Part shown: positions 1-64,000 of the stretch, piece after piece
How positions within the stretch are numbered: position 1 is the stretch's first letter
Layout: each line of letters begins with the position of its first letter
Source of the DNA: Candidatus Latescibacterota bacterium
GTDB lineage: Bacteria; Latescibacterota; UBA2968; SICM01
Assembly: GCA_965217865.1 (NCBI GenBank)
Contig: CBDCJO010000002.1
Coordinates: 1,920,001 to 1,984,000 of the forward strand
DNA: 64,000 bases
Direction: 5' to 3'
Notes under the pieces: generated by a model
What the model was told of the DNA's origin: nothing
The model's input: the letters and a program-made list of their open reading frames with translations, nothing else
Databases searched by the model: none
Translations under genes and position numbers: made by a program

Positions 1-280
1 CGGACGCCCATTCCTCGGCATCGTATGTTCCACGATCCCAGATCTCTACCGTCCCGGCCCCATATTCCCCCTCGGGGATCGACCCCTCAAAATCGGCGTA
101 ATCCAGATCGTGGTCTTCAACGGCGACGGCCAGCCGCTTGACGTCCTTCTCCTCGGGAACACCCTTCGGGACAGCCCAGCTCTTCAAGACCCCTTCTCTT
201 TCGAGCCGAAAATCATAATGAAGCGTCCTGGCGTGGTGCTTCTGAACGATAAATTTGAGTTTGGCCTCCTGAGTCTGCAT
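1..280 (-). CDS. LigD-type 3'-phosphoesterase (PE) domain protein, 3' end outside window
   Basis: Not in ORF track. Manual translation from ATG at 280: [40 protein letters not shown]...[39 protein letters not shown], the characteristic LigD PE signature. Confidence 0.9.
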
Positions 281-449
281 TTTCACGATGATCAAAAAAG
301 AGATCCTTCGGGCACAAGGGTCCCTCAGGATGACCTTTGGCACCCCGCTCGCTCCTCACCCCACCTCGCACCCCTCTCCCGACCTCATTGAATATTGAAT
401 ATCGGAGAATTGAATATTTAATTTCCTATGCCCCTCCGACCCTGACTTT

Positions 450-3400
450 TTACATTTTACATTTTTCACTTTGCAATTCCCACCCGCACATCCCCTCGAT
501 CGCCTTACGTACCTCTGTGAGACCTTTTGCAGGGTCAACTTCTGACAGTTGGGCATCCACAACAGTCTGTTCACCGATCGAGAACTCCAGGGGAAGGTGG
601 GACCCCTGGATCATCTTTTCCACATCCGAACGCTCCAACTCCCGGTCACCAGGAAAAGTCATGCGGAGCCCCGCAACGACGGTGACAGACTCCAACCCGA
701 GAATTCTCGCCCCGACCTTGACCCGAATCACGTCGAGCAAAGCCTCCGCCGGAGGCGGGAGACGACCGAAGCGGTCTACAAGCTCCTCCTCTATATTCTC
801 GACCTCTTCGAACCCCCGGGCATCCGCCAACCGTCGATAGAACTCCATCTTCAGATCAACGTCCGGGATATAATCTTCGGGCAAAAAAGTGGAGGCCTGG
901 ACGTGGATCTTGGGATCCGGTCTCCTGTCAACCTCCTGGCCCCGAAGCTCCTGGACCGCCTCGTCCATCAGACGGCAATAGAGGTCGAACCCCACTTCAG
1001 CGATAAATCCATGCTGCTGCGCCCCGAGAACGTTCCCGGCCCCCCGGATCTCCAGGTCGCGCATGGAGATGTGGAAACCCGAACCCAGATCGGAGAACTC
1101 CTCGATCGTTCGAAGCCTGCGGAGGGCGATCCTCGACAGCGACTTTCGAGGGGGGGTGATCAGGAAGGCATAGGCCCGCATGTTGGATCGCCCTACCCGG
1201 CCGCGAAGCTGATAGAGCTGAGCCAATCCGAAGCGGTCCGCTCGATTGACGATGATCGTGTTTACAGATGGGATATCAAGACCCGATTCGATGATCATGG
1301 TCGAAATAAGACAATCGTATTTCCGATCCAGGAATTCGAGCATGACCTGCTCGAGCTCCCGTTCCGGCATCTGTCCGTGACCCATCGCGAATTTGACCTC
1401 TGGAAGGAGCTCCCGGAGGAATGACGCAACAGATTCTATCGACTGCACCCTGTTGTGAACAAAATAGACCTGGCCGCCCCGGTCGATCTCCCTCAGGATG
1501 GCCTCGGCGATCCGGCTTTCGTCAAACGGAATGATCTCGGTATAGATCGGAAGTCGGTCGCGGGGAGGCGTGTTGATGATCGACATGTCCCGAGCCCCCA
1601 TCAGCGACATGTGGAGGGTTCTGGGTATGGGAGTTGCCGTAAGGGTAAGGGCATCGACGAGACGCTTCATCTGTTTGATCCGCTCTTTATGTTTCACACC
1701 GAACCGTTGCTCCTCGTCCACCACAAGAAGACCGAGATCCTTAAACACGACGTCCTTGGATAAAATGCGGTGTGTCCCGATGACGATATCCACCACGCCG
1801 GCTTTAAGCGCCTTCACCACGTTTTTCAACTCCCCCGGCGTTCGGAAACGGCTCATCATCTCCACACGGACCGGAAGGTCGCGCATGCGTTCGCGGAAAG
1901 TTCTGTAGTGCTGTTGCGCCAGGATCGTCGTAGGAACCAGAATCGCGGCCTGCTTCCCGTCCGCCACGACCTTGAAGGCCGCTCTGATCGCAACCTCCGT
2001 CTTGCCGTAGCCCACATCCCCGCAAACCAGCCTGTCCATGGGGGAATTTTCCTCCATGTCCCTCGTGACATCTTCGACAGCCTTGAGTTGATCGGGAGTC
2101 TCCTGGAAGGGAAAGGACATTTCAAGCGCTTGATGGAGGGCCCCATCCGGTGAATACCCAAATCCCGTCTTCGTCTTCCGCTCCGCATACAACATCAGGA
2201 GTTCCTGGGCCATCTCCATGATGTCCTTCTTTGTTCGTTCCTTGATCTTCTCCCAGGCCATCCCCCCTAATTTGCTCAGGACAGGTTGTGCGCCTTCCTC
2301 CGTCGAATATTTTTGAACCCGGTCGAGCTGGTCCACGGGGACGAAAAGCTTGTCCTCATTCCGATAGATGAGGACCAGACAGTCCCGCTCGGCGCCGTCA
2401 ACTGTGATTCTCTCAACCCCCTGATAACTCCCGATACCGTGATCGATATGGACGACAAAGTCCCTTCTGGACAGGGCTGCGTAATCGGTGAGGGGCGTTC
2501 CCCCCTTGAATCGGCGATATCTCGACTTCCTCCGGAAACGGCGGTATACCTCGTGGTCATTGACTACGAAAAGTCGTGCCGGTTCATACACAAAACCCTC
2601 GTGTAACGTCCCGGCCGAAAGGGTGACGGCTCCCGCTGTATCTTCCAACAGATCCTCCAGCCGGTCCACCTGCTTGTCGCTTTCGCAAAGGATATTCATG
2701 TCGTAATTCAGAGCGGCATAAGCGAGAACGTCCTCTTTCAGCGAACCGATGCTTCCCTCATACAGTCTCCCCCCTCTCCCCCCGAACTCGATGACCTTTT
2801 CGGTACCTTTGAAGGGCGTGTGGACGACACGTCGAAATCCCTCCAACCTTTTTTGGACCTCCTGGGACGGGTGCAGGACATCAGAGATCGAAAGGGACGC
2901 CACCACATCCCTCTGGGGGCGATCTAAAGCGCCACGAACCTCCTCCTCCACAGATTTTCCTGCCGCACAGACATCTTCCGGGTCGTCCAGGATGAGAATG
3001 GTGTCCGCCTTTAGATGATCCAACAGGGAGGTCCTTTGGCCATACATAAGCGAGAGGTATCTCTCTATCCCGTCGAACGACCCGCGTCGGGAAACCACAT
3101 CCAGGATATCCGAGAACGAATCCCCGCGGCCTTCAGACGCCTTTTTCAGATTTTGGGTGTACACATCTTCCATCAAATTGAGAAACACCGCTTCCCTGCA
3201 GGGAAGAATGTGTACCTCTTTAAGCCGATCGATAGATCGTTGGGTGGAAAAGTCGAATGTCCGGATCGATTCCACCTGCTCGTCGAAGAACTCGATACGG
3301 ACAGGCCGTTCGTTACCGAACGAACAGATGTCAAGGATGCCCCCTCTGACGCTGAACTGGCCCACCCCCTCAACGGTCACCACCCGCTCGAACCCGATCT

Positions 3401-3878
3401 CGACCAGATGCTCGGAGAGTGTCTCCAGATCGACTTCGTCGCCGACGCTCAGGGATCTCCGGCAGAGGGCGAAGACCTCGGGCGGCATCGTGTGACCCAT
3501 CAACGCCTTGATCGTCGTCACAACCACAATAGGACGATCGGATGCGAGATCGTCCAGAGCTTCGATGCGAAGTCCCGTGACATCATAGTGCGGTGACCGC
3601 TCCTCGTGGAGAGGGGCGTCCCAGGCGGGAAAATAGGCGACAACCTCCGATCCGATAAAGGTTTCGATGTCGTCCCTGAGGAGTTCAGCACGTTCTTCTT
3701 CCCCGGCCACCAGGAGGATGGGCCCATCGTGTACCTCCCGGACCCACCCGAAGGCGGCGGCGGCAATCGACCCGTTCAGGCCGTGGAGCGCCAGTTCCTC
3801 CGGGCCCTTCCTGAGTTCCCCCTTTAGTGCCTGAAAAGGCGCGGAATGAACGAGCTTTGAATAAATCCGATTGATCAA
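450..3878 (-). CDS. mfd: transcription-repair coupling factor
   Basis: 1142 aa; UvrB-like N-terminus, CarD-like VVHIDHGIG, GDVGYGKT, DEEQRFG, TATPIPRT, QLRGRVGR, TRCF C-terminus. Confidence 0.97.
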   Translation of the reverse strand: MINRIYSKLVHSAPFQALKGELRKGPEELALHGLNGSIAAAAFGWVREVHDGPILLVAGEEERAELLRDDIETFIGSEVVAYFPAWDAPLHEERSPHYDVTGLRIEALDDLASDRPIVVVTTIKALMGHTMPPEVFALCRRSLSVGDEVDLETLSEHLVEIGFERVVTVEGVGQFSVRGGILDICSFGNERPVRIEFFDEQVESIRTFDFSTQRSIDRLKEVHILPCREAVFLNLMEDVYTQNLKKASEGRGDSFSDILDVVSRRGSFDGIERYLSLMYGQRTSLLDHLKADTILILDDPEDVCAAGKSVEEEVRGALDRPQRDVVASLSISDVLHPSQEVQKRLEGFRRVVHTPFKGTEKVIEFGGRGGRLYEGSIGSLKEDVLAYAALNYDMNILCESDKQVDRLEDLLEDTAGAVTLSAGTLHEGFVYEPARLFVVNDHEVYRRFRRKSRYRRFKGGTPLTDYAALSRRDFVVHIDHGIGSYQGVERITVDGAERDCLVLIYRNEDKLFVPVDQLDRVQKYSTEEGAQPVLSKLGGMAWEKIKERTKKDIMEMAQELLMLYAERKTKTGFGYSPDGALHQALEMSFPFQETPDQLKAVEDVTRDMEENSPMDRLVCGDVGYGKTEVAIRAAFKVVADGKQAAILVPTTILAQQHYRTFRERMRDLPVRVEMMSRFRTPGELKNVVKALKAGVVDIVIGTHRILSKDVVFKDLGLLVVDEEQRFGVKHKERIKQMKRLVDALTLTATPIPRTLHMSLMGARDMSIINTPPRDRLPIYTEIIPFDESRIAEAILREIDRGGQVYFVHNRVQSIESVASFLRELLPEVKFAMGHGQMPERELEQVMLEFLDRKYDCLISTMIIESGLDIPSVNTIIVNRADRFGLAQLYQLRGRVGRSNMRAYAFLITPPRKSLSRIALRRLRTIEEFSDLGSGFHISMRDLEIRGAGNVLGAQQHGFIAEVGFDLYCRLMDEAVQELRGQEVDRRPDPKIHVQASTFLPEDYIPDVDLKMEFYRRLADARGFEEVENIEEELVDRFGRLPPPAEALLDVIRVKVGARILGLESVTVVAGLRMTFPGDRELERSDVEKMIQGSHLPLEFSIGEQTVVDAQLSEVDPAKGLTEVRKAIEGMCGWELQSEKCKM

Positions 3879-3927
3879 GGTGACCTCACATCAGATCAAT
3901 TGATTTTGCATTTTCTATTTTTCACTT

Positions 3928-4906
3928 TCATAGCATCTGCCCATCTTCCGGAGAAATCCTTATTCTTCCCGCGGAGTTCAGTTCCTGAGCCAGGTTCACG
4001 ATCCGAATCTGCGCTTCCTCCACTTCGCTCCGCCGCTTCGGCCCCAACATCCCGACTTCCCCCTTAAGGTCTGCAGCCACCCGCTTCGACAGATTGCTCA
4101 GGATTCGTCCCTTGAGGGGATCTGAGGCCAGCTTCATCGCAACGGTAAAGTCCCCCACGTTCCACCTGTTTGAAGAGCTCCTGAAGGTCCCGATCGGTCA
4201 ATCCGGCAAGATCTTCGAACGTGAACATCTTCTCACGGACCCGGCTCGCCAGATCCGGGTCCTCCCCTTCCAACCGCTCGAGAACGGATCGTTCCAGGGT
4301 ACCACCCACCCGGTTAAGTATTCCCGCAACACGATCGGGCCCCTTCACCTCCACACCCCCGGATACCAGGGCGTTCAACTCGGACGAGAGGTTCTTCTCC
4401 ATATCCTGGAGGATATCAGGTGCAACATCGCCCAAGGTGGCAATCCGGTAGGCCACGTCATTTTGCAACTCCGATGGGAGGGAGGCCAGGGTCCCGGCCG
4501 ATATCCCGGGGTCCATCCGGGAGAGGATCAGGGCGATCACCTGGGGATGCTCCTTCTGCAAAAGGTCCGCGATTCTTTCGGGTTGAATTCCTTTTGGGAC
4601 CAACGATTTTTCGGAGACCGAGGTGACCCGCCCCATGATTTTCTGTGCCCTCTTCGGCCCCACCACCCGCTCGACGGTATCCCGTGCGAATTCAATACCC
4701 CCTTCATCCACGGTCTTACCGGACCGCAACAAACCCTCGAACTCCGCCAAAGCATTGTCAACCTCTTCGGATGTGACGGAGCTCATAGAGGCGATGGCGA
4801 GGGTGATCTTTTCAATCTCATCCTCTCGAAGATGCTTCATGATCTCTGCAACTGCATCCTCCCCGAGGCCGATCAGGATGGTTGCGACTTTTTGTCGAGG
4901 CGTCAT
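3928..4906 (-). pseudogene. fliG: FliG-like flagellar switch protein split by a +1 frameshift
   Basis: ORF 4064-4906 has FliG motifs (QKVATILIGLG, GGIEFA, EHPQVIALIL, MFTFEDL). The C-terminus (LSKRVAADL...GPKRRSEVEEAQIRIV) continues in ORF 3928-4158. Removing one G from the G5 run at 4152-4156 restores one frame; may be a sequencing indel. Confidence 0.85.
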
Positions 4907-4946
4907 CGTTTCCTGACAGGTTCTATACGGACATTGCGGTTTGCCG

Positions 4947-4975
4947 TTGACGTTTTTTCACAAGGTTATTATGTT
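4947..4975 (+). promoter_or_regulatory. sigma70-like promoter
   Basis: TTGACG-N17-TATGTT upstream of the 5200 ORF. Confidence 0.45.
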
Positions 4976-5012
4976 ATATTAACATCGAGACCTTCCAGGT
5001 GGCGGAAGGTCT

Positions 5013-5140
5013 CCCGCAGGGATCCCATGAACTCTATAATAGTCCACCGTGGGGAAATCGTCAAGCCGAATGTCCCCCGCAGGGATCCCATGAACTCTAT
5101 AATAGTCCACCGTGGGGAAATCGTCAAGCCGAATGTCCCC
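5013..5140. repeat. 63-bp direct tandem duplication
   Basis: CCCGCAGGGATCCCATGAACTCTATAATAGTCCACCGTGGGGAAATCGTCAAGCCGAATGTCC occurs twice with period 63. Confidence 0.95.
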
Positions 5141-5199
5141 ACGGTTCATGGCTCCTCCTGCCGGTTGAACTGAATCCGGTGGTTTGAAAGTGACCCGAC

Positions 5200-7899
5200 A
5201 TGCAGAACGTCAGATATCTCACTCGCTTGGCCGCTGTTGTCTTGACCGTATTGACTCCGGAGGTCTCGTTAAAGGCTGCCGAAACCCTTGAAGACGTCAG
5301 CGTTGAGGCAGGTCTTGCGGACTTGATGCCGGTCGGCGGGATGAAGGTGGATTTCGACCGGGACGGTGCGTTGGACCTTGTCCTGGCCACAAGGGAGGTC
5401 CCATCTCTAATCGTATATCGAAATATCCAGGGATCGGGACCGACCCGATTCGAAGAGGCTGGTGTGACGTTCAACCCCGAACACGAAGGGATCAGCACGG
5501 CGGCTTGGGGAGACTTTGACGAAGACGGGGACCTGGACCTGTTCACATCGACCCGGTATGGGACGAGCCGGCTATATCGAAACAATGGCAGTGACTTCGA
5601 GGACGTGGCGGCGTCAATGGGTTTGAAGAATGACGGGGCGTTGGACGCCGCCTGGGGGGACTATGACACCGATGGAGATCTGGACCTGATCGTGGGGCGG
5701 GTCGCCGATCTACGCCTCTTCCGGAACGACAGGACGAATTTCGTTGATGTGACGGGGGGAGTCGGTCTCTCCAATATCACAATCGTCTCCGATGTCGACT
5801 GGGTCGATTTCGATAACGACGGACGCCTCGATCTCTGGTGCGCCGGGCCGAGATCCGTTAACCGCCTTTTCCAAAATCTGGGGGCGATTGGGCCGGGTGG
5901 AAGCTGGGAATTTGTGGATGTCGCTCCGGATGCGGGAATCGCCGAGTCCCACACGACTCGTATGGGCGCTTGGGGAGACTACGACAACGACGGCGACCAG
6001 GATCTTTACCTCGTCAACGGTCATGGTCCGAATCGTTTGCTTCGCTACGGAAACTCGGTTTTCGAGGATGTCTCCCAAATAGGCGTCGACGACGAGGAAA
6101 GCGGGATCGGCGCAACCTGGATCGACTTCGACAGCGACGCGGACCTGGATCTCTACCTGGTCAACCTCCTTGGACCGGACCGTCTGTTCCGAAACGATGT
6201 CGATCGGTTTACGGATATATCGGGTTCACTCGGCATCGGGGGGAGAGAGGTCGTGAATGGCGTATGGGGGGACTTCGACAGGGACGGCGTGCCGGATCTT
6301 TTCGAAGCCCGGGTGGGATCTCTCCGTCTCTTTCGGGGAAAGGCAAATCAGAACGGCTCGCTTAATTTGCGTGTAGGAGATCCGGCTGGGGCACGTGTCA
6401 CAGTCAACTCGAATGGGATCCGGCAGGTTCGGGAGCTCCAGGATGGAATGGCCTTGTTCGGACTCGGCCCGCAGTCCGGAACCGAAATCGTGACCGTAAT
6501 CTGGCCTGACGGAAGCCGGATCACAAGATACCGGGAACCGGGAACCAAGATCATGCAAATCGCTCGGGATGACCGCCTTCCGACATTGGACGTTGACGCG
6601 AAGGATCTGGTCTTTGGAAAAGTCGAATTTGCGGCCAAATCCAGCTCAGTGATCTTGAATCGAGGTGAGGCGCCAATGACCCTCCGGACCGCAGGGGTAA
6701 ACCACCCCGCCTTCCGGGTCGAGGTCGACCTCCCCCAGGTTATCCAGCCCGGTGAGTCCTTAGTCCTCCCCGTACATTTTTCGCCTGGCAAACCGGGTCT
6801 CCAGACCGGGATCCTCACCGTTCAGACGGATGACCCGTGGCACGGACAGGGGTCGATACCCTTGTCCGCAACGGCCGTGGTCCCCGACATCTCCACTTCG
6901 GTCGAACAGGTGGACTTCGGACCGACGCCCGTCGGAAAATCGACCTCCTCGGAAATCGCGATTTTCAACAGGGGTGTTCGGACCCTGACCCTCTCCTCGG
7001 TGTCGACCGAAGGCCCGTTTGAAGTCGAAGGGTCTCCTTCGATGACGGTTGCCCCGGGGGAATCCCAGACCTTGTCAATTGGATTCAATCCATTCGCCGT
7101 CGGTCCGGCGACCGGTTCTCTGTTCATCCTCTCGGATGATCCGGACCGGCACGAGACATCCCTCGTCCTGGAGGGCCGGGGTCGCGGAACCCCGGTTGTG
7201 GTCCTATCTTCTCCTGAACTCGACTTTGGCGGGGTTCTGGTCGGAAACGCTCACGCGATGCCCCTCACCGTTTCCAACGAGGGGGACGATGACCTTACCG
7301 TCGGCCATATCTCCGTCTCAAATCCATTTGGGGCGCCCGATAAACCTTTTGTCCTCGGACCGGGGGAACTCACGGAGTTGGAAGTTCTCTTCAAACCACT
7401 GCAGCCCGGAGATGTTCTGAAAACACTCACCTTGACCACGGACGAAGAAACGCCCTTCCTGGGAGACCCTTCTCTGAATCCCCCTCACATCTTGAAAAAC
7501 GACGTTGTGACATTCGGCAGCGCCCGTCCCACCTCCACGGGTCCGGTCCCGGGTGGCAGCGGTCTGCTCGGCCTTCTGACCTTCCGGCCGACCGACGGTT
7601 TTACCCCCGACAGGACTACCGCTTTACGGGTTGAAGGGGTTTCCCTTCGAAATCCGTCCGGAAATTCAGAGATCGGAGAGTCCGTGGTCCTCACGATCCA
7701 GAGGGGAAAATTTGGGATCCTGCGGGGAGATATCAACGAAGATGGATCAATCGATCTGGCCGACTTCTTCCTCCTGGGCCAAGGGTTCGGCCTGCACGAG
7801 GCGGATCCCGACTTCGATGGTCGGCTTGACCTGAACGGGGATGGAATCATCGGACTTGAGGATCTTTTTATCTTTCAGGATGGAATGGGAAAAAAGTGA
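5200..7899 (+). CDS. secreted FG-GAP/CRTAC1-like protein with ASPIC/UnbV, Ig-like (choice-of-anchor D/ASH) domains and dockerin/EF-hand-like C-terminus
   Basis: Signal peptide; repeated WGD(F/Y)DxDGDLDL; FGLG...VIWPDG; three (V/L)xFG...NxG...L Ig-like repeats; terminal GDINEDGSIDLADFF...DLNGDGIIGLEDLF. Confidence 0.85.
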   Translation: MQNVRYLTRLAAVVLTVLTPEVSLKAAETLEDVSVEAGLADLMPVGGMKVDFDRDGALDLVLATREVPSLIVYRNIQGSGPTRFEEAGVTFNPEHEGISTAAWGDFDEDGDLDLFTSTRYGTSRLYRNNGSDFEDVAASMGLKNDGALDAAWGDYDTDGDLDLIVGRVADLRLFRNDRTNFVDVTGGVGLSNITIVSDVDWVDFDNDGRLDLWCAGPRSVNRLFQNLGAIGPGGSWEFVDVAPDAGIAESHTTRMGAWGDYDNDGDQDLYLVNGHGPNRLLRYGNSVFEDVSQIGVDDEESGIGATWIDFDSDADLDLYLVNLLGPDRLFRNDVDRFTDISGSLGIGGREVVNGVWGDFDRDGVPDLFEARVGSLRLFRGKANQNGSLNLRVGDPAGARVTVNSNGIRQVRELQDGMALFGLGPQSGTEIVTVIWPDGSRITRYREPGTKIMQIARDDRLPTLDVDAKDLVFGKVEFAAKSSSVILNRGEAPMTLRTAGVNHPAFRVEVDLPQVIQPGESLVLPVHFSPGKPGLQTGILTVQTDDPWHGQGSIPLSATAVVPDISTSVEQVDFGPTPVGKSTSSEIAIFNRGVRTLTLSSVSTEGPFEVEGSPSMTVAPGESQTLSIGFNPFAVGPATGSLFILSDDPDRHETSLVLEGRGRGTPVVVLSSPELDFGGVLVGNAHAMPLTVSNEGDDDLTVGHISVSNPFGAPDKPFVLGPGELTELEVLFKPLQPGDVLKTLTLTTDEETPFLGDPSLNPPHILKNDVVTFGSARPTSTGPVPGGSGLLGLLTFRPTDGFTPDRTTALRVEGVSLRNPSGNSEIGESVVLTIQRGKFGILRGDINEDGSIDLADFFLLGQGFGLHEADPDFDGRLDLNGDGIIGLEDLFIFQDGMGKK

Positions 7900-7951
7900 T
7901 TGTCGCTCTCCTTCCCACGATCACCTGATAAAACCCAAAACCCGAGAGGAT

Positions 7952-9310
7952 ATGCCCGGGACATCCACCAACGAAACTTTTGTGACAAAGGCCGACTTCG
8001 GCGACCTCAACTATGAAGGGTTGATGGACTGCGTCCACTGCGGGCTCTGTCTGGGCGCCTGCCCCACCTATCGCGTCCTCGGGGTGGAGATGGACAACCC
8101 GCGAGGACGTATCTACCAGATTAGAGCCGTGGCCGACGGAACCCTTCCCCTCAATCAGACATTCGTCGATCACATGTACCTCTGCCTCGACTGCCGCGCG
8201 TGCGAGACCGCATGTCCTTCGGGGGTCCACTTCGGTGCGCGCATGGAAGAAGCCCGGGGGATGATCGAGACGAACTTCACCCGTTCCTGGATGGGCCGGC
8301 TTCTCTGGTCCTTCGCCTTCAAGCACCTCTTCCCTTCCCCATCCCTTTTCGCCGTCCTGATCTCCGGTATGCGGTTCTATCAAATATCCGGACTTCAGTG
8401 GCTCCTCCGTAAAAGCGGATTATTGAAACGCCTGCCCGGAGGAATGGCAAAAAAGGAGTCGTTCATGCCGGACATCCCCCCCGGCCATCTCAGGGCTCCC
8501 ATACCTGAGGAAACCCCTCCTGTCGGATCCCTGAATCACCGGGTCGGGTTCGCGACCGGCTGTATCATGAGCCTCCTTTTCGGGAAGATCAATCGGGATA
8601 CCGTACGGGTCCTTGCTCGGAACGGCAACCAGGTCGTCGCCCCTTCCGGGCAGGTCTGCTGCGGGGCCCTCAACATCCACAACGGAGAGAGAGTCGTATC
8701 CAAAGACCTTGCGCGACGCAACATCGAAGTCTTCGAGCGCTCACACGTAGAGTTCATCCTCTCCAACTCGGCCGGGTGCGGAGCGACGCTCAGAGAATAC
8801 GCGGATCTCCTCGGCGACGATCCGGAATACGCGGACCGGGCCAAGGAATTCAGCGCGAAGGTCCGGGACGTCGCTGAATTCCTTTCAGAAGAGGGTTTCA
8901 CCCCGCCCCAGGGCGAGATAGAATCCAGAGTGACATATGACGATGCGTGCCACCTCATTCACGGGCAGGGGGTCTCGAAGCAGCCCAGGAAATTGCTTCA
9001 AACCATCCGGGGGGCCGAACTCGTTCCACTTCGAAACGCCGACCACTGCTGCGGGAGTGCGGGGATCTACAACCTGACGAATTCAGAGATGGCGGAGCGA
9101 ATACTCGAAGATAAGATGGAGCACGTCAAGGAGACCGGTGCCGACATCCTGGTCACCGGAAATCCAGGCTGCTTGATCCAGCTAAAGTCGGGCGTTCGAA
9201 CGGCGGGATTGGACTTGGAAGTCGTCCACACGATGGAGCTTCTGGAGCGGGCTTATCAAAACGAGGGCCAGGAGCCGGGGGTCGAAGATAAGGTGGAGGA
9301 CTCGAAGTGA
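7952..9310 (+). CDS. glcF: glycolate oxidase iron-sulfur subunit-like (CCG-domain Fe-S oxidoreductase)
   Basis: CVHCGLCLGACPT, CLDCRACETACPSGV, two CCG motifs, GNPGC; ATG at 7952 after GAGGA. Confidence 0.8.
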   Translation: MPGTSTNETFVTKADFGDLNYEGLMDCVHCGLCLGACPTYRVLGVEMDNPRGRIYQIRAVADGTLPLNQTFVDHMYLCLDCRACETACPSGVHFGARMEEARGMIETNFTRSWMGRLLWSFAFKHLFPSPSLFAVLISGMRFYQISGLQWLLRKSGLLKRLPGGMAKKESFMPDIPPGHLRAPIPEETPPVGSLNHRVGFATGCIMSLLFGKINRDTVRVLARNGNQVVAPSGQVCCGALNIHNGERVVSKDLARRNIEVFERSHVEFILSNSAGCGATLREYADLLGDDPEYADRAKEFSAKVRDVAEFLSEEGFTPPQGEIESRVTYDDACHLIHGQGVSKQPRKLLQTIRGAELVPLRNADHCCGSAGIYNLTNSEMAERILEDKMEHVKETGADILVTGNPGCLIQLKSGVRTAGLDLEVVHTMELLERAYQNEGQEPGVEDKVEDSK

Positions 9311-9356
9311 ATGTCCGGTACGTTAGGCACCGACATCGGACACCTGGACCCTGTCT

Positions 9357-9989
9357 CTATATTCCCATGAAGATCCTGCTGAAGAAATAAACCGGGGGGA
9401 GGATGAACCATCCGATCAGGGAGAATTGAAGGATCCAACTGGATAAAATCAACACGATCAGGAGGATCGAAAGATACCGCTCCGCATTACGATAGACCAT
9501 CTCATGCCGAAGCGGCAGGAGACCCGAAAGGATCTTTGAGCCGTCCAGTGGAGGAAGCGGAATCAGGTTGAAGAAGGCCAGGATCAGATTGATAAAGACC
9601 GCATACTGGAGGATTCCAATAGCCTCTCCCCACTGAAAAACCCCTGCAGGGAGATACCGGAAGATCAAACCGAGGGCTGCCGCAGAGATCACATTCGAAG
9701 CCGGACCGGCCAGGGCAATCCAGAGCATATCCCGCTTGGGGCGCTTCAGGTATCGAACATCCACGGGCACGGGTTTTCCCCATCCAAAACCGACGAGGAA
9801 GATCATGACCGTGCCCAGAGGGTCGAGATGGGCCAATGGATTCATCGTCAGGCGGCCCATCAACCGCGCGGTTGAATCCCCAAGCCGATTGGCTGCCCAG
9901 GCGTGCGCAAACTCGTGCACCGTCAGAGCGAACAGGATGGCGGGAGCGATCAAAAGCAGGCGATGAATGTCTGGAAACAAACCGCTCAT
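9357..9989 (-). CDS. site-2 protease family (M50) protein
   Basis: HEFAH, AGPASN, FNLIPLPPLDG motifs. Confidence 0.92.
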   Translation of the reverse strand: MSGLFPDIHRLLLIAPAILFALTVHEFAHAWAANRLGDSTARLMGRLTMNPLAHLDPLGTVMIFLVGFGWGKPVPVDVRYLKRPKRDMLWIALAGPASNVISAAALGLIFRYLPAGVFQWGEAIGILQYAVFINLILAFFNLIPLPPLDGSKILSGLLPLRHEMVYRNAERYLSILLIVLILSSWILQFSLIGWFILPPVYFFSRIFMGI

Positions 9990-10124
9990 ACACATGAAAG
10001 TATATCGATATGCGTGAGAAGTCAAGGATCTCGGCCTGTTCAAGCTTGCGTGACATCCGGGAAAAGGTTAGATTTACCGCTTCGAAAAAGATTGGACTTT
10101 ATTCAAACAGAAAGGAGTTGTGCC

Positions 10125-10379
10125 ATGACGAGAGACCGATTCGTGAAAGTGATGCTCGTACTCATCGCAGTCCTGCTTTTTGCGAACCTGGTGCAGGATC
10201 TCGTGACCATAAAACCTGCCTTCGCAGCTACCTCTGAATCTTCATCCGAATTAAATGGGCAGATCAGCGGAACCGGTTCCGCGGCCTGGGTCCTGTTCGG
10301 CAGTCAGATCTTCTATGTAAAATTCAACACCAAATACAAAGAGCTCGATATCACCGGACCGGAGACCCTGAACCTTTGA
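10125..10379 (+). CDS. small hypothetical exported/membrane protein
   Basis: AAGGAG RBS before ATG; hydrophobic N-terminus with AFA cleavage-like site; downstream hairpin. Confidence 0.7.
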   Translation: MTRDRFVKVMLVLIAVLLFANLVQDLVTIKPAFAATSESSSELNGQISGTGSAAWVLFGSQIFYVKFNTKYKELDITGPETLNL

Positions 10380-10435
10380 GAATCGCTTATGAACGGCACA
10401 ACCGGAGCATAGAACCCAACGTTCTCTTCTTCACC

Positions 10436-10467
10436 AACGAGCCAAGCCCCTATGCGCTTGGCTCGTT
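10436..10467 (+). terminator. putative terminator hairpin
   Basis: AACGAGCCAAGC...GCTTGGCTCGTT inverted repeat. Confidence 0.5.
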
Positions 10468-10485
10468 CCTTGTATAACAGGTAAC

Positions 10486-11529
10486 TTGAAACCTCCGGTC
10501 GAAGTCCAGGGCGTCCTTCACGTCCACTCAGCCCATTCTGATGGGTCGGGATCTGTTCACGAAATTATCGAAGCCGCGCAAGGGGCAGAGATCGATTTTC
10601 TGATCCTGACCGATCATAACACCATGCAGGCGAAGATAGAGGGGTGGGAGGGATGGCACGGTTCCACACTCCTTATGGTGGGCGAGGAAGTAAGTACCCA
10701 ATCTGGTCACTGCCTGGCCATCGGCACTTCGGACCCCACGGGTCATGGCTCAAACCGATCGTTCGGCCGGCGTCGATCGGCCGGGGAGACCCTCCGGGAT
10801 ATCCGACGGCAGGGAGGGCTCTCATTCATAGCACACCCTCATGGTCTTTACAAACCGTTTTTCAGGAAACGCGATCACTCCTGGAAGGACTGGAGCATAA
10901 ACTCTTACAACGGGCTGGAGATCTGGTCCTACATGTTTGATTGGGCGAGCCGGTTCAGAAAAAGAAGGTGGAAGGTGTGCCTTCAGGACCCGGACGCACT
11001 GATTGGGGGCCCGGACCCGAAGACCCTCGAAAAATGGGACGAGATAGGACGTAAAACAAGACTGGTTGGAATCGGAGGGGTTGATGCCCACGCACACCGC
11101 TACCCACTGATCAACCGGATCGTATTTCCTTACGCAGACCTGTTTCACACGGTCCGGACCCACGTTCTACTTGACCGGCATGTTACCGGGAATTCAGAAA
11201 TCGACAAGACCTCCATCTTACACGCGATTGGAATGGGTCATTGCTTCGCTGCTTACGAACAGCTGGGCAGAGCTTCCGGTTTCCGCTTTTCAGCACCCTC
11301 CGAGGAGCTTGAGATGGGGGATGAAGCAAAATTCCAGAAAGATATCGAACTCGTCACCGAATCTCCCGTCGCGGCCGATTTCCGATTAATCCGGGACGGC
11401 CGCCTGCACACCAGGGGACATGGAATGCGAAGGGTTTTCAAAACATCCGGACCTGGAGTGTACAGGGTCGAGGCCTGCCTGGAAGGGCGGCCATGGATTT
11501 TCACGAACCCGGTTTATCTGAGGGATTAG
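10486..11529 (+). CDS. PHP-domain (CehA/McbA-like) metallohydrolase
   Basis: LHVHSAHSDG, LTDHN, AHP, GGVDAH, terminal FTNPVY. Confidence 0.85.
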   Translation: MKPPVEVQGVLHVHSAHSDGSGSVHEIIEAAQGAEIDFLILTDHNTMQAKIEGWEGWHGSTLLMVGEEVSTQSGHCLAIGTSDPTGHGSNRSFGRRRSAGETLRDIRRQGGLSFIAHPHGLYKPFFRKRDHSWKDWSINSYNGLEIWSYMFDWASRFRKRRWKVCLQDPDALIGGPDPKTLEKWDEIGRKTRLVGIGGVDAHAHRYPLINRIVFPYADLFHTVRTHVLLDRHVTGNSEIDKTSILHAIGMGHCFAAYEQLGRASGFRFSAPSEELEMGDEAKFQKDIELVTESPVAADFRLIRDGRLHTRGHGMRRVFKTSGPGVYRVEACLEGRPWIFTNPVYLRD

Positions 11530-13983
11530 ATGAATCATTTCGACAGGAACCAGAGGATCGTCGGCGTCGCGGTTTTCTTGTGGTCCCTGCTGATCTACTT
11601 GAAGACCGTTGCTCCCACCGTCTCCTTTTGGGACTGTGGTGAGTTTATCTCCTGCGCCTACATACTTGGCGTCCCTCATCCCCCCGGAGCACCCCTCCAC
11701 ATCTTGATCGGCCGCATCGCCACCCTTCTGCCCACGTCCCCCGAGATCGCCTTTCGTGTCAACATCGTATCCTGTTTCTGTTCGGCTTTTGCCGTGCTGC
11801 TCGGATATCTGATCGTGGTTCGAATGCTCCGAGCCTGGATCGATATCCGGAATTTGGAGGGGCAGGTCACTGTCCTCACGGGGGCAGCAGTGGGCGCTCT
11901 GACGATGGCATTTTCGAGTGTGTTCTGGTTTAACTCTGTCGAAGCAGAAGTCTACGCCATGTCGATGCTCATCACGCTTCTGGCCATCTGGATCGCGCTT
12001 CTCTGGAGGGAGAGGGCGGAAGATCCTGGCAGCGACAGGCTCCTGCTCTTCATCGCCTACCTGTTCGGCCTGGGCGGAGGAGTCCACCTTCAGTGCCTCC
12101 TCACGATTCCGGCGATAATGCTCCTTGTTCTGTTCACCGTAAGCCGGGATAGCCCGGCATCAAAGCTGAAGATTTGGATTGCCATACCATTCATCGCACC
12201 GTTTATCGCGATGTTGACAAAAGAGGATTTGACGATTGGCGGCTTCAGCTTGGTGCGACTCCTGGGTTTCGGATTGATGCTCGCGGCCTTAATCCACCTG
12301 GCCTCTCTACGACCATCCTTCCGAAATTGGAAATTCTGGGGTCTCGCACTCCTGTTGGCGGGCCTCGGTTTTTCAACCTATGGAATGCCCATCATCCGTT
12401 CCTGGGCAGATCCGATCATCGACATGAACAACCCGGGAAATCTACAGAACTTTCAGGATTATGTTCTTCGTAAACAGTACGGCCAGACATACGCCTTTCC
12501 CAGGCGTGGTGATTTCTGGGGTTTCCAGATGAACATCTTCACTAAGTATTTCCTTCAGCAATTCCCGCACTGGTCGGGATTTTCGCTCGACGGATTCTTC
12601 CGCAGGGCCATATACGTCCCTTCCAGTGCATTAGAGAGAATCTCTTTTTCGCTCATCCCCCTGGCCGTCGGGATCGGGGGAGCGATCTGGCACGCCCGCA
12701 AAAGCTGGAGACTCTTCCTGGCCATGCTTTCCCTATTCCTGATCATGAGCCTGGGGCTTGTCATCTACCTCAACATGCCGGATCCGGAGCCCAGGGAACG
12801 CGAGTACATCTTCGTTGGGGCCTACTGTGTATTCGCCCTCTGGATCGGAATGGGCGCCGCGGGGATCGTCTTCTGGGGAACGCGAACTCTGCGAGAAGCA
12901 GGGTTCCACCGCACTTGGGTCCCCATATTGATAAGCGTTGCGATGTTCGTCCTTCCCGTGGTCATGATGGCTGAGAATTACCACGAACGCGACCGAACCG
13001 GGAATTTTCTTGCCCACGATTACGCATCCAACATCCTGGAAACCTGTGAAAAGGACGCCATCATTTTCACAAATGGGGACAATGACACCTACCCCCTCTG
13101 GTTTATGCAATATGTCAAAGGTTTTCGCCGGGATATCAGGGTTGTAAACCTCAGCCTGATCAAGACGGACTGGTATATCCGACAGCTCCGGGATCTGGAG
13201 CCCAGGGTCCCTATCAATCTCTCCGATCAATACATCGAGAGCAACTTTCAGGCAAAAACGTGGATTGAACCCTCCGATGTGACTCTAGCGGGGATCACCA
13301 TCGATGCGAAGGAAGTGCCGATTGCGAACTACCCGGCTGTGGTGGGCGGTCAGGTCAGGTCCATCCCGGTTGTGGAACAGCATACCTGGATGATCTGGCG
13401 AATTGTGGAACAGATTAAGTGGAATCGACCGATATATTTCGCCCTTACCGTTCCCGAATCCAACCACGCAGGGCTCACCCCCTTCTTCTCGTGGGAGGGC
13501 ATGGCGTGGCGTTTGACGAAACAGAAAACCCCGAGGTCAGGCAGGTTCGATCACGAACAGACCGCACACAACCTCTCTCGGGTATATCGATACACGGGAT
13601 TGAACGATCCAACCGTATATAAGGATCCCGTGGACCTTCGACTCCTGACAAATTACCAGGTCATCTTCCAAACCCTTGCCCGGAGGTATCAAGAACTCGG
13701 CCAGGATGAGAAAACCTTTGAGATTTTGAAACACTACGTAAAAGTCCTTCCCCCGTCGGTCATTCCGGTTCCGCCCAGTTTGAAACGAGAATTCACTCGG
13801 GTCCTTCATGTCGTCGCAGGGCAGCTAACCAAAATAGGCCTGAACGAGAACGCCGCCGAGGCCCTAAAAATGGCACTTCAATTCGATCCAGACTACGACT
13901 TCAACGGAATCACCCGAGAACACCTGATGGAAGCCATTCAACTCCTCGAGAGCGGTTTTTCCTCATCCCTCCTGGTCGATTAA
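11530..13983 (+). CDS. DUF2723 / TMEM260-like membrane glycosyltransferase
   Basis: PTVSFWDCGEFI, HPPGAPL, EAEVY, REREY, FTNGDNDTYPLW. Confidence 0.9.
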   Translation: MNHFDRNQRIVGVAVFLWSLLIYLKTVAPTVSFWDCGEFISCAYILGVPHPPGAPLHILIGRIATLLPTSPEIAFRVNIVSCFCSAFAVLLGYLIVVRMLRAWIDIRNLEGQVTVLTGAAVGALTMAFSSVFWFNSVEAEVYAMSMLITLLAIWIALLWRERAEDPGSDRLLLFIAYLFGLGGGVHLQCLLTIPAIMLLVLFTVSRDSPASKLKIWIAIPFIAPFIAMLTKEDLTIGGFSLVRLLGFGLMLAALIHLASLRPSFRNWKFWGLALLLAGLGFSTYGMPIIRSWADPIIDMNNPGNLQNFQDYVLRKQYGQTYAFPRRGDFWGFQMNIFTKYFLQQFPHWSGFSLDGFFRRAIYVPSSALERISFSLIPLAVGIGGAIWHARKSWRLFLAMLSLFLIMSLGLVIYLNMPDPEPREREYIFVGAYCVFALWIGMGAAGIVFWGTRTLREAGFHRTWVPILISVAMFVLPVVMMAENYHERDRTGNFLAHDYASNILETCEKDAIIFTNGDNDTYPLWFMQYVKGFRRDIRVVNLSLIKTDWYIRQLRDLEPRVPINLSDQYIESNFQAKTWIEPSDVTLAGITIDAKEVPIANYPAVVGGQVRSIPVVEQHTWMIWRIVEQIKWNRPIYFALTVPESNHAGLTPFFSWEGMAWRLTKQKTPRSGRFDHEQTAHNLSRVYRYTGLNDPTVYKDPVDLRLLTNYQVIFQTLARRYQELGQDEKTFEILKHYVKVLPPSVIPVPPSLKREFTRVLHVVAGQLTKIGLNENAAEALKMALQFDPDYDFNGITREHLMEAIQLLESGFSSSLLVD

Positions 13984-14020
13984 ACAGGACCGATGAGCAA
14001 AATCCTGGAAACAGGCGTCG

Positions 14021-14560
14021 ATGGACGAAGAAATCGCATCCCTGTCTGAAAAATTTGGCACCCCTCAACTGATCACGGAACGCCTTCCATGCGGCGACAC
14101 CGATCCCCTCTCCTCTCAACGTCAGGGGGAAGTCGCCATGGTACTCCTGCGAAAAAGCAATAAAATCCTGTTGAACACGAAGGGATTTTACCCCAGCGGG
14201 ACATTCCGCATCCCGACCGGAGGGATCAAGAAAGGGGAGCCCGTGGAGGCCGCACTGTTGCGTGAGACCTTGGAGGAGACCAATCTCGAGGTGGAAGTGC
14301 TGCGCTTTTTGGCGGTCATCACCTACCAGGTCCCCGGCCGTCCGGCGCCTTTTACAACCTACGCGTTCTTGCTCCGTGAGATCGCGGGTGAATTGAAGGT
14401 CAACGATCCCAAGGAGCGGATATCGGGATGGCTGGAAGTGGAGGCGGGGTGCTTGAAAGAAGTTGGGGAGAGACTCGCGAACCTGGAAGGAGACTGGAAG
14501 GGATGGGGCGGATTTCGCTCGGTCGTCCATCGCATCGTAGGAGATTTGTTGACCTCATAA
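14021..14560 (+). CDS. NUDIX hydrolase
   Basis: Nudix box GGIKKGEPVEAALLRETLEETNL. Confidence 0.9.
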   Translation: MDEEIASLSEKFGTPQLITERLPCGDTDPLSSQRQGEVAMVLLRKSNKILLNTKGFYPSGTFRIPTGGIKKGEPVEAALLRETLEETNLEVEVLRFLAVITYQVPGRPAPFTTYAFLLREIAGELKVNDPKERISGWLEVEAGCLKEVGERLANLEGDWKGWGGFRSVVHRIVGDLLTS

Positions 14561-14586
14561 AATTCGGTTTGGAAAAAGATATTGTA

Positions 14587-14624
14587 AAGCCCCGGAGGAC
14601 CTGCCTCCGGGGCTTCCTTTTTTT
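14587..14624 (+). terminator. intrinsic terminator
   Basis: AAGCCCCGGAGG-loop-CCTCCGGGGCTT followed by T-tract, between convergent genes. Confidence 0.85.
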
Positions 14625-14693
14625 CGGGACTTCGTGGCTGAACCGTCGATTTCTTCGATCAGGATGCTTTGCAGTTCGGGTACTCAAATCCGA

Positions 14694-15872
14694 TCAACAT
14701 CGTTCGACCGCAATCGCAACAGCTTCTCCCCCCCCAATGCAAATCGCGTCGATTCCAAGCGTGAGGCCTTTCTGATTCAAGGCGTTAAGCAGCGTGACGA
14801 GCGTCCTGGTGCCGCTTGCACCGATCGGATGTCCCAAGGCAACCGCCCCCCCGTGGACGTTCAACTTCTCGTGAGGGATCCCCAGTTCATGCATCGCAGC
14901 CATGGGCACGGACGAAAACGCTTCGTTGATCTCGAAAAGATCCACATCGCCGACTTTCAGCCCGAGTTGAACCATAAGACTGGAGATAGCGCCGATCGGA
15001 GCCAGGGTAAACCACTCGGGCTCCCGTGAAAAAGCGCTGTGGCCGAGGATCTTCGCCTGAGGGGTCACTTTCAGGCTCTCGACCTTTTCACCGGATAGGA
15101 CAACGATCGCGGCCGCCCCGTCGTTGATGCTGGATGCGTTTCCGGCGGTGACCGTACCCGCTTTGCCGAAGGCCGAACGGAGATTTCGAAGTTTCTCCTC
15201 GTTGAATCGATTAAGCCCCTCGTCCCGGGACACCGTCAGCGTGGACTTCCCCGCAGGGGCTTCGACCGCCACGATCTCCTCTGCGAATACTCCGGTCTCG
15301 GATGCCAAAATCGCCCGCTGGTAGCTTTCCACGGCAAAATCATCCTGATCCCTTCTCGAAAACGAATATTTTTGGGCGCAACGATCCCCGCAGGATCCCA
15401 TGTGCACATCGTTATAGACATCCCAAAGGCCATCTTTGATCATCGAGTCAATCAGAATCCCGTTCCCCATTCGATAACCGGTTCGGGCTTTGTCCAGGAG
15501 ATAAGGTGCCGCAGACATGTTCTCCGTGCCCCCGGCCCCGACAACCGAGGCATCTCCGCACTGGATCGCTTGAGCGGCCAGGATGACCGATTTCAATCCC
15601 GACCCGCAGAGCTTGTTCACCGTCATGGCCCCCACCGAGGGGCTCAATCCTGCGCCGATGGAAACCTGCCTGGCAACATTTTGTCCCAATCCCGCGCTCA
15701 ACACATTTCCGAAGATGACTTCGTCGACCTGATCCGGATGGATCCCCGATCTGTTCATTGATGCTTTAAGCGCTTCACGCCCCAGAGCCGGTGCGGGCAT
15801 CTCGGCCAGAGCCCCGGAAAATTCACCGATGGCGGTGCGTACGCCCCCTGCAAGAAAAACGTCCTTCAACAT
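14694..15872 (-). CDS. acetyl-CoA C-acetyltransferase (thiolase)
   Basis: NKLCGSG, NEAF, GHPIGASG, CIGGG; start taken at MLKDVF. Confidence 0.95.
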   Translation of the reverse strand: MLKDVFLAGGVRTAIGEFSGALAEMPAPALGREALKASMNRSGIHPDQVDEVIFGNVLSAGLGQNVARQVSIGAGLSPSVGAMTVNKLCGSGLKSVILAAQAIQCGDASVVGAGGTENMSAAPYLLDKARTGYRMGNGILIDSMIKDGLWDVYNDVHMGSCGDRCAQKYSFSRRDQDDFAVESYQRAILASETGVFAEEIVAVEAPAGKSTLTVSRDEGLNRFNEEKLRNLRSAFGKAGTVTAGNASSINDGAAAIVVLSGEKVESLKVTPQAKILGHSAFSREPEWFTLAPIGAISSLMVQLGLKVGDVDLFEINEAFSSVPMAAMHELGIPHEKLNVHGGAVALGHPIGASGTRTLVTLLNALNQKGLTLGIDAICIGGGEAVAIAVERC

Positions 15873-15910
15873 ATCGATATCCTCCGAACGATCGGCGGAC
15901 GCCTTTGAAC

Positions 15911-16069
15911 CCTCTGGCCTATAATATGGCCACAAGTTGTGGGACCGGTCTCTAGACCGGGAACCTGGCTCTGTATGGCCAGGTCCATTCAACAATGGAT
16001 TTTCCGTTGGCCAGATGCCCTTATTCCCCGACTGGAGTCGGGTCCCACAAGTCTAAGGGACTATTTCCA
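15911..16069. repeat. REP-doublet (REPIN-like) dispersed repeat, copy 1
   Basis: TTGTGGGACCGGTCTCTAGACCGGGAA ... TTCCCCGACTGGAGTCGGGTCCCACAA form inverted arms; diverged copy at ~24753-24902. Confidence 0.8.
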
Positions 16070-16189
16070 TTTTCCATTTCCATGGCCCCGGGGAAAAAAA
16101 TGGGGCGTCTTGGAGGTAAAAGGTCATCCCCCCAAAATGCCCCACTATCCGAACACTCCGCCGGTTTTATACCTTTCCCCTGAACCCCT

Positions 16190-16828
16190 CTACCGGATCA
16201 GCTTGGCCAGGCGGTCCCATTGGACCTTTCTGGTAAAGTCCCATAAGGGGGCGGTGGAGTTCCAAGAGAAGTAGATGATCATCGCCTCACCGAGCACGGC
16301 TTCCTGTGAAACCGGACCAAAATAGCGGCTGTCGAAGCTGTTGTCCCGGTTATCCCCCATCACGAACATGTGACCGGGCGGCACCTTGATCGGAGCGTAA
16401 TTATCCCGGGGACCGTTTCCATAAACCGCGCGATCGACAAATTTCCCTTCAGAGGGAAGCGGGGCGTGTTTGCCGTCGATGTAGAGGGATTTGTTCCGGA
16501 TCTCAACCGTTTGACCGCCGACGGCGACGCAACGTTTAATCAGGGTTTTACTCTCTTCTACGGGAGATCGAAAGATTACGATATCACCCGGTTCGGGATC
16601 CTTGATTGCGGGAAGTCGATATTTAATCAGAGGGATTCGTGCCCCGTATATAAATTTATTCGCGAGAAGAAAGTCTCCGATCAGAAGGGTATTTTCCATC
16701 GAACCTGATGGAATACGATACGCCTCCACGACCGAGGTTCGAATGAAAACAAAACAAACCAGAGCGATCAGAATAGAAGAGACGTATTCCTTGATTTTCG
16801 AATTCCAGTTTGAGGCCCGCCTGGACAT
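16190..16828 (-). CDS. lepB: signal peptidase I
   Basis: IPSGSMENTL, IKRC, GDNRDNSFDSRYFG. Confidence 0.95.
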   Translation of the reverse strand: MSRRASNWNSKIKEYVSSILIALVCFVFIRTSVVEAYRIPSGSMENTLLIGDFLLANKFIYGARIPLIKYRLPAIKDPEPGDIVIFRSPVEESKTLIKRCVAVGGQTVEIRNKSLYIDGKHAPLPSEGKFVDRAVYGNGPRDNYAPIKVPPGHMFVMGDNRDNSFDSRYFGPVSQEAVLGEAMIIYFSWNSTAPLWDFTRKVQWDRLAKLIR

Positions 16829-16862
16829 GACGATTCTCCCGGGTGTGGATTGGAAAAATAAC

Positions 16863-16890
16863 TTGACTTAAGTTTATTCATGATTAATAT
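16863..16890 (+). promoter_or_regulatory. sigma70-like promoter for tRNA-Gly
   Basis: TTGACT-N16-TAATAT ending 13 nt before the tRNA. Confidence 0.5.
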
Positions 16891-16903
16891 TTGATCGTAC
16901 GTC

Positions 16904-16978
<75 letters not shown>

Positions 16979-16991
16979 ATTTCACCCGTCG

Positions 16992-17312
16992 CTAGGAACG
17001 ACCCACCGGATGACCGCCTGGTGGGTCTTGGCTTTTGCCTGAAGCGCCTTCATCCTCCGGATTCCCTACCGACAAACCCTGCTCCCCCTCGGGCTCAAAT
17101 CGAACGACCCCGTCCGTTCCAGGGTTGAGTATGTCCACGATCCACCCCTCGACCTCTTTATCCTTCACCCGAATCGTCTTGGATGTTTTTTCGACAATCT
17201 TCGCTTCTTTGGAAACGCGAATCATACTCTCTGAATCGTTGATGCAGAAGATCCTTTGAATATAACCTTCATCCATGCTGCCCATTTTGGTGACACTGCT
17301 TTTCTCTTCCAT
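16992..17312 (-). CDS. hypothetical protein
   Basis: ORF downstream of nadD with GGAG before ATG; no recognised motif. Confidence 0.55.
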   Translation of the reverse strand: MEEKSSVTKMGSMDEGYIQRIFCINDSESMIRVSKEAKIVEKTSKTIRVKDKEVEGWIVDILNPGTDGVVRFEPEGEQGLSVGNPEDEGASGKSQDPPGGHPVGRS

Positions 17313-17383
17313 AGCCTGCTCCATTCAAAGAGACGAACGAATTGTCATAACCCTTCACGAGAAACGGTCGCCCTCCGGTCATC

Positions 17384-17992
17384 TCACGTTGAATCCGGTA
17401 AGCGATAAAGTCCTTGATTGTTGATGTAATTTTCGACCTCAAACGGCACATGATAGCGAATCGATCTTCCCTCGCGGACCCGGGCTCGGATGTCGGTCGA
17501 GGAGATCTCGATTTCAGGACTCTCAACCATCTGCAGGTGCGTGGTCACAGCCCCGTCCACACCAGAAAGGTCTGATCCGGGGCGTCGGACAACAAGCACA
17601 TTGGCCAATTCCAGAACACCATCGGGACAATGCCAAGTCGGGATCTCAAGGGCATTGTCTGCACCGATAATCAAAAATAGTTCAACATCCTCCCCCATCT
17701 CACGCCGCAACTCTCGTAATGTATCGACGGTGTAGGACGGCCCGTCCCGACGTAGTTCGTGCGATGAGAGCTCGAACTGAGTATGGTTGAGAATGGCCAA
17801 AAGGACCATTTCTACACGGTCCTTTGCGGGCGCCATCTCCGGATATCGTTTATGCGGGGGATCTGACGCCGGGATAAACAACACTTTCCCAAGATGACAA
17901 GCCTCACGTACCGTCTCTGCCGCGATCAAGTGGCCGTTATGGATCGGATCGAATACCCCCCCCAGAAGACCTACCCTTTGTGCTGGATTCAG
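17384..17992 (-). CDS. nadD: nicotinate-nucleotide adenylyltransferase
   Basis: Frame extends upstream of the ORF-track start to RVGLLGGVFDPIHNGHL; PPHK, SYTVDT, IIGAD, ISSTDIR. Start uncertain (CTG at 17992 is the only start-like codon). Confidence 0.9.
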   Translation of the reverse strand: MNPAQRVGLLGGVFDPIHNGHLIAAETVREACHLGKVLFIPASDPPHKRYPEMAPAKDRVEMVLLAILNHTQFELSSHELRRDGPSYTVDTLRELRREMGEDVELFLIIGADNALEIPTWHCPDGVLELANVLVVRRPGSDLSGVDGAVTTHLQMVESPEIEISSTDIRARVREGRSIRYHVPFEVENYINNQGLYRLPDST

Positions 17993-18782
17993 TTCCCATA
18001 CCTTTCTGTGACGTAGAGTTCTTTTTTCGGAGTTCTTTCAGCTCCTCTTGAGCTCGTTTCTCGACCGAGGGTTGAACCCCATCGGAGAGGAGTTGTCGAA
18101 GATCGATCAGGGCCTGTTCGACCTCCCCTTTTCTGGCCTTAACCATGGCCAGACCCAATTTTGCATTTCCAGCCCAAGGGGTGTCGTTGTGAAATTCCAA
18201 AACGCGTTGATAGTAAACCTGAGCCGCTCTGGGATATCCCCACTTCATGTAGTTGTCCGCGATTTCGATGACCTTTGCAGCGAGCTTGCTATTAAGTTCA
18301 CTCAACATCTCTTCTGCATCGGCTGTCAATTCGAGATCCGGGTAATCCTCGATAAAACGCCTAAACTCTGAGATGGCCTTCTGAGTGTCTGACTGATCAA
18401 GGTGGACATTGTTGGACAGATTTGCATAACTTTTCGCGACCTTATACTGTGCAGTGGGGACCAGGGAGCTGTTGGGATATTCGTTCATTAATCGGTGATA
18501 CTCAAAGATGGCCTCTGTGTAATCCTTGGAACAGAACCTGGCCTCACCTAATCCGAACTGTGCATCGTCCACCAGGTGGGAGCCGGGAAAATTGACCACC
18601 ACCTTTCGATAGTGTTCAGCAGCTTTCAGACAGTGTCTCTTTGAAAGCTCCAGATCGGCCTTCTCCAAATAATACCGGGCATCCCGACGGGCGGTGGCCT
18701 CTTTTTTTCCGCCGCATCCCACAAGGTGCATCGATGCCGTCAGAGCAACGAGCATGAAACAGGTATAGGCTACTTTTGACAC
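17937..18782 (-). CDS. bamD: outer membrane protein assembly factor BamD
   Basis: Lipobox LVGC, TPR repeats, DQSDTQKAISEFRRFIEDYP; nadD neighbourhood. Confidence 0.85.
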   Translation of the reverse strand: MSKVAYTCFMLVALTASMHLVGCGGKKEATARRDARYYLEKADLELSKRHCLKAAEHYRKVVVNFPGSHLVDDAQFGLGEARFCSKDYTEAIFEYHRLMNEYPNSSLVPTAQYKVAKSYANLSNNVHLDQSDTQKAISEFRRFIEDYPDLELTADAEEMLSELNSKLAAKVIEIADNYMKWGYPRAAQVYYQRVLEFHNDTPWAGNAKLGLAMVKARKGEVEQALIDLRQLLSDGVQPSVEKRAQEELKELRKKNSTSQKGMGTESSTKGRSSGGGIRSDP

Positions 18783-18789
18783 CGCAACA

Positions 18790-19596
18790 CTACCTTTTGT
18801 TTTTCCACAGATTCTTCAGCAAGGCCTTTGCTCGACCCACATACTCACTTTCGGGATAATCGACTGTCAAACGCTTCAGTTCGACGACCGCCTTTTCGCG
18901 TTCCCCCAATTTTAGATAGCAAATGCCGATCTTCAACTGCGCATCATCGTTTTTCTCCGTATCCGGAAAGGAGAAAACCTTCTGGAATTCCGTGACGGCC
19001 CGGATATAGTCCTCAAGCCAATAATAGCATTCCCCGATCCAATATTGAGCGTTGTCGGCCAGGTTGTGCTTCGGAGCGGACTGAAGCACGTCCGAGAAAC
19101 CCTTCATGCCCTTTCGGAATCGCCGAGCCATAAAATCCTGGTGAGCGGCCTTGTAACGCGCCTTTAAAACTTGGGATTTGGAATTCTTAGGAGGGGATTT
19201 TTTTCCCTTCCCCCTCGGAAGCACCCGGGGAGGGGGTTTCGGATCTTCGGGCAGCACCTTTACCAGATCCTCCAGGGCCTTGATCCGGTCTTCAAGGTGG
19301 GAAACCTGATCCGATAGTTCCTGATTCTCCTCCTCCAATCGCGTTACTTTTCCAGATTGAATGACATAAGAGTGCTTCAGGCTATCCGTATTCACAGAAA
19401 CCGGGGCCAACTCTTCTTCTATGCCGGACGTGTCGGCCGGAATAGTCCGCTCCACCGGGGCGGGAGAGCCCGATGAAGCGGATGGTGGCGCCTTTTCCCT
19501 CTCATAGCGGGTAACCGCACATCCAACCCACACGACCGTCAGGGAGAGGGTCAGGGTCCTTATAACCGCCTGGTTGGACCAAAAGATACCGCTCAC
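18790..19596 (-). CDS. cpoB: tol-pal system TPR protein YbgF/CpoB
   Basis: Lipobox WVGC, coiled coil, LADNAQYWIGECYY, DAQLKIG. Confidence 0.8.
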   Translation of the reverse strand: MSGIFWSNQAVIRTLTLSLTVVWVGCAVTRYEREKAPPSASSGSPAPVERTIPADTSGIEEELAPVSVNTDSLKHSYVIQSGKVTRLEEENQELSDQVSHLEDRIKALEDLVKVLPEDPKPPPRVLPRGKGKKSPPKNSKSQVLKARYKAAHQDFMARRFRKGMKGFSDVLQSAPKHNLADNAQYWIGECYYWLEDYIRAVTEFQKVFSFPDTEKNDDAQLKIGICYLKLGEREKAVVELKRLTVDYPESEYVGRAKALLKNLWKNKR

Positions 19597-19723
19597 GAAA
19601 CCTCCGAATAAATATCTGCTTACAGTCTGCCCCTGTACGAAAAAACATAAGGAAATGGGAGATGCAAGTCAAGACCAAACAGAGGGTAACGTGCTGATGC
19701 GACAGCTCCGTCCATAACTTCCC

Positions 19724-19753
19724 TTGACGAATAGGCGATCTCAATCGTATAAT
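19724..19753 (+). promoter_or_regulatory. sigma70-like promoter
   Basis: TTGACG-N18-TATAAT upstream of the methyltransferase. Confidence 0.55.
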
Positions 19754-19791
19754 TTGTGATTCAAATTAATTCCCTGTAACCTTCGAAATTT

Positions 19792-20571
19792 GTGAGGGGA
19801 ACTCTTCCGTGCCGGGTTTATCAGATGCAGTTTATCCGTGATCTGGTCATCAAAGGCTACTCCCACCCGTGTGTGCTTAATCGCTATACGGAGGTTGGAC
19901 TCTGGCCCTCTGAAGAGAGGCTGTTCCGGGAATACTTCGAGCCGGGTTGTCGGGTCCTTGATGTCGGATGCGGGACTGGACGCACCACCATCCCCCTCGC
20001 GGAAATGGAATACGATACGATCGGGATCGACCTATCTCCGGCGATGATCCGGATTGCGAAAACACTTTCGGCCGGCTTGAACCTCCCTTTTAAGGTCATG
20101 GACGCAGCAGACCTCAAATTTGAGGATAACGCGTTCGATGCGGCGCTCTTTTCCTACAACGGGATCGAACTCCTCCCTGGCCGGGATGGCAAAAAGCAGG
20201 TGATCCGGGAGTTGCATCGGGTGCTAAAACCGGATGGGGTCTTCATCTTCACCACACACTCCATCTTCGCCCTCAATCGGTTCGCACCGTTTCGAGCCCG
20301 TCTGTTTCTCCGGTTTAACCTTTCAAAACTCCTGGGGTTTCAAATTCCGGAAAAAGAGATCGGAGAGGTGTTTTATACAGGTGATAATCTCGAAGTTTAC
20401 TATATGCAGGTTCTCTCTCCCGCTTTTTATAAACGGTCCCTTCGAGAGGCGGGTTTTGACCTCATATACTACAACAGCCGGCGCCGGATCGAGGCGGACA
20501 AAGGGCCTTGGCCGTTCACAGCGTTCGAAGACAAGGAGCGATTCTACGTCGCACGAAAGGGTGTTCGATGA
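19792..20571 (+). CDS. class I SAM-dependent methyltransferase
   Basis: VLDVGCGTG, GIDLS, HRVLKPDG; start may be ATG ~19824. Confidence 0.9.
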   Translation: MRGTLPCRVYQMQFIRDLVIKGYSHPCVLNRYTEVGLWPSEERLFREYFEPGCRVLDVGCGTGRTTIPLAEMEYDTIGIDLSPAMIRIAKTLSAGLNLPFKVMDAADLKFEDNAFDAALFSYNGIELLPGRDGKKQVIRELHRVLKPDGVFIFTTHSIFALNRFAPFRARLFLRFNLSKLLGFQIPEKEIGEVFYTGDNLEVYYMQVLSPAFYKRSLREAGFDLIYYNSRRRIEADKGPWPFTAFEDKERFYVARKGVR

Positions 20572-21752
20572 GAGGGCCGTTACAGGGAATTAGAGTGCTC
20601 GACCTCAGCAGGGTCCTCGCAGGCCCGTTTGCATCGATGATCCTAGCGGACCTCGGGGCTGAGGTGATAAAAATTGAAATGCCCGGAGTGGGGGATGAAT
20701 CGAGAGGGTTTGGACCGTTTGTCCAGGGGGACAGCGCCTACTTCATAAGCATCAACAGGGGGAAGAAAAGCCTCACGGTGGACCTTTCCCATCCCAAAGG
20801 GGCTGCGGTTGTTCGACGTCTTGCGCGACGGTGCGATGTTCTGATCGAAAATTTTCGGCCGGGAACGATGGACCGGTTCGGCCTGGGTTCGGAAACATTG
20901 AAGGAGGACAACCCAGGCCTCGTCTACGCATCATTGTCCGGTTTCGGGCAGACCGGACCTTATTCACAACGACCGGCATATGACGTCATCATCCAGGGAA
21001 TGAGCGGCATCGCGAGCATCACGGGAAATCCAGGGGAACCCCCCATTAGAGTGGGGAACTCCATCGCCGATCTGTCCGCCTCACTTTTCTCGGTTATCGG
21101 GATCACAACCGCCCTGTACGATCGTGGAAAAAGAGGGGGAGGACGCACGATCGATGTGGCCATGCTCGACTGCCAGGTAGCCCTTCTGGAGAACGCTGTC
21201 GCCCGCTACGTCGTTGACGGAAAAGTACCCGGCCCCCTCGGATCACGACATCCAAGTATCACCCCATTCCAGTTCTTCGAGGCATCGGATGGATATCTCG
21301 TGGTCGGGGCAGGCAACCAGAACCTCTGGGGAAAGCTTTGTCACGCCTTAGATCTGGATGATCTGACCGACGATCCCCGATTTGAGGACAACGCGAAACG
21401 AACGGAGAACTGCGACGGCCTCGCACCGATCCTGACCGCCAGGTTCCGAACCCGATCCGTTTCCGACTGGCTCCAGACTCTGGAGAAAGCGGGGGTCCCG
21501 TGCGGACCGATCAACCGGGTCGATCAGGTGGTGAACGACCGACACGTAAAAGCCCGTGACATGATCGTAGAGACAGGCCATTCGGGTTCGGAAAAAATCA
21601 AAGTGCCCGGTTCCCCTCTAAAATTCAATGGGGCGAAAGATTCCCCGCGACCACCCCCTCGACTCGGTGAGCATACAGCGGAAATCCTCCGGGACCTGAT
21701 CGGTTTATCGGATAAAGAGATCGATGAACTTCGAGCGGAGAAAGTAATTTGA
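20568..21752 (+). CDS. CaiB/BaiF family III CoA transferase
   Basis: LDLSRVLAGP, NRGKKS, ENFRPG, PAYD, PPRLGEHT; ATGA overlap with upstream stop. Confidence 0.93.
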   Translation: MRGPLQGIRVLDLSRVLAGPFASMILADLGAEVIKIEMPGVGDESRGFGPFVQGDSAYFISINRGKKSLTVDLSHPKGAAVVRRLARRCDVLIENFRPGTMDRFGLGSETLKEDNPGLVYASLSGFGQTGPYSQRPAYDVIIQGMSGIASITGNPGEPPIRVGNSIADLSASLFSVIGITTALYDRGKRGGGRTIDVAMLDCQVALLENAVARYVVDGKVPGPLGSRHPSITPFQFFEASDGYLVVGAGNQNLWGKLCHALDLDDLTDDPRFEDNAKRTENCDGLAPILTARFRTRSVSDWLQTLEKAGVPCGPINRVDQVVNDRHVKARDMIVETGHSGSEKIKVPGSPLKFNGAKDSPRPPPRLGEHTAEILRDLIGLSDKEIDELRAEKVI

Positions 21753-21780
21753 AAGCACGGAATAAAAACTTTGGATCTCA

Positions 21781-22077
21781 GTGGAATATAGTGGAACCTG
21801 TCTTCTCGATTGACACCCGGACTTCGAGCTAAATCGAAAAGCCGAGACTAAAGTCATGGCTTCTTTCAGCGCCAACGGCGCGTTGTCCCTCAACCCAGGG
21901 CATCGCCCTGGGCCGGAAAAATACTATAGCGTCGTGCGGCCTGAAGGACCGCGATAATTTCACATCGCCATGACCTAATCCCTGTCGCGCATCCTGATTC
22001 ATTTGAGACGGTATCGAGTGGCCTACGTATGAACGGTATGTGTGGGATTGATCCGGATCGCGGACCGTTGGACCGCT
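21781..22077 (+). mobile_element. non-autonomous IS200/IS605(Y1)-derived mini element, copy A
   Basis: ~295-bp repeat shared with 28108-28404; REP-like CCCAGGGCATCGCCCTGGG; degenerate mini-frame MT*SLSRILIHLRRYRVAY/ERYVWD at 21970-22051. Confidence 0.75.
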
Positions 22078-22203
22078 GATGTGTCGCCTCACAGAACATC
22101 GCTTTCCGCCGAAAACTAGGAAGATCCAAAACTTTCGATCTTGATCGCTTCTGAATTCCGACTCCTGTATTCTGTATTCCTGTGGGATGGGAGGTGATGC
22201 ACA

Positions 22204-23034
22204 ATGCCCTTCGGACATCGTACCCTGAGCATCGCACACCGTGGGGCGTCCGGGATGGCCCCTGAGAACACCCTCGCCGCGATCGACCGGGCAATCAAGC
22301 TCGGCGTCGACCTGGTCGAGATAGATCTCCGCGTCACCGGGGACGGACGATTGGTGGTCATACACGATTCGACTGTGGACCGGACGACGAACGGCCACGG
22401 GGCTGTCAAGGATATCACGCTCGAGGAAATCCGAAAGCTGAAAGCAGGCGCGTGGTTCGATCCTCCTTTTTCCCGCGAGCGGGTTCCCATACTCGAAGAG
22501 GTGCTGGACCTTACCCGAAAAAACGCCCTTCTCCTTGTCGAGATCAAGGCCAAAGCCATATCCGGCCTTTTGGTCGAGGCCATAAAAGAACTCAAGGCGA
22601 GTGAAGAAGTGGTCGTGCAGTCTTTCCACCCGGATTCGATCCAGCAAGTCCGAGAACTCGAACCCCGAATCCCGGCTGCCCTCCTGGTAGGTCGATTTCC
22701 TGTGGGTCACACCCGTTGGCGGGGACGCACCCTGGTAAAAAATTCCCTTGCCGTAGGGGCCAACGCCCTCGCGATTTCCCATCACGCGGTGACGCCCTCC
22801 CTCGTCGAGGAGGTCCATCTGAGGGGATTGGCCCTGTGGACCTGGACCGTTGACGAAGAGATGGCCATGCAGAAGATGATCCAGACCGGCGCCGACGGCA
22901 TTATCACGAATCATCCCGATCGACTGCATCGGCTCCTCACCGGGGAAGTCGTTGTTCCCCCAAAGCGCCTTTTTCGACGGCGGGATACAAAAAATAAAAT
23001 AAGCATATGGCGAAAACGACGATTGGCCAAATAG
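22204..23034 (+). CDS. glycerophosphodiester phosphodiesterase
   Basis: IAHRGASGMAPENT, VEIDL, IHD, WTVD, DGIITNHP. Confidence 0.93.
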   Translation: MPFGHRTLSIAHRGASGMAPENTLAAIDRAIKLGVDLVEIDLRVTGDGRLVVIHDSTVDRTTNGHGAVKDITLEEIRKLKAGAWFDPPFSRERVPILEEVLDLTRKNALLLVEIKAKAISGLLVEAIKELKASEEVVVQSFHPDSIQQVRELEPRIPAALLVGRFPVGHTRWRGRTLVKNSLAVGANALAISHHAVTPSLVEEVHLRGLALWTWTVDEEMAMQKMIQTGADGIITNHPDRLHRLLTGEVVVPPKRLFRRRDTKNKISIWRKRRLAK

Positions 23035-23205
23035 AGCCTTTTCTTAACCAAGTCTCCATAGAAAAAAACTTCGTTCAACCCCAAAGTTATCCCATCTCCT
23101 TGCCGATATAATAGTTAGACCAATCGGTACCACTTACCCTGGGCCCTTCCTGATCTATCGATCTGGAGGGGCTTAATTATTTGTAGTAACATATACATAC
23201 GCAAG

Positions 23206-23235
23206 AAAAAACCCGGATTTTCTTCAGTCCGGGTT
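23206..23235 (-). terminator. intrinsic terminator after hemL
   Basis: AACCCGGA...TCCGGGTT hairpin with T-tract on the minus strand. Confidence 0.65.
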
Positions 23236-23295
23236 ATGTTCATTAACTTTAATAATCATAAATATTTATATCGATTCGTCCCTCGAAGGAAGAGA

Positions 23296-24585
23296 TTACG
23301 AAAAAACCGCCTTCATTGAATCGTGATGGGCTTCTATTGTCTTCGATAGGTCCTCCTCGGAATGAGCAAGTGACACGAAACCGGCCTCAAACTGAGACGG
23401 GGCTATGTAGATCCCCCTTTTGAGCATCTCTCTGAAGTACCGGGAAAAGATCTCGGTATTGGCCGAACTAGCCGATGTGTAATCCACAACAGGCCCCGAA
23501 GTACAAAACATCGTGGCCATGGATCCCACTCGATTAAAACAGACGCTGGCCCCGATCTTTCGGGCGTTCTCTTGCATTCCCGCGGATAGGAACCGGGCTT
23601 TCTTCTCCAGGGCCTCATACACCCCTGGCCTCTTGAGATGTTGCAGCACCGTGTGGCCAGCCCTCATCGCCAGCGGATTTCCCGAGAGCGTCCCGGCCTG
23701 GGAAACGCGTTTCCCGAGGGGCGAGATATGGTTCATGATCGCTCTTTTGCCGCCGAACGCCCCAACAGGCAAACCGCCTCCGATGATCTTACCCAGCGTC
23801 GTAAGATCCGGCACCACCCCGTAGCGTTCCTGCGCACCCCCCGGAGCAAGACGAAATCCGGTAATCACCTCATCGAAGATGAGCACGATGCCCGTCGCCT
23901 CAGTAATCTCGCGCAGCCCCGCCAAAAAACCCTCCTTCGGCGGAACGACCCCCATATTTCCCGCAACCGGTTCCACGATAATCGCCGCGATCTGCCCCTT
24001 GTTCTTCGAAACGATCTCCTCGACGGCCTCGATGTCGTTATAGGGCGCATTGAGCGTCGTCTGAGCGATGCCCTGGGGCACACCCGGACTGTCAGGTACG
24101 CCCAGGGTCAGCGCTGAGGACCCCGCTCGGACCAGGAAACTGTCCGCGTGCCCGTGCCAGCAGCCCTCAAACTTGATAACCTTGGGACGGTCCGTGTATC
24201 CCCGGGCTAGGCGGACGGCCGACATGGTCGCCTCTGTTCCGGAGTTGACCATCCGTACCATCTCGACCGAGGGCACCATCTCGACCACCAGGCGCGCCAT
24301 CTGAACTTCGATCTCCGTGGGAGCTCCAAAGCTTGTTCCGGAATCACACGCGTCCTGGAGGGCTGAAATTACATCCGGATGGGCGTGGCCCAGGATCAAG
24401 GGACCCCAGGACCCGACATAATCGATATATTCGTTACCGTCTTCGTCGATGATCCGGGAGCCCTCTCCCCGCGCGATAAACAGAGGATCCCCCCCGACCG
24501 GCCCAAACGCACGGGCGGGACTGTTTACTCCGCCCGGGATGATTTTCTGCGCCTCTGCGAACAGTTTTTGAGAACGTTCCGTCAC
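23296..24585 (-). CDS. hemL: glutamate-1-semialdehyde 2,1-aminomutase
   Basis: [48 protein letters not shown]; GTG start after AGGAG. Confidence 0.96.
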
Positions 24586-24752
24586 ATCCGGCTCCTGTAA
24601 AGGCCGTCGCTCGTGATTCGTCGTTTGCGATTCGGGACCCTCGAACTTCATTGAATATTGAATATCGGAGAATTGAATATTTGAAAAACTCAGGACTTTC
24701 TTGGCTATATGGATCTTCGATATTCAATCTTCAATCGTCGATCTTCAATTTT

Positions 24753-24902
24753 CCTCTGGCCTTATGCCAAAAGTTGTACGACCGGTCTCCAGACCGGGAA
24801 CTGGCTCTGAAGTGCCCAGATCCCTTCACATGCGATTTTCCCTTGGCTTATGTCCTTATTCCCCGACTGGAGTCTCCCACAAATCTAAGGGATTATTCCA
24901 TT
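24753..24902. repeat. REP-doublet (REPIN-like) dispersed repeat, copy 2
   Basis: Aligns by eye with 15911-16069 (GACCGGTCTCCAGACCGGGAAC...CCTTATTCCCCGACTGGAGTC...CCCACAAATCTAAGGGA). Confidence 0.8.
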
Positions 24903-25092
24903 ACCTATTAATTCGTCGTCCAACAATGCTCCCTCACCCCACCTCGCAAGCTCATGTCTCCCTTCGGTTCTCGCGATGTCGTTCCTGCCACTGCCACCTG
25001 CCACTGCTTTCCCTGATCTCCAGCCTCTGACCACTGGCCCCTCACTTTTGCATTTTCCACTTTCAATTTTCCATTTTCCATTTCCATGGCCT

Positions 25093-26118
25093 CTATGCTG
25101 TTCTAGACAGCGTGTCTTCATACACGCGGTAACGGGGAGCCTCTCCCCTAAGGATCCGCAGGCATTCATCCACAGCGTATTGCCCCATCCGTCGCAGTTC
25201 CATCCCTGAGGAGCCGGACCTGTGTGGAGATAGCCAGCAGTTTGGCAGGCCATAAAACGGATGATCCGCCTCGGGCGGTTCGGGATGGACCACATCCAGC
25301 ATGGCATAGATCCGGCCCTTCTCGAGCTCAGCGACCAGGTCCGCTTCACACACCAGCCGGCCGCGTGCGGTGTTGATCAACGTCGCACCATCTTTCATAA
25401 CCGACAGGAACTTCGCGTCGACCATGCCCTCGCACTCCGGAATATCGGGTGCGTGAAGGCTCACCACATCGCTGCGTCTCCCGAGATCATTCATGTCTAC
25501 CTTTTCGGCCCCGGCTTCCGCGATGGTTCTTTCATCAACGTGCGGATCGTGGACCAGGACCTCCAAGGCCATGGCGCGAAGACGGAAAGCGACCTCTCGC
25601 CCAATGGCACCGAAACCGATCAGCCCCACGATTGCGCGAAAATTGCCGATATGCGACGGCTCATCGGGATCCCGCCATCCATCCCGTCCTCTCGATCGAA
25701 TGTCGTCAAGGCATTGGAACCATCGTTTGTTTGCGAGGGTAATCAGAGCGACCGTGACCTCGGCAACCGGGATTGCGTTCGCGGGCTTTGCGGTGGAAAT
25801 GACAATATCCCGCTGAAACGCCTCCCGGGTAACAAATCCCTTCACCGAGCCCGCTGCATAACAGACGGCTCTCAACCGGGGGGCCTTTGCCAGAAGTTCG
25901 GAAGTGAGGCGCGGCATCCCCCAGGATCCTGTGAGAATCGTCACATCGCCCAGACAGTCCCCGATCTCCCTTAGTTCCTGTCCCTCCAGGATGCGCACTT
26001 CCGCCTCCCGGCGAAGCCTTTCCAGGGCCTGATGCGTGTAAAAACGACCGGCATCCTGGGTGGTATGCGGGATGCCGATGACATCCGCGGCTTCCCCGGA
26101 ACCTGGCTTGTCCTCCAG
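25093..26118 (-). CDS. D-isomer 2-hydroxyacid dehydrogenase family
   Basis: GLIGFGAIG, LHAP, INTARG, LDV, SPHRSG; frame stays open to a CTG 8 nt after AGGAGG. Confidence 0.88.
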   Translation of the reverse strand: MEDKPGSGEAADVIGIPHTTQDAGRFYTHQALERLRREAEVRILEGQELREIGDCLGDVTILTGSWGMPRLTSELLAKAPRLRAVCYAAGSVKGFVTREAFQRDIVISTAKPANAIPVAEVTVALITLANKRWFQCLDDIRSRGRDGWRDPDEPSHIGNFRAIVGLIGFGAIGREVAFRLRAMALEVLVHDPHVDERTIAEAGAEKVDMNDLGRRSDVVSLHAPDIPECEGMVDAKFLSVMKDGATLINTARGRLVCEADLVAELEKGRIYAMLDVVHPEPPEADHPFYGLPNCWLSPHRSGSSGMELRRMGQYAVDECLRILRGEAPRYRVYEDTLSRTA

Positions 26119-26237
26119 CTTACTTCCCTCCTGTAAATTAAATCCTGAAGGGGATCACTTAACAAAGTTCTCGTGGACCGTATCTCGAAAACCATTTAAT
26201 TTTCGCTTCACGCTTCACGAGAACGATTCACTGCTCT

Positions 26238-26969
26238 CTAGCTATAAACCTGCGATACAGGCTTGATGATCAACTCAGGGACACAGACCCTTGACGGGAG
26301 GCCGGCTACGAACAAAGCTGCGGTCGCCACATCCTCAGGCTGGAGGATTCGAGCCCGATGTTCAGAACCCACCGGTTCCGGCCGCTGTTCGAGAATCGGT
26401 GTCTCCACCTCTCCGGGACATAGGGCACACGCGCGGATCCCATAATCCCTCTCCTCTTCGTTGATCAGATGATTCAACGCAATCATCCCGTGCTTGGAGG
26501 CCGCATAGGCCGCACCCCCCAGCTTGCCGGCCCTGAGACCTGCAATCGACGATACATTAATAATCAAGCCGTCCTTTCGTGCCCGCATCCCGGGGAGGAC
26601 CGCCCGTACACAGTTGAACGCACCCGTCAGATTTATCGCGATCGTGCGGTCCCAGTCAACTGGCTCCACTTCGGCGACAGATCTGGGATTCGTGTTGATT
26701 CCCGCGTTGTTGACAAGAACGTGGACCGCGCCGAAACGATCCTCCACCCCCCGAACCACCTCGTTCACGGCGGAACGATCAGAGACATCGCACGAACAGG
26801 CCATTGCGTTGTCTTCGGGCATCCCTGCGACAGCCTCATCAAGTTTTTCCCTCCTCCGGCCCACAAAGGCCACCAGGGCACCCTCATTCACGAAACCCCG
26901 GGCGATCCCCTTTCCGATGCCCGTGCCCGCACCCGTCACGATGACAACAGTGCCTTTAAAGCGACTCAT
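26238..26969 (-). CDS. SDR family oxidoreductase
   Basis: TGAGTGIG, NNAG, YAASK. Confidence 0.93.
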   Translation of the reverse strand: MSRFKGTVVIVTGAGTGIGKGIARGFVNEGALVAFVGRRREKLDEAVAGMPEDNAMACSCDVSDRSAVNEVVRGVEDRFGAVHVLVNNAGINTNPRSVAEVEPVDWDRTIAINLTGAFNCVRAVLPGMRARKDGLIINVSSIAGLRAGKLGGAAYAASKHGMIALNHLINEEERDYGIRACALCPGEVETPILEQRPEPVGSEHRARILQPEDVATAALFVAGLPSRVCVPELIIKPVSQVYS

Positions 26970-27017
26970 CCGTCAAACCCTTACGCATCATGTGTGCAAA
27001 ACCCGACTCTACTCCGG

Positions 27018-27458
27018 TCATTCGATCTGATCGATCCTCCGCTGGTGGCGTTCTCCTGCGAACGGGGTGGACAGCCAAGTTTGAACGATCTCCAACGCAG
27101 TTTCCTCGGTCATCATCCTCTGGCCGATGGAGATAACGTTCGCGTCGTTATGTTCGCGTGCGAGTTCCGCCGACTTCCGATTCCAGCACACTGCGCATCG
27201 GATGCCGCGGACCTTATTGGCGACGATGGCCTCCCCATTTCCCGATCCCCCCAGGACGATGCCCAAGTCGCAGTTTCCCCTCGATACCGATTCGGCCGCA
27301 GGTCTGATGAACCCAGGATAGTCCACCGGATCCTCTGAATCCGTCCCGAAATCGGTCACCGGATAACCCCTGGATTCCAGATCCCGCTTGATGATCTCCT
27401 TATATCGAAACCCCGCGTGATCGGCCGAAACGGCGATGCGTGGCAGATCCCTTTGCAT
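27018..27458 (-). CDS. rpiB: ribose 5-phosphate isomerase B
   Basis: DHAG, VDYP, GGSGNGE, ANKVRGIR, REHNDAN, RHQRR. Confidence 0.93.
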   Translation of the reverse strand: MQRDLPRIAVSADHAGFRYKEIIKRDLESRGYPVTDFGTDSEDPVDYPGFIRPAAESVSRGNCDLGIVLGGSGNGEAIVANKVRGIRCAVCWNRKSAELAREHNDANVISIGQRMMTEETALEIVQTWLSTPFAGERHQRRIDQIE

Positions 27459-27503
27459 CTCATGCCTCAGAAGTCGAACCTTGTTTCGCGGGTTTCCCGA
27501 GCC

Positions 27504-27923
27504 TCAATTTGCCCCGGATCCCCCGGATTCTTCCTTGATGATCAAACCCACCAAAAGGCCGGCCACCGTCGCCTGGACGACGCTTCCGATAAACCAGTAA
27601 AGGGCCAGGCTGTGGGGAATCGGCATGTAGGAATACGTACCGTAGCCCATCGAAACTCCGGTGCCGAGACCGAACAGGAGCCCGTACTTCACCCCGGTGC
27701 ACGTTCCCTTTCCACCGATCAGGCAGGCATATATCAATGTGAAGAAGACAGCGGAGAGAATTCTGACAACATTCATCAACCCCATCTTCATTTCTTCCAT
27801 GGGCCGCCATAAATGGGCAGTGGCCTCATAAGTGGCACCCAGCAACCACTGGTGAATGATGAAATCCAGCACGGACCAGGCCACGAAAACGGCAAGGATC
27901 GCGAGGATGATTCTTTTTGCCAT
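27504..27923 (-). CDS. hypothetical 4-TM membrane protein
   Basis: AGGAGG RBS; four hydrophobic segments. Confidence 0.75.
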   Translation of the reverse strand: MAKRIILAILAVFVAWSVLDFIIHQWLLGATYEATAHLWRPMEEMKMGLMNVVRILSAVFFTLIYACLIGGKGTCTGVKYGLLFGLGTGVSMGYGTYSYMPIPHSLALYWFIGSVVQATVAGLLVGLIIKEESGGSGAN

Positions 27924-28107
27924 TTTTTGCCTCCTGTTGTTATCGTCCAACCTCTCGATTTTAGCCCTCACGTGACCCCGCTCAGTAAGGGTTCGGACTT
28001 TGTCGTTGAAAAACGAAAGGCGATCACCTCCACTATCTTCAAGTCCGGATACGATCGCTCAATATAAGTCTAATCGTGTGTTATGAAAAGGACATTGAAG
28101 GTTCTCC

Positions 28108-28404
28108 GTGGAATATAGTGGACCCTGTCTTCGCGATTGACACCCGGGGCTTCGAGCTAATCGAGAAACCGAGACTAAAGTCAGGGGCTTCTTTCAGCGC
28201 CAACGGCGCGTTGTTCCTCAACCCAGGGCACCGCCATGGGTCCTTGGAAAGCAATAGCGTCGTGCGGCCTGAAGGGCCGCGATAATTTCACATCTACATA
28301 CCCCAATCCCTGTCCCGCATCCTGATTCATTTGAGACGATTTCGAGTGGCCTACGATGAACGGTATGTGTGGGATTGATCCGGATCGCGGACCGTTGGCC
28401 CGCT
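28108..28404 (+). mobile_element. non-autonomous IS200/IS605(Y1)-derived mini element, copy B
   Basis: Second copy of 21781-22077; 28298-28378 reads IPQSLSRILIHL-RRFRVAYDERYVWD*; REP-like palindromes continue to ~28470. Confidence 0.78.
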
Positions 28405-28476
28405 CCAATCGTCCACATTCAAACCCAGCCCGTTGGACTGGGCCAAGGAATCACGGGCCGTTGGCCCGTCAGGCGC

Positions 28477-30261
28477 TCATCCGTCCGTGGGCTTGGAGTA
28501 GACTTTACCCATGAGGTATCCGTCTAGACTCTTGAGCGGGCGAACAACCGAATAATCATCCGCCTTACCCCTCCAGCGTGAAAGATCCTCCACGTGGCCG
28601 AGTCGCTTGACAAATCCCCATTCGCTCGCCCGGTAGTATCGATTGTAGGAGTCCCAGAACGCCAGCCCTTCCGCTCCGGCCCCATAGCATTCCAGCGCCG
28701 TTTCCAGGTACCGGCTCGGGGGCATTCGCCGGGGCGCCACGTCCGGGTAGATCTTCGTCCGGCTTCCTTCGGCAAGCTTGACGAATTCGCTCACCTGGGA
28801 CTTGACCAGGTCCCCGTCATACCGCGGCCCCTGCGCCATCGGAACGACCAGGTAGTCTACCAGCCCCTCCTTGATCCAGGCCGCCACATCCATCGCGCCG
28901 GACAGACACTGGGAAACCGTGTTCATCACGAGATAGCACGTCGGAATGTACCGGTCCTGCTGCTTGCCGACTTCATCCAGCATGGTCCGGATTTCTCTCA
29001 GGAACCGGGTGACGAAACTCGCCCGGGTCCGCTGCGCGCGCTCATCCTCCTCCCTCACGAAATGGAAGTAGAGGTCCGGGCCGTCCATGCTCATACGCCC
29101 TACATCCGCGTGCACTTCCGGAGGTTGCAGGCGACGCAGGTCCTCACCGTACTGCTCCTGAAAAGCCTGACACACCGGTTCCTCATAATAGACCAGGGGC
29201 CAGGAACGATTGAACAGGAGGTTTATCCCATCCGCCTCATAGTCCTCAACCCACTCCCTCAGAAGACGGACATAGAATTCGCGAACGCCCGGATAGGCGA
29301 AGGAAAGGTGCCTGATCGGACTCCCGTCAGGATAAGCACATCGCCAGTCCAGGTGTTCTCCGAAGAATCGGCCGCCGTGATCGTACAGAGCGTGTTCAGG
29401 TGGGAGGTTTGGACCTATGAAACGATTCTGGGGGAACAATTTGACCCCGTATTCGTGAGCGGCCTCGATCGCCGCCTTTAAGGGATCCAACCCATCCCGG
29501 ACGGCCTGATGCATATAATACCCCACACGACGTGGCGGCCTGTGGTTCTCTTCCACCATCTCGCCAACCCTCGAGGGATATAATGTCAGCGCACCGTACG
29601 ATACGGCGTAGAGAACGGCCTCGAAGTCGCTGTCCCTCATGCATTCGAACTCCCCGAGAAAATCTTCGCGGGACTGAACCCCCCACTGATTGATATTTCC
29701 CCCGTCATAGTTGGCCAGAAGCCGTTTCGTCGTCTCTTTGGGCTGTTCCGACCTCCATTCTTCCAGAGCGGGTTCATCCATCGGGATCAACCTCACATAG
29801 GCGAGGTTTGTCTCCGATTCCGCCATTCCCCCCCGATCGGGATGTGCGATTATCAGATCCTTATCGGTCAGATCCGCACATTTCCAGAGCACCTCCGAGA
29901 CGTTCGACCACGTGACGATCTTGTCGGGATACTCCCCATCCTTTTCCGGGCGGAAACTTTCCAGGCATATTCGATTGAAAACGGACTCGCCGGACAATTT
30001 TGCGCACAGGACCCGGTTGGACACGAATCCCGCCCCCCTACCATAATAGATACCCAGACGGATCGCGTGCCAACCGTTCACACCCAGCCGGATTGTGAGG
30101 GGCGGTGTGGCGTCGCCGGGAAAGGCGAAGAGCATCACACCGGGTCCAACCTCCAATTCATAATCCACAGCCTGCCAGGTGCCGTGTAATTTAACCCGGG
30201 ATACAGCTGCCCCGGGATTCGCACGCTCGTCCAGATCCCTAATCCAGACATCCTGATTCAT
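28477..30261 (-). CDS. glycoside-hydrolase-like (DUF187/GHL10-type TIM barrel) protein
   Basis: DPLKAAIEAAHEYGVKLF, LSFAYPGVR, ADGINLLFNR, MDVAAWIKEGLVDYL, GAEGLAFWD. Confidence 0.65.
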   Translation of the reverse strand: MNQDVWIRDLDERANPGAAVSRVKLHGTWQAVDYELEVGPGVMLFAFPGDATPPLTIRLGVNGWHAIRLGIYYGRGAGFVSNRVLCAKLSGESVFNRICLESFRPEKDGEYPDKIVTWSNVSEVLWKCADLTDKDLIIAHPDRGGMAESETNLAYVRLIPMDEPALEEWRSEQPKETTKRLLANYDGGNINQWGVQSREDFLGEFECMRDSDFEAVLYAVSYGALTLYPSRVGEMVEENHRPPRRVGYYMHQAVRDGLDPLKAAIEAAHEYGVKLFPQNRFIGPNLPPEHALYDHGGRFFGEHLDWRCAYPDGSPIRHLSFAYPGVREFYVRLLREWVEDYEADGINLLFNRSWPLVYYEEPVCQAFQEQYGEDLRRLQPPEVHADVGRMSMDGPDLYFHFVREEDERAQRTRASFVTRFLREIRTMLDEVGKQQDRYIPTCYLVMNTVSQCLSGAMDVAAWIKEGLVDYLVVPMAQGPRYDGDLVKSQVSEFVKLAEGSRTKIYPDVAPRRMPPSRYLETALECYGAGAEGLAFWDSYNRYYRASEWGFVKRLGHVEDLSRWRGKADDYSVVRPLKSLDGYLMGKVYSKPTDG

Positions 30262-30297
30262 GGCGCCTCCTCTTCGTGTCATTGGGAAACGAGATTA

Positions 30298-31209
30298 TCA
30301 AACCAATCCCATTTCTTCCAACGAGGGTTTCTCCCAGGCCAGGGAATAGTCCCTCCCCTCTTTTAGCGGACTGCCGCCCGGGCCATATCCCTTCAGATTG
30401 GATTTTCGATTCAGCGAGACAACGTTAGGCTCAACACCGGCCTTGGTAACTTCACACCTCAAGAAACCCAGCGCGCTTTCTCCATCGTGCCAGAGCTTCG
30501 GTCCCTCGAACGCTGTACCAGGGGCAAAATAGAACGTTATACCGTCAACCTGAACTCGGCGTTGACAATGAATGTGGGCCGTGATCACGAGTTCAGCGCC
30601 CGTCTCCTTAAACACCTGCATCATTCGGCTCCTGTGCGGCTTGTCCACCCGGTAGCCCCCCAACTGACGGCTCTTTTCAGGTTCGCGGTTAGGTTCCTGG
30701 AGCTCGTTGATAAATAACGCGGGATGAATGAACCAGGTGTGATGCGATTCTCGGAGCTCAGTTTCCTGGGCTTCGAGCCACATCCACATCTCCTCCTCTT
30801 CCTGAAGGCCCGAGCCTGCCAGAAGTGCGTCAAACGCGCTGAACCTCACGCCGCGGTGAACAAAGGTCCACTCAGTGGGACTGAACACAGATCGGAATCG
30901 ATCTACGGACGCCTGGTTAATGCTTACCTTCGATCCCTCCAGATATTTATTTCCCTCGTCGTGGTTTCCCGGGATAACGTGGTATGGAAACGGAAGGCTG
31001 TCGAGGTCCGCCTTGATCTGTTCGAGTTCGAACCTGTGGTCCATCCCGTCTCGGGTCAGGTCACCGCCCACGATGAGGAATTCCGGGTTCAGGTCGACGA
31101 TCTGCTCGCGCGCTGTTCGCCAGTTCTCGTTCCATGCCGGTTGAAACCGGTATGACCTCGGCGTGCCCACGTGAATGTCGGCGACGTACGCGAACGTCCA
31201 TGATTCCAA
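30298..31209 (-). CDS. calcineurin-like metallophosphoesterase
   Basis: DIH, GGDL, PGNHD, AHIH. Confidence 0.88.
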   Translation of the reverse strand: MESWTFAYVADIHVGTPRSYRFQPAWNENWRTAREQIVDLNPEFLIVGGDLTRDGMDHRFELEQIKADLDSLPFPYHVIPGNHDEGNKYLEGSKVSINQASVDRFRSVFSPTEWTFVHRGVRFSAFDALLAGSGLQEEEEMWMWLEAQETELRESHHTWFIHPALFINELQEPNREPEKSRQLGGYRVDKPHRSRMMQVFKETGAELVITAHIHCQRRVQVDGITFYFAPGTAFEGPKLWHDGESALGFLRCEVTKAGVEPNVVSLNRKSNLKGYGPGGSPLKEGRDYSLAWEKPSLEEMGLV

Positions 31210-31506
31210 GTGTTTGTCCTTTCAGTTAACCTGATCAGTAGATCCCTTGAAGGAGACGGCTCCTACCGAAGATCATCGCTGCGGAATCAAGGCCCTGGCA
31301 TCCGGGTTCCTGGTTCCCAACTCCCAGCCTTAGCGGCTTTCGCTTCGCTCAGCGGCGGTTTGCTGTTAACTTTGCATTTTCCATTTTAAATTTTTCATCT
31401 TGCAATTTTCGCCCGCGATCCTCCTTGTCTATTCCAGCCTAATATATTATGTTACCCGCCGCACCGCAATCCTGCATGTTCTGCCAACACTTTGGGAGGA
31501 TAACCG

Positions 31507-33183
31507 ATGCCCAAAATGACCGGGTCCCGATTCATCGCGGAAACCCTGAACGGTTACGGGGTCAAGGCGGTCTTCTTCGTTCCGTCTATCCTTAAAACCG
31601 CTCTTGTGGAGATGGAAAAGCTGGGGATAAAGCGCGTGCTCTGTCATTCGGAGAAAGCAGCCGCATACATGGCCGATGGTTACGCCCGGGCTGCCCGCGC
31701 CCCGGGAATCGCCATGGCGCAATCGGTGGGGGCCGCGAACCTGGCCGCGGGCCTTCAGGATGCCTATCTTGCCCTTTCCCCCGTAATCGCCATCACCGGC
31801 CGCTGGCCGACGATCTACCGCTACCGCAATGCCTATCAGGAGATCGACCACCGGCCCCTGTTCGAACCCGTAACCCGGAACACCGTCACGGTGGAAACCC
31901 CCGAAGAACTGCCCCTGCTGTTGCTCCAAGCCTTTCGCGAAGCCACATCGGGCGCACCCGGGCCGGTCCACCTGGACGTTATGGGTTTCACGGGAGAAAT
32001 GGTAGGGGATTCCGAAGCCGATCTGGAGGTCCTGATCGAAGAACCTTTTAACAAAAATCCCGCCCTTCGACCGGAGCCGGAGGCCGATCTTGTGAAACAG
32101 GCCGCCGACCTTCTTGCGAATGCGCAGAAACCCGTCCTCGTGGCCGGCGGAGGCGCGGCGACATCTCAGGCCGGTCCGGAAATTGTGAAGCTGGCCGAGA
32201 TGTTATCCATGCCCGTGGCGACCTCCCTCAACGGAAAAGGGATAATCCCTGAGAACCATCCTCTGTCGATCGGAGTCGTCGGCACCTACTCCCGCTCGTG
32301 CGGAAACCAGGCTGTGTGCGACGCCGACCTGGTCCTGTTCGTAGGCAGCCAAACGGGGGGGCAGGTAACGCATTTCTGGCAAATACCCCGCCAAGGTACC
32401 AGGGTCATTCAGATCGACCTGGACCCGTCCGAACTGGGGCGAAACTACCCGGCGCAGGTTAGCATACTGGGGGATGCGAAAGTCACCCTCCAGCGCTTGA
32501 TCGATGCGGTGGAACCCCCAGATTCAAACACCGAATGGAAAGATCACGTCCAACAACTGGTTTCGAAATGGCGCAAGGAGTTTGAGCCCCTTTTAAGCTC
32601 GGATGCATCTCCCATGCGTCCCGAGCGCCTCTGTCGGGAGATGACGGATTTCCTTCCCTCCGACGCCGTCCTGGTTTCCGACACCGGTCACTCCGGAATC
32701 TGGACAGGCACCATGATCGACCTCACCCAGCCGCACCAGCGATACCTGAGGTGCGCGGGTTCCCTGGGTTGGGGCTTCCCCGCAGCACTCGGGGCAAAGT
32801 GCGCCCTGCCCGAGCGACCGGTGATCTGCTTCACGGGGGACGGAGGCTTCTGGTATCACTTTGCAGAACTCGAAACAGCCGTGAGGAGCGGAATCAACAC
32901 CGTGACAGTCGTGAACAATAACCATTCCCTGAATCAGGAAAAGGCTGTCGTAGACCGCGCTTACGGCGACAACGTATCCGGGAACCCCGAAGAAATCTGG
33001 GTCTTCCGGGATGTGGACTTCTCCAAAATCACTCAGGACATGGGATGCTTCGGGGTTCGAGTCGAACACCCTGGGGATCTCCGGAGCGCATTTGACCAGG
33101 CCCTGAACGCAGGAGTGCCTGCGGTGGTGGACGTGGTAACCGACATCGAAGCCGTGGCCCCGCTGCCTTACCTACCTGAGTGA
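31507..33183 (+). CDS. thiamine pyrophosphate-binding protein (acetolactate synthase-like)
   Basis: EKAAAYMADGYAR, PGPVHL, GSLGWGFPAALGA, GDGG...NN. Confidence 0.92.
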   Translation: MPKMTGSRFIAETLNGYGVKAVFFVPSILKTALVEMEKLGIKRVLCHSEKAAAYMADGYARAARAPGIAMAQSVGAANLAAGLQDAYLALSPVIAITGRWPTIYRYRNAYQEIDHRPLFEPVTRNTVTVETPEELPLLLLQAFREATSGAPGPVHLDVMGFTGEMVGDSEADLEVLIEEPFNKNPALRPEPEADLVKQAADLLANAQKPVLVAGGGAATSQAGPEIVKLAEMLSMPVATSLNGKGIIPENHPLSIGVVGTYSRSCGNQAVCDADLVLFVGSQTGGQVTHFWQIPRQGTRVIQIDLDPSELGRNYPAQVSILGDAKVTLQRLIDAVEPPDSNTEWKDHVQQLVSKWRKEFEPLLSSDASPMRPERLCREMTDFLPSDAVLVSDTGHSGIWTGTMIDLTQPHQRYLRCAGSLGWGFPAALGAKCALPERPVICFTGDGGFWYHFAELETAVRSGINTVTVVNNNHSLNQEKAVVDRAYGDNVSGNPEEIWVFRDVDFSKITQDMGCFGVRVEHPGDLRSAFDQALNAGVPAVVDVVTDIEAVAPLPYLPE

Positions 33184-33273
33184 ATGCCGCCGACCTGTAA
33201 AAAAGAGCTTACCATCCACGATGGCTGAAGCGGGGCCCACATCGAAGACCGCGACTGAGATTCCTGAACCGAC

Positions 33274-33309
33274 AAATCCCCCCCCGGAGATCACCCGACG
33301 GGGATTTTA
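33274..33309 (+). terminator. putative terminator
   Basis: AAATCCCC...GGGGATTTT hairpin after the TPP enzyme gene. Confidence 0.5.
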
Positions 33310-33406
33310 TGTTTAGGACTTTTCTATTGCGTAAGAGAATCCATCTTAAACAAATGGAAAAAAGTGGTAGTCATTGACGAAAGACAACATTCACCCCGGA
33401 GGATAG

Positions 33407-34456
33407 ATGCCCGTTATAGCAGTCAAAACACTTGAGCGGGAATGCGCCCGAATTTTCGTTGGTGGAGGATTATCCGAAGAGGAAGCCCAAACTGTTGCAC
33501 ACTCCCTTGTATTGTCCAACATCCTTGGACACGATTCCCACGGTGTGATCCGGCTTTCCCAATACATGGAGTTCATCCACGCCGGAAAGGTGAAGCCCGG
33601 CAAAAAACTCAACGTGGTTCGGGAAGCGGACGCTTCCGCTGTGGTCGATGGGAGTTGGGGATTCGGCCAATCGATCTGCCGTCAAGCGATGAACCTCGCG
33701 ATGGATAAAGCGAAGGCGCGCTCCATCGCCGCAGTGGAACTGTTTAACTGTTTCCATATCGGTCGACTGGGGGAGTACGTGGAAATTGCGGCGGCGGCCG
33801 GCATGATCGGGATCGTGATGTGCAACAACCACGGGGGCGGCCTGTTGATGCCGCCTTTTGGAGGAATCGATCCGATGATGTCTCCAAACCCCATTGCCGT
33901 TGGATTCCCGACCGGCCGTGACTTTCCGATCGTCGTGGATATGACAACGAGCGTGACAGCGGAGGGGAAAATCCGGGTAAAACGGAATCTGGGTGAAAAA
34001 ATACCGGAGGGGTGGGTCCTCGACTCGGAAGGAAATCCGGTGACGGAAACCGAGAAATTCTACGGCCCGCCCCGCGGGGCCATTCTTCCGTTTGGAGGGA
34101 ACATGGCGCATAAAGGCTCCGCCCTGGGCGTGATGGTCGATATCCTCTCCGGGGCTCTGGGAGGATGCGGGTGCAGTCGCGGGCTAACAGACATAACCGG
34201 AAACGGGGTTTTTCTGATGGCGATCGATATCCAGGCATTCACCCCACCGGATCGATTCCGCGAGGAGGTGGGATCATTTATCGAATATCTGAAGAGTTCC
34301 CGCCTGATGGAAGGATTTGACGAGATCCTGGTTCCGGGCGAAGTCGAACACCGAATGAGGGTAAAGCGTCAGAAGGAAGGGGTTGTCGTCGATGATCAGA
34401 CATGGGATCAGTTATGTGAAGCGGGACGGGAGGTAGGAGTCAAGGTTGAAGTTTGA
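33407..34456 (+). CDS. Ldh_2 (malate/L-lactate/sulfolactate dehydrogenase) family oxidoreductase
   Basis: GHDSHG, HIGRLG, NPIA, DMTTS, HKGSAL, LVPGE. Confidence 0.92.
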   Translation: MPVIAVKTLERECARIFVGGGLSEEEAQTVAHSLVLSNILGHDSHGVIRLSQYMEFIHAGKVKPGKKLNVVREADASAVVDGSWGFGQSICRQAMNLAMDKAKARSIAAVELFNCFHIGRLGEYVEIAAAAGMIGIVMCNNHGGGLLMPPFGGIDPMMSPNPIAVGFPTGRDFPIVVDMTTSVTAEGKIRVKRNLGEKIPEGWVLDSEGNPVTETEKFYGPPRGAILPFGGNMAHKGSALGVMVDILSGALGGCGCSRGLTDITGNGVFLMAIDIQAFTPPDRFREEVGSFIEYLKSSRLMEGFDEILVPGEVEHRMRVKRQKEGVVVDDQTWDQLCEAGREVGVKVEV

Positions 34457-34646
34457 ATTACGAATATTCGTATGAGAGCTTCCTTGCTGCCTTCTTCGAT
34501 GAAATCACCTACACGGATGCGATCTTCCGTTTCACGATTTGACGTTTCACGTTTGAGGTCTTTCAATCTTCAATCTCACCTGGCCTCTGACTTGCTTTAC
34601 CTGCCACTGCCGCTGTTACTGTATTTGCTGTCTCACGTCTCACTTT

Positions 34647-35003
34647 ATGACTCGAAAACAGTTCGAGAAACTCGTCCTCGACGCTCTAAAGGATCTCCCT
34701 GAGGAATTCCGCTCCCGACTCGATAATGTGGAGATCGTGATCGAGGGTGAACCGACTCGCGAAGATCTGAAATCAGTTGGACTGACCGAAGATGATCTTC
34801 TCCTAGGCCTCTACCACGGGACCCCCCTCACCCAGCGGACGAGCGACTACGCGATGGCACTACCGGACCGGATCGTCCTGTATCAATCAGACATCGAAGA
34901 CTGCTGCGATACGCGGGAGCAGATCGCGGAGGAGGTTCGGAAGACCGTCATCCACGAGATCGCTCATTTCTTCGGATTGGAAGAGGACGAATTGCCATAC
35001 TGA
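34647..35003 (+). CDS. zincin-like metallopeptidase family protein
   Basis: LLGLYHG, PDRIVLY, HEIAHFFG. Confidence 0.9.
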   Translation: MTRKQFEKLVLDALKDLPEEFRSRLDNVEIVIEGEPTREDLKSVGLTEDDLLLGLYHGTPLTQRTSDYAMALPDRIVLYQSDIEDCCDTREQIAEEVRKTVIHEIAHFFGLEEDELPY

Positions 35004-35151
35004 AAACCGGTCGTTCATTCCCCTTGTGTGGAGGGTGGAGTGATATACGAAGCCCTCCGGGACCCCGACTTGTCCCTGACCCTGAGAAGATGAGGGGTCG
35101 TCCCATTTTTCATCTTGCGAAACAGGGGGGGTTTGAGTAGTTTAAATTCAA

Positions 35152-35329
35152 CAAGGGTAGAGGCGCAGTCCTTCATCAGTACCCGGCAGAGGAGGCGGTC
35201 CAATCTGCCGTGAGAAAGGGAGGGATTGCCGAAGCCTGACGTCCATTCCGCCGCGACGCATCAGGCTGGGCCAGCGGATAAGATTCGCTGGACTGTCACA
35301 GGGTAAAAGTCCTGTGGAGCGCTCTCTTG
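35152..35329 (+). promoter_or_regulatory. lysine riboswitch aptamer
   Basis: Ordered consensus blocks AGAGGCGC, AGTA, GAAAGGG, GCCGAA, CTGGG, GACTGTCA, GGAGCGCT; P1 CAAGGG/CTCTTG; directly upstream of asd. Confidence 0.9.
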
Positions 35330-35356
35330 TAGTTCGACAAACGCCGTTATTGAAGG

Positions 35357-35400
35357 CAGCCGGCGGAGTCCCTACCCTTGGACATCCCGGCTGTTTTTTT
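35357..35400 (+). terminator. riboswitch expression-platform terminator
   Basis: CAGCCGG...CCGGCTG plus T7; contains CTACCCTTG complementary to the aptamer 5' strand CAAGGGTAG. Confidence 0.8.
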
Positions 35401-35430
35401 GCATCATGATGATACGAGGAGGGCCTTCTG

Positions 35431-36513
35431 ATGAATAAATTACGTGTCGGAGTGCTCGGCGGGACCGGCATGGTGGGCCAGCAGTTTATCACGCTCCTTG
35501 CCGATCACCCATGGTTTGACGTGACCACCGTCGCAGCCAGTCATCGGTCTGCCGGCAAAACCTATCGAGAGGCCGTGGCTGGTCGGTGGGTCATGACAAA
35601 AGATATCCCCTCAAGCGTCGGGGACACGGTGGTCAAAAATGTTACAGAGTTCGACCGCATCGAAAACGAGGTGGATTTTGTCTTTTCCGCCCTGGACATG
35701 GACAAAGAAGAGATCCGGTCCATGGAGGACACATATGCCAAACTCGAGATACCCGTCGTGTCCAACAACTCCGCTCATCGTTGGACCCCGGATGTCCCAA
35801 TGATCATCCCGGAGATCAATCCCGACCATATCGACATCATCCCTTCCCAGCGGAAGCGTCTGGGAACGCAACGCGGATTTATCGCCGTCAAGCCCAACTG
35901 TTCCCTCCAGCCCTATGTCCCCCCCCTCCACGCCCTGCGTGAGTTCAGGGTGACCCAGGCCACGGTTTGTACCTACCAGGCCCTGTCGGGCGCTGGAAAG
36001 ACCTTCGACACATGGCCTGAGATGGTGGACAACATCATTCCGTTCATCGGGGGAGAGGAGGACAAGAGCGTCCGAGAACCCCTGAAGATATGGGGTAAGA
36101 TCGAAGGAGACCGGATCGTTAACACGGACGAACCGGTGATCTCCGCCCAGTGCGTTCGTGTCCCCGTATCCGACGGACACATGGCGGCCACTTCCGTCTC
36201 GTTCGAGAAAACCCCCGCAATCGATGAAATTCTGGATCGATGGAGATCTTTTGAGGGAAAACCCCAGAAGATGAAACTACCGTCCGCACCCAACCCGTTT
36301 TTGAACTATCACGAAGTGGACGATCGGCCGCAAACACGCCTCGACCGCGACGCCGGGGGTGGAATGGGGGTCGTCATCGGAAGGCTCCGTGAGGACAGCA
36401 TCTTCGATTTCAAGTTCGTATCCCTCAGCCATAACACCGTTCGCGGCGCAGCTGGCGGGGGGATCCTCACCGCGGAGCTTCTGAAGGCGGAGGGTTATCT
36501 GGTCGAAAGGTGA
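35431..36513 (+). CDS. asd: aspartate-semialdehyde dehydrogenase
   Basis: GGTGMVGQ, KPNCS, QALSGAG, RVPVSDGH, SHNTVRGAAGG. Confidence 0.96.
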   Translation: MNKLRVGVLGGTGMVGQQFITLLADHPWFDVTTVAASHRSAGKTYREAVAGRWVMTKDIPSSVGDTVVKNVTEFDRIENEVDFVFSALDMDKEEIRSMEDTYAKLEIPVVSNNSAHRWTPDVPMIIPEINPDHIDIIPSQRKRLGTQRGFIAVKPNCSLQPYVPPLHALREFRVTQATVCTYQALSGAGKTFDTWPEMVDNIIPFIGGEEDKSVREPLKIWGKIEGDRIVNTDEPVISAQCVRVPVSDGHMAATSVSFEKTPAIDEILDRWRSFEGKPQKMKLPSAPNPFLNYHEVDDRPQTRLDRDAGGGMGVVIGRLREDSIFDFKFVSLSHNTVRGAAGGGILTAELLKAEGYLVER

Positions 36514-36539
36514 CTCTGAACATTTCAAGGAAGTCTCGA

Positions 36540-38480
36540 ATGAACTTCAATGGCATGCGCGTCGTCTCGTTCGAGAGTCGACGGGCCTCCGAGATGGCGG
36601 ACCTGATCCGGCGCTTCGGCGGGAGCCCCTTGAGCGCCCCCACCGTGCGGGAAGTTCCGCTTGAAGAGAACTCCGAAGCGCTGCGGTTCGCGGACCGTCT
36701 TTTTGACGGCGGGTTCGACATCGTCATCCTGCTCACAGGCGTTGGGACACGCATGCTCGCAAGGGCGGTTGAGATGAAATATCCACGGGAACGATTCATC
36801 CAGGCATTGAGCGAGGTCACGACCGTCGCCCGGGGTCCCAAACCCGTCGCCGCGCTGAAGGAAATGGACCTGACGCCGACCATCCAGATTCCGGAACCGA
36901 GCACGTGGCGGGATATTCTCGTGACCCTGGACGAGAAGAGCCCCGTGAACGGAAAACGTGTCGCCGCACAGGAATACGGTCGTCCGAGACCCGAACTTGC
37001 CGAGGGCCTGCGCAAGAGAGGGGCAGAATTAATGTGCGTCCCCGTTTACCGCTGGGCGTTGCCCGAAGACCTGTCGCCCCTGCGAAAGGCGATCCGTGAA
37101 ATCGTCGAAGGGCAAATAGACTGTGCGCTTTTCACGAGTGAAACCCAGGTGCTTCACCTTTTTCAGGTCGCGACGGAAGACGGGATCGCATCCCGATTGC
37201 AGGACGGGTTCAAGCGCATCTGCATCGGATCCATCGGACCGATCGCCACAGGCGCCGTCTCTGAAAAGGAGATGAAAGTCGACCACGAACCCGAGTCGCC
37301 GAAGATGGAGGAGCTGGTCTCCGACATGGCACGACGGAGTCGCGATCTGCTCCTCCGGAAACGAACGGCCGCTGCCAACGGCGTCGACACCCATCGATGG
37401 CGTCGAATCGACATGGCGTGGAAGACCTCCCAGGATGAAGACCGCGCTTCACGGACGGCCGATTCTGCGTTCATGAAGGCGTGTCGGCTCGAGAGGACCG
37501 ACTACACGCCGATCTGGCTGATGAGACAAGCCGGTCGCTATCAGCGCGAGTACCGGCAGTTGCGCGCCGACGTCCCCTTTCTCCAATTGTGCAAGACACC
37601 GGACCTCGCCGCGGAAGTCACCCTGATGGCAGTAGACCGTCTCGGCCCCGATGCCGCGATCATCTTTGCCGATATCCTCCTCGTCCTCGAACCCATGGGG
37701 ATCGGCCTGGAGTTTTCGAAAGGCGAAGGACCCGTCATCCGAAACCCCGTCCGCACAGCCCGCGACGTGGACGGAATTCGAGACGCAAACCCGGACGACC
37801 TCGGTTATGTGTTCGACGCGATCAAAATTACACGCCGCGCCCTGCATCCCGACATCCCCCTGATCGGCTTTGCCGGGGGACCCTTCACCGTCGCATCGTA
37901 TGCGGTTGAAGGCGGGGGCTCCCGCCACTACCAGAACACAAAGATGCTCATGCATCGGGACCGGGGGGCTTGGCGCGCGCTTATGGACCGGTTGACCCGG
38001 ACACTCACCGAATACCTCAACGGGCAGATCTCCGCCGGCGTGGATGTCGTTCAGCTTTTCGACAGCTGGGTCGGATGCCTCTCGCCCGATGACTACCGGG
38101 AATTCGTCCTGCCCCACGTAAAGCAACTCATACAAGGCCTGACCCCCGCCGTTCCGGTCATCCACTTTGCGACAAATAACGCGTCCTTACTCGGGTTGAT
38201 GAAGCAGGCCGGCGGTGACGTGATCGGATTGGATTGGCGGGTGGACCTGGAGGAAGCATGGTCCAGGTTGGGTGAAGACGTGGCCGTCATGGGAAATCTC
38301 GATCCGGTCGTACTATTCGCTTCCCCGGACGAAATCAGATCCCAGACGAAACGGATCCTTGACAAGGCCGCCGGCCGGCCGGGACATATTTTCAACCTCG
38401 GCCACGGCATCCTTCCCGGCACCCCTCCGAAAAACGCCGCTGCACTGATCGACGCCGTTCACGAGCTATCCGCAAGGTGA
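36540..38480 (+). CDS. hemE: fused uroporphyrinogen-III synthase (HemD) / uroporphyrinogen decarboxylase (HemE)
   Basis: N-part FESRR, LTGVG, ARGPKP, VYRW, SIGP; C-part PIWLMRQAGRY, DAAIIFADIL, QLFDSW, FNLGHG. Confidence 0.92.
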   Translation: MNFNGMRVVSFESRRASEMADLIRRFGGSPLSAPTVREVPLEENSEALRFADRLFDGGFDIVILLTGVGTRMLARAVEMKYPRERFIQALSEVTTVARGPKPVAALKEMDLTPTIQIPEPSTWRDILVTLDEKSPVNGKRVAAQEYGRPRPELAEGLRKRGAELMCVPVYRWALPEDLSPLRKAIREIVEGQIDCALFTSETQVLHLFQVATEDGIASRLQDGFKRICIGSIGPIATGAVSEKEMKVDHEPESPKMEELVSDMARRSRDLLLRKRTAAANGVDTHRWRRIDMAWKTSQDEDRASRTADSAFMKACRLERTDYTPIWLMRQAGRYQREYRQLRADVPFLQLCKTPDLAAEVTLMAVDRLGPDAAIIFADILLVLEPMGIGLEFSKGEGPVIRNPVRTARDVDGIRDANPDDLGYVFDAIKITRRALHPDIPLIGFAGGPFTVASYAVEGGGSRHYQNTKMLMHRDRGAWRALMDRLTRTLTEYLNGQISAGVDVVQLFDSWVGCLSPDDYREFVLPHVKQLIQGLTPAVPVIHFATNNASLLGLMKQAGGDVIGLDWRVDLEEAWSRLGEDVAVMGNLDPVVLFASPDEIRSQTKRILDKAAGRPGHIFNLGHGILPGTPPKNAAALIDAVHELSAR

Positions 38481-38542
38481 CAAAGGCAGGGGCCAGATGT
38501 CGGAGGTCAGAGATCGGAAGCCAGAGGTCAGGGAAAATTGGT

Positions 38543-38945
38543 GTGGGGCACGGCATGCCGTGCCCCTACCTATTCAGGATGGTCTTGACGAAAATATTCA
38601 AATCGATCGGGTGTCAAACCCCCTGCGCCCCCTTCCCTAAAGGGAAGGGGGATGTCGCCTTTCACCCTCCATTGTCTCCGAGCTGAAACGCTACTGGGTT
38701 GGTTCAACGCCCTCATACCCTGTATCCCCTTCTCCCGTCCTTCGACGAGCTCAGGACAGGCTCCGCAGGAGAAGGGGACGACGACATTCATTTTCTACAT
38801 ATCAAAAACCTCTCCTTTCTCTTCATCAAACAAATAGATCATTTCGAATTTGCCCTCTCCCGGCACCCGGGAGAGGGGTGCCGAGCTTTGCGAGGCGGGG
38901 TGAGGGAGCTTGACGGCAAGCCAAAATGTCATAGCGCCTTCCGGA
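38543..38945. repeat. cluster of REP-like palindromes
   Basis: GGGGCACGGCATGCCGTGCCCC (38545-38566); CCCCCTTCCCTAAAGGGAAGGGGG (~38628-38651); CCCCTTCTCC...GGAGAAGGGG enclosing CCTTCGACGAGCTCAGGACAGG (38726-38777); CCCTCTCCCGGCACCCGGGAGAGGG...GGGGTGAGGG (38853-38909). Confidence 0.8.
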
Positions 38946-38993
38946 CCCATATCCCCGGATTGTCGATCCTATGGCCACTCCTTTTAGACGAAT

Positions 38994-39908
38994 ATGAATA
39001 CCGACGCCGTCCTCATGATCGGATTCGGGGGGCCTGAACGTCCGGAGGATATCCATCCCTTTCTGGAAAACGTCAGCCGGGGCCGTCGGATCCCTGAAGA
39101 ACGCCTGAAAGCGGTCGCACGCCAATATGAAATCATCGGTGGAAAATCACCGATGAACGAACTCACGTTCCGACAGGCGAATGCGTTAACTGCAAAGCTG
39201 GAAGGCACCCTGAATGTCTATGTCGGGATGCGCAACTGGAATCCCTTGCTCATCGATACCATCCGTCAAATGGCAGGGGACGACGTTAAGAACGCGGTCG
39301 GTGTGATCATGGCCCCCCAGGAGAGCGACTCGGGCTGGGATCAGTACCAAAGAAACGTTGCCGAGGCCGTCGCTCAGGCCGGCGTCACGATGTCGGTCGA
39401 CTATCCTCCACCCGTATTCGATCATCCCCTCTTCATCGAAGCGGTTTCTAATCGGGTCCGGGAATGCCTTTTGCAGATTCCCGATCCGAATCGAAGACAG
39501 GCCACGATCGTCTTCACCGCACACAGCATCCCGACAAGCGATCCCCTCAGGCAGCGTTACGTTCACCAGCTGAACCTCGCCGCAAAACGGGTAACGGAGA
39601 GACTGGATCATCCAGTTTGGCTCCTGTCCTACCAGAGCCGCAGCGGGCGACCTCAGGATCCCTGGCTAGAGCCCGACGTCAACGACACGCTTCGAAGCAT
39701 TTCCTCCAGGGGAGAGCGTCACGTCATCCTCGTGCCCATCGGGTTTCTGTGCGATCACGCGGAAGTCCTTTACGATCTGGATTATCAGGCCGCGCAGACG
39801 GCTCGTGAACTCGGAATCACCTTGTTCCGCGCGAAGACGGTAAACGACGACGATCTTTTTATCCAGGCTCTTGCCGAACGGGTGAGGGGGGCGACGCATG
39901 GCGGATGA
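38994..39908 (+). CDS. hemH: ferrochelatase
   Basis: GFGGPE, GGKSP, GMRNW, FTAHSIP, YQSRSG, WLEPD, DHAEVLYDLD. Confidence 0.95.
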   Translation: MNTDAVLMIGFGGPERPEDIHPFLENVSRGRRIPEERLKAVARQYEIIGGKSPMNELTFRQANALTAKLEGTLNVYVGMRNWNPLLIDTIRQMAGDDVKNAVGVIMAPQESDSGWDQYQRNVAEAVAQAGVTMSVDYPPPVFDHPLFIEAVSNRVRECLLQIPDPNRRQATIVFTAHSIPTSDPLRQRYVHQLNLAAKRVTERLDHPVWLLSYQSRSGRPQDPWLEPDVNDTLRSISSRGERHVILVPIGFLCDHAEVLYDLDYQAAQTARELGITLFRAKTVNDDDLFIQALAERVRGATHGG

Positions 39909-41385
39909 ACCTCAAAAGTTCAGGATCGCCGTCATCGGAGGCGGAATCACCGGCCTGAGCGTAGCGCACCGGCTGATCGAATGCAGCGAAGGCATCCCGA
40001 TGGAAGTGACCCTCCTGGAGGGGGGTGATCGTCTCGGGGGAGGGATTCGGACGATTCGTCGGGACGGCTACCTGATCGAAGCCGGACCCGACAACTTCAT
40101 CACCACAAAGCCGTGGGGATTGAACCTGTGCAAACGGATCGGGCTGGCGGACCGGTTGATCCAGACCAACGATTCTCACCGGCGCGCTTTCCTGGTTCAT
40201 CGAGACGAACTGCATCCCCTTCCCGACGGATTCCTGATGCTCGCCCCTACGCGAATCCGGTCTCTGGTGACCTCGAGGCTGTTCTCCTGGCGGGGAAAGC
40301 TCCGGATGGCCGTCGAACCGCTCATCCCAAGGAAAAAAGATGATGAAGACGAATCCCTGGCCTCTTTCGTCACCCGTCGCCTGGGCAGGGAGGCCCTCCA
40401 GCGGGCGGCCCAGCCGCTAGTGAGCGGAATCTATACCTCCGATCCGGAGACCCTCAGCCTGCGCGCAACCATGCCGAGATTTCTGGAAATGGAGAAGGAG
40501 TGTGGAAGCATCATTCGGGGGATGAGGCGTGAACAGCGGAGAAAGAAGAAAGCGGGAAACGGGGGACGGTCCGGTGAAAGCGGAGCCCGTTACAGCATGT
40601 TCGTCACGCTCGACAACGGACTCCAGGTACTGATCGACAGCCTCACTTCACGTTTGCCCCCGGGCGTGGTACGGCTCAACCGGCGTGTCGCGGGGATCAC
40701 ACCCATCCCAAACGCCGAAGACGCAGGGGCAAAACCCAGATGGAAGATTTCTCTACAGGACGGAAACGGGATGGAAGTTCACGGGATCATCATCGCGGTT
40801 CCCGCATACCGGGCGGCGAAATTCGTGGAAGGATTCGATCCTGAGTTGGGACAACAGATCGGATCGATCGAATACGCTTCTTCCGCAGTCGTAAATCTGG
40901 CCTATCGCCGGGACGACGTACCCCACCCCCTCAACGGCTTCGGTTTCATCGTCCCAGCGATCGAAAAAAGGGACATCATCGCCTGCACCTTCAGCAGCGT
41001 AAAATACTCGGGCAGGGCCCCCGAGGGCGGTCTGCTATTGCGCTGCTTTCTGGGCGGGGCCATACAACCACACATCTATGAATGGGAAGACGACGAGATG
41101 ATCCGCGCGGTACGGCGGGAGATGCGCGACCTCCTCGGAATTCAGGAAAGCCCCAAGTTCAGCCTCGTCCACCGACATCCCCAGGCCATGCCGCAATATC
41201 GCGTCGGTCACCTCCGTCACGTCTCCGGCATCCAGGACCAACTCCGCCGCCACCCGGGCCTGATCCTCGCCGGAAACGCCTATCACGGCGTCGGCATCCC
41301 GGACTGCATCCACAGCGGCGAAGAAGCGGCGGAAAACTTGGTGAAGGCACTGGGTTCGGCCTCGAATGCCGATCGTGATTCGTGA
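39898..41385 (+). CDS. hemG: HemY-type proto/coproporphyrinogen oxidase
   Basis: IGGGITGL, EAGPD, GFGFIVP, AMPQY, GVGIPDCI. Confidence 0.93.
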   Translation: MADEPQKFRIAVIGGGITGLSVAHRLIECSEGIPMEVTLLEGGDRLGGGIRTIRRDGYLIEAGPDNFITTKPWGLNLCKRIGLADRLIQTNDSHRRAFLVHRDELHPLPDGFLMLAPTRIRSLVTSRLFSWRGKLRMAVEPLIPRKKDDEDESLASFVTRRLGREALQRAAQPLVSGIYTSDPETLSLRATMPRFLEMEKECGSIIRGMRREQRRKKKAGNGGRSGESGARYSMFVTLDNGLQVLIDSLTSRLPPGVVRLNRRVAGITPIPNAEDAGAKPRWKISLQDGNGMEVHGIIIAVPAYRAAKFVEGFDPELGQQIGSIEYASSAVVNLAYRRDDVPHPLNGFGFIVPAIEKRDIIACTFSSVKYSGRAPEGGLLLRCFLGGAIQPHIYEWEDDEMIRAVRREMRDLLGIQESPKFSLVHRHPQAMPQYRVGHLRHVSGIQDQLRRHPGLILAGNAYHGVGIPDCIHSGEEAAENLVKALGSASNADRDS

Positions 41386-41589
41386 TTCGTGATTCGTGAT
41401 TCGTGATTCGTGATTCGTGATTCGTGATTCGTGATTCGTGATTCGTGATTCGTGATTCGTGATTCGTGATTCGTGATTCGTGATTCGTGATTCGTGATTC
41501 GTGATTCGTGATTCGTGATTCGTGATTCGTGATTCGTGATTCGTGATTCGTGATTCGTGATTCGTGATTCGTGATTCGTGATTCGTGAT
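41373..41589. repeat. heptamer microsatellite (TCGTGAT)x31
   Basis: Perfect 217-bp tandem run starting inside the last codons of hemG. Confidence 0.97.
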
Positions 41590-41832
41590 TCGTTAAGAAT
41601 CGATGCGAATAATTGGAGGAACGGCAAAGGATTTTTATCGATAGGATTCGGTTTTTCCCGAGTCACGAGTCACGAGTCACGATCCACGGACCCCGGGTTT
41701 TCCGATCCACGAACCACGATCCACGGCCTTTCCGATCCACGGACCCCGGCTTTTTCGGCCCCTGGCCCCTTCCTTTGCTTTTTCCTGCCACTGCCACCTG
41801 CTACTGCCTTTTGCCGTCTCACCTCTCACGTT

Positions 41833-42849
41833 TCACGTTTCACGTTTGGCAGTTTTCCCCCGACCTCTGGCCTCCGACCCCTGACTTTCCATTTTCCATT
41901 TTGCTATTTCTTCCCCGAGGGATGCCCTCCGGATCTCATCAAGCTCATCTGCGCTGAACATCCCCGCCTTGAAAAGGCTCAGGTATTCCTCGGACACGCT
42001 CTGCCCGAAAATCATCAGGTCATCCGAATTGATCGTGACCTGCACGCCGTGGTCGTAAAGCGTTCGAATCGGGTGATCGGAAAGGGTGGATACGCCGTCG
42101 AGCATAACGTTGCTCGTAGGGCAGACGTGTAACCTGACCCCGTTGTCGCGCAGCCATGTCATCACCTCGGCCGACTCCGAGGCACCGATCCCGTGTTGAA
42201 CCTCATCCAGTTCCAGGATTTCAATAGTACGCCTCACCTCTTCCGCGTCTCCGAACTCCCCCACGTGTGCCTTTAATTTCATCCCCGCTGAACGGGCTTC
42301 CGCAAACAGGGACTTCACGTCTTCAGGCTCGCACGCCTCCTGATGGCTGTACAAATCGATCGATTTGAACGATCCGGACCGGATGGCCTCGCGGGCGATG
42401 TCGAGGGCCTCGGGGTCCTTACCCTCCTCCCGCATAATCCCGAGTTCCGGACGTAGATTCACCCGATCCTGATACTCGGTCACCAGGGAGTCAACAAAGG
42501 CCGCCAAGCCCACGGCACGGTCCGGATAGAATTTAACCGCCCGGTTCCCGAAACTCATCTCAAGCAACTGAACACCGTCCTCGATTTCTGCCGATATCGA
42601 GGACCTCGCCGTGAACTCGAAGCCATCCCGACTGTTGATATGAGGGTACAGAATCTCAGATACGTACGCCATCATCCCGTGGAGCCCTTTCATCTTGGAA
42701 GGCGCCCTCGCCATGGGACACCCTGCCCACCCCTCTACCTGCTCAATTCGGGTTGAAAAAAAAGAGTGACAGTGCAGGTCGGCCTTCGGAGCATCCTTAA
42801 GGTCATCCAGGTTCTTTCGCGACAGGGCTTCGGCGAAGTCACTTCCCAT
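41833..42849 (-). CDS. adenosine deaminase family protein
   Basis: PKADLHCH, AHVGE, QHG, CPTSN, INSDD; start at MGSDF. Confidence 0.88.
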   Translation of the reverse strand: MGSDFAEALSRKNLDDLKDAPKADLHCHSFFSTRIEQVEGWAGCPMARAPSKMKGLHGMMAYVSEILYPHINSRDGFEFTARSSISAEIEDGVQLLEMSFGNRAVKFYPDRAVGLAAFVDSLVTEYQDRVNLRPELGIMREEGKDPEALDIAREAIRSGSFKSIDLYSHQEACEPEDVKSLFAEARSAGMKLKAHVGEFGDAEEVRRTIEILELDEVQHGIGASESAEVMTWLRDNGVRLHVCPTSNVMLDGVSTLSDHPIRTLYDHGVQVTINSDDLMIFGQSVSEEYLSLFKAGMFSADELDEIRRASLGEEIAKWKMESQGSEARGRGKTAKRET

Positions 42850-42959
42850 AAGGTTCGGCTTCCTTCTGTGATAGTTAGTCAGCCACGGGACACCGTTTAC
42901 ACGTTCGGAATCACCTTTAAAAGGCCGTGTCGGGAGAAGAGGAGTTCGAATGAATGTCC

Positions 42960-43484
42960 TTAAAATTCTACAGCCGGAAGAGAGATCGTGTCTCCGATCG
43001 CAGGGGGAGTGAAAGAGTTGAAACCCCCGCCACTCCTGGCCTCGAACCACCTCAGGGACGGATCTTCGAGCGGAACTGCAAATGTGAAAGACACCTCCAA
43101 CGGGCGGCCTCCGGAGGTTACATCCATGATGGTGATCGACATTCCGGAAAGATCAATCCTTTCTCCTTGCACAAAGGGATAGCTCGTATCCCTGAATACC
43201 CCGTCCAAAAGTGTCGCGAGATATTCCGCCCGGATGGACAGGGTGTGCGCGTCCGTACGGGTGATCCGGACGGCCGCCGCTCCCCCGTCGAGGAAGTCGA
43301 AGAGATTAAATGGCGAAACAGTCTTGCCCATGGGGTCCTCGTGACCCAACAGGATGAGGCGGTGGTTGAGATCGTCCTGCTGCCAGCCGGTGTTGAGAGA
43401 CGGCAGACAAAGCGCGAGGGACAGAACCACGAGCACAACCGGCAGGAGCCGGCGGGTCAGCAGAACTTCGAGTCGTTCACGCAT
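42960..43484 (-). pseudogene. probable internally deleted membrane protein gene
   Basis: GT-C-like N-terminus (TM then QDD...LFDF) joined abruptly to a soluble C-terminal domain (GRPLEVSFTFAVPLEDPSLRW...PPAIG) with no multi-TM core. Confidence 0.5.
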
Positions 43485-43561
43485 AGTGTGTTTCCTGGTC
43501 GGTCACCTGCTTCACACAAATCCCCTTTACCCTACACTCAATTTCCAATTTTTTATCACCT

Positions 43562-43841
43562 TCAAAACCCGATGCGGCTTAGACCCTTCGAAGTCATCAC
43601 GAACGTGCCGGTCACGAGGATCAGAAGGGCCCAGGAAGCCACGAGCCTGGCCACGTCCATACGGACACCAAGACCTCCCATAACGGCCGGTGGGGCGCAG
43701 AGAAATCCGATGTTTGAGATGGACACCGTCGCTTCCTGGCCTCCGTGTGTAGAGAGAACGTGCACCCACGGTGGGAACAGCGTCACGAACGCAATCAGCG
43801 CAATGCCGATCCACAGAAAACCCTTTTGTCTCGTATTCATA
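43562..43841 (-). CDS. small hypothetical membrane protein
   Basis: GGAGG RBS, MNTRQK start, LFPPW motif, two hydrophobic segments. Confidence 0.65.
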
Positions 43842-43920
43842 CTGCTGCCTCCTTCAATGGAAGGACCTTTATCCCCTATTTGCCGAGAAAAAGGCGCCAC
43901 CCGCTTTGCGCCCGGTTACT

Positions 43921-44736
43921 CTATGTAAAATCCTTAGTCGCTTTCAGACTGAACGACAAAGGCGTCCGGTACTCGGGCAGGTACCACCAGCCCTCTTCGT
44001 CCTTGACCATGTTCGGGAAGCCCTTGTAGAAAAGTCGGTCGAATTCGTGAACGAAGTCGATTCGCAGACCGGCAGCGATGAGTGCATTAATCACATCGCC
44101 CATTCCCCAGGTCCATTCGAAGGTGGGTGTTTCGCTCTGATAAGAGCTAGCATAATCGGAGCCACCTTCCCACCTCGCCGGACACCCTTCTCCAAAGTAC
44201 GAATACCTCACTTCCAAAGGACCCGATTTATCGTTATCGAAAATCATTGAAAACGGGTGGCCGTCCATGATATAGAAGAAACCCCCGGGTTTGACAAAGC
44301 CTGAAACGATCTCCGACCACCGTGTGAGATCCCTGAGCCAGCACAAAACCCCCTGCGAAGTATAGACGATGTCGAACGAACCATTCAACAGTTCGGGAAG
44401 ATCATAGACGTTGCTCTGGATAAAACCGGCGTTCAGGCCAAGCTCCGCTCGTAATGTTTCTGCCACCTTGATCGATTCCCCCGAAAAATCGATGCCCGTT
44501 ACCTGGGCGCCTAACCGCGCCCACGACAACGTATCGTGACCGATGTGGCACTGAAGGTGAAGCATCGACTTACCCCGGACGTCTCCCACCTCCTTTACCT
44601 GGATCTCGTCCAGACTGATCCCCCCATCGCGCAAACCCTTGAGATCGTAGGCCCGGTAGTGAACGTGCGCAAGTTCATCCCAGTATTTCTGGTTGAATTT
44701 CTCAGCCTCTAATCCATCCATATCCTGACAGTTCAT
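43921..44736 (-). CDS. class I SAM-dependent methyltransferase
   Basis: LHLQCHIGHDTLSWAR, GIDFS, FDIVYTS. Confidence 0.9.
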   Translation of the reverse strand: MNCQDMDGLEAEKFNQKYWDELAHVHYRAYDLKGLRDGGISLDEIQVKEVGDVRGKSMLHLQCHIGHDTLSWARLGAQVTGIDFSGESIKVAETLRAELGLNAGFIQSNVYDLPELLNGSFDIVYTSQGVLCWLRDLTRWSEIVSGFVKPGGFFYIMDGHPFSMIFDNDKSGPLEVRYSYFGEGCPARWEGGSDYASSYQSETPTFEWTWGMGDVINALIAAGLRIDFVHEFDRLFYKGFPNMVKDEEGWWYLPEYRTPLSFSLKATKDFT

Positions 44737-44784
44737 TCTAGAAAATGACGCTCTATGTATATGTTCGTGGGATTCTGAAGTCGA

Positions 44785-45726
44785 TCACGCCTTCAACCAC
44801 TTATCGATCTCGGCCTGATATCCTTCGCGGCAGGTGGGATAATCGGGGTGCCAATTCAGCAGGTTCTTAATTTTGTCATTCTTACATTGAACGGAGGACA
44901 GAAGCGTATTCACCGTATGCGACCCGAGAAACAACTTTGCTAAAAACGACGGAATCCTCCCCGGCTTTTTTGCCCCGAGCCGTTCGGAAACATAGTCCGC
45001 AAGCGCTCGATAGGTCACGGGTTCATCATCACAGACATTAAAGATGTGACCTGTGCTGGTGTGACAATCTTCGACGGCCTTAATCACCGCATTCGCCGCG
45101 TCGTCCACCTGAATCACGTTCCAGTATCCACTGCCATTGCCGATCACCGGGAAGCGGCCATTTTGCAACATCTCAAACATGGTCTGAGTTTGGACTGAAT
45201 CATAACAATAGAATGCGCCGAATCTCAAAATAACGGCAGGCAATTGATGTTGTTTTATGGCATCCTCCACGATATGCTCCATGTCAACAGCGGATTGAAG
45301 GATACTTATTTGACGACTCGGGATAGAAGCCGTCTCATCGACCCAGGCGCTGTTTCGATCCCCGTAGATGAACGTGATACTTTGTTGAACATAGAGCTTG
45401 CAGTTGTGATGCAACGCTGCTTCGACAAGATTCTTTGTCCCATCACGACGAATGCGATCGTTAACCGACCAGTCCTTCACCGTCGTTCTCGTCTTGTTCG
45501 GGATCGAAGTTGCGAGGTGTAAGAAAACATCGCAGCCAGAGGAAAGATCAATCAGTTGATCCGGATTGAACAGGTCTCCCTCGCGAGGCTCTGCTTCGTT
45601 CTGTTTTAACCAGTCAGAATTCTTTTTGGAGCGGCTCAGTCCGATAACCTGATGGCCTCCCGCAACCAGCCTTTTCACCACGCGTCGCCCTAAAACCCCT
45701 GTGGCACCCGCAATAAAAACGCTCAT
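44785..45726 (-). CDS. NAD-dependent epimerase/dehydratase family protein
   Basis: AGATGVLG, HLAT, VDDAA. Confidence 0.9.
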   Translation of the reverse strand: MSVFIAGATGVLGRRVVKRLVAGGHQVIGLSRSKKNSDWLKQNEAEPREGDLFNPDQLIDLSSGCDVFLHLATSIPNKTRTTVKDWSVNDRIRRDGTKNLVEAALHHNCKLYVQQSITFIYGDRNSAWVDETASIPSRQISILQSAVDMEHIVEDAIKQHQLPAVILRFGAFYCYDSVQTQTMFEMLQNGRFPVIGNGSGYWNVIQVDDAANAVIKAVEDCHTSTGHIFNVCDDEPVTYRALADYVSERLGAKKPGRIPSFLAKLFLGSHTVNTLLSSVQCKNDKIKNLLNWHPDYPTCREGYQAEIDKWLKA

Positions 45727-46556
45727 TCGTCTACTTTAAATTCTGGAGGCAAGTTAATTCCGATCCGTCCAAGGATCCCTTTGACTGTAACCTCGAGCTG
45801 ACTCCCCTCTGAATAATCCGCAGGCGCTACGAAGTGGACCCTGTCCTCGGAAATCAACCGATAGATCTTTTCCGTCGGCTTTTTGCCGGGATCGAACACC
45901 GCAATCGAGTGACCGCCCTGGTGGCGCACCATCTTCATCGACGGAATGTCCGTTTCCCCGTCCCCGATGAAAATGATCCGTTCGAACGGAACCGGCCTCT
46001 CCTTCATCGGAATCCATCGGTTGATACGCTCATTGTCCCAGTAGTTATCGATACCCTTGTTGATCCGGAATAGAAACTGCGTTTTGGTCGTGTAGTTGAT
46101 CGCGACGCCCGGCCAGACCGCTTCGCCATTCTTGTCGTAGATATACTTCGAAGCGAAAACCTTGTCGAAGTGTTCGAAAAGCGGACAACCGCAAATCATT
46201 TCGAAAATACCCGACGAAATCACGAAGTGTTTCGTGTCGAGGTTATTGGCGGCCCCAAACCCGTCGATCCGATCGAACCAGGTCGAGAGACCGTCAAACA
46301 GAGGCACTTCCCTTCCGTGTTTGCGCAGCGCCTCGCGGGTGATCGGAGTCGACTTCTCCTTCGCCAATTCGAGCATCTTCCACATGTAGGTCAGAATATC
46401 GTCGGCATCGTGATGCTTCGCCTCCTCGTTAACCTCCCGCCAGAATCGTTCTGGTTCAGTGCCAAGGGACGGAATCAGACTGTGCTCCTGGATATTCCCG
46501 CGGGCAAGCGTACCGTCAAAGTCGTAGATAATCGCTGCGGTGGCTGAGCGCTTCAT
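45723..46556 (-). CDS. HAD-family hydrolase
   Basis: YDFDGTL, ISSG, TKTQFLFRINKG, IGDGETDIP. Confidence 0.9.
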   Translation of the reverse strand: MKRSATAAIIYDFDGTLARGNIQEHSLIPSLGTEPERFWREVNEEAKHHDADDILTYMWKMLELAKEKSTPITREALRKHGREVPLFDGLSTWFDRIDGFGAANNLDTKHFVISSGIFEMICGCPLFEHFDKVFASKYIYDKNGEAVWPGVAINYTTKTQFLFRINKGIDNYWDNERINRWIPMKERPVPFERIIFIGDGETDIPSMKMVRHQGGHSIAVFDPGKKPTEKIYRLISEDRVHFVAPADYSEGSQLEVTVKGILGRIGINLPPEFKVDE

Positions 46557-46629
46557 GGATGCGGCCCTCGGTTTGATTTTTATTCGTCAGGAAAAAGTCG
46601 GTTTCCAACGCCGATCGTTTTTATCTCGA

Positions 46630-46722
46630 TCCGGAAAGCGCTATGACATTTTGGAACGCCGTCGTGCTCCCTCACCCCGCCTCGCGTAGCTCGGCACCCC
46701 TCTCCCGGGTGTCGGGAGAGGG
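46630..46722. repeat. REP-like dispersed repeat, inverted copy of 38853-38945
   Basis: GCTCCCTCACCCCGCCTCGC..AGCTCGGCACCCCTCTCCCGGGTG.CGGGAGAGGG and adjacent GCGCTATGACATTTTGG match the reverse complement; partial copies near 352-380 and 24928-24953. Confidence 0.85.
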
Positions 46723-46816
46723 GGAGGTTCGGTTGAATGTCATAACGCCTATCCGGGCTTCTCTACGCTCAGCCGCAACACAAAATTATGTGCGCATTTT
46801 GCGTAAAGGCATCGCC

Positions 46817-48046
46817 TTAGCCCACGGGCTTCAGCTCCAGGGACTGGGCGTATCGGGCAAGGGCGCTCCTCGCCGCTTCTCCATCCCGGGCATCGGCGAG
46901 ATGTGCATTGCCCGTTCCCTCGAACCGGCAAGAAAGGACCCGCAAAACGCCCGCCTTCCGCTCCGCCTTCAGGTCGAAGCGCGCCACGAGCCGCTCGCCT
47001 GCGAGCACAGGCAGGCAGTAGTATCCGTAGATGCGTTTCGGGGACGGCTTGAAGATCTCCAGAACCTGGTCGAAGCCGAAAAGGCGTCTGACGCGGGATC
47101 GGTCCCAAAGCAGGGGATCGAACGGAGACAACAGCACACCTCGATCGGATCTCGGCCGCACGGACCTCAGGCGGGCGACAAGTTCTCGATCCTCCTGCCG
47201 AATCCACCCCCGCGTGGGACGCCCATCCGGATTCTCGAGGGCACAGGGAGCGATAATGCCTTTCCGGTTTAGCCGATCCAGGGAATCAGCGATCTCCTTC
47301 CTTCGATTGGTCAGCCGCCACGTCGAGGCGATCGTTCCGGAGGTCGCCCACCCGTGGCCGTCGAGCGCCTTGACCAGCAGGGCCTCCATGGCTTCCCGCT
47401 TCGGAAGCGGCCGGCACCTCACCTCCTCGGGGATAACGCGCTTTGCGAGGTCGTAACTCCGCTGGAAGTTTCTTCGCTCGCGGATCGCGAGCTCCCCGGC
47501 GGACCAGAGCGCACGGGCCACCCGCTTCGCGATCTTCAGGTCCCACCACCCACGGCTCCCCCGTCCTTCCATGTCCACAGAACGAATGGGCCCCGCCTCG
47601 CGAATGCGCCGACGGAGGTTTCGCGTCACATCGGGATGCCTCTCCACGAGAGTGCTCCACCGAGGGTGGCTGCGGTATTCGCGCCGACGGAACTCGAACA
47701 CAGGATAGAGCTCGAGCGGAATCCAGCTCGCCTCGTGGCCCCAGTACTCGAAAAGCGGCGCGCCCGGGTGGAGGAGCTTCTCGCCAGCCGCGGGATTAAA
47801 TCCGTCAAGCCTCGACAGAAGGACGATCGTGTGGCTCCGTGCCCCTGCGATCGACACCGTGTCGAGCTGGAGATATCCGAAACGCCGGATGACGGAAACC
47901 GCAGCCTCCTTCCACCGCTTCCCCCGACCATTCACCGGAAACCCGGTCCACGCGGGCTTCAGGAGACCCGCCCGAGCAAGGGCAAGCCTGCGAGCTTCGG
48001 AAACCGTCAACGTCTCCATAATATCATCAATGTCTCGTGCGAACAC
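46817..48046 (-). CDS. ycaQ: YcaQ-family winged-helix DNA crosslink-repair glycosylase
   Basis: LQLDTVS, FEYWGHEAS, LLSPFDPLLWDR, RIYGYYCLP. Confidence 0.88.
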   Translation of the reverse strand: MFARDIDDIMETLTVSEARRLALARAGLLKPAWTGFPVNGRGKRWKEAAVSVIRRFGYLQLDTVSIAGARSHTIVLLSRLDGFNPAAGEKLLHPGAPLFEYWGHEASWIPLELYPVFEFRRREYRSHPRWSTLVERHPDVTRNLRRRIREAGPIRSVDMEGRGSRGWWDLKIAKRVARALWSAGELAIRERRNFQRSYDLAKRVIPEEVRCRPLPKREAMEALLVKALDGHGWATSGTIASTWRLTNRRKEIADSLDRLNRKGIIAPCALENPDGRPTRGWIRQEDRELVARLRSVRPRSDRGVLLSPFDPLLWDRSRVRRLFGFDQVLEIFKPSPKRIYGYYCLPVLAGERLVARFDLKAERKAGVLRVLSCRFEGTGNAHLADARDGEAARSALARYAQSLELKPVG

Positions 48047-48141
48047 TGCATCGCATGCTCTGGCCCAAGTCGACGCTGATCAGCATCATTTTTGATCAGG
48101 AAATTCGTTATCGCCTCTCCCGACTTTCCGACCCTAGCAAT

Positions 48142-48989
48142 TCAACCCAGTTCCCATCGGCTGGGATCGATCCCCGGCGCCTCGTCCCGCATGTCCGAAG
48201 GGACGTTCGTACCTTCGTATTTCCAGATGCGTGCATTCCGGTCCTTCATCACGGCGCGCACCTGAGGCGAAACCTTTGCGAGCTTCTCGGGATCCCACTG
48301 CTTGACATCGCGAAGGGGCCGGCCCACGACGGCCGGTACGCGATGCCGAGCAATTCCCGGGGTTGATCGCCCCGGTTGGGATAGTTGCCGTGGAACACAT
48401 TCTGGTTGATCAGCGCGGCGGAACCGGCTTTGCACGTGACCATGACCTGTTCGGGATGTCCCGTGTAACGCAGGTACGGGTTGGCGTCGTTATGAAAGCT
48501 CAGATGAGACCGCGGGACCACTCGAAACGGTGCGGCCTCCGGGGTGAGATCCTGAAGATAATAAAGCACGCGCACCAGTTTCGGACAGCTCTGTTCTGGG
48601 CCGAAAATCCTGGATCCCCAGGGTTGACCGTCGCAATGCAGGTTTATGGCGGGGCAGCCGGGTTCGGAACGCGAGTAATCGTAAGTCATCATGATGACAT
48701 CGTCGCCGAAGAGCTGCTTCAGAAAATCGATCGTCGGCTTGTGTCCGATCAGCTCCGTGATGGCCCCACCCGCCCACTCGATATCATTGTGAGTCTGCTT
48801 CCTGTCCGTGTAATCCGCTCCCCGGGTCTCGATCTCCGACAGTTCTTTATTCAACTGCGCAACGTGCTCGGGGCTAAGCATATCGGGAAGCACGACATAG
48901 CCTTCGACCTCCAGGTGCCTGATCCGCTCTCCGAGCGTAAGGCTTGCCCAATCTGTTTCGATGATTATGTCTTTTGCTGCAGCGGCCAT
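48142..48989 (-). pseudogene. phytanoyl-CoA dioxygenase family protein, frameshifted near 3' end
   Basis: EGYVVL, LHCDG, VVPRSH, FHG; the plausible C-terminus (DVKQWDPEKL...GIDPSRWELG) is in another frame, and one extra C in the C-run at ~48315 restores it. Confidence 0.75.
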
Positions 48990-49099
48990 TGTTTCGATCC
49001 CTTCAAGATATTCCCCTTTTCGTGATCATGGAGTCTTTCTGCTTCACAGAGGCTGGGTTTCTAAAGGTCCTATCAAACCATCACATCAAACTCATCCCC

Positions 49100-49570
49100 T
49101 TATATTCTACAGCGCATTCGTCCCTGCTTTTCCATATACTGCTGGTGATAATCTTCCGCCGGGTAGAACTCCGGTGCGGGCGTAATCTCCGTCACGATCG
49201 GATCGCGGTAATGGCCGCTGTTCTGAAGCTTCTCCTTCGATGTCGCGGCAGCTGATTCCTGTTCCGAATCGTGATAAAATATTGCGGACCTGTACTGCGA
49301 GCCGAAGTCCGGCCCTTGCCGGTTCAGCGTCGTCGGGTCGTGAGTTTTCCAAAACAGATTGAGAAGCTCATCGTATGAAACCCTGGACGGATCGTATTCT
49401 ACCTCCACTGCTTCTGCGTGACCGGTTTTTCCCGAGCACACATCTTTGTAGGTCGGGTTTTCTAAAGACCCTCCGATGTACCCGACCGACGTGGCCAGAA
49501 CCCCCTCAACCTGACGAAACGCCGCTTCAACGCCCCAGAAGCACCCTGCACCGAAAGTCGCCTTTTTCAT
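49100..49570 (-). CDS. msrA: peptide-methionine (S)-S-oxide reductase
   Basis: [25 protein letters not shown]. Confidence 0.97.
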
Positions 49571-49607
49571 AGGTATTTACCTCCATGAGATACGTTTCCC
49601 TTTCTTT

Positions 49608-50351
49608 TTATCCTTTCCCAACAATCAATTCTCCCAGGTCATCCGGCGAATGGGCGATAGCACACTCCCCGGCCGTGCGAATGTTTTCCTCCGAGCGAAA
49701 TCCCCAAGTCACACCTACAGGAGACATATGAGCTGCGAGGGCCGTCTGAATATCCATTGGACTGTCTCCGACCAGCGCCGTCTCGGACGCCGGGATAGAA
49801 AGCTTTTTCGATATGAGCAGGGCCGACGTCGGATCCGGTTTAAGGGGCATTCCGTCGCCGTGACCCAGTACGACACGAAACGGATGGGACGGAAAGTATG
49901 ATGCGATGCACTTAACCGTGTGGTCGTGTGGTTTATTCGACAAGACTGCGGTCAGGATTCCTTTCTCTTGAAGCAAATCGAGCAGGCCGGAAATACCGGG
50001 GTAGGGCCGGGTTTTATTGCAGTTGTTCTCAAGATAGACATCCTCGAATTCCCGGATCAGCTTATCCATAAATTCATCCGAACAGCGCGCTTCCGGGAGG
50101 GTCGCCTTCAACAGATTTCGAATACCGTTTCCCACCACCCCCCGATAGTAATCTACGGAAAATTCCGGAAGCTCATTTTGAAGGAATACGGCATTGGATG
50201 AATCCGCAATGTCTTCTATCGTGTCCAGGAGTGTGCCATCGAGATCGAAGATCACGGCCTTAATAACCGTCGATCGTGGTTCGTGATTCGTGATCCGGAG
50301 ATTCTCAGACCCCGTCGCGTCTCTGGTATGCCTAGATTTTGTACTTTCCAT
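49608..50351 (-). CDS. HAD phosphatase (phosphoglycolate phosphatase-like)
   Basis: IFDLDGTLLDT, LSNK, KPDP, VGDS; start uncertain because the upstream part runs through heptamer repeats. Confidence 0.85.
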   Translation of the reverse strand: MESTKSRHTRDATGSENLRITNHEPRSTVIKAVIFDLDGTLLDTIEDIADSSNAVFLQNELPEFSVDYYRGVVGNGIRNLLKATLPEARCSDEFMDKLIREFEDVYLENNCNKTRPYPGISGLLDLLQEKGILTAVLSNKPHDHTVKCIASYFPSHPFRVVLGHGDGMPLKPDPTSALLISKKLSIPASETALVGDSPMDIQTALAAHMSPVGVTWGFRSEENIRTAGECAIAHSPDDLGELIVGKG

Positions 50352-50425
50352 TTTGCACTTTTCACCTTGCAATTTCATTTTGGGACCCCTCCCCCGGCCC
50401 CTCCCGAAACGGGGAGGGGAGATCA

Positions 50426-51946
50426 TGAAGAACTACCTTTCAACGCACATAAACGGAAAAGACGCCTGGAGTGCGGGTCAGATAAATCAAGGTAAGGAGA
50501 TTGAGCAGGAGACGCTGATAAGAGGTTAAAAAGGTGACCGAGGGCAGCAAACGTGATTGTAGGACGAGCAGTAGACGCTGCAAGGCCTTGGCCAGGTCCT
50601 GGAGGGCCTTCGGAGTACCTACGCCCATCACTTTGCGCATGAGCAGAGCCAGGTTGCAGCCCCCGATGTGGATCAGCAAACGCTTGAGGATATTGCCGCG
50701 GTCTCTCAAGTGCAACCTGCGCATGCCACCGGTATCATATGTGTGAGCGATGGTTCTTTCCACCCGTTCTGCACGACTTCGGCGCAAGGCCTTGCCGCGA
50801 TCTCCCTTGATCCGGCGTCGATTCGCATATACCGCGGCCTGCTCATCTCGTCGGCCGTTCCACTTGCGGCGTCCCCGATCCGGTTCTGAAATGTAACTCC
50901 GGATGCCGCCTTGCTTCAGACTGGTCAATACATCGTTGCTATGATATCCTTTGTCCGCAACCACCTCCCGTATACGCTGTCTGTGCAAACGCTTAGCAGC
51001 TTTTTCGTCCTTCGCGACCTGCTTGAGATTGAGCTGCGCCTCGAGCAGCGTCCAGGACAACGACTCGGTATCTCCTTCATCTGCTCCCGACAACGCCACT
51101 GCCACAATGGCATTGGTGTCCAGATCCACCGCGTGCTCCACCTTGTGCGCCATGTGCGTGCGACCGTCCTTCATCTTAGCGATCTTGGCATCCGGGTCGT
51201 GCGGGTGCTCCCAGTCCTGGTTCGATCCCTTCTTCGGTCGCTTCTTATCGATCTTGGACAAGTCCTCGCGGGTAGGCGTTTCAATGCCCGAGGCCTTGGC
51301 CAGATTCTCAAGGAATGCCTGGTAGCCTTCACCCGTGTCACGGCGTACAATGCTGCGCATCGCGGCGTTGGCCTCCAGTGTCGTAGCATCCACGCCCAAC
51401 GTCTTCCCCTTCACCAGACCCGCTTTGCACAAGACCCTCAGGATCCACTTGAAAACCGCTTCGTGAACTTCCAAGGGAAGCCGATGCCGGATGCGAGACA
51501 GGCTGGAATGATCCGGGGTCTGTTCGTCAAGGGCATACCCCAAAAACCGGCGCAACGTCAGCGAGTCAGATACACGCCATTCGATCCCACGTTCCGAATC
51601 AAGTCCCTCGAAATACCCAATCAAAAGCATCCGAAAATAAACCCCGGGCGGAATGCCCTTGCGACCCATATGAGGAGCGTAATACCGCTGGCAAAGCCCT
51701 TCGACGAACTCGTCGAACCCGTTCGCCTCCAATACCTGATTCAGCTTCTCGTAGAACGGATGACCCAGAGATTTCACCAAAGTGTTCGATGCGATGAACA
51801 CGTTTTCCTGTCTCTGTCGGCCTCGTTTTCCCATTGCCATTTGCTCGTCCTCCCTTCTCAGTTTGAACCTGATATATCATAGGACCAAACCACAAGGAAA
51901 GACAACAGTCATCTTGGCATAAACGCACTTTTTCAACAGGCTGCTA
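50426..51946 (-). mobile_element. IS1182-like insertion sequence, copy 1 (one terminal IR truncated)
   Basis: Near identical to 56320-57851; ends TTTTTCAACAGGCTGCTA at right but lacks TAACAGCCCGT at left. Confidence 0.88.
50440..51840 (-). CDS. DDE transposase (DUF772 + DDE, IS1182/IS5-like)
   Basis: GR..IPP, SERGI, PDHSSLSRIR, VDAT, DPDA, ADKGY, VER. Confidence 0.92.
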   Translation of the reverse strand: MAMGKRGRQRQENVFIASNTLVKSLGHPFYEKLNQVLEANGFDEFVEGLCQRYYAPHMGRKGIPPGVYFRMLLIGYFEGLDSERGIEWRVSDSLTLRRFLGYALDEQTPDHSSLSRIRHRLPLEVHEAVFKWILRVLCKAGLVKGKTLGVDATTLEANAAMRSIVRRDTGEGYQAFLENLAKASGIETPTREDLSKIDKKRPKKGSNQDWEHPHDPDAKIAKMKDGRTHMAHKVEHAVDLDTNAIVAVALSGADEGDTESLSWTLLEAQLNLKQVAKDEKAAKRLHRQRIREVVADKGYHSNDVLTSLKQGGIRSYISEPDRGRRKWNGRRDEQAAVYANRRRIKGDRGKALRRSRAERVERTIAHTYDTGGMRRLHLRDRGNILKRLLIHIGGCNLALLMRKVMGVGTPKALQDLAKALQRLLLVLQSRLLPSVTFLTSYQRLLLNLLTLIYLTRTPGVFSVYVR

Positions 51947-52395
51947 AGAAGGGTTACAAAAGGTCCGACTACAGGGATGAGCGTTGTGCCTGCGAACTCG
52001 TCGTCCATTACAAGAGAACCGACAAGTGTCGCTGACATCATTGATACGGGACCCCATTTAGCAATCTGTCTGTGAACTGTGTTTGCATTGGAGGGGTGAA
52101 CGCCTACGGGCGCTTTTCCAATCCTTTCCACGTCATCCATTTCATAGACGAATACGCTTCCGTCACTGGTGCGAATCTTGACCGTCGAGCCCGGGTACCA
52201 ATCAACAACTGTACCTCGTATGACACTTCCATTCTTTAGGTACACCACATCTGCGTCCGACAACTGAGCCGAAAGATCGAGAGTTTTATTGTCGCTCTCC
52301 AGCGCAGTTTTGGAACTCGTCGGATTCGCTATCAAGAGTACAAGAACAGCAGAGCACAGCAGTCGTAGCAAGCTTGCAGCAGCTCGTTTCATCAC
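51947..52395 (-). pseudogene. exported hypothetical protein truncated by IS
   Basis: Signal peptide, DVVYLKNGSVIRG motif, IPVVGPF, then reads into the IS end. Confidence 0.75.
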
Positions 52396-52710
52396 GCGAT
52401 TCTCCTTTCTGTCTGAAAGTGGCCGTGTTCGCTGAAATCGAACCTATCTCGAATTGATGGGATCGGCTCTTGTATTCAGCAGGCCACCCGACATGGGGGT
52501 TCTGCCTGAGTGTTGACGTGGAAGAAAGTTAAATAAAAATCGAGGATTTTCAAAGTGAATCTCCCCGTCCAAAGGGCGGGGCTTCTAACTGCTTAAACCA
52601 AACAGATCAAGCTGTTGAGGATCTTTTCTTCTCTTGACGAGCTCTCGTCAAGAGGTGTGTAAAAAAGGTCAGGCGGCCAGCTTCTTCCCCGAGTCGAAGG
52701 GGAGCTCTCT

Positions 52711-52903
52711 GGTCTATCCCCGCGTGTGCGGGGGAACCATTAGGCCAGGAATATCGTCAGTAACTCGCCCGCCTCTATCCCCGCGTGTGCGGGGGAACCT
52801 TCCACTGAGACCTCATCACCTTCGCATCGTAGGGTCTATCCCCGCGTGTGCGGGGGAACCTTGACAAAAAAGTAACCCGGGGATTTATCATGGGGTCTAT
52901 CCC
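52711..52903 (-). CRISPR. type I-E-like CRISPR array: 3 full repeats, 1 truncated repeat, 3 spacers
   Basis: GGTCTATCCCCGCGTGTGCGGGGGAACC at 52711, 52772 (CC variant) and 52833, with truncated GGTCTATCCC at 52894; strict 61-bp period; reverse complement resembles the E. coli I-E repeat. Confidence 0.93.
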
Positions 52904-53335
52904 AGGGCCGAGGCTCTTTCACGCGGCAACAGCAAGACCGAAGGTTTCACATCCCGCGTCGTGCCGGTGCCGGAAAGGGCAGTGTCGCTGTTTTCGTCGG
53001 TAACCGCCGCGACACTATCCAAGGCGCAGATGGATGAGATCAAAGGGTTCGACGCGGCGTTAAGGAACGCGCTTGCGTTGATGGCTGCGGGCGGTGAACG
53101 AGATGCTGTCAAGAAGGACCATTATGCTCATGCCGCCCCGGCGTGTACGCGATTCGACCGCGCCGCAGACCGGCTATTCTTCCCCAGCCTGTGGCGGCGA
53201 TTCACGGTTGATTCGCAAGGCGACGACGCGGTTTTCAAGGCCAAATACACCTTCCTCGACGATTTAATGAAAGCGGCACGGGCAGAGTTGAAAGCCGCCC
53301 TGCCCGCAATTCCCTGCACCGCCATTCACCGGCCG
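52904..53335 (+). pseudogene. cas8e: C-terminal fragment of type I-E Cas8e (Cse1/CasA)
   Basis: AEALSRGNSKTEGFTSRVVPVP...FFPSLW...ALPAIPC resembles the Cse1 C-terminal region; directly abuts a I-E array. Confidence 0.65.
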
Positions 53336-53509
53336 GCTTTCCGCCTATCGGATCTGGCGGTTCATCCAGGTCAATCACGGCCTCGACTCCCAGGGCGCGC
53401 TGATCGAAACCAGCGGGCAAGGCGCGTAGATCCCCTCAAAGAGTGAAGGTTCTCAGGTGTCTCCAGTGTTTTGTCGGAAAGTCGAAGAAGGTGAGCATTC
53501 GATCCCAGT

Positions 53510-54030
53510 CTCGATCGGCCCTCATCCCCGAGGAGGGGCTTTGCCCGGGAAGCTACGGCCTGTCCGATCCGGCCGAATCCGTAAAGTCCAAGAGAAGACC
53601 CCTTCGCTTCATAGGTCCGTATGAGGGAGTAGTCGCCGCTGTGTGACATCCGGTTCAGGGTATATACCCGCTTCATCGTGGCCATCCACTGGGCGATGGC
53701 ATATTCGGCGACCGTATCCATGTGCTCCGAAGAGACGGTGACGATGACGCCGTGCTGCGTGGCCACGTCCAGGTTGACTTTTTCGTAACCGACCCCCCAG
53801 CGGGCAATGATTCTGAGGTCCTTCCCTTCCTCGTAAAATTCGGGGTGGATGAGCGCGGAGTTGGCGATTACCCCCACAACCCCTTTGGGCCATCTTACCT
53901 GTCAACTCGGTGTCGTATGGCTCCAGGTCGGCGAGCGTTTGGAGTTCGTCAAGGCCCTTTTGACGGTGCTCTGAGTCGAATCGGGGGTTTTTGAATACAA
54001 ACGTATACTACTAACGATCTTTGCTTGATT
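53510..54030 (-). pseudogene. 2-hydroxyacid dehydrogenase fragment
   Basis: IIARWGVGYE, VAEYA, GLYGFGRIG then abrupt end; N-terminal part (NPRFDSEHRQKGLDELQTLAD) is in another frame. Confidence 0.8.
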
Positions 54031-54297
54031 AACCGGACAACCCCCTTAAGCTCTGAATAATAATGCTTCAGGGTTGGTGTTAGTATTGCCGGGGTTAAGC
54101 CGCTTTGCTGAACCTGATCTCCGCTTCGATATTCCCTCACCACCCTTTAAATTTGTTCCGTTTCTGGTGAAACCGATCATAAGCTCAACTCGTCCGGGAC
54201 GAACAGAAAGATCAGGACCCAGCAAGCCGCCAATCCGGATATGTTAATTATTGAATAAACCTTATGCCTGAGTTCGTATAGCGACTGTGAGTGGTTC

Positions 54298-54993
54298 TTA
54301 AACACCAGCCCGGCCCTTTATACTCTCCGTCACGATATGTCCATCGAATAGATGAACTATGCGATGGGAATAATCCGCATAAGGTGGCGAGTGGGTTACC
54401 ATAACAATCGTGGTGCCTGCTTCATTCAGGCCGTTCAACAACCTCATAACTTCATCCCCGTGTGTGGAATCCAGATTGCCGGTAGGCTCGTCTGCAAGTA
54501 TCAGCTTAGGATTACCGACAATCGCCCTCGCCACGGCCACGCGCTGTTGCTGCCCCCCAGAGAGTTGCTGGGGGAAATGGTTGCTCCTAGGAGTAATCTG
54601 CATCTGCCCCAAGATCTCTTCTACTCGGTTCTTGCGTTCTTTTCCACGAACGCCTATATAAAGAAGGGGCAGTTCCACATTTTCATACACAGTCAACTCG
54701 TCGATCAGGTTGAAACTCTGGAATACAAAGCCGATGTTTCCCTTTCTCAAGTTCGCCCGCTGCCTCTCGGAGTATTTCGACACCTCCTCCCCCAAAAAGT
54801 AATGCTCCCCGTCCGTGGGATTATCGAGCATGCCCAGAAGGTTAAGCAGTGTTGATTTCCCGCACCCGGAGGGCCCCATGATCGCGACGTATTCCCCCTT
54901 ATTGACTTGGAAATTAACGTTGTTCAACGCCGTGGTCTCCACCTCTTCAGTGGTGTATATCTTCTTCAGATTGGTCGTTTTGATCATTTTCAT
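54298..54993 (-). CDS. ABC transporter ATP-binding protein (MacB/LolD-like)
   Basis: GPSGCGKST, LSGGQQQR, LADEPTGNLD. Confidence 0.95.
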   Translation of the reverse strand: MKMIKTTNLKKIYTTEEVETTALNNVNFQVNKGEYVAIMGPSGCGKSTLLNLLGMLDNPTDGEHYFLGEEVSKYSERQRANLRKGNIGFVFQSFNLIDELTVYENVELPLLYIGVRGKERKNRVEEILGQMQITPRSNHFPQQLSGGQQQRVAVARAIVGNPKLILADEPTGNLDSTHGDEVMRLLNGLNEAGTTIVMVTHSPPYADYSHRIVHLFDGHIVTESIKGRAGV

Positions 54994-55007
54994 TTCCCCT
55001 TCTCCTG

Positions 55008-55747
55008 TTACATATTCTTCTTCAGAATCAGCTCATCCATATCCCCGAACCCTTCATAGTTCGACGTAATCACCTTCTCCCCTGGCTCCAATCCTTCGAG
55101 CACCTCGAAAACGTGAGGGTTCTGTCTGCCCAGTCGAATCTGTCTTTTAAAAGCAGATGTGCCTGTTTCATTCAGTACATAAGCCCAGCGGCCACCGGTC
55201 TCCTGGTAGAAACCGCCTCTGGCCAATAGAACCGCTTCCGAAAGGTCACCTAACTCAAGCCTGATCTGGAACGTTTGTCCGCGTCTGATTCCTTCCGGTT
55301 CCGCACCATCAAATTCCATGTCCACGTCGAACCTTCCATCTCGCACCTCTGGATAGATCTTCTTTACAGAAAGCCTGTACGTTTTTTCTGAGAAGTTAAA
55401 TTCTCCGATCTGCCCGACGTCGATTCGAGTGATATAGTATTCATCAATCGCCACACCGACTTTGAATCCCTCCAGGACATCGATATGTCCCAAGCGCTCT
55501 CTGGGAGACTTCGATTGGCCGATCTCCGCGTCCAATGAGGTTAGCTGACCCGATATGGGGGCTTTAATGAGAAGATTATCTATGTTATTCTTAACTATCT
55601 CCAGGTTAGCCTCCATCCGCTTCACGGCGGCCGCCAGCTGTTCAAGCTGGATCTTCCGGAGAAGTGAATCCTGTTTCTGAGTTTCGAGGGTTAATTCCCT
55701 GAGGTTCAAGAAATATTCATACTCGTCCTTTACTTCATCATATTCCT
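55008..55747 (-). pseudogene. periplasmic adaptor (HlyD/MacA-like) C-terminal fragment
   Basis: IKAPISGQL, IDEYYI, RGGFYQETGG, EVLEGLEPGEKVITS; N-terminus missing. Confidence 0.85.
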
Positions 55748-56319
55748 AATGCGAATTCCTTAGACAACTGTAGAACAATGCGACAAACCGTCGCTCCCAG
55801 AACCTTACGGATGCCAATTTCTTTGATTCGCTGGTTCGTCGTGAAGGATACTAGACCAAACAAACCCAAACTTGCCTCAAAAATGGCAAAAAGAGTAAAA
55901 AGGCCGAACATTTTGCCCAGGCGGTATTCAGCCCGATGGAGTTTATCAAAAACATCATTTAAAAAGGAATATTCAAACGGCACGTTCGGGGCAAATTCCT
56001 GCCACCGCTCTTTCAGATACGCCAGTGTACCAAAAACATCACTAGGGGCAATCCGAATTGAACAATAGTCGGTCCAACCACCACCAGCCATAATCACTAG
56101 AGGCTCAATTTCATGATGAAGGGACCGATAATGAAAATCCCTGACAAGACCAACAACATCCCCTACAACTTCAATCTTCAGACCACCATCCTCTGGATAA
56201 ACACTTTGGAGCTCTTTGCCAGCAAACGAGACCCATCCCAATTTTCGCATAGCGGACTCATTGAGGATAAGTTCCGCCTTGCTATCACTCGATAGACTCT
56301 TTGAAAAGAACTGTCCCTC
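55738..56319 (-). pseudogene. FtsX/MacB-type ABC permease internal fragment
   Basis: GLVRDFHYRSLH, PFEYSFL, LGLFGL, RIKEIGIRKVLGA; cut by IS upstream and by a deletion downstream. Confidence 0.88.
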
Positions 56320-57851
56320 TAACAGCCCGTTGAAGAACTACCTTTCAACGCACATAAACGGAAAAGACGCCTGGAGTGCGGGTCAGATAAATCAAGGTAA
56401 GGAGATTGAGCAGGAGACGCTGATAAGAGGTTAAAAAGGTGACCGAGGGCAGCAAACGTGATTGTAGGACGAGCAGTAGACGCTGCAAGGCCTTGGCCAG
56501 GTCCTGGAGGGCCTTCGGAGTACCTACGCCCATCACTTTGCGCATGAGCAGAGCCAGGTTGCAGCCCCCGATGTGGATCAGCAAACGCTTGAGGATATTG
56601 CCGCGGTCTCTCAAGTGCAACCTGCGCATGCCACCGGTATCATATGTGTGAGCGATGGTTCTTTCCACCCGTTCTGCACGACTTCGGCGCAAGGCCTTGC
56701 CGCGATCTCCCTTGATCCGGCGTCGATTCGCATATACCGCGGCCTGCTCATCTCGTCGGCCGTTCCACTTGCGGCGTCCCCGATCCGGTTCTGAAATGTA
56801 ACTCCGGATGCCGCCTTGCTTCAGACTGGTCAATACATCGTTGCTATGATATCCTTTGTCCGCAACCACCTCCCGTATACGCTGTCTGTGCAAACGTTTG
56901 GCAGCTTTTTCGTCCTTCGCGACCTGCTTGAGATTGAGCTGCGCCTCGAGCAGCGTCCAGGGCAACGACTCGGTATCTCCTTCATCTGCTCCCGACAACG
57001 CCACTGCCACAATGGCATTGGTGTCCAGATCCACCGCGTGCTCCACCTTGTGCGCCATGTGCGTGCGACCGTCCTTCATCTTAGCGATCTTGGCATCCGG
57101 GTCGTGCGGGTGCTCCCAGTCCTGGTTCGATCCCTTCTTCGGTCGCTTCTTATCGATCTTGGACAAGTCCTCGCGGGTAGGCGTTTCAATGCCCGAGGCC
57201 TTGGCCAGATTCTCAAGGAATGCCTGGTAGCCTTCACCCGTGTCACGGCGTACAATGCTGCGCATCGCGGCGTTGGCCTCCAGTGTCGTAGCATCCACGC
57301 CCAACGTCTTCCCCTTCACCAGACCCGCTTTGCACAAGACCCTCAGGATCCACTTGAAAACCGCTTCGTGAACTTCCAAGGGAAGCCGATGCCGGATGCG
57401 AGACAGGCTGGAATGATCCGGGGTCTGTTCGTCAAGGGCATACCCCAAAAACCGGCGCAACGTCAGCGAGTCAGATACACGCCATTCGATCCCACGTTCC
57501 GAATCAAGTCCCTCGAAATACCCAATCAAAAGCATCCGAAAATAAACCCCGGGCGGAATGCCCTTGCGACCCATATGAGGAGCGTAATACCGCTGGCAAA
57601 GCCCCTCGACGAACTCGTCGAAGCCGTTCGCCCCCAATACCTGATTCAGCTTCTCGTAGAACGGATGACCCGGAGATTTCACCAAAGTGTTCGATGCGAT
57701 GAACAGGTTTTCCTGTCTCTGTCGTCCTCGTTTTCCCATTGCCATTTGCTCGTCCTCCCTTCTCAGTTTGAACCTGATATATCATAGGACCAAACCACAA
57801 GGAAAGACAACAGTCATCTTGGCATAAACGCACTTTTTCAACAGGCTGCTA
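56320..57851 (-). mobile_element. IS1182-like insertion sequence, copy 2 (complete)
   Basis: Imperfect terminal IRs TAACAGCCCGTTGAAGAA / TAGCAGCCTGTTGAAAAA. Confidence 0.92.
56345..57745 (-). CDS. DDE transposase (IS1182/IS5-like)
   Basis: 466 aa, differs from copy 1 at four residues that I could see. Confidence 0.92.
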   Translation of the reverse strand: MAMGKRGRQRQENLFIASNTLVKSPGHPFYEKLNQVLGANGFDEFVEGLCQRYYAPHMGRKGIPPGVYFRMLLIGYFEGLDSERGIEWRVSDSLTLRRFLGYALDEQTPDHSSLSRIRHRLPLEVHEAVFKWILRVLCKAGLVKGKTLGVDATTLEANAAMRSIVRRDTGEGYQAFLENLAKASGIETPTREDLSKIDKKRPKKGSNQDWEHPHDPDAKIAKMKDGRTHMAHKVEHAVDLDTNAIVAVALSGADEGDTESLPWTLLEAQLNLKQVAKDEKAAKRLHRQRIREVVADKGYHSNDVLTSLKQGGIRSYISEPDRGRRKWNGRRDEQAAVYANRRRIKGDRGKALRRSRAERVERTIAHTYDTGGMRRLHLRDRGNILKRLLIHIGGCNLALLMRKVMGVGTPKALQDLAKALQRLLLVLQSRLLPSVTFLTSYQRLLLNLLTLIYLTRTPGVFSVYVR

Positions 57852-57853
57852 GA

Positions 57854-59684
57854 CCTAAAATAAGCGAATAGGCTTGTTGAGCGGTGTGTTATACAAGATT
57901 TCGGAGCATTTCAGACTTGTGACTTGGTGGAGATGATGTCTGGGCTGTTTTTGTGATTGTTTCGGCATGCGATTGTCTAATTAACTGAGTTTGCGGACGT
58001 GTTTTAGCCGGGGTGGACGGACTTGTCCCTGTGATGTTACGACGACAGGTGCTGACATGGCAGTCAGGCCGGTTTGAGCCATCTGATTCTGTTCCAGGCC
58101 GGGAAGAAGTCAGTCATCCACCGGTTGTAGCCCAAGACACGATAGATGATCTGTCTTCCCCGGGTCACGATCTGGCAAGGGATCCAGATCAGATTCTGGA
58201 GGAAGGCGCGAAACTCCATTCTCAGAAGTTGATCGCGACGCTCACGCTTTCGGATCATCAACGCGAACCAGGCTTTGAGGTTCCACGCCAGGGCGGTCAT
58301 GACCATGTAAGCCCAGTTGCTCATCAGGTTGTCGACGGGCATCCGCATGGCGTTGACCCCGTTCTTGAGTTGTTCAATCACGTTTTCCTGATCGCACCGT
58401 CCATTGGCCAGCCTCACGATTTCCGCGGCCGTAAGATCTTTTCGGGTGGTAATGTAGAAGAAACAGCGCTTGTCATCGAACAGGGCGTTTTCGCCGCGTT
58501 CGACGCTCAGGTTCTTTTCGAGGATCACGAGTCGACAGGTCTTCCTGCATCGAGCAGGACGATACGAAACCCCGGCAACACGTTCACTGGCAAGTCGGAT
58601 GTTTTTGAAGCCGCGCTCCCGGATGATCCGGGCTTTCACGTTCTCGCGTTTCTGTCTCTGGGAGGTCTTGACCTGGTATTTGGGTTGTCGTTCAAAGGGC
58701 TCCCAATCGCTCTGTGACAGGGATTTGGCGATCTTGACCAATCCCCGGTAAGCATCCATGCCGAAGACGAAGTCGACCTTTTCCGACCAACGATCGAAGT
58801 GCCGGGTGAGTGAGAAGCCGGTGTCTCCGCGCAGGCAGATGCGTTTGGCGAAAGGGGCGACCAGCGCGATGGCGCGATCGATCCACTTTACGGCACCGTC
58901 GTGGCTGGGCACATTGCCGGGTCGATTCACAAGAAACAACACCTCCCTGGTGTTCGCCAGAGAGACCACGAGAGGATGGTATCCCCAGATACCGTTGTAT
59001 GACAGGGCCATGCCCTGCTTGCGTTCTCCGAGGGTGGTGGCCAGGGTGCCGTCGATGTCGATGAGGGCTTCTTTGAGTTCGCCCCTGGCGCGCTTTTTCC
59101 AGATCCGGGTGCGCACCCGGTTGATGCAATCCATCAACGTCTCGATATCCGATGGCCGGAAACGACGTGTAAAGTCGCCTGCTGTGGTCGGATCCGGGAG
59201 ACGCTGAGCGCCCAAAGCGTTCAGGAACGTGGCATCCTGCCGGCGCAGCTCAATGTCTTCAAGGCGTTGACCACCAACCAGCGCATTGTAGGCGATGTTC
59301 AGAACGTGGTCTGATTCGTGACAGGGCAAATGCACTTTCAAAAGATGAAGATGACGGTCAATCTCTTTCACCAGCCCAACCCTGCGGACCATGTGGTGAA
59401 ACGCGCCGATCCCCCCACACGTGATCGCCTCGGCCTTCCCACTTATCTCGTAGTGGATGTTTCCCCCAGACATCATAGGCTTGACCTGACTGCACCACTG
59501 CTTCCGACGCAAACGACGGACAATTCGTGCTTCCCTGTTCCGAAGAATCTTCCTGTATTCTCTCATCTGAAATGCCCCTTTTGATGGCCTCTTTTTGTCT
59601 TTCATACTACAACTATAGGCCTGAAAACTGGGGCATTTCAACTTTTTTCTACTAAAACCAAGAAAAATTCACGCTTGTATAGGG
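57854..59684 (-). mobile_element. IS1380-family insertion sequence
   Basis: Transposase plus imperfect IRs CCTAAAATAAGCG / CCCTATACAAGCG; boundaries approximate. Confidence 0.8.
58064..59566 (-). CDS. IS1380-family transposase
   Basis: PDPTTAGDF, IDIDGT, GYHPL, NRPGN, LRGD, RCDQENVIEQLK, LAWNL. Confidence 0.92.
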   Translation of the reverse strand: MREYRKILRNREARIVRRLRRKQWCSQVKPMMSGGNIHYEISGKAEAITCGGIGAFHHMVRRVGLVKEIDRHLHLLKVHLPCHESDHVLNIAYNALVGGQRLEDIELRRQDATFLNALGAQRLPDPTTAGDFTRRFRPSDIETLMDCINRVRTRIWKKRARGELKEALIDIDGTLATTLGERKQGMALSYNGIWGYHPLVVSLANTREVLFLVNRPGNVPSHDGAVKWIDRAIALVAPFAKRICLRGDTGFSLTRHFDRWSEKVDFVFGMDAYRGLVKIAKSLSQSDWEPFERQPKYQVKTSQRQKRENVKARIIRERGFKNIRLASERVAGVSYRPARCRKTCRLVILEKNLSVERGENALFDDKRCFFYITTRKDLTAAEIVRLANGRCDQENVIEQLKNGVNAMRMPVDNLMSNWAYMVMTALAWNLKAWFALMIRKRERRDQLLRMEFRAFLQNLIWIPCQIVTRGRQIIYRVLGYNRWMTDFFPAWNRIRWLKPA

Positions 59685-59830
59685 ACTAGAAACTAGACAA
59701 AGCCCTTTGTCCAAATGGCAGACTCATCTATTCAAGTATCAAGGTTAAAGCGAAATGTGGCCATCCCTGGCCGCCTCGTAGACCATTAGGGAAGGATAGC
59801 AATAGCAAGCCGTACCGGAGAGGAAGAGCC

Positions 59831-62062
59831 ATGGATCAGCATCACGAAAAACAGGAACAACTTCGAATACAAAGGTTAGAGATGCTCGCTGACGTCTGGG
59901 GCAGGATTTACCTTTTTCACCCGAGCATCGTGCGCAGCGAAATAAATATCGATTGGTACCGAACTCTGATCGAGGTTATTCCAAGGGTGGAAAATGCAGA
60001 AGATACGGAGGAATTAGTTGGGGTTTTGAACGATATTTTCCTCAAGCCCTTGAACGATCCATTTACGCTTGCGCTGAGATCCGAGGAAAGCAATTCGTCG
60101 GCGGAACATCGTACCCAGCAGAAATTGAGTTATAAGAGGCTGACAGATTCACTGGGTCATATTTCCATATCGAACCCAATGATCGCTGAAGATCCCAATA
60201 GCCTGAATGAGTTCCAGGAAGCTGTCAAGGACATGGAATCTGCTGAAGCACTCATACTGGATTTACGCTGCCACGGCAATATGCCCTTTTCCTCCTACTA
60301 TGATGTCTTCCTACACTTTTTCGTTGACGTACCGATTCACACTGGCTCACGTTTGTCACGTGTTCGTCAGGGTTGGAGCGAAACGGAAGGAGGCGGCGTT
60401 TATGATCAGAGATGGGATATTCAGAATGGCGTCGTTTTGGATCCGATCCAAAAGGTTGAGCGGTTGGCAAATCGACACACAAAAACAGAATTAGAGAAGT
60501 TGGTAACAGTCCGTAAGCCAACAGTTTTTATTGTGAACAATGCTTCCTGCTTTCATCTTTACCATAGTTTGGATGCATTGCAAGCAAAGCCTGAATTCGC
60601 CGTAATTTGGGAGAAGAAGGGGCGCTTGGCGACCTCTGGAATTGGCATGTTGAAATATCCTGAAGGCGTTGAGGTTTACCTGAATAGTGAACTCCTCATT
60701 TCTCACACTAATGAATTGGGCTTCAAGCCGGATTTCACCACGGAGGATCCAATCAGTGAAGTGGAGCTCCCCGAACTAGCAAGGCGGATTTTGGTAAATA
60801 AGAGCCAGAAGGCGAACTCAGAAGGATCACCGCTTTCTTATCAGATGCAGTTTCCATTGCCTGATTCGGTTTCTACAGAGCCTATTACGCGGGGAAAACG
60901 GCTTCTGGGCCTGTTCAAAATCTGGAACGTCCTCAAATACTTTTACCCGCATCTGGAATTTGTCGACATCGTCTGGGCAGAGATGCTGAAGGAATGGATC
61001 CCCAGAGTTGAATCCACCGAAAGCTTAAAAGACTATTATCTCTCCATCGAAAACCTGGCGGCAAAATTGAACGACAGCCATGTAAGGGTCTCGCACGAGA
61101 GTATACGAGGCCCTTCGAGTGGCTTCCTCCCAGTTCGATTGGCACGCGTGGAGGAAAAGGTAGTCGTAGTTGAAGTCAAGAGGGAGTCACCAGTGAAGCT
61201 TGGCGACGAAATCCTTGAAATGAACGGTAAAACCACACAGGAGATTGAAGATCTCTGGCGATCGCGAATCTCTGCTTCTACGAAGCAGGCATTTTATCGT
61301 GATGTTTACCGCTCATGTTTAGCCGGTGAGATAGATAAAGAGGTCAGATTGACTGTCAGACGAGAGGGCACTATAAAAACCATTTCCATCAAACGGCGGG
61401 GGTTTGACCCGCCAAAGGCAAGAGAGGGTTCCAAGCGCCTTCCACAGAAAATCGGCTACATCAACCTGGAAGTCATTTCCAACAATGAAGCCTTAGATGA
61501 GGCTTTTGACAATCTCAAAGATACCGATGGCTTAATTCTGGATGTGCGTGGCTATCCAAACCTTTTTGTTCAGGTTGAAGTAATAAGCCGCGTGTGTGAT
61601 CGTCCTGTCCGATCAATGATCTGGGAAATTCCACTTGTGAGAAATCCTGGTTGGCCCCTGGAATGGTTAGAGACCACTTGGTCAAAGGGACAGGCTCTTG
61701 TCGAACCCCATGAGAGAATGAACTATGCAAACCCTATTGTGGCTCTGATTGACGAACGCACACAGAGTAAGGCAGAAGATTTTTGTATTTACCTCACCAA
61801 TGCCAGGCGCGCCACATTCGTGGGTTCAGGCACAGCGGGTACGGATGGAGATGTGACGCTTCTCCAATTGCCAGAAGGTGGTGTTTTTCGGTTTACAGGA
61901 ATGAGAGTCCTATTTGATGATGGCAAACGCTTTCAAAATATCGGCATTGTCCCTGACGTGCAAGCCACGCCAACCGTTCAGGGCATAATTGAGGGGCGTG
62001 ATGAAGTCCTTGAAAAAGGAATCGAAGCGTTAAGGGAGTTGATTCAGAAAAATCTGAAATGA
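59831..62062 (+). CDS. S41 family peptidase with PDZ domain
   Basis: LNDSH, GDEILEMNG, LILDVRGYP, TQSKAE, TAGTDG, GIVPD; duplicated N-terminal S41-like module. Confidence 0.9.
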   Translation: MDQHHEKQEQLRIQRLEMLADVWGRIYLFHPSIVRSEINIDWYRTLIEVIPRVENAEDTEELVGVLNDIFLKPLNDPFTLALRSEESNSSAEHRTQQKLSYKRLTDSLGHISISNPMIAEDPNSLNEFQEAVKDMESAEALILDLRCHGNMPFSSYYDVFLHFFVDVPIHTGSRLSRVRQGWSETEGGGVYDQRWDIQNGVVLDPIQKVERLANRHTKTELEKLVTVRKPTVFIVNNASCFHLYHSLDALQAKPEFAVIWEKKGRLATSGIGMLKYPEGVEVYLNSELLISHTNELGFKPDFTTEDPISEVELPELARRILVNKSQKANSEGSPLSYQMQFPLPDSVSTEPITRGKRLLGLFKIWNVLKYFYPHLEFVDIVWAEMLKEWIPRVESTESLKDYYLSIENLAAKLNDSHVRVSHESIRGPSSGFLPVRLARVEEKVVVVEVKRESPVKLGDEILEMNGKTTQEIEDLWRSRISASTKQAFYRDVYRSCLAGEIDKEVRLTVRREGTIKTISIKRRGFDPPKAREGSKRLPQKIGYINLEVISNNEALDEAFDNLKDTDGLILDVRGYPNLFVQVEVISRVCDRPVRSMIWEIPLVRNPGWPLEWLETTWSKGQALVEPHERMNYANPIVALIDERTQSKAEDFCIYLTNARRATFVGSGTAGTDGDVTLLQLPEGGVFRFTGMRVLFDDGKRFQNIGIVPDVQATPTVQGIIEGRDEVLEKGIEALRELIQKNLK

Positions 62063-62084
62063 CAGAAACCATTAGTAGAAGATT

Positions 62085-62213
62085 ACCAGAAGCACCATCA
62101 CCGAATTCACCGAAGTTTACAACGAAACCGCTCACCCTTTCGAGTGGAAAGCCACAGAAATCCGGCCGAAAACCCTCAAGAGTAAATACACTGATTTATG
62201 CAATTAAGTACTA
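62085..62213 (+). pseudogene. IS630-family transposase 3' remnant with terminal repeat
   Basis: Reads RSTITEFTEVYNETAHPFEWKATEIRPKTLKSKYTDLCN*, followed by GTACTA. Confidence 0.7.
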
Positions 62214-62310
62214 GTACCAACCTGCGGAAATTCGCGCAATCTGATTTCGCAAGCAAAAACAGGATGTTAAGGGCGGATTCGCACGCAGAAACTTGCGCAG
62301 CTAAGTACTA
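62212..62310. mobile_element. IS630-type MITE (~99 bp)
   Basis: Imperfect IRs TAGTACCAACCTGCGGAAATT / TAGTACTTAGCTGCGCAAGTT with TA ends. Confidence 0.6.
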
Positions 62311-62791
62311 GAAAGGATCTCCACGGAGGTAGGTGGCCGGCATCGAGATGGGCAGATTTTCCTCCCAAGTGCATTCAAGAGCTACGTAACGTCACGGCCC
62401 CGTTGGAAAGGTTGTTCGATGGGAGGGATGAGACGATCGCCTCATAACGATGCGCATTCAGGGTGTTATACTTGAAGAGGGAAGACAAAGAGGTAATGTA
62501 GTCCTCGCTGTATTTTGAGGGCTGATTTCAAACCGTCACAAGCAAATGACAGCATATTTTGTAATAAGACCTGGAGCCAAAACCTGGATAGCTTGATGTT
62601 ACCGTCAAAGGGGAGTTCGTCTTAAAATCGATTTCTCCTATAGCAAGAAATCTACGAACATATTCGGGTTACTTCCTCGTGGGGTGGTATCTGCGAAGTG
62701 CGGGAGATATACTGAATATGGTGGAATCTGCGTAATGGTTCGGGGATTCCGTAAGTTATGCGCCAGTTCTCATCAAGATAAACAACTGACT

Positions 62792-63169
62792 ATGGAATCC
62801 GAGACACGTCTTCGTGCGATTCTACGGTTTGTAAAACGTGTCGCTCTATTTGAGGTCGCTCTGCTCGCGCTGCTTGGCTTTGTATGTTGGGCCGCAGGAT
62901 GGAACTCTCTGAACCAATACAGTGCCGTTGTCTTTTGGGTAGGGATTCTAATTTTCATCATCGGAACATTGGGCGTCACAGGTAGGTTGGGCGCGACTGG
63001 TGACTTCAAGTATCAGTATAGTCAAACTGCAAGCCACCAGAGTTCAACCGAGAGAGCCCAGCAGGACGTGGCGGATCAAATTCATAGCGGGAGGGCACAT
63101 GCAGTCATATTTACTGTCGGGACTCTCGCCGTCATAGTTGGCTCAGTGATTCCACTAATTGCTGGGTGA
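62792..63169 (+). CDS. hypothetical 3-TM membrane protein, possible gene cassette
   Basis: Hydrophobic segments; followed by GCATAAC (attC R''-like). Confidence 0.7.
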   Translation: MESETRLRAILRFVKRVALFEVALLALLGFVCWAAGWNSLNQYSAVVFWVGILIFIIGTLGVTGRLGATGDFKYQYSQTASHQSSTERAQQDVADQIHSGRAHAVIFTVGTLAVIVGSVIPLIAG

Positions 63170-63337
63170 ACAGAGGGGAACCGGCGCATAACACATATTA
63201 AAGGCCCCGGGTCAAGAAAAAAAGACTCCTCCATCACGATTTTCACCGTTTTTTTGCGACCCTAACGTTCGGGGCGTGCAATGAGCCGATCCGAAGAGGT
63301 TTGGCGATGTTCGGATCTTTGTCAGTCGTCGGTCTGA

Positions 63338-63693
63338 CTTGATTTTCACAAACCGGGCTAGATGTGAGCCATCTGCACCAAACACGTATCGGGAATCAAG
63401 CGCCTCTCACGGTATACTGTGGAGCGCCCTGGGAGAGGCATTGTCCTCTCCCTCCAGAAAATAATCGGTACCCCTTGAGTCCCAATCAAGAAGGATGGCT
63501 GTTCTCCCCTTTTATGAGGGGGAACGCCAGTTAGGTTCGGGTTCATCGCGGGGGCAGACGGACTGACTGTCTCAGATCCGCTCATCTATGTTCTAAATAA
63601 GGGGTGAAGGCGGCTTCCCAATCAAGCCGATGAGCTGGGCTATTGTCCGGACGTTGCCCTGCCAGTTAGGCGCCGGGTTAACCGCCCCACCCA
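63338..63693 (-). ncRNA. candidate bridge/seek RNA with three guide-like loops
   Basis: Three CCCG-(N8-9)-TGG modules; two share CTTGATTGGGA; N8-9 segments match the flanking target and the element end. Confidence 0.7.
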
Positions 63694-64000
63694 TTATGCT
63701 ACAAACCGTTTCTCGTCGAATGCCTGGCCGTTTTTGAGCATTTGGTAGGCGGCCACGCCGAATTTGTGAGCGATGACGCTCTTGGCTTTTCCCGGACCTT
63801 GTTTGCTTTTGAGCTTCTCGTAGTATCTATTGATCGGTTCTGACCATCGCTGGGCGACGAGGATGATTTCTGAGAAGGCCCACTTTAGGTGTGGGTTGCC
63901 GATTTTGTTATTCCCGTCCTTTGTCTTCTTTCCAGCGGACTCTCTCTCGACTTTGATCAGCCGGCTGTAGGAGGAGAAGGCTGAAGCGGATTTGAACCGT
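63694..64000 (-). CDS. IS110-family recombinase/transposase, C-terminal part
   Basis: Not in ORF track. Manual translation RFKSASAFSSYSRLIKVERESAGKK...KIGNPHLKWAFSE...AKSVIAHKFGVAAYQMLKNGQAFDEKRFVA*. Confidence 0.92.
   Translation of the reverse strand, partial: RFKSASAFSSYSRLIKVERESAGKKTKDGNNKIGNPHLKWAFSEIILVAQRWSEPINRYYEKLKSKQGPGKAKSVIAHKFGVAAYQMLKNGQAFDEKRFVA

Follow-up and report, generated by a model that had tools for sequence, protein, structure and literature searches.

An intact 1,632-bp IS110-family element, IS1111-like in layout and of an ISGsu4-like lineage, has its right end at 63194-63693 of the window (the whole stretch of DNA analysed here, 64,000 nucleotides from a Candidatus Latescibacterota bacterium). 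Judged by sequence comparison, this right end is a real, family-wide variant of a known mechanism, in which the first of two target-type loops (T1) likely picks the insertion site. The RNA predicted from it would comprise two target loops and a donor loop and, in the reading towards which we lean with modest confidence, T1 selects the site whereas the second target-type loop (T2), folded together with the donor loop, serves excision. The element ends, the TG core, the six guide strands, the helices and the covariation of the T1 and donor guides and of their handshake dinucleotides, as shown by sequence and comparison among relatives, are very probably correct.

The element and its recombinase

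The genome carries about a dozen copies of the element (13 left and 12 right ends), in two subtypes, A and B, which are ~94.5% alike, full subtype-A copies being 1,632 bp long. All 13 left junctions read flank-TG-left end and all 12 right junctions read right end-TG-flank, with TTA following the TG core in 10 of the latter. In the window, the last base of the element is 63194 (minus strand) and TG follows at 63193-63192, in agreement with the end near 63193 proposed in an earlier, sequence-only reading of this DNA. That reading had also proposed a shared GTT core. Nevertheless, an unoccupied near-twin (row 5003617) of an attC site that is occupied by another copy (3242718) bears a single TG at the insertion point, from which it follows that the core is TG; together with the left junctions, this empty site rules out both GTT and GT, and the TT of the third guide-like string in that reading is a handshake dinucleotide.

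The left end, upstream of the gene, measures 88 nt and the right end, downstream of it, 500 nt, which is the layout of the IS1111 group, and the sub-terminal inverted repeats (9 bp, within the 7-17 bp range of such repeats) are placed 9 nt and 5 nt from the core, a geometry that is kept in relatives. In a circle, the -35-like hexamer of the right end (Table 1) would sit 17 nt from a GATATT hexamer in the left end, the two forming a candidate junction promoter.

The full recombinase, read from the genome, has 347 residues and the two domains of IS110 recombinases, PF01548 and PF02371 (DEDD RuvC-like and Transposase_20), with a match to NF033542 of 188.7 bits (cut-off 140) and structure matches to PDB 8wt6 and 9t56 (E ~1e-7). 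The catalytic D-E-D-D and serine of the IS110 family were placed by motif at D15, E61, D99, D102 and S267, the alignment to the IS621 structures taking in only the last three; in IS621 the residues are D11/E60/D102/D105/S241 (accessible text of PMC11208158). The IS1111 label comes from the layout, the protein tree (73 proteins) being one without a named IS1111 reference. A plasmid protein annotated as "ISGsu4 family" is 35% identical to the recombinase, and its element has the same three-loop right end, with a T1 that matches its own site.

One subtype-B copy (G000:C2:370698-372331) is inserted 2 nt early, at a TGTG repeat preceding the R' box, and its T1 3' guide fits the unshifted register. 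Elsewhere in the window there are two near-identical genes for 466-aa transposase-like proteins (50440-51840 and 56345-57745), another transposase-like gene (58064-59641) and a CRISPR repeat-spacer-like stretch (52634-52864) adjoining what, from the translations of the open reading frames, gives the impression of a Cas-like gene fragment (52961-53446). Rfam places a lysine riboswitch at 35150-35332 and a tRNA at 16904-16975. Downstream of the right flank of the element, a 743-aa protein (59831-62062) resembles an S41-type peptidase.

Table 1. Features of the right end and its junction, in window coordinates.
Feature	Position	Strand	Sequence or pairing	Basis or remark
R' box of the interrupted attC-like site	63186..63192	minus	GTTATGC	left half of the site beyond the element, G000:C2 ~1984826-1984950
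Core dinucleotide, right junction	63192..63193	minus	TG	junction comparison, empty twin site
Right sub-terminal inverted repeat	63199..63207	minus	GGGCCTTTA; partner TAAAGGCCC 9 nt inside the left end	
-35-like hexamer	63210..63215	minus	TTGACC	spacing kept in relatives
Internal sequence	63258..63266	minus	GTTAGGGTC	complementary (8/9) to the T2 5' guide
Helix enclosing T2 and donor loop, 3' arm	63306..63336	minus		
Donor loop 3' guide	63381..63389	minus	ATACG + core TG + handshake TT	third CCCG-N-TGG string
Donor loop 5' guide	63457..63465	minus	ATTATTTTC	complementary (7/9) to core G and left end
T2, second target-type loop, beside the donor loop	63469..63556	minus		T1-trained covariance model, closing-stem test
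T2 3' guide	63485..63495	minus	TCCTTCT + core TG + handshake AT	
T2 5' guide	63530..63538	minus	GAACCTAAC	
Helix enclosing T2 and donor loop, 5' arm	63555..63585	minus		
T1, free-standing target-binding hairpin, 91 nt, directly after the stop codon	63602..63692	minus		fold with guides open, stem covariation (40 rows)
T1 3' guide	63621..63631	minus	ATCGGCT + core TG + handshake AT	
T1 5' guide	63665..63673	minus	GCGCCTAAC; pairs with core G and right flank (attC R' box)	
IS110 DEDD recombinase gene, 3' part	63694..64000	minus		start codon beyond the window, G000:C2:1984737

Target sites

The element targets attC-like sites, entering their R' box at a TG core. Among the 10 copies for which both flanks are at hand, six show clear attC-like R''/R' boxes and an inner paired stem, and three are not attC-like by the test used, one of them apparently lying within a gene. 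The copy at G000:C2:2534053 is found in apparent coding sequence with no attC hairpin, which suggests that a sequence match alone can suffice for insertion.

In the window copy, the R'' box has been displaced by the remnant (right end) of a second IS110 element (G000:C2 ~1984950-1985344, just outside the window), so that this attC was struck at both ends. The second element is present at nine other places (e.g. 3464210-3466050), where it inserts directly after the R'' box (TAAC) of similar attC sites; the copy read at 3466050 seems frame-shifted near its end. A 394-bp upstream repeat, considered as a miniature element, was rejected as such, being the right end of another IS110.

Integron integrases cross over at the G of the attC R' box, and elements landing in this box would presumably inactivate the attC site and freeze the cassettes. 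No integron integrase scored above the cut-off of TIGR02249 in this genome (96% complete). The best match is a frameshifted tyrosine recombinase (G000:C2:1657175-1658360), with a gap over model positions 180-235, of which an identical C-terminal fragment lies at 4999306-4999473, near an attC cluster; it is possible that this protein is an atypical integrase for these attC sites.

Loop anatomy of the right end

The three CCCG-N-TGG strings, the CTTGATTGGGA repeats and the stem around the first string, from which the sequence-only reading had started, are all present on the minus strand, the strings at the coordinates given there; when the right end is shuffled with its dinucleotides kept, three such strings turn up once in 2000 shuffles (mean 0.14 per shuffle). 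The wider pattern, CC-N-guide-TGG, is that of both strands in each loop; with its three loops (T1, T2 and the donor loop) the right end has six strands of this kind, every 3' strand finishing with the core TG and two further bases, the counterpart of the IS621 handshake guides. The three strings are not the equivalent modules that they had been taken for: the first two are the 5' strands of target loops, and the third, rejected as a further homologous 5' strand, belongs to the donor loop as its 3' strand, and the 5' partner of that strand, ATTATTTTC (63465-63457), had been overlooked. The broader proposal, a bridge-type RNA in which the donor loop is single and the target loop, reading GTTRRRY attC cores, is duplicated and diverged, is well supported as a prediction, the arrangement being kept, and covarying, in relatives.

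T1 has the two guides of a bridge RNA target loop, pairing both strands around the core, and its handshake, AT, repeats the dinucleotide with which the left end begins after TG; the donor loop has two guides pairing the ends of the element. With two target-type loops, the right end departs from the canonical form of one target and one donor loop. From the donor 5' guide, T1 lies 145 nt away and T2 41 nt away (medians).

The complementarity of the internal GTTAGGGTC to the T2 5' guide may be due to chance. In the close clade, the T2 5' guide fits the internal right-end site somewhat better than shuffled pairings do (6.07 vs 5.64, 16/3000 shuffles as good), and the right ends of the close relatives L003, L083 and L026 hold such a sequence at 7-8 of 9; neither of the other two groups shows the pairing (1427/3000 and 445/3000). 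Since this was one of 28 such tests and the other two groups lack it, we keep it as a lead only.

Guide covariation among relatives

We found 160 related loci, at 33-73% identity; in the phylum, one other genome of 167 was retrieved at E 1e-60. The right end was called in 103 loci (copies in the genome itself counted) without using the guides, and 85 entries were parsed: 64 distinct distant loci by alignment, 19 closer loci by hand on motif anchors and the two subtypes of this genome, the guides of the 21 close-clade entries thus being set by hand. Duplicates were left out, as were L004 and L005 (at least three target loops) and L012, L057, L090, L091, L093 and L100 (not parsed by the motifs used). 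The 85 entries comprise 74 distinct guide sets, with targets after the core as varied as TTAGG, ACCCC, GCACC and TCTC. The labels T1 and T2 follow the order of the loops and take no account of fit, and for real and shuffled pairings alike the score of the 5' guide is that of whichever of two registers matched better.

Over the 74 sets, all six guide strands covary with their own target or ends, with 0/5000 shuffles as good. The T1 5' guide matches 5.72 of 7 positions (2.83 shuffled) and its 3' guide 4.12 of 6 (1.74 shuffled); the donor 5' guide matches the left end at 5.32 of 8 (4.40 shuffled) and the donor 3' guide the right end at 4.86 of 5 (3.29 shuffled), each with 0/5000. T2 covaries with the target class overall (4.10 vs 2.69 shuffled, 0/5000), its matches to the target being frequent at positions 1-4 (fractions of 0.81, 0.93, 0.78 and 0.69) and falling to 0.40-0.19 at positions 5-8. 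Among the 29 sets of attC type (those whose T1 ends in AAC) the T2 signal is lost (363 and 1046 of 5000), whereas T1 and the donor guides are still significant. The handshake dinucleotides pair with the non-cognate DNA, as in bridge RNAs: that of T1 is identical to the opening dinucleotide of the left end in 63/70, that of T2 in 7/70, and that of the donor loop to the first two target bases in 63/71.

Because kin are not independent, we also compared 30 non-overlapping pairs taken from a FastTree tree of the 73 proteins (L086 being too short). With T1, the own guide was better in 22 pairs and the swapped one in 3, with 5 ties (p 8e-5); the donor handshake gave 7:0 and the donor guides 7:0 and 5:0 (the latter for the 5' guide), while the T1 handshake, at 3:0, was not significant. 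T2 gave 12:8 with 10 ties (p 0.25), that is, no site tracking. The covariation of guides with targets that the sequence-only reading had called for thus holds for T1 and the donor guides in shuffles and tree pairs and, for T2, in the whole set but not in the tree pairs. As only T1 tracks the landing site across relatives, T1 and T2 likely do different jobs. Additionally, T2 stayed clade-typical in L053 and L047, where T1 has been retargeted, so pairing between T2 and the occupied site is not obligatory.

The main rival explanation, which we consider rather unlikely, holds that T1 selects the site and that T2 is a structural placeholder, needed for donor-loop folding or dimer loading, with a guide drifting from an ancestral target. 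It would account for a T2 stem and enclosure that are conserved (see below) around guides that do not track sites in tree pairs, for the clade-typical T2 of the two retargeted loci and for the insert that, in the non-attC clade, the T2 3' strand carries after its handshake. A drifting guide is harder to reconcile with a T2 that retains the TG core and the core-proximal matches and that covaries with the target class, or with T2 guides that are unchanged between the two subtypes of this genome.

Guides and occupied sites in this genome

The two subtypes differ at 28 of 502 right-end columns, six of these lying in the T1 guides and none in the T2 guides (Fisher p 1.4e-4). All seven subtype-A right flanks fit the T1 of subtype A (T1A) at least as well as T2, and six of them fit it better; subtype-B sites are few and mixed. 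The T1 3' guide fits the left flanks of the genome loosely (1-5 of 7).

According to the sequence-only reading, both target loops select sites in a "multi-guide" recombinase; on such a view T2 would be a second or back-up address, directing insertion less often. This is improbable in our estimate, even though both guides spell GTTAGG-type cores, one genomic site fits T1A, T1B and T2 equally (7 of 8) and multi-loop arrays do exist (L005 and L004, described below). None of the 12 right and 13 left junctions fits T2 better than the better T1 variant; among 61 relatives T1 fits the occupied site better in 56, with 2 ties, and T2 in 3, each by one base; the T2 handshake seldom matches the donor (the 7/70 given above); and the tree pairs (12:8) do not separate own from swapped T2 guides. 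We therefore dropped T2 as a second address, which junctions, relatives and tree pairs all leave unsupported.

Folding and structural homology

Free folding of the right end yields no open loops, forced opening costs ~5 kcal/mol for each loop, and the donor loop is not recovered by folding even when forced. A CTTGATT/AATCAAG stem that had been drawn around the third string is absent from minimum-energy folds, though it may form. In relatives, compensatory change is seen in 8/8 pairs of the T1 stem (over 40 rows, 82% of cells pair, against 61% after shuffling). Across 58 distant sets, the arms of three helices (the stem of T1, the stem of T2 and the helix that encloses T2 and the donor loop) match their own partners (0/300 swaps as good in each case), without cross-pairing between the T1 and T2 stem arms. 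The short stem of the donor loop gives no covariation signal (279/300 swaps as good), being nearly invariant.

A covariance model trained on T1 finds the T2 of the window as its second match (17.7 bits, E 0.011) and no T2 in any of 28 other loci (E up to 1), which implies that T2 has diverged structurally in most relatives; its homology in distant relatives is argued from motif alignment, stem pairing and guide similarity. The same model finds two T1-like loops in L005 (1050-1305, Chitinispirillaceae), where two near-identical T1 copies accompany T2; L004 (1129-1900, Chitinispirillaceae) has two T1-like loops and a possible degenerate third, besides T2. No Rfam family matched at the right end. 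A U-rich terminator after T1, considered as a family trait, was dropped (7/64 by a crude test).

RNA and circle evidence

One 239-nt contig of a vent metatranscriptome (X2) maps to 63341-63578, inside the unit of T2 and donor loop; this is a weak hint of an RNA, from one study, and the contig may derive from DNA, given that X2 runs into flank DNA. No circle junction was found in the contigs of 8 sequencing runs, contigs being prone to drop rare forms and uncovered parts being uninformative. The sole joint seen in these runs is that of a known internally deleted copy (484 bp, G000:C2:1604236-1604719, recurring in run X14), which keeps both ends, has lost all the loops and sits in an attC; it may be mobile in trans, or the deletion may have arisen where the copy sits.

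In a circle-free direct transfer, T1 would bind the new target and T2 the old flank, as has been proposed for the target-loop-only RNA of CazIS110-1, which cooperates with the full RNA (available part of 10.1101/2025.10.25.684509). The build of T1 as a hard-wired target-loop-only unit and the contigs without a circle joint would suit such a route; we nevertheless judge it very improbable, since the -35 hexamer, conserved with a fixed spacing to the left end, argues for a circle and T2 does not track the flanks.

Comparison with known systems

Bridge and seek RNAs, their right-end location, multi-loop donor guides (PMC11208160) and attC targeting by other IS1111 elements (PMC11187229) are already published; here and below, published systems are described from the accessible parts of the cited sources. 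A layout with two or more target loops was not found in the literature searched, of which figures, scanned and bioRxiv supplements and most subscription papers lay outside view.

Like IS621 and IS622 (ISCro4), the element combines a DEDD+Tnp recombinase with two-stranded target and donor loops, a 2-nt core and the same logic of handshake cross-pairing (PMC11208160, PMC11208158, PMC13626964); unlike them, it has its RNA after the gene, a target read in the opposite orientation, a TG core, donor guides in a multi-loop and a second target loop. With the seekRNA elements ISEc11, ISPa11, ISKpn4 and ISPst6 it shares the long downstream non-coding region and the sub-terminal inverted repeats, as well as the top-strand match 5' of the bottom-strand match, and T1, at 91 nt, falls within the 82-96 nt of the peak seekRNAs (PMC11187229); in what could be consulted of that paper, no second target loop is described for IS1111 seekRNA elements. 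The long RNAs of seekRNA elements measure ~150-170 nt (PMC13604230, Table 1), against a right end of 500 nt here.

Insertion into attC is shared with the IS1111-attC group (ISKpn4, ISPst6, ISPa25), but not at the ISKpn4 position: the ISKpn4 target (PMC13604230, Table 1) reads, on the opposite strand, as the R''/L'' end of attC, whereas here it is the G of the R' box. The ISGsu4 and ISMahy12 proteins (PMC11187229, supplement file 6) share motifs by eye with the recombinase, a likeness judged on proteins, and a search by the name "ISGsu4" found no relevant literature. CazIS110-1 also has a target-loop-only RNA beside its full bridge RNA, there by truncation of the same RNA and here as a separately encoded loop with its own guide sequence (10.1101/2025.10.25.684509).

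A proposed mechanism

If the chemistry of IS621 applies, a recombinase dimer on T1 would open the attC R' box and a dimer on the donor loop would open the circle junction, the top strands would exchange at TG, and the product would be locked in by pairing of the AT of T1 with the incoming left end and of the TT of the donor loop with the target. In the IS621 complex the two loops lie ~80 Å apart and belong to different RNA molecules (PMC11208158). At such a distance the donor loop could be partnered by T1, which lies ~145 nt from the donor guide or might be released as a seekRNA-like piece of ~90 nt, but not in cis by T2, at ~41 nt; and, as split loops work (10.1101/2025.05.14.653916), T1 would act free or on a long tether.

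The most speculative part of our reading, plausible though somewhat short of probable, is that the unit of T2 and donor loop is the form that lets the element leave as a circle. In IS621, handshakes set the direction, with changes that raise insertion lowering excision (PMC13626964); the short, weaker pairing of T2 near the core and its usually non-locking handshakes would, by the same rules, make its unit an excision-permissive form. Against this, T2 does not follow retargeting, the donor-loop handshake also favours insertion and, in IS621, excision is supported by the donor loop alone (PMC13626964). In the window element, moreover, the T2 handshake is AT, the same as that of T1 (one of the 7/70 exceptions), which voids the handshake argument there.

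Implications

Two open questions bear on this right end: how a reaction ~2,000-fold biased towards insertion (accessible text of PMC13626964) can excise at all, and what links seekRNAs that have a target loop only to bridge RNAs with two loops. Because the lineage encodes both forms, with handshakes that differ systematically between T1 and T2, loop deletions and handshake swaps would address both. For engineering, the right end offers a natural split-guide scaffold with a TG core, and natural multi-loop arrays. It is a tentative and rather doubtful proposal that this widespread lineage splits its transposition cycle, a free and rapidly reprogrammed seekRNA-type T1 (expandable into arrays) inserting the element and a conserved T2 of low affinity, tethered to the donor loop, licensing its excision; if true, this split cycle would be a natural direction switch written in RNA, with a seekRNA and a bridge RNA co-existing in one element.
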